A stretch of DNA of 63,217 nt, filler included, from Octopus bimaculoides (GCF_001194135.2; 7 parts of 6 records of this genome joined end to end with filler, not necessarily neighbours in it), one strand, 5' to 3'; positions 1-63,217 are shown, counted from the first letter of the whole stretch. Notes: a model not told the origin generated them from the sequence alone. Numbers and translations are program-made.

Positions 1-12930: not shown

Positions 12931-13688
12931 NNNNNNNNNNNNNNNNNNNNNNNNNNNNNNNNNNNNNNNNNNNNNNNNNNNNNNNNNNNNNNNNNNNNNN
13001 NNNNNNNNNNNNNNNNNNNNNNNNNNNNNNNNNNNNNNNNNNNNNNNNNNNNNNNNNNNNNNNNNNNNNNNNNNNNNNNNNNNNNNNNNNNNNNNNNNNN
13101 NNNNNNNNNNNNNNNNNNNNNNNNNNNNNNNNNNNNNNNNNNNNNNNNNNNNNNNNNNNNNNNNNNNNNNNNNNNNNNNNNNNNNNNNNNNNNNNNNNNN
13201 NNNNNNNNNNNNNNNNNNNNNNNNNNNNNNNNNNNNNNNNNNNNNNNNNNNNNNNNNNNNNNNNNNNNNNNNNNNNNNNNNNNNNNNNNNNNNNNNNNNN
13301 NNNNNNNNNNNNNNNNNNNNNNNNNNNNNNNNNNNNNNNNNNNNNNNNNNNNNNNNNNNNNNNNNNNNNNNNNNNNNNNNNNNNNNNNNNNNNNNNNNNN
13401 NNNNNNNNNNNNNNNNNNNNNNNNNNNNNNNNNNNNNNNNNNNNNNNNNNNNNNNNNNNNNNNNNNNNNNNNNNNNNNNNNNNNNNNNNNNNNNNNNNNN
13501 NNNNNNNNNNNNNNNNNNNNNNNNNNNNNNNNNNNNNNNNNNNNNNNNNNNNNNNNNNNNNNNNNNNNNNNNNNNNNNNNNNNNNNNNNNNNNNNNNNNN
13601 NNNNNNNNNNNNNNNNNNNNNNNNNNNNNNNNNNNNNNNNNNNNNNNNNNNNNNATATATATATATATATACATGCATGTATACATAC

Positions 13689-13722
<34 letters not shown>

Positions 13723-14404
13723 TTAAGGAATGGAGAAAACGCATGTTATAACTGCATACTTTATTCCGACATATGTTTCGAAGAATTACAATTTATGCGA
13801 TCCATAGGAATCGGCGATGTTAAAAATGTAAACTTCTCCTCAGGGAAATGCATGGGAATCATCTTAAACGTAAGACATTATGACCGAGTATCCGCCATAA
13901 ATAAATTACTTAATTCTAATCCAAATTTATAAGATACATAATACATCCAAAATTTACACCTACAAATTTTGTTTTTATATAGCCAACCGGTGCACACCAA
14001 CTATAACTCATAGATATAAATATAGATATTTTATCTCCGTACTATTCATCTTATTTATCCTTCTCACTTTGGTTAATTTCAAATATAAACACCATACCCG
14101 TTACACGTATCAAATTACAAAATATCATTATTTATAGGAAATAATAATTCAATGAGAACGTCCATATGTTCTTCTACATTCTAATTCCCAAGTATTATTA
14201 ATATCTCATCTATTTTGTTTTTTAAATATCTACCATTAACTCACTAAGCTTAATACTCTATCTATAAATTAAATAATTATTAGAACCTGAATTTAATTCC
14301 AAAAACCTTATCCGCTATTCTTTTACTATTTTCCCTACTATAGTGAACTAGAGCGTATATTTTTCTTCTATATAATAAATAAATAAATAACTAAATAAAT
14401 ATAG

Positions 14405-14745
14405 AGGTGCAAGAGTTGCTGTGTAAGTATCCATGCGCAGTGGTGACTGTGTAGTAAGTAACATGTTTACCAACCACATGGTTGTGGGTTCAGTCCCACC
14501 GCGTGACACTTTGGACAAGTGTCTTCTACTATAGCCTCGGACCGATCAAAGCCTTGTGAGTGGATTTGGTAGACGGAAACTGAAAGAAGCCCGTCGTATG
14601 TGTGTGTGATGCTGGTGTGTTGACGTCCCCGCAACTTAGTGGTTCGGCAAAAGAAACCGATAAAATACGTATTCGGCTTACAAAGAATAAGTGTTGGGAT
14701 CAGTGTGTTCGACTAAAGGCGGCGCTCTAGCATGGCTACAGTCAA
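14405..14745 (+). mobile_element. SINE family A, microsatellite core largely deleted
   Basis: Same head and tail as the 25806 copy, joined through a short (TG)n. Confidence 0.85.
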
Positions 14746-15409
14746 AAATTACAAAAATCAATTTNNNNNNNNNNATATATATTGGAGTAGGGTGCGTGTG
14801 TATGTGTATGAAATTCCGTGGCCTAGTATTTAGGGGTGTGTTATAGCGATCATACGTTACTGCTTTTGATTTCTAAATCGCAATCAAAATACTTTATTTC
14901 ATGTTGATTCAGTCTACTTTGGTGAAAATAAACACACATGCAACAGCTAGTGGTTAACACCGCGGCAAACTGGCCACCTCACTCTCTCAATCGCATGTAT
15001 CCCGTGGAAACTGGGTTAAAGTGTGACCCAATAAGCATATAAACGCATACATACATACATACATACATACATGCATACATACACACATATGTATTGTATA
15101 GATGCACAAACATGTACATCGAAGTGCACCTCGGTGGAATTTAAGCTCAGATCGTAAAGACGGACAAAATACCGCTCAACATTTTGTTACTGAAAGCAAT
15201 ATTGATCGGCTCTGTCGACCGAGAAAGAAGAGAATCAGAAATTCCGTAAACGCAGAAAGTATCATCAATGCTGCGATTTCTTTTTGAAATGTTATCTTTT
15301 AGATGGCGAAGTAAGAATATAAAAACACTAAAACAGCAAGAGAAGTCAAGGACAGAAGGAAGAACGACAGGATGAATAACTGGATAGAAAATGAAATATG
15401 AGATTAATT

Positions 15410-15840
15410 ATGGCAACAGCTCGAAGTTGCTGGGAATAAAGAACGTTGGTAGTGCCTGACAGATGGAAAGCTGCAGCGAGAAACTGAAGCGCTAATTATA
15501 GTTACTCAGGAACGAGCCAGTTGAACGAACTTGATAAAGGTAATGATTGACAAGATTTAGAGAGTAAGCAAAAAATCTGTGGAAAAGGTGAGAGTATTAA
15601 CAACTAAGATAGCACAATAGGATTATAAGCATCACTGTGTGGGCAAAAGAGTATTGGAATGCTAGCCGAGTATGTAGATGAAAGTGACAAAAAGTGGCAT
15701 GGACGCGAGACAAATGCTGTGATGGCGAATAAAAATTGCATGAGTGTAGAGGATTTCTCCATGACTGACCAGAATATTGAAATAAGATCTTGTATAATTG
15801 TAGAAGACGGGAAAAAAAAACTGAAAGATTATTTCCAAAA
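15410..15840 (+). mobile_element. Very degraded R4/Dong-type C-terminal relic
   Basis: Fragments DGKLQRETEALIIVTQE and KKWHGRETNAVMANKNCMSVEDFSMTDQNIE resemble the R4 pattern L..ETE.LI.AAQ ... KWY.H.P..V.EN....ILWDF.IQTD. Confidence 0.5.
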
Positions 15841-17757
15841 ATTTAAGAAGTTTCAAATGAATGTAATCTGCATGAAAGCTGTTAGTCACTATAACTTGCA
15901 CCTGTGGATTTATTCCACAACATATGCAAGTACAAGTTGGAAAACATTCTTCAAAATCATTGTGCATCTTTGAATTTTCTCGCGATACACGCAACTACAG
16001 ATACAGCAATGAGTTCATTCAGTTAGCTTGAACTTTCTCAGAAGAAATACATTACAAGGTCATCTAGCGGCCTTTGTGCGACTCGGCACTGAATGGGTAC
16101 GAAATCGAAACATTAATTTCAGAATTACCATACAAAACACTGAATACAAACCAAACAAAACACTTTTGAAAATGTGAAAATTTTTCGTAAAGATTTATTA
16201 ATAAAATAATGATATTCAATGACTGGTATGTTGAGTCCCTGAACCAATTTATCGACTGTACTGTATGTTTGTACGCACGCGCCTGTGAGTACGTATGTAG
16301 ATGTTTGCATGTGTGTGCGAGTGTGTTTGTGGATATACACATTATTTAAAGTAAACTAAAATACGGTGAATATTTTTAACAAAAGTTACGGCTGCAGAAA
16401 CTCCCACAGGGTCAGCTTCGCAATTTGTTTGTATTCCTTGAACATTTCTTATATTTGTAATAATTGTGAAATTTACTTTTTGTCAGATTGCTTTGAATAC
16501 CTTCATACACAAATTTTCCGCTTCTTTCACCGTCAAAACTCACAATAAATCCAGTCTCCCTTTTTATTATTTTGCTAATTTTGTACAAAGAGGAAATTTT
16601 TAAAAAATTTCTTTCCACATATTTGGATTGCAAAATGGATTCTAAAAGGAGGTATTGAGCAACTTAAACAGGTGGAAGGAAAAGTTAAATGTATGAAAAG
16701 GAAAATATCGGTTAAGTAGAATGCAATGTGTGATTAGAAATCGATATTAAATTATTTGGGTTCGGTTATAATATCCTCTCAAATGATGTGGCAAATAGTA
16801 AAAAAGCAAAGAAAAAATTTAAACTATAAATTTTTTCCATTTAGTATGCCGTAACAATGATCAAATATTTGCATGAATAAATTTTTTAATTAATTTCCAA
16901 CCGAATAATTATTTCCCTTTTAAATTCTATTAGTTCAGCAGTGTCTTTAATAATTCTTTAAGAATTTGAACTACATTAAAATTTGTCAGACTCCTATTGA
17001 AACCATTTAGGAAATCGTAAAGATTGACTGTCATTCCTGCTCTTCTAATAATTAACAATCAAGGAATATAATTCGCAGCTGGTGCTACGGAGGAAAATAT
17101 GAAATGAAACTTAAAATATTCCGAGTTTGTCAGTATCATGTTAAAATATTCCTTACGGAATTCACAATGAGGTATTTACAAATATTATAAAGCTATATAA
17201 TTTAAAAGAAAATATTACTGTTTTTTTTTTTGTCAAACAAAATAATCCAAATATAATGATCTATTTTCTTTGGGATGCGCGAGTGATCCAGTTGGTAAAT
17301 TACTAAGCAAGTCAGCCGTGTCTGTTTGACATAACTGTCAAAGCTTACGCTGCATCCATGCCCAAGATATATCAGTTCATAAAGATAAATCTGCAAGGCT
17401 ATGAGAAATATAACGCCCTATAGAATCGATCATCATTGCAACAAGGACTGTAAAATTGATGACTGTTGCGCTGGCATACGGGGATAGTTCAAACTTAGCT
17501 TGTGTCAGTAACTTGCGTGAGATTGGTATACTTTCTGAGTAAGCTGTATCTCTCAGCCGTGAAAGAAATTAGAAGGGATTACCTATACAGCTGACTTCTG
17601 AAATAGTTCACTTCATGTTATTGAAACATAAGTATTACTGAGAGTAGTTTAAGCATGTACCTTTGTAACAAAATATAGTATAATCTTGCTCCCACTCATT
17701 ATTAATCGCTACACATAAACCAGTAATATTATACCGTACACAACCGTTTCAATTTGA

Positions 17758-17825
<68 letters not shown>

Positions 17826-18274
17826 TATATATATATATATNNNNNNNNNNNNNNNNNNNNNNNNNNNNNNNNNNNNNNNNNNNNTTAATTAATTAANNNN
17901 NNNNNNNNNNNNNNNNNNNNNNNNNNNNNNNNNNNNNNNNATATTAATATATATTTTTTTATTTAATCACCAAAAGTTACAACGTGTCTCAAGAGAGGAA
18001 AGTTTCGTGCATTGTCAAGTGGTTTTCAAATTGTGTGCGTGGGTGGAGATTTTTACCTTTACATAGAGGCCTAGTGAAATTAATGTATCACCGGATATTA
18101 AAAAAAAATTTTTGAACTTACATGGTCACGTGGATAATGAAAATTCTTTTCAAGTTGTTTGCCTGTCGAGCAGTTCAATGATTATTTAATAAATGAATAA
18201 AAATAAATTATGTAAACAGTAGGTTAAAGAATATATGAATATATAAACACACACATAAGCAGGAGTACCACATA

Positions 18275-18805
18275 CTCGGTGCCCCAGAATAAACTTTCTA
18301 TTTCACTGAAATTGGACAAATTTAAATAAAACAGACAAAATTTTATTTTATTAGTTAATTATCATACGAAATCAAACAGAATTTATAAACCTTACGTCAA
18401 AACTATATTGCAAATTTACAACATGTGCTCCGTCTGTATCCTTGCAAATTTCAAATCTATCCTTAGCATTGCGAACCACATTCTGAAGCATTTTAGGAAT
18501 TATCTCCTGCTCTGCTAACTGAATGCATTCTTTAACAATTCTTTAACTTTGCTCCATCTTGGGAGTGGAGCTAGAGAAAATGATTGCAGCAAAATTGAAA
18601 GAAAAGCTGTCGTTGATAGATAAGTGGGATCCAACAGAAATGAAAGTAAAATTATAAAAATACGTTATAAAAATTATAAATTTAAAGACAAAATTAAAAA
18701 TTTATACGTTTTTTTGACAGATATTAAACGAGATAAAAATAAATAAAAGTGAGTTTCTAAAAAGATGTCCGATTTCACTGAAATAGTTAATTCTGGGACA
18801 TTCTG
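18275..18805 (-). mobile_element. Tc1/mariner-derived MITE with about 40-bp imperfect TIRs and TA target duplication
   Basis: Left TA|CTCGGTGCCCCAGAATAAACTTTCTATTTCACTGAAATTGGACA versus reverse complement of right end TA|CAGAATGTCCCAGAATTAACTATTTCAGTGAAATCGGACA. Internal minus-strand relic LKECIQLAEQEIIPKMLQNVVRNAKDRFEICKDTDGAHV is a transposase tail. Confidence 0.8.
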
Positions 18806-18877
18806 TATGTACGCGCATACACATACACATAATATGCATACATACACATGCACATACACACACACGTGCACACCGAT

Positions 18878-19032
18878 TCAGACGTAGTTGTGTGGCTAAG
18901 AAGCCTGCTTTGCAATCATGTGCTTTGGAGTTCAGTCCTACTGTGCAGCACTTTAACAAATGTCTTCGAATATTTATAGTCCCGGGTTCTACTATACGAC
19001 TATTTGTGAGTTTCGTTGAATGAAGCCGTATG
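18878..19032 (+). mobile_element. SINE family A head, degenerate
   Basis: GTTGTGTGGCTAAGAAGCCTGCTT...GGAGTTCAGTCCTACTGTGCAGCAC; lies just 3' of the minus-strand gene stop. Confidence 0.6.
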
Positions 19033-19068
19033 GTCACGCTGTATAAAACAGATCTTTTGATTGGTTAG

Positions 19069-19118
19069 TTACGGTTTTAGGCGGATGAAGATGGCCATGG
19101 AATCAGCTGTTTCGAAAC
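19069..19118 (-). CDS. Minus-strand gene, terminal coding exon (50 nt): (G)FETADSMAIFIRLKP-stop
   Basis: Acceptor ttagttttattattttccag|GT; phase 1 matches the upstream donor; TAA at 19071-19069. Confidence 0.82.
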
Positions 19119-19255
19119 CTGGAAAATAATAAAACTAACAATGACAACAACAACAACAACATAAACAGCAAAATTAACAAGAAAACAATCAGTAATAACA
19201 AATGCATTTTTGGATTTAATTTCTATATTGAAGCACAAAAATATTTCCCTACATT

Positions 19256-19362
19256 AAGGTAGCGAGCTGGCAGAAGCGTTAGTACAAATTGAGAGTAGGG
19301 ATCGAAGTAAACGACTTACTCACTCGCCCGAAATTTCTGGCCTTGTACTAAAATTTTAGATC
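19256..19362 (+). mobile_element. SINE family B, internally deleted
   Basis: Head GCGAGCTGGCAGAAGCGTTAG fused to the tail GAAATTTCTGGCCTTGTAC; AATATTTCCCT on both flanks. Confidence 0.65.
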
Positions 19363-19590
19363 AATATTTCCCTTCGTTATTGATGACATAATCAAATCTA
19401 TTTGGAAAATAATTGATTCTTGGGATGTAAAGATCTTCAGCTTTCGATCGAAAGGAACATTCGATACTGTTTGTGACCTCATCACAATTGACAAAATGTC
19501 TCCTCTCTAAACAACGTTGGAATGGTTTGAAAAGATGGTAGTCAGATGGAGCAAAACCAGGGGAATGAGGGGGATGAGACAAAACCACTA
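19361..19590 (-). mobile_element. Mariner transposase C-terminal relic
   Basis: HPPHSPGFAPSDYHLF...RFDYVINNEGKY-stop (YSPDLAPSDYHLF motif family). Confidence 0.85.
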
Positions 19591-19621
19591 TGTTTTGTGC
19601 TGTAATATTTCCCTTTGTGTT

Positions 19622-19820
19622 AAGGCGACGAGCTGGCAGAATCGTTACCGCGCAGAATGCTTAGCGGCATTTCATAAGTCTTTAGGTTCTGAGTCCGAAT
19701 TCCGCGGAGGTCTACTTTGCCTTTCATCCTTTCGGGGTCGATAAAATAAGTAAAAATCGACTGCTCGGGTCGATGTTATCGACTTAACCCTTCCCCCCGA
19801 AATTACTGGCCTTGTGCCAA
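19622..19820 (+). mobile_element. SINE family B
   Basis: GGCGACGAGCTGGCAGAATCG...CCTTTCATCCTTTCGGGGTCGATAAA; ATTTCCCTTYGTG on both flanks. Confidence 0.85.
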
Positions 19821-19849
19821 AATTTCCCTTCGTGATTTGAGCAATATGT

Positions 19850-20090
19850 TCCTTGCTCCAGTTCATTCAGTTGTAGAAATGAGTTGCGATGTAATAGTTG
19901 CCAAGCTGTATCGGTCTTTGCCTTTCCCTTGAAATGCATCGGTGGCGTGGAGAGGAGAGACTGGCAGGCATGGGTGACTACTGGTCAGCCATAAACAAGC
20001 TTGCAGGGACTTGTCTCGTAGAGGGGAACATTCTAGGTGCAATGCCGAGGCTATTCATGAGCCCAAAGGGGTCAAATAGACTACGGTTGA
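19850..20090 (+). mobile_element. Probable SINE 3' portion (family D)
   Basis: GC-balanced block starting CTCCAGTTCATTCAGTTGTAGAAATGAG, similar to the post-core segment of family C; single copy here. Confidence 0.45.
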
Positions 20091-20146
20091 GAAGCACTGG
20101 ACTAATATATCCATGCTTAAATTCAGTCTTATGCAAGTACAAGAGA

Positions 20147-20149
20147 CTA

Positions 20150-20207
<58 letters not shown>

Positions 20208-20237
20208 CACTAGTGCTGCTGCTGCTGCTGCTGCTGC
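20147..20237. repeat. (TAC)n-(TGC)n compound microsatellite
   Basis: Directly visible. Confidence 0.95.
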
Positions 20238-20401
20238 TTCTACAACCTTAATATTTGAAGAAGACAACTTTATTTCTAAAACTTCCATTCCAAATAGTGT
20301 ATTTTTAAATATTTTATATCTGCGCTACATCTCAATCAGTTCCATCAGCAAACATCACCATGGATACAATTCCTGGATAACACATAGCATCAGGCGGAAA
20401 G

Positions 20402-20718
20402 GGGCGTGGCTAAGTGCTTAGGGGTATTCAGCTCACAATAGTAAGGTCATGAGTTCGATACCCTGGTAGCGCGTTGTGTCTTGAGCAAGGTACTTTATTT
20501 CAACTTGCTCTAGTTCACTCAGCTGCTTGAAAATACCCCTTGTATTTCAAAGGGCCATCATTATTCATATTCTGTGTCGTGCTAAATTTCTCTCAGAACT
20601 ACGTTAAGGGTACGCGTATTTGTGGAGTACTCAGCCACTTGCACGTTAATTTCGCGAGAAAGCTGTTCCGTTGGTCGGATCAACTGGAACACCTGTCGTC
20701 GTAACCGACGGAGTGCCA
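20402..20718 (+). mobile_element. SINE family C (tRNA-derived), full length
   Basis: GGCGTGGCTAAGTGCTTAG A-box, GAGTTCGATACC B-box, TTGAGCAAGG core; its 3' half matches 21861-22051. Confidence 0.85.
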
Positions 20719-20766
20719 TCAGACAGGATTACAACAAGAAAACTTTAGACATAAATTCACTTTATT

Positions 20767-21127
20767 ACGTGGTTGTAAGGTAAGAAGCGTGCTTTCCGAC
20801 GACATAAATGTGGGTTCAGTCCCACAACGGGGAACCTTCAGCAAGTGTCATCTACTCTAGGCCTTGGGCCGATCAAATCTTTGTGACGGGATTTAGTAGA
20901 CTGCAACTGAAAGAAGCTCGACGTGTATGTATGTGTGTGTGTGTCTGTGTGTGTGTGTGTGCATGTTTGTGTATATATATATATATATGTATGTGTGTCT
21001 GTATGTGTGATTATGCCTGCATATTTGTCTCCTATCACCGCCTGACAACCACTGCTGGTATGTTTCCTCCCATTAACTTGATGATACCCCAGCATCGCCG
21101 CAGTCAAATGACTGAAATAAGTAAAAA
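20767..21127 (+). mobile_element. SINE family A
   Basis: GGGTTCAGTCCCAC...GCAAGTGTC...(TG/TA)n...GCAGTCAAATGACTGAAATAAGTAAAA. Confidence 0.8.
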
Positions 21128-21220
21128 ATAAGAGATATCTACACCGAATTTCCCTCAGACATGTTGTCTGTTCATCTCTTGTCTCATTCTTACATGCGTT
21201 TCTTCTTTTCTCTTCTTATA

Positions 21221-21420
21221 CACCCGAGTTGAAAAAATCCTGTCTTGGGATAGGAGAAAATACTGGAGGATCACTTAATTATGATCTTATTCAACATATT
21301 TTCCCACTCATATTTATACAATTATTGCAAGGGTCCTGTAAAAGGACTCGGAAGTTTGAGCCTCCAGCCAAGCATTTTGCGACACCCTTGAAGCCAAGAA
21401 CTTTTCAGCACCCCTTCGTG
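21221..21420 (-). mobile_element. About 200-bp mariner-derived MITE
   Basis: Right terminus GCCAAGAACTTTTCAGCACCCCTTCGTG with a degenerate inverted copy at the left; internal minus-strand relic CNNCINMSG..YVE-stop. Confidence 0.65.
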
Positions 21421-21634
21421 CTAAATTCTCCAGACGTATGGATGTGTGATATTGTATCAAAGGATGATACTCTTTCTTAAGTACTGTGGGACGTATGCTT
21501 TCCTGAGAAGGTATAATAACACCGAAATATGTCCTGAGTTGTTTCTTATGTTTGCCACGCCATCATAAGGCTTTTAGTACTTATTGCATTAACTTGGCCG
21601 TGAGACAAGTTAAAACTGATGACTAAATACTTAC

Positions 21635-21795
21635 CGTTATTCCAATTGATTTTCGAATCTTCACCTGAGTAGATTAATGCAGGCAACTGAAGTAACCGCT
21701 CCCATACACAGGGACTCGTTTGAACAACAGCGAACCAACCCGTGACTCTTTCACAACTTATATCGCTAGATGACACATAGAAACGACGTCCTGTG
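21635..21795 (-). CDS. Minus-strand gene, exon n-1 (161 nt, phase 2-1): TGRRFYVSSSDISCERVTGWFAVVQTSPCVWERLLQLPALIYSGEDSKINWNN(G)
   Basis: Acceptor cttctttttctcccttttacag|C, donor G|gtaagt. Open frame (overlaps track ORF 21546-21776); phases match both neighbouring exons. Confidence 0.9.
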
Positions 21796-21860
21796 CTGTA
21801 AAAGGGAGAAAAAGAAGGTACTGTTATAGTTTTTATTTTGGTGTTATTGTCATTATCTGT

Positions 21861-22051
21861 TGTACCTATATTTCAAAGGGGCCAGCCTTGTCACACTGTG
21901 TCACGCTGAATATCCCCGAGAACTACGTTAAGGGTACACGTGTCTGTGGAGTGTTCAGCCACTTGCACGTTAATTTCACGAGCAGGCTGTTTCCGTTCAT
22001 CGGATCAACTGGAACCCTCGACGTCGTAAGCGACGGAGTGCCAACAACAAC
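21861..22051 (+). mobile_element. SINE family C, 3' half with a (CAA)n tail
   Basis: GAGAACTACGTTAAGGGTAC...CAGCCACTTGCACGTTAATTTC...GACGGAGTGCCA shared with the 20402 copy. Confidence 0.85.
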
Positions 22052-23366
22052 ATTGTCATTATCAGATGTAATTTAAAGGTTTGCCTGGCAACTACGTAAT
22101 TGGGAGGTTTCCAAGTTCGAACCGACACTGCTCGGTGATACAGTGGACAAATACTATCTTCTAATTTACAAGCAGCGAAATCTTTGCGAGTGAAAGTTCC
22201 GTAGAAGTCATTTGTGTGTAGGGCAATATTAAGATGGACAGTCCCTATACATATGTAATTGACTATATTTGTTAGCTAGTTTAAAACTACCGCCTCACCC
22301 CTGGGCGAGGGGACTTTAATGGGGACAAATCTGATGGATATATTTCGGCCAGGTTTTATGTCTGAGAATAACTCCATCTCTTCTTCTTACCCAGCATTCA
22401 CAAAGAGCTAGAACAAAATCCAGTATTTTGTCCTTACTCTTCCGACTAAGGAATATTTCAAAGGGGTCATTCTTAGTCGAAAATGATCAATGGTCAAATG
22501 TATTCCAGTTATTACTTTCCACTCTTCGGACTACATTTCCAATATATTCTATATTTATTCTTTTAAGACGGTTGGGTGAGATTTCTAGCGATATTTAGTG
22601 ACTGTTATTCCTAGCAAATGAAACTATTATATAGACAGAGGTTACTGACAACTTTTGTAATTCTAGATCCATAAAGAATTACCCAAAATGTCCCTATGCA
22701 CTAATCAGGTGATTATCAAATTCATCATCATCACCAATCAATATAAGTGTACATATGTCATTCTATGTTGTTATTAACTGATTTTCTTTTAATTACCTTA
22801 TAGATAATAAGAGATTGAAGAGGAAAGGAAATCATTCAAATTTTCCATATATGGTCATAAGTAAATGGATCTCGCTCTGTTTCGAAGATGACTCTGAGTA
22901 TTCACTTGTTTGATCAAGTGAAAATCCTGCTCAACGAATTAGTAGCGTGCAATTGAAACCACACACTTATAATCACAAACTGGACATCCTCACCACTATG
23001 CCTAGTGCCTTCATTGCTAGACAAATGTATGTATATATTTATATGTCTGCGGGCGCGCACGTGTGTGTATGCTTAGTTGTTAGTAGTGAATTCACACACA
23101 AATTTCGACGAATGCAACGAAATTAATCCTTAGGTTTTGCAGGTGAAAATTAATTAATATCAATTCCGGAATTAAATTGATAACAATTATTGCAATGTTA
23201 GAAATATAGGGGAGGTGTATATAGCTGATTATATAGACACTGTACTTCACCGGTACTTTATTCATAGACACCAACAGAGTACAAGGGAATTTTAATCACA
23301 AAAGGTTTTGAACACAGAATGTAATTACAAATAGCTAATAAATATACAGTGATAATAATCACTTAC

Positions 23367-23527
23367 TGCAATCTGATTGTGAAAAATCTTATAGTGCTTT
23401 GAGGTAAGTCACACCAAGGAGAACTTCTCAACTTTCCAAGAGAGAACCAGCTTTCAAGGGTTGTATTTCGTCCATCGAACACCATATTAACCACGGCTGT
23501 TTGGTTTTTATAAGCAACTAGTTTCAC
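23367..23527 (-). CDS. Minus-strand gene, exon n-2 (161 nt, phase 0-2): VKLVAYKNQTAVVNMVFDGRNTTLESWFSLGKLRSSPWCDLPQSTIRFFTIRL(H)
   Basis: On the minus strand: poly-T+AG acceptor (ttttttttttttttag|GTG), donor CA|gtaagt. Open frame; the split codon CA|C joins in frame to exon 21795-21635. Confidence 0.88.
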
Positions 23528-23560
23528 CTAAAAAAAAAAAAAAGGTTGTGGGTCATTATT

Positions 23561-23752
23561 CAGTGAGAAAGTAGCGCATGCAATCAAAGTGAGACTGGGG
23601 TACAAATATACGAAATCCAATATACCCATCATGACTACCCGTCTGATAAGTGTACGCCAGGCACAGGCATCGCAACCATATCTGCGCGACATGGTGATCT
23701 CATATCAAGATAAACAGCGCATGATCTTGCAGGTGGGGCCCAGTTAGATTTT
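23561..23752 (-). mobile_element. Second, partial copy of the (AAT)n-inserted element
   Basis: Reverse complement aligns with 3753-3944 (e.g. CTAACTGGGCCCCACCTGC, TGTTTATCTTGATATGAGATCACCATGTCGCGCA) and ends at the same point, followed by AATAAT. Confidence 0.85.
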
Positions 23753-24271
23753 ACTCCCTCCTCCTCCTCCTCCTCCTCCTCNNNNNNNNNNNNNNNNNNN
23801 NNNNNNNNNNNNNNNNNNNNNNNNNNNNNNNNNNNNNNNNNNNNNNNNNNNNNNNNNNNNNNNNNNNNNNNNNNNNNNNNNNNNNNNNNNNNNNNNNNNN
23901 NNNNNNNNNNNNNNNNNNNNNNNNNNNNNNNNNNNNNNNNNNNNNNNNNNNNNNNNNNNNNNNNNNNNNNNNNNNNNNNNNNNNNNNNNNNNNNNNNNNN
24001 NNNNNNNNNNNNNNNNNNNNNNNNNNNNNNNNNNNNNNNNNNNNNNNNNNNNNNNNNNNNNNNNNNNNNNNNNNNNNNNNNNNNNNNNNNNNNNNNNNNN
24101 NNNNNNNNNNNNNNNNNNNNNNNNNNNNNNNNNNNNNNNNNNNNNNNNNNNNNNNNNNNNNNNNNNNNNNNNNNNNNNNNNNNNNNNNNNNNNNNNNNNN
24201 NNNNNNNNNNNNNNNNNNNNNNNNNNNNNNNNNNNNNNNNNNNNNNNNNNNNNNNNNNNNNNNNNNNNNNC

Positions 24272-50400: not shown

Positions 50401-52740
50401 TGAATATATGTACGTACGAATACATGTATGCTTAAGAGGACTGAATACATAAGGTCTCTAGATTTGGAAAGTAAATACCTAAAACATAAGCTTCATTAAA
50501 CTGTTTATAAAGAATTCTAACAGTTTCGATATTTTAAAACAGAAAAAGTGATAACTATACAGTTTGGTTAAATAGGAAGTTATGCTAGACTTAATTGGTT
50601 TTTTGTTTTTTGTTTTTTGCGGGGGTGGGTCTGAGAAGTCGTGCTACAAGTAAATGGTTAGAAAGAAAAAAACGAGTCTTTAGTTAAATCAAAATATATC
50701 TTACTCACTGTATTTTACATCAAATTACATGTTTGGTGAAATAACTTATTAAAGCTTTAATAAGTTTCTCAAATATTTCCTCATTTAATTTATAAGAAAT
50801 AGAAGTTAGATATGTATGGTCAGTAATGAAATATGAACGATATGTGCTTGTTCTTTTAATGCTAACAAATATATCTGAATAACATTGTAATGGATTTTTC
50901 AAAGAGGCAAAGAACCAGGATTGCCTGGTGAACGGATTACATTATTCATTCTAGAAGCTACGATGCGGCAAGTGTATTGAAATGTATTCCCGTTGCTGCA
51001 ATTTTGACTATTAAACTGCTATTTCAAGGAATGTTTGCGGAGAGAAAGAAAAGCATCAGTCTCAAGAGATACAGAATATGGAAATCATTTAACATACACA
51101 ATGGAATACAAATATAACGGTTCATTATCGTTGCTGTCTTACAGCAGGATACAACAGATGCGATCGTGTTCCAAAATCCAAGGAGAAAAAGCTGCTCGTT
51201 AAATAAAACACTTACTGAACCAAAATTATTATACTTTTTTTTTTTCATATTTCATGCAGAATACTCATAACGGAATAGTAATTTTGCGTTAATTTTTACT
51301 ATTGTGGCGACTAGTTTGGCAACAATTCTGAAATAAAATACGCTAAAGGTTTATAAATCTTCACAATATATATCTAGTTTTTATAAATTTGCATCAAATG
51401 CAGTGACTGCATGTCAATGGAGAGGACGCAATATTCCATAAAACAGCTAAAACCTATATATTAGGTCTTAAATATGACTGTAATATTTGCTCTAATAAGG
51501 ACATTAAATATAAATTATATTTTTAAAAATTTTAATGAGATTCAGAATAAAAGTGATATAATACTGCAATACGAAACTTCCAAAAAACGGTTTGAACTCG
51601 AAAACGGACAGAATAGTTCAAAATGGACACCCGTAACACAATCTTCGTTTTCTTGGTTTTCTTTTGTTGATTCTTGTTTTGTTTGGTTTTGTTTTATATT
51701 TCTCATCTTCAAATTCCAGTTCAATATCATACGCATCTTCACAAGCCGAAATTACACATGCCACCGAATAATGCGAACCTGTGATTTATCAATTACGGCT
51801 TTCTTCCAATTTTAACAAAAAAAGTATAACTGTTTTTCAAATAAACACACTGAGACACACAAACATGTGCGCACTAAGATACATACATATTATATGTGTA
51901 TATACATATATATATATATATATATATANNNNNNNNNNNNNNNNNNNNNNNNNNNNNNNNNNNNNNNNNNNNNNNNNNNNNNNNNNNNNNNNNNNNNNNN
52001 NNNNNNNNNNNNNNNNNNNNNNNNNNNNNNNNNNNNNNNNNNNNNNNNNNNNNNNNNNNNNNNNNNNNNNNNNNNNNNNNNNNNNNNNNNNNNNNNNNNN
52101 NNNNNNNNNNNNNNNNNNNNNNNNNNNNNNNNNNNNNNNNNNNNNNNNNNNNNNNNNNNNNNNNNNNNNNNNNNNNNNNNNNNNNNNNNNNNNNNNNNNN
52201 NNNNNNNNNNNNNNNNNNNNNNNNNNNNNNNNNNNNNNNNNNNNNNNNNNNNNNNNNNNNNNNNNNNNNNNNNNNNNNNNNNNNNNNNNNNNNNNNNNNN
52301 NNNNNNNNNNNNNNNNNNNNNNNNNNNNNNNNNNNNNNNNNNNNNNNNNNNNNNNNNNNNNNNNNNNNNNNNNNNNNNNNNNNNNNNNNNNNNNNNNNNN
52401 NNNNNNNNNNNNNNNNNNNNNNNNNNNNNNNNNNNNNNNNNNNNNNNNNNNNNNNNNNNNNNNNNNNNNNNNNNNNNNNNNNNNNNNNNNNNNNNNNNNN
52501 NNNNNNNNNNNNNNNNNNNNNNNNNNNNNNNNNNNNNNNNNNNNNNNNNNNNNNNNNNNNNNNNNNNNNNNNNNNNNNNNNNNNNNNNNNNNNNNNNNNN
52601 NNNNNNNNNNNNNNNNNNNNNNNNNNNNNNNNNNNNNNNNNNNNNNNNNNNNNNNNNNNNNNNNNNNNNNNNNNNNNNNNNNNNNNNNNNNNNNNNNNNN
52701 NNNNNNNNNNNNNNNNNNNNNNNNNNNNNNNNNNNNNNNN

Positions 52741-52782
<42 letters not shown>

Positions 52783-54469
52783 TGTGTATGTATGTATGTA
52801 TGTATATATGTATGCATATATACATGTATATATAACATGATGTATGACTACCATTTAATGTTTCATGCAGGAGAGTTTCAGAGCTACTCTAAAAATAGTT
52901 TCGAATTCTTTAAGCTTCGTTTTCTCTGCTTCATTTACGTGTTTGTCCCTCTGCCTGTATTAATCATCATCATTATTAGATGCATTTTGTGGATTTAATT
53001 CTAAATGAGACTTCATCATTCAGCTCTCCGTTATGCTGAACAAACAGCCATAAATTGAAACTGAATAATGTGAAGAAACAGAATTTTAACATTTTGAATG
53101 ATTTTAATCATTACGAAATATTAATATAATTTTGAAATCTGAATTTATATTTAGAATATCTTTTGACCTCAGGACTAATCTTCAAATTAATGTGTATAAT
53201 CCAATATTTATTTATTAGAATTTCCAATAACTTGGAGGGGAATGATAAGTGAACTCTTTAAGAACATGTGGACTATATGTTCAATAGATCAATTATCGTT
53301 TTAAATTTTAGACGCGCAGCAGTAGCAATAATTTTGTTTGACAATCATTAGCTATTTTAAACCCAGGCTGCAATTTTCAATCCTTCACTTAGTAACCTTT
53401 AACACGCATCCCTTTCAAAAGAAATTCTCTTTCGTCAACGTTTAAATTGTGCACATCAACACAACCACCATCTTTAATAAACACTCTCATTTCGGTTACA
53501 TATGAGTGTCATACTCTATCGCCTGCTCCTTCGTGTTTCACTGAAATGCTTTCTACCTGTATGGACTGTGGTTAGCTTTTTGAACTTTACGCATAATCCA
53601 GAATATCCCGATTTTCTTATTTTGTTGGCTTTCTATTCATTCTCATTTCCTGCTTTCCGTTTTCTTCTTTATGCTACCTTGGTTTCAGTAGTCATTTCAT
53701 TTAAAGGAATATACTTTTGATTAAAGTGTCCAATTCAAATTGTCAAAGGACTTCCATTTCAATTATTGCAAAATTTCCCTTGTTGCTTTGAAATTCAAAG
53801 ATAAAACAGCACTTTGACTCGCTTCTGTGTAAAGCGGCATGTTCTATTTCATATTACTCATTATTGATTCGTTGATAATACCTTCTCTGTTAATATTAGC
53901 ATTGCTAGCATCACTTTAATGTTTTCTAAATATATCTGATGTTTCCTTCCTATCCTATACTTTATTTCTTTTCTGAACAGTTTCAATCCATGTTCTAACA
54001 TTACACACAGGTTTAGAATTGTTGAAAATAAATAGATTTATTTGTAAATGACGTGGACAATACCACAACATGATCACTGAATCAAAGAGTTTAGTTCTAG
54101 AACTAGCATGATATAGAAACAAACACAAATTGTTTGTAAAAAACAGAATGAAATTAGATTTCATATTGAAAACAGCGTCTGAAGGCAGGACTTTCGACAG
54201 CATTTGCAAAAGATATGAAATTGAACAGCCAGTACTATAACTGACTATAACTGGTAGAGCAATTACAATGCATACAGCTGTAATTCGAACTATCCTGAAT
54301 AATATGAAAGTAGAAGTAATCGGAGTATTACTTGCTGTGTGTATATATGTGTGTGTGTATGGATATGTGGTTAAGGGTGCTTGGTACCAACATACACCAC
54401 ATTCTTCAGAGGTCCGATGTATTTGTGTGGTATATATTCTTTTTCACAGAGTTGGTATTAATGCCTGGT

Positions 54470-54617
54470 TTGGGGCGAAAGAGTACAACAGGGGTCGCCA
54501 CCACTCCCTGCTGGAGTCTCGTGGAGCTTTTAGGTGTTTTAGCTCAATAAACACACACAACACCCGGTCTGGGAATAGAAAACCGTAGCCTTAACCACTG
54601 GGCCATTGCGCCTCCAC
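54470..54617 (-). mobile_element. Inverted SINE relic with a tRNA-like head
   Basis: Reverse complement reads GTGGAGGCGCAATGGCCCAGTGGTTAAGG (A-box-like). Confidence 0.5.
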
Positions 54618-54644
54618 CCATCTGTGTATATAGACTATTAAATG

Positions 54645-54760
54645 AACCCTAAGTCTTGATGTGGACATTATTTTATTAACCTCCCTATGATGAAAGCTAA
54701 AGTTGACCTTGGAGATATTTCAACTCAGAAACGAAAGAACCATAACTACATCCCAGTCCG
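54645..54760 (-). mobile_element. SINE family B relic, inverted
   Basis: GATGAAAGCTAAAGTTGACCTTGG...CAACTCAGAA resembles the reverse-complement B core. Confidence 0.45.
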
Positions 54761-55116
54761 ACCAATTCGCCAATCTACCAACCAAAGCAATACGCCAACG
54801 CTTGCTTGTCTTGTTTAAACTAATATAATATTTAAAAGTGCTAAGAAACCAATCTTTGATTAGAGATAATAACAAGTTTTGCAAAGAAAAAGACTTCCAT
54901 CAAAAGTCATTTAGCATTTCATGTTTATTTCATCTGAAATATACTGCTGTAAAATGATATTCGTGTTTGTTGCAATTTTTGTCGTATAATGAATGTAATA
55001 TTAATTAAATATGAAGAAAAGTTGCGTTTTTTAAAAAATTTCTTTTAATAAAAGCAACCAAACATCAAATATACAATATTAGACGGTATATTTGCTTTTA
55101 ATAATATGTGTAGTTA

Positions 55117-55273
55117 TAGTTATGTGGTCTGAAGACGTTTACTTCCCAACCAAATGGTTCCGGATTCACTCCCACTGAGCGGTACCTTGGGTAGATACCT
55201 TCTACTATAACCTCGGGCCAACCAAAGCCTTGTGAGTGAATTTGGCAGGCGGAAACTGAAAGAAACCCGTCGC

Positions 55274-55285
<12 letters not shown>
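55117..55285 (+). mobile_element. SINE family A head only
   Basis: ATGGTTCCGGATTCACTCCCACTGAGCGGTACCTTGGG...GGAAACTGAAAGAAACCCGTCG followed by (TA)(TG)n. Confidence 0.75.
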
Positions 55286-55304
<19 letters not shown>

Positions 55305-56423
55305 CATATGTACGATTGTGTAAACACTTATATCTACATAGTACGAATGTATGTGTGTATGGCTAAAGTTTAGATTTACATGCGTTGCAGACATTTCGGA
55401 TAAAACATTTTCTCATTAAAGAACATCTATGCAATTATATGGGAGACGTGCGGTCGAAAGTATTGGGCAAAAGATAAAGAGTGGAGACAGAAGGAAGAAA
55501 GTCATTAAACATCTAAGACGGTATGGAAGGCGTGATTAAATATTTTATGACAGGGAGGAATTACTAATTAAAAGAGGAAGAAAGATTAATGGTAGCTTAA
55601 CAAGATTTCCAACGACAGTATCCATGTATGCGTCAGTACAGAAATAAACGTACATACGTAAGGTAGGAGTGCTAACACATACATACATATGATTTATAAG
55701 AATGCCAAGAATGCATACATGAATATCATCACGCATACATTAAAGACAATAGGAGCTCAGCTATAAACTAGCATGTTCTCATTCGTGGGCACACGCATAT
55801 GATAACCTTATAGAGAAGATAATGGAATTAAAATAACAGAAGTAAAATATAATTTTTAATATAAATCTGGAAAAATCATTCTACTAAAAGATAATAGAAG
55901 TGAATGCATTTTTATAAAGATATTCTGCGCGCTCACACATACACTCACACACACACACTATAATATTGAAAATTATATTAAAATGAAAGAAAGAAATATA
56001 AGGCAAAAATCATTGTATTCAAAGCATTTAGATAATAGCATCCTTAAAAGGCATGCTGCATAACGCATATGCCCAAAATTAGAAAGATAGGAAAGGAAAA
56101 TTTTTATTCAGTCCTGGGCGAGATCTTGTTTCCAGCAAGAATACGATGCGTTGTTGTGTATGCTTCTTGACTGGTGGTATCCAGTGGTTGTGTTGAGGTA
56201 CATACCATATATCTGGAGATGGTTAATAACGTGCCCAGGCTTCGAAATAATGGGTCCCCAATTGTTATTGAATGCTTGATATTATACTACGAACGAATAA
56301 TAGCCGTTATCGGCGAGGATAATCGTGTGAAATAACTTCACTTCAAATTTCTGAATGGGTCTCGTAAAAGAGAACTAACTGAAGAAATTTATGGCTTGGT
56401 TGATAACCTTCATGATTTTTTGA

Positions 56424-56425
56424 TG

Positions 56426-56486
<61 letters not shown>

Positions 56487-56580
56487 TAATAATAATAATA
56501 TTAAGAAGAAGAAGAAGAAGAAGNNNNNNNNNNAGAAGAAGAAGAAGAAGAAGAAGAAGAAGAAGAAGAAGAAGAAGAAG
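56424..56580. repeat. (AAT)n-(AAG)n microsatellite
   Basis: Directly visible. Confidence 0.95.
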
Positions 56581-56759
56581 ATAGAGGAGTGAAAAAAATT
56601 AAGGTTACAGACGTCAATTAGGTGGAATGGTTACAAGCGGGGAAGGGTGGACGGTCGAGAATCTCGACTTCACACATTTAGGGATGAAATAAATATTGTA
56701 GATGCATATTTTGGTAATAATGTGATTAGCACCAGCTGCAGAGATACGAACAGACGTCT

Positions 56760-56930
56760 TTATATACAACTGTGGCGAGTTATTTCTGGCTGTGGCTAGA
56801 AAATCTTAAGATAACTTTGTGTAGAAGGAAGGGTTATTGCTTCGACTGCTAGTAAAGGTTGGTTCAGCAGATCAACACGTGTTGTTAACGACATCACGAG
56901 TGAGCTGCAATGGATATCATCTAGCTTCGA
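56760..56930 (+). mobile_element. pogo/Tigger transposase relic (CENP-B-type HTH motif)
   Basis: ...STASKGWFSR.. matches the F.AS.GWF.RF motif; surrounding sequence is disrupted. Confidence 0.4.
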
Positions 56931-57308
56931 AAGAATAAGATTTAATTTATGATGCTTCTCTTTTCTTAAATGAATGATGCCCAAATCGAAAAGGTAACAT
57001 GGCCGCTAAGGTTGACCGAATAATATAGGCTCAAGTGCGGGGTCTGCTTGGAGTGGTTCTCTTTTTGATTCGTAACATCGTTCTCCGTGAGGGACTTCAA
57101 ATTTGTGCTATGGAAGGAAGCTTTTAGATCATGCATATATACGTATATAATATAGCTAACGGTATATGTGTGTGTAAGTGTGTGTGTGTTTGAATGTATG
57201 TATATGTATGTGTATGTATGGATATATATGTGCGTCGTATGCATAAACATATATAGACAGATAATAGATACATACATATATTCATATACACACACACATA
57301 TTTATGCA

Positions 57309-57341
<33 letters not shown>

Positions 57342-57351
57342 CTGTGTGCGT

Positions 57352-57420
<69 letters not shown>

Positions 57421-58219
57421 GAATGTTTTGAGATAGCTGCAGACCTACATTAGCTCGTTAATTTAAGTCGTTTTAACTGTTTGACAAATTAGCACGTTTA
57501 AATTGTTCAAAAACAACTACTTACGAGTTTGAAATGTGATAAGCAATGCATTAATAGCACCTCTGTTTCACTGCATCACTTAACAGGAGCGACACCTTTC
57601 AGCAAAAACAAACCGAAAAGAAATAAGAACATACAACTGAAATTATTCAATAAATAATTCATATTTTTAGCAATCTTATGCTTCCTTTTGTTTTCTGTCG
57701 TCATCTATCTTCCATATATCACAGACAACGCAAGATTTTTTTGCCTCCCATAAAGAGTTTCAGTAATAAAATTACCGTCTTATCTCTCTCTCTCAGATCG
57801 ATATTATAAAATGTCAATCTTAGAAAATTATCGTTTTAATCTTGCAAGCAAAACAAAAACGTAATCGTAATAGGAAACATTCCTGTGTGCGAAATCGCAT
57901 ATGACTAGTAATTTTCTCTATCAACACAAACTGAGTGTTGACTTACAGCACGCATGTAAACGTGACGATATTTAGATTATGTTAGTGAAGGCACGATAGA
58001 GCACTAAATAGGTTAGGTAATTTTATGCATTTTGTGTTTGTGTGTGCAGTGTTCTGAATGGTATATATGTCAGTGGAAGAGCATCAGGTACGGAACGAAG
58101 ATCTTGAACTGAAAACGGTTCAAGATCGATAAAGAGAAAATAGGAGAGTTAAAGAAGGAGATTGGTTGATGATTAGTTTAGTTAGAGAGACATACCTGGA
58201 AACAAATATCCTTATATTA

Positions 58220-58366
58220 ATAGACAGATAGATAGATAGATAGATAGTAAATAAATACAGACAGACAGACAGGCATACAGAGAGAGAGATAACTTTCTTT
58301 TATACAGAAAGTTATCTCTCTCACAGATAGAAATATAGATACATACATACATAAACAGACAGACAA

Positions 58367-58431
<65 letters not shown>

Positions 58432-58448
58432 CAAATAGACAGACAGAC

Positions 58449-58502
<54 letters not shown>

Positions 58503-58720
58503 NNNNNNNNNNNNNNNNNNNNNNNNNNNNNNNNNNNNNNNNNNNNNNNNNNNNNNNNNNNNNNNNNNAAAAAAAAAAAAAAAAAAAAAATGGTGGTGTC
58601 GATCAAAAGGGATCGTAGGAAGGGAAAAAGGGGCAGTTCGATCAAAAGGGATCGAAAAAAAAAGAAAAGGAAAGGCCGATCAATAGGGATCGTGTATCAC
58701 ACAGTAATGTTCTCAGGTAA

Positions 58721-58752
<32 letters not shown>

Positions 58753-58753
58753 T

Positions 58754-58803
<50 letters not shown>
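58220..58803. repeat. (GATA)/(GACA) arrays around a gap
   Basis: Directly visible. Confidence 0.85.
58600..58692. repeat. Three spaced copies of a 16-bp hairpin motif CGATC-AAWAGG-GATCG
   Basis: Copies at 58600-58615, 58639-58654 and 58677-58692, separated by different purine-rich spacers of 23 and 22 nt. Confidence 0.9.
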
Positions 58804-58804
<1 letters not shown>

Positions 58805-60263
58805 AATTGGACTTCAGAGCAAATTTTGTTAACGAAGCACAAGGTAAAGATAAGTGTGAGAAAAGATAGTGAAATACTAATGAAAAACTATCGATGAAGA
58901 AAAGGTAAGCAGAAGGGAAAGTACATGACGATATTTAGTATGAAAGTTGTACAGGTGTAAGAAAGGTATAAGGTAAAATAAGTACGAGAATGCAAGTAAT
59001 GTAGGATTTTGTGTTGCTGTTGTTATTGGCGTGATAGTCAAAGTGCTGTTCAAATTTGTTCAAACTGACCTACGACCAAAGGCGTTTCAAGTCGATCATA
59101 AGCCCTTCTCTAGCCGTGCACTGTTTCGCTAGGATTGTATTAACATTAACTCATGCGCATCACTCTTTTCAAGATGCTTAGATGTAATTCCGTAAAGATA
59201 TTTTCTTTACTATTTCTTCACTGGCGGAGAAACTACAAAGACTCAATGGAATATGTTAATCTATTTGCAGCATATAACATTCAATGAATAAATATTACAA
59301 GTAAGCAGATTTAGAATCATTGAAGTGTCTTTGTATACAGAAAAATTAACCTAAAAATGGCCATAAAACGATATCAGATATTATTACTGACTTAAAAAGC
59401 ATTTTCTCCCGCAATGCCAGCGGGCATATCATCGTCACTCGTATAACATAACGATATTATCTTAGCGGCAAACTATTCACATCGTACTCATTACTTAATC
59501 AGTTACACAGTCTCTGTTGGGAACTATTTTGCTATTAAGTAGCGTTTGATATTCTGCACTGTGATTTATTTACCATTCTCTAGAGAGGAATACTAGTAAG
59601 CAGAATAAACGAAATTAGGTAATATAGAAAAGGAATATAGCTTCGTGATAACTCTTGAAGCCAAATGTACAGTGTGTAAGTATATGTATGTGTGTGTGTG
59701 TGTGTGTGTGTCAGTGTGTGTGTCAGTGTGTGTGCAGATATATAGATAGATAAGTAGATGGATGCATGCATGCAAAGTTATTTGTACGTTAGGATTAACT
59801 GGGGTATGTATATCTTAGTGTTGATCAATATACACGCTGTGTCAGCGATTTGTTAATGTAGCCAGTACGTGCTGCCAGCGAATGTACCGATTTGTGTATG
59901 ATTAAAAACATGATCCGTTTGTCATTCCATTGTTTTAAGCTACCCTCTCGGAGTCTACCTATGCTTTATAACTATCTGTCTATCTATCTCTCGCAGATAT
60001 CTTTTTTCTGTTGAGCAAAAGAAAATAGTCTTAAACGTTAAATTAATGATCAGGTAGAACTGGTAGAGCTGTTTTTTTATTCTTTCTGCAGACAGAGCTT
60101 TCATGTTGAAGCACACAGTCTATGTACATAGATTATGGGTTTCGCAACCCTCACCCCAGGGCCGAGCAGATTAGAAAACTAAAAATCTTTCTGTAACAAC
60201 CCATTTCTAAACTAAACATCCAGATTTTGGATGATCTGCTGGAAATATCTGTCTATCTATCTA

Positions 60264-60306
<43 letters not shown>

Positions 60307-60408
60307 NNNNNNNNNNNNNNNNNNNNNNNNNNNNNNNNNNNNNNNNNNNNTTAATTAATTAANNNNNNNNNNNNNNNNNNNNNNNNNNNNNNNNNNNNNN
60401 NNNNNNCA

Positions 60409-60775
60409 CTACAACTGACCAACTCCTTTCTCCCCTCCCCATTTTCACACATGCATCCTATCTCTCACACACAGCCCCTCGTTCGTGGATCACCGTTCGT
60501 GGATCACCCCTTTTGTTATCTCCCCCTTTTCTTAGCTCTCCTGTGTAAAAAAATTTCTAACTTCTGGTCAGCCATAGCTATGATTGACCATTGACCGAAC
60601 ACTATTCAATTTTTTTTCTCCGTGTTTTTCTCCTTGTCTCCATATTCTTTCTGTTGAAGAGCGTAGCTCGAAACGTTAAAGACTTTCCGTATTCCCGAGC
60701 GTCATACTAATACATCTTTTGTTGTTTACACCACCTGTCCTCGTCTGTTGTTGTTTTTTCGTACATTCTCCCATA
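60409..60775 (+). mobile_element. Penelope-like pseudo-LTR fragment carrying a hammerhead-like motif
   Basis: Pyrimidine-rich non-coding segment with TGAAGAGC...GCTCGAAACGTT and a TGTTGTT-rich tail, resembling PLE pLTRs; inference from motif architecture. Confidence 0.5.
60646..60682 (+). ncRNA. Minimal type I hammerhead-like motif (core variant CUGUUGA)
   Basis: Stem I TCTTT/AAAGA (5 bp), core CTGTTGA-A, stem II GAGC-gta-GCTC, GAAA-CG-TT. Confidence 0.5.
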
Positions 60776-60833
60776 TATATATATATATTTATATACACAT
60801 ACATATACATATATATGTATATATATACATATA

Positions 60834-63217
60834 TACAAGATTTTCTGGGCAGGGAACACAGACGGGATCGGGAGTGTGGGTATACTTCTTGCAGAGAAAT
60901 GGGTGAATAAGGTAATCGAGGTAATTAGGGTATCCGATAGAATACTTAGGATTAGATTAGTCCTTCAGCATGGGTTAACAACCATTATCTCGGCCTATGC
61001 CCCTCAGCCTGGGCTACCTGACGGACAGAAAGACCAATTTTATGACACCCTCTTGCAAACTACCTCGTCGACGAATGACAGGGACCTTCTCTTTTTGGCT
61101 GGTGACTTCAATGGTCATGTTGGACAACATTCAGGGGGCTTCTATGGTGTACATGGAGGCTATGGTTTTGGTTCCCGCAATGAGGAAGGGACCAGACTGC
61201 TGGAGTTCTGTGATGCCAATGACCTTATGGTCTGCAATACTAACTTCAGGAAACCTACGAGTCACCTAATCACCTACTGTTCTGGTAGACATACTAGTCA
61301 AATTGACTACATCCTCGCCAGGAAAAGGGAAAGATGGCTGCTTATAAATGCCAAAACCTTCCCAGGCAAAGAATGTACCCCACAACATAGATTAGTAGTT
61401 AGTGACTTCAGGATCAGGGCTAAGTGGTTGCCGAGAAGGCGACCAACTTGGAGGAGAAGGGTCTGGAAGCTCAAAGATCCTGCGAATGGACAGAGACTTA
61501 GAGATTTACTACTTGAAGCCTATGACGAAATAGAGGGGGATGTAGCTTCACGCAATGTAGAGGACAACTGGACGTTTCTACAGGACAACCTGCTGAGGGC
61601 CACTGACCAGATCTATGGATGGTGCAAAGTCCCCTCTTGACCGAAAATAACGTGGTGGTGGAACAATGTTGTCGACAGGGCTATTACACAAAAGAAACAG
61701 GCTTGGAAAGACTGGAAGAACGGTGGTAGAAGGGAATTGTATCAGACTGCCAGAAGGGAAGGTAGGCGACAAGTTTATTTAGCCAGAGGGGAAGCAGATA
61801 AGAAAAAGTTTGCCAATGTTCTGCGACGTGAGGACCAAGGACTTGAGGTATTTTGTGTTGCAAGACAGTGTGTGAGAGAGAATCGTGATGTCGTGGGAGA
61901 GAAATGTGTTTGCATGGATGATGGTACACTTGCACTAAACGAGGCCGCAAAGAAAGAGGTTTGGAGACGCCACTACGAAAGATTGCTCAATAAAGAGAAT
62001 GAATGGGAGAAAGAGAGTCTGCCGAATGTGAACCCAACAGAGGAACCAGCTATCCGAGTTGACAGTACCTTGGTAGATAAAGCAATTAAGAGTATGAAGA
62101 CAGGGAAGGCCCCCGGCCCATCTGGAATCACTGCAGAGATGCTCAAAATATCTGGCAGTGTCGGCTATAGCCTAGTCACCCGTATAGTTAACCAGGTGAA
62201 AGACGAAGGAGTCATACCCAATGACTGGTGTAGCAGCACCATAGTCAACTGCTACAAAGGTAAAGGTGACGCTTTAGATACAAATAATTACAGAGGTTTC
62301 AATTTTTTAGATCAGGTAATGAAAGTCACGGAGAGGGTCATAGCCCAACTACTTAGGGAGCAAGTCAGTTTAGATGAGATGCAGTTTGGGTTCGTTCCTG
62401 GGAAAAGCACAACTGATGCTATATTTCTGGTAAGACAGCTGTAGGAGAAATACCTAGCCAAGGATAAACCTCTGTACCTGGCTTTCGTTGACATGGAGAA
62501 AGCCTTTGACAGGGTCCCCCGATCCCTCATCTGGTGATCAATGAGGAAACTAGGGATAGAAGAATGGTTAGTGATAGCTGTGTGAGCCATGTACAGAGAT
62601 TCTGTTAGTAAGGTGAGGGTTGGCAATGAGTACAGTGAAGAATTCCGGGTAGAGGTAGGAGTCCACCAAGGTTCTGTTCTCAGCCCCCTCCTATTTATCA
62701 TAGTCCTCCAGGCTATAACAGAGGAATTCAAGACAGGATTCCCCTGGGAGCTCCTCTATGCTGATGACCTTGCACTAATTGCTGAGTCACTATCAGAACT
62801 AGAGAAGAAGTTTCAGGTGTGGAAGCAAGGACTAGAATCGAAGGGCCTTAGAGTCAACCTAGCTAAAACCAAAGTCCTAATAAGTAGGAAGGTAGAAAAA
62901 ACACAAACTCCTTCAGGTAGATGGCCTTGCTCGACCTGTAGAAAAGGCGTAGGTAGGAACTCTATAAGATGCACCCAGTGCAAGCAATGGACACATAAGA
63001 GGTGCAGCAATATCAAAGGAAGGTTAACTAGGAAGTTAGTTTTTGTACGTAGCAGATGTTCAGGAGCTATAAACACTGTAAATGTGCAGAAAACAATTTC
63101 TGCCACATTCCAGGGAGAAAAACTAGAATTAGTTGATGGCTTCTGCTATCTAGGTGACCAAGTTAGCAGTTGGGGAGGGTGCGCTGAAAGTGTAGCTGCT
63201 AGAATAAGAATAGCCTG
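60834..63217 (+). mobile_element. RTE-clade non-LTR retrotransposon (APE endonuclease + reverse transcriptase), 5'-truncated, with premature stops; runs off the window
   Basis: One reading frame from YKIFWAGNTDG through APE motifs (IISAYAPQ, AGDFNGHVG, SQIDYIL) to RT motifs (KAPGPSG, QFGFVPGKSTTDAIF, FVDMEKAFDRVP, GVHQGSVLSPLLF, YADD at 62757-62768). In-frame stops at 61638, 62442, 62535 and 62583. Confidence 0.96.

What the first reader, a model, noticed from the sequence alone, without database searches (positions are those of the whole stretch)
19069..23527. Hidden three-exon minus-strand gene end encoding an uncharacterised Trp/Cys-rich domain
Seen: three exons with textbook GT-AG sites and complementary phases (0-2, 2-1, 1-stop) splice into 123 aa without stops: VKLVAYKNQTAVVNMVFDGRNTTLESWFSLGKLRSSPWCDLPQSTIRFFTIRLHTGRRFYVSSSDISCERVTGWFAVVQTSPCVWERLLQLPALIYSGEDSKINWNNGFETADSMAIFIRLKP. 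Only the middle exon shows up in the ORF track. It has two N-glycosylation sequons (NQT, NTT) and three Cys. Inference: the motif order V.L..Y...FDG...WF...SSPW.DL...RRFY...C...GW..V...C.WE...P..IYS...W...AD.MAIF resembles a C-terminal domain I associate with uncharacterised, often expanded molluscan secreted proteins. I cannot assign it a named function; a lectin-like or recognition role is conjecture.
Basis: partly seen in the sequence, partly recalled or inferred. Interest (0 to 1): 0.8.

Follow-up and report, generated by a model that had tools for sequence, protein, structure and literature searches.

The report
Octopus gene fragment, divergent fibrinogen-like domain
The three exons are real: they are the last three of five exons of an already annotated but uncharacterised Octopus bimaculoides gene, from a tandemly expanded family of small secreted proteins whose main domain is a very divergent fibrinogen-related (lectin-type) domain.

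Summary
Exons 23527-23367, 21795-21635 and 19118-19069 (minus strand) have canonical AG/GT sites and matching phases, and splice into 123 aa plus a stop.

The locus is Octopus bimaculoides LOC106880369. RefSeq models it as 109 aa from an internal Met, so it is not hidden.

Full-length paralogues have five exons and about 296 aa: signal-like N-terminus, degenerate PAN/Apple-like module, then a ~190-aa domain. The window holds exons 3-5. Exon 2 should lie about 250-300 nt beyond the piece edge, inside a 5.4-kb assembly gap.

Pfam and PDB sequence searches find nothing for the domain. A profile search finds 960 representative relatives in molluscs, amphioxus, echinoderms and Myxococcota.

In the bacterial relatives the same domain follows a canonical fibrinogen-domain head (CDM..GGGW; Pfam Fibrinogen_C positions 2-52). 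Their predicted structure matches 117 solved fibrinogen-related domains. The octopus domain is therefore a head-less, divergent fibrinogen-related domain.

Octopod paralogues vary most in the exon-4 region. A recognition or lectin role is plausible but untested.

Whether this copy is functional is open: dN/dS is about 1 against its nearest duplicate, yet the reading frame is intact.

The parts
23367..23527 (-). Exon 3 of 5 (161 nt, phase 0 to 2). It encodes VKLVAYKNQTAVVNMVFDGRNTTLESWFSLGKLRSSPWCDLPQSTIRFFTIRL plus the first two bases of the His codon. It carries both N-glycosylation sequons.
   Evidence: AG acceptor after T14, GTAAGT donor. tblastn against P0003/P0004/P0005 gives E 1e-18 to 4e-20. 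The exon start matches those in L002, L003 and L004.
21796..23366 (-). Intron 3 (1571 nt). It contains interspersed repeats.
   Evidence: It is colinear with, and 81% identical to, the intron of the duplicate locus L004. The repeat at 21856-22049 recurs in L003.
21635..21795 (-). Exon 4 of 5 (161 nt, phase 2 to 1). It encodes (H)TGRRFYVSSSDISCERVTGWFAVVQTSPCVWERLLQLPALIYSGEDSKINWNN(G). It holds the conserved Cys pair and GW motif, and is the hypervariable part of the family.
   Evidence: Mean entropy is 1.85 bits among 21 octopod paralogues, against 0.86-1.14 elsewhere.
19119..21634 (-). Intron 4 (2516 nt). It contains SINE-like repeats, microsatellites and a mariner-like remnant.
19069..19118 (-). 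Exon 5 coding part (50 nt). It encodes (G)FETADSMAIFIRLKP plus the TAA stop. This is the highly conserved last beta-strand of the domain.
   Evidence: It is 100% identical to the C-terminus of O. sinensis P0003. The AF2 model has strands at residues 185-188 and 190-197 here.
23528..26878 (-). The 3' part of intron 2, interrupted by two N gaps (23792-24270 and about 25990-26231). No exon 1 or exon 2 sequence is present. The outermost 230 nt (26650-26878) are homologous to O. sinensis intron 2 at 255-440 nt downstream of its exon 2.
   Evidence: tblastn found no N-terminal exons. Alignment A6. The piece equals L001 6608-15545 and is bounded by N gaps.

Best explanation
Locus. The window holds exons 3-5 of a five-exon Octopus bimaculoides gene, LOC106880369, on scaffold CM046628.1 at about 13.5 Mb.

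Family. The gene belongs to a tandemly expanded octopod family. Full-length members are about 296-aa proteins with three parts:
- a hydrophobic signal-like N-terminus;
- a degenerate PAN/Apple-like module;
- a ~190-aa globular domain, of which the window encodes the C-terminal 123 aa.

The domain. It is a highly divergent fibrinogen-related domain (FReD). It has lost the canonical N-terminal head (Cys...CDM..GGG), keeping only the Trp of GGGW. It retains the central sheet, a Cys...GW...Cys segment and the final strand.

Likely mechanism (inferred, not shown). The protein is secreted and N-glycosylated. It acts as a soluble recognition or lectin-type module. Its conserved scaffold (FDG, SWF, SSPW, RRFY, C, GW, C, P..YS, ADSMAIFI) presents hypervariable loops, encoded mainly by exon 4, as the ligand-binding surface. 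This would be analogous to the P subdomain of ficolins, tachylectin-5 and snail FREPs.

Missing exons. The 5' exons are missing from the assembly, not demonstrably from the genome.
For: Gene structure (shown):
- Splice sites and phases check out.
- The piece is identical to the RefSeq locus.
- The five-exon structure of the full-length paralogue P0007 and of the O. sinensis locus has the same intron positions.
- The piece edge aligns to intron 2 just downstream of exon 2.

Family (shown):
- The profile search finds 960 representatives at E<=1e-3 and 521 at E<=1e-10.
- Many are octopod loci on one scaffold.
- The domain occurs in extracellular mosaics with ZP, EGF, VWD, fn3, C-type lectin, F5/8C and TSP1. 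A PAN domain is found in 11 of 34 members.

FReD link (shown, three lines):
1. The AF2 model of the octopod domain is confident (pLDDT 89, pTM 0.85). Its best PDB matches are intelectin-1 followed by a long run dominated by FReDs, although these are weak (E 8e-3 to 0.5, TM 0.25-0.41).
2. An octopod-only HMM hits bacterial proteins P0212, P0213 and P0040 at E 3e-14 to 2e-6, scaled to 1.8e9 sequences, over profile positions 63-199. In these proteins the domain is directly preceded by a Pfam Fibrinogen_C head (positions 2-52, E 2e-7 to 9e-9). That head also hits FIBCD1, angiopoietin, intelectin and fibrinogen in the PDB.
3. The AF2 model of P0213 gives 117 PDB hits at E<=1e-3. The 50 matches listed are all FReDs, with probability 1.0 and TM up to 0.52 over the full length.

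Hypervariability (shown): entropy peaks in the exon-4 region.

Reading frame (shown): the frame is intact in both duplicates. Under neutral drift the joint probability of this is about 0.008.
Against: - Pfam Fibrinogen_C does not match any octopod or other animal member tested.
- The direct Foldseek matches of the octopod model are below significance. FReD homology therefore rests on transitive evidence.
- The Ca2+/acetyl-binding motif I remember in canonical FReDs (acidic cluster before the first P-subdomain Cys) is not visible in the alignment. Ligand type is unknown.
- No binding, secretion or expression data exist here.
- For this particular copy, dN/dS is 0.97 against its nearest duplicate, and no signal-peptide exon is in the assembly.
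- The family-conserved Asp in C..D.GW is Val in this copy.
- The closest O. sinensis relative has an in-frame stop in exon 1. Members of this subclade may be decaying.
Confidence: 0.7

Rival explanations
1. The locus is a pseudogene: a 5'-truncated duplicate drifting neutrally. RefSeq's 109-aa model, which has no signal peptide, would then be an annotation artefact of a dead copy.
For: - dN 0.142, dS 0.147, so omega is 0.97 against the nearest duplicate L004.
- Exon identity (80-94%) is about the same as intron identity (81-97%).
- Exons 1-2 were found neither in the piece nor in 10 kb upstream.
- The sister locus L004 lacks them as well.
- The O. sinensis relative has an in-frame stop in exon 1.
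- One 90%-conserved Asp is lost in this copy.
Against: - Both duplicates keep 372 nt with no indel and no stop. Given the intron indel density and 48 substitutions, the joint probability of this is about 0.008.
- All six splice signals are canonical.
- Every family-invariant residue in the encoded part is retained, and so are all near-invariant ones except a single Asp.
- The upstream sequence is mostly N. The piece edge is homologous to intron 2 only about 255 nt from where exon 2 should be, so the absence is most simply an assembly gap.
- An omega near 1 is also expected if a hypervariable binding region is under diversifying selection.
Confidence: 0.3
2. The domain is not related to fibrinogen domains. 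It is an independent fold that bacteria happened to fuse behind a fibrinogen-type head.
For: - Pfam's Fibrinogen_C model stops at position 52 in the bacterial proteins.
- The octopod model alone gives no Foldseek hit at E<=1e-3, and TM is at most 0.41.
Against: - The octopod model lacks the head, yet it still retrieves intelectin and then mostly FReDs as its top hits.
- The bacterial model aligns to FReDs over 123-131 columns at about 4 A, and over about 255 columns at TM 0.47-0.52. That is far beyond the 50-residue head.
- The conserved Trp of the animal proteins aligns with the Trp of GGGW.
Confidence: 0.15
3. The family acts through protein-protein binding rather than as a lectin. Possible roles are matrix, egg-coat or adhesion component, or receptor ligand, as with the tenascin and angiopoietin FReDs.
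For: - In amphioxus and echinoderms the domain sits in ZP, VWD, EGF, fn3 and TSP1 mosaics typical of matrix and egg-coat proteins.
- No canonical Ca2+/acetyl-site motif is visible.
Against: - The domain is also fused to C-type lectin and F5/8C modules.
- Tandem expansion with a hypervariable region is the pattern seen in recognition repertoires.
- Neither point is decisive.
Confidence: 0.3

Closest known systems
Fibrinogen-related domain (FReD; Pfam PF00147 Fibrinogen_C): ficolins, tachylectin-5A, FIBCD1, angiopoietins, tenascin, snail FREPs
   Same: - It is an extracellular globular domain of about 200 aa.
- Bacterial members of the same family carry the canonical FReD head, and their model matches 117 solved FReDs.
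- The conserved Trp aligns with the W of GGGW.
- There is a Cys...GW...Cys segment late in the domain.
- Invertebrate gene families are expanded and variable.
   Different: - Animal members lack the first ~35-40 residues (first Cys pair, CDM, GGG).
- There is no Pfam match.
- No acidic Ca2+-site motif is visible.
- The spacing between GW and the second Cys is longer.
- The octopod N-terminal partner is a PAN/Apple-like module. As I recall, FREPs pair the domain with IgSF, ficolins with collagen and angiopoietins with a coiled coil.
Intelectins / X-type lectins (human ITLN1, Xenopus XEEL)
   Same: - Only a short fibrinogen-like segment is recognisable by sequence, and the rest is divergent.
- Intelectin-1 is the top Foldseek hit of the octopod model.
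- XEEL and ITLN1 are hit by the bacterial head.
   Different: - TM is only 0.25.
- Intelectins keep the head and are about 280 aa.
- No sequence similarity was detected to the intelectin-specific part.
RefSeq LOC106880369 and its octopod paralogues (LOC106873068, LOC106881038 and others; 'uncharacterized protein' or 'Apple domain-containing protein')
   Same: - It is the same locus (100% identity).
- It has the same exon structure and motif order.
   Different: - The RefSeq model starts at an internal Met and lacks 14 aa of exon 3 and all of exons 1-2.
- No source assigns a function or domain.

Membership tests
Fibrinogen-related domain (Pfam PF00147) | Significant match to the Fibrinogen_C profile | tested here: not met
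   There were no Pfam hits at E<=10 for the 123-aa peptide, P0003 or P0004. None of the 34 family members matched at E<=1. Only the bacterial relatives match, and only over profile positions 2-52.
Fibrinogen-related domain (Pfam PF00147) | N-terminal head: Cys ... Y.I.P ... V.CDM..GGGWT | tested here: not met
   In alignment A5 the octopod proteins read ISFYRYSQWIK at this place, so only the Trp is kept. In any case the head lies outside the window. It is present in bacterial members P0040, P0212 and P0213.
Fibrinogen-related domain (Pfam PF00147) | FReD three-dimensional fold | tested here: inconclusive
   Octopod model: the best hits are intelectin and FReDs, but with E>=8e-3 and TM<=0.41. 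Bacterial family member: 117 FReD hits at E<=1e-3, probability 1.0, TM up to 0.52. Homology to the octopod domain is by HMM (E 3e-14).
Fibrinogen-related domain (Pfam PF00147) | Late disulfide bracketing the GGWW segment (P subdomain) | tested here: inconclusive
   A conserved Cys pair flanks GW: C159 is invariant and C144 is at least 90% conserved in P0003 numbering. In the window these are the Cys in ISCER and in SPCVW. Equivalence to the FReD disulfide, and bond formation itself, were not verified.
Fibrinogen-related domain (Pfam PF00147) | Ca2+ site and acetyl-binding pocket (feature recalled from ficolin and TL5A structures) | tested here: inconclusive
   No acidic cluster precedes the first late Cys in the family consensus RRFxIxxxYxGC. 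Positional equivalence could not be established without a structural alignment.
Octopod PAN-like + head-less FReD-like family (unnamed) | Motif order FDG..SWF..SSPW.DL..RRFY..C..GW..C.WE..P..YS..W..ADSMAIFI, and shared intron positions and phases | tested here: met
   (motifs). (intron positions, with phases read for L002 and L004).
Octopod PAN-like + head-less FReD-like family (unnamed) | Signal-like N-terminus and PAN/Apple-like module in the same gene | not testable with these tools
   Exons 1-2 fall in a 5.4-kb assembly gap. Paralogue P0007 has them. Pfam PAN does not match the octopod N-terminus itself. The 'Apple domain' label comes from UniRef.
Intelectin / X-type lectin | Fold and sequence of the intelectin-specific region | tested here: not met
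   It is the top Foldseek hit, but TM is 0.25 and rmsd 12.9 A. The PDB sequence search found no match.
Pfam DUF7922 | Profile match | tested here: not met
   A weak summed hit appeared in the four-copy amphioxus protein P0006. It was not reproduced on a single repeat or on other members.

The most novel reading that the evidence does not exclude
The octopod genes form a previously unrecognised recognition repertoire: a head-less fibrinogen-type domain paired with a PAN-like module, tandemly amplified and diversifying in its loop region. This would be functionally analogous to snail FREPs but of independent architecture. The full-length ancestral form survives in predatory Myxococcota, or was transferred to them.
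Probability: 0.25. Interest if true: 0.6.

Novelty: new variant of a known kind. Interest (0 to 1): 0.4.

Why it matters
The gene itself is ordinary: an annotated 'uncharacterized protein' cut short by an assembly gap.

What is useful is the assignment. A family with about a thousand 50%-identity representatives across molluscs, amphioxus and echinoderms has no Pfam model, and every source name I saw for it is generic or taken from a partner domain. It can now be placed in the fibrinogen-related superfamily through bacterial bridge sequences.

That placement gives testable hypotheses for an expanded, hypervariable octopod gene cluster: secreted recognition or lectin proteins. It also points to a blind spot in domain-based counts of fibrinogen-related genes in invertebrate immunity studies.

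Tried and rejected
- Pfam on the peptide, on the 199-aa relatives and on 34 family members found nothing for the domain.
- PDB sequence searches with a single sequence and with the profile matched only the PAN part (MIC4 apple domains) or noise.
- DUF7922 looked like a lead from P0006. It did not reproduce on a single repeat, so I dropped it.
- I searched for exons 1-2 by tblastn in the piece, in 10 kb upstream (L001) and in the duplicate L004. None were found.
- I wondered whether a (GAA)n tract at about 25090-25200 marked a degenerate exon 2, as in the O. sinensis intron 1. The alignment showed no similarity beyond the microsatellite.
- The search for related loci with the broad alignment failed because no stretch was conserved enough. 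It worked with P0213 alone.
- Four literature searches found no paper on this family.
- The last large protein search, with a bacterial unit, returned only two proteins. I therefore could not collect canonical FReDs for a profile-profile comparison.
Full report
**1. The observation**

On the minus strand, three segments are each preceded by a polypyrimidine tract and AG: 23527-23367, 21795-21635 and 19118-19069. The first two are followed by GTAAGT.

Their lengths are 161, 161 and 50 nt, giving phases 0-2, 2-1 and 1-stop. The codon directly upstream of the first segment is TAG, so the frame can only continue by splicing.

The peptide has the sequons NQT and NTT, three Cys and five Trp. At the default 60-aa threshold only the middle exon forms a listed ORF. 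At 40 aa the first exon does too.

**2. What the locus is**

The peptide is 100% identical over 109 aa to RefSeq 'uncharacterized protein LOC106880369' of Octopus bimaculoides. It is 61-73% identical to other Octopus proteins.

The piece is identical to scaffold CM046628.1 (GCA_001194135.2) at about 13.53 Mb, and N gaps bound it on both sides. The gene is therefore annotated, not hidden. RefSeq starts it at an internal Met.

The full-length paralogue P0007 (LOC106873068) has 296 aa and lies about 1.4 Mb away on the same scaffold. It has five exons:
- exon 1: signal-like N-terminus plus a Cys-poor PAN/Apple-like module;
- exon 2: ..EWIKAYALSMGA..CPNFFRHPILD.W..LPID.;
- exons 3-5: the equivalents of the window's three exons.

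The O. sinensis locus L002 has the same layout. The window therefore holds exons 3-5.

**3. Where the 5' exons are**

tblastn with the N-terminal halves of P0003, P0004, P0005 and P0007 finds nothing in three places: the piece, the readable parts of 10 kb upstream, and the duplicate locus L004.

However, the outermost 230 nt of the piece (26878-26650, starting in an (AC)n tract) align with O. sinensis intron 2, 255-440 nt downstream of its exon 2. Exon 2 is thus expected about 250-300 nt beyond the piece edge, inside the 5.4-kb N gap (L001 1206-6607). The truncation is most simply an assembly artefact, but I could not show that.

**4. The family**

A profile of five Octopus sequences was searched against 1.84 billion representatives. 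It finds 960 proteins at E<=1e-3 and 521 at E<=1e-10.

Named members come from these groups:
- Octopus bimaculoides, O. sinensis and O. vulgaris, with many loci on one scaffold in each genome;
- Argonauta;
- bivalves;
- Branchiostoma;
- a starfish and a crinoid.

The source names I saw are 'uncharacterized', 'hypothetical' or 'Apple domain-containing', or generic multidomain labels such as SVEP1-like, HMCN1 and VWDE-like.

The domain occurs in three contexts:
- alone behind a PAN domain (11 of 34 members) or a coiled coil;
- in tandem copies;
- in extracellular mosaics with ZP, EGF, VWD, fn3, C-type lectin, F5/8C and TSP1.

Pfam has no model that matches the domain. PDB sequence searches match only the PAN part.

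**5. What the domain is**

*Direct structural search.* An AlphaFold2 model of the 199-aa O. sinensis relative, built with a 34-sequence alignment, is confident (pLDDT 89.4, pTM 0.85). Foldseek against the PDB gives no hit at E<=1e-3. The top of the list is human intelectin-1, followed by a long run dominated by fibrinogen-related domains (E 8e-3 to 0.5, TM 0.25-0.41). On its own this is only a lead.

*Bridge sequences.* The profile search also hit a Myxococcota protein, P0040, at E 9e-33. Its three C-terminal units each begin with a textbook fibrinogen-domain head (SCLEILEAG..GIYEIDP....VFCDMTT.GGGW). They continue directly into ..WF..SRL..SSW.DL...NFFS..GD...RRHFFINRNY.GC..DAGWL.....C.WE....ILYA......ADAL.V.VR.

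Pfam Fibrinogen_C matches these heads at positions 5-52. PDB hits are FIBCD1, angiopoietin-2, XEEL, intelectin-1, fibrinogen beta and gamma, ficolin and tenascin. Two more such proteins, P0212 and P0213, were found. Four Myxococcota, Deltaproteobacteria and Bradymonadaceae MAGs also encode them, one on a 6.9-Mb contig.

*Link back to the octopus domain.* An HMM built only from 21 octopod sequences matches the bacterial proteins. E-values are 3e-14 to 2e-6 when scaled to 1.8e9 sequences. The match covers profile positions 63-199, which is exactly the part the window encodes. In the joint alignment the conserved animal Trp lines up with the W of GGGW.

*Structure of a bridge protein.* The AF2 model of P0213 (pLDDT 80) gives 117 PDB hits at E<=1e-3, and the 50 matches listed are all FReDs with probability 1.0. 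Local alignments cover 123-131 columns at about 4 A. Full-length alignments reach TM 0.47-0.52.

*Conclusion.* I conclude, with about 0.8 confidence, that the family is a divergent branch of the fibrinogen-related superfamily. Its animal members have lost the first 35-40 residues. It fails the sequence-based membership tests for PF00147, so I call it FReD-like and do not file it as a Fibrinogen_C domain.

**6. How it probably works**

Shown:
- The scaffold residues (FDG, SWF, SSPW, RRFY, Cys, GW, Cys, P..YS, ADSMAIFI) are conserved among 21 octopod paralogues.
- The stretch from DLPQS to NWNNG, which is the end of exon 3 plus exon 4, is hypervariable. Mean entropy is 1.85 bits, against 0.86-1.14 elsewhere.
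- Both sequons are conserved in most octopod paralogues.

Inferred:
- The proteins are secreted glycoproteins.
- The variable loops form a ligand-binding surface, comparable to the P subdomain of ficolins, tachylectin-5A and FREPs.
- The conserved Cys pair forms a disulfide.

The canonical Ca2+/acetyl-site motif, as I remember it from ficolin and TL5A structures, is not visible in the alignment. The ligand class is therefore open. A protein-binding role, as for tenascin or angiopoietin, is a serious rival.

**7. Is this copy alive?**

The nearest relative is L004, an unplaced 6.3-kb contig encoding LOC106881038. It is colinear through the introns at 81-97% identity. It is either a recent duplicate or a very divergent haplotype.

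Across the 372 nt, dN is 0.142 and dS is 0.147, so omega is 0.97. Exon identity is no higher than intron identity. That fits neutral drift.

Against that:
- Both copies keep the frame with no indel and no stop. From the intron indel density, 2.8 indels would be expected (P0 = 0.063). The chance of no stop after 48 random substitutions is 0.13. The joint probability is about 0.008.
- All splice signals are canonical.
- Every invariant family residue in the encoded part is kept, and so are all near-invariant ones but one Asp (C..D.GW is CERVTGW here).

The closest O. sinensis locus has an in-frame stop in exon 1. I put the pseudogene reading at about 0.3.

**8. Comparison and novelty**

The gene is known as an uncharacterised RefSeq model. 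Every source name I saw for the family is either generic or borrowed from a partner domain, Pfam has no model for the domain, and four literature searches found nothing on it.

What remains is a new variant of a known kind: a head-less FReD-like domain with a PAN-like partner, tandem expansion and a hypervariable region in octopods.

Interest is moderate at 0.4. The result is useful for annotation and for invertebrate-immunity gene counts, but not surprising in kind.

Noticed in passing
window 24300-24790 (-): A degenerate tail of a non-LTR retrotransposon ORF (..CRVCKQQAEAIDHIVSMC..), with several stops and a frameshift. Pfam zf-RVT matches only weakly (E 0.0037, below the cut-off). The duplicate locus L004 shares the same insertion (window 24670-25118 aligns with L004 17-461 at 82%).
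   Followed up: partly
window 19361-19588 (-): A 75-aa ORF in intron 4 (..HPPHSPGFAPSDYHLFKPFQ..) resembles, from memory, the C-terminal end of a mariner-type transposase. Pfam gave no hit. A longer mariner-like ORF set lies in intron 2 of the O. sinensis locus (L002 10991-11941).
   Followed up: partly
window 25795-25980, 26243-26466, 21856-22049, 20539-20972: Interspersed SINE-like repeats that recur many times, at 75-93% identity, in the paralogue locus L003. Two of them flank the N gap at about 25990-26231.
   Followed up: partly
window 26822-26878, ~25090-25200, 20150-20240, 23765-23790: Long microsatellites: (AC)n, (GAA)n, (CAG)n/(GTA)n and (GAG)n. The (AC)n and (GAG)n tracts sit exactly at assembly breaks, which probably explains the gaps.
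   Followed up: no
L002 9722-10051 (O. sinensis LOC118761914): Exon 1 of the closest O. sinensis relative reads through a signal-like peptide and PAN-like module but contains an in-frame stop (..LQSSP*EIF..). RefSeq therefore starts its 199-aa model at a downstream Met. This could be a pseudogene or a sequencing error.
   Followed up: partly
window 19119-19755 vs L004 5429-6061: The 3' part of intron 4 is 97% identical between the window and its duplicate, whereas the other introns are 81-85% identical. This could reflect gene conversion or uneven divergence.
   Followed up: no
L005-L008; P0040, P0212, P0213: Myxococcota, Bradymonadaceae and 'Deltaproteobacteria' MAGs encode the full form (fibrinogen head plus this domain). 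In P0040 there are three tandem copies behind eight TIG repeats. Whether this reflects ancient origin or horizontal transfer between animals and predatory bacteria is open.
   Followed up: partly
L003 27217-30810 (-): A second family member (303-aa product) lies tail-to-tail about 6 kb from LOC106873068. This shows local tandem or inverted duplication within the cluster.
   Followed up: no
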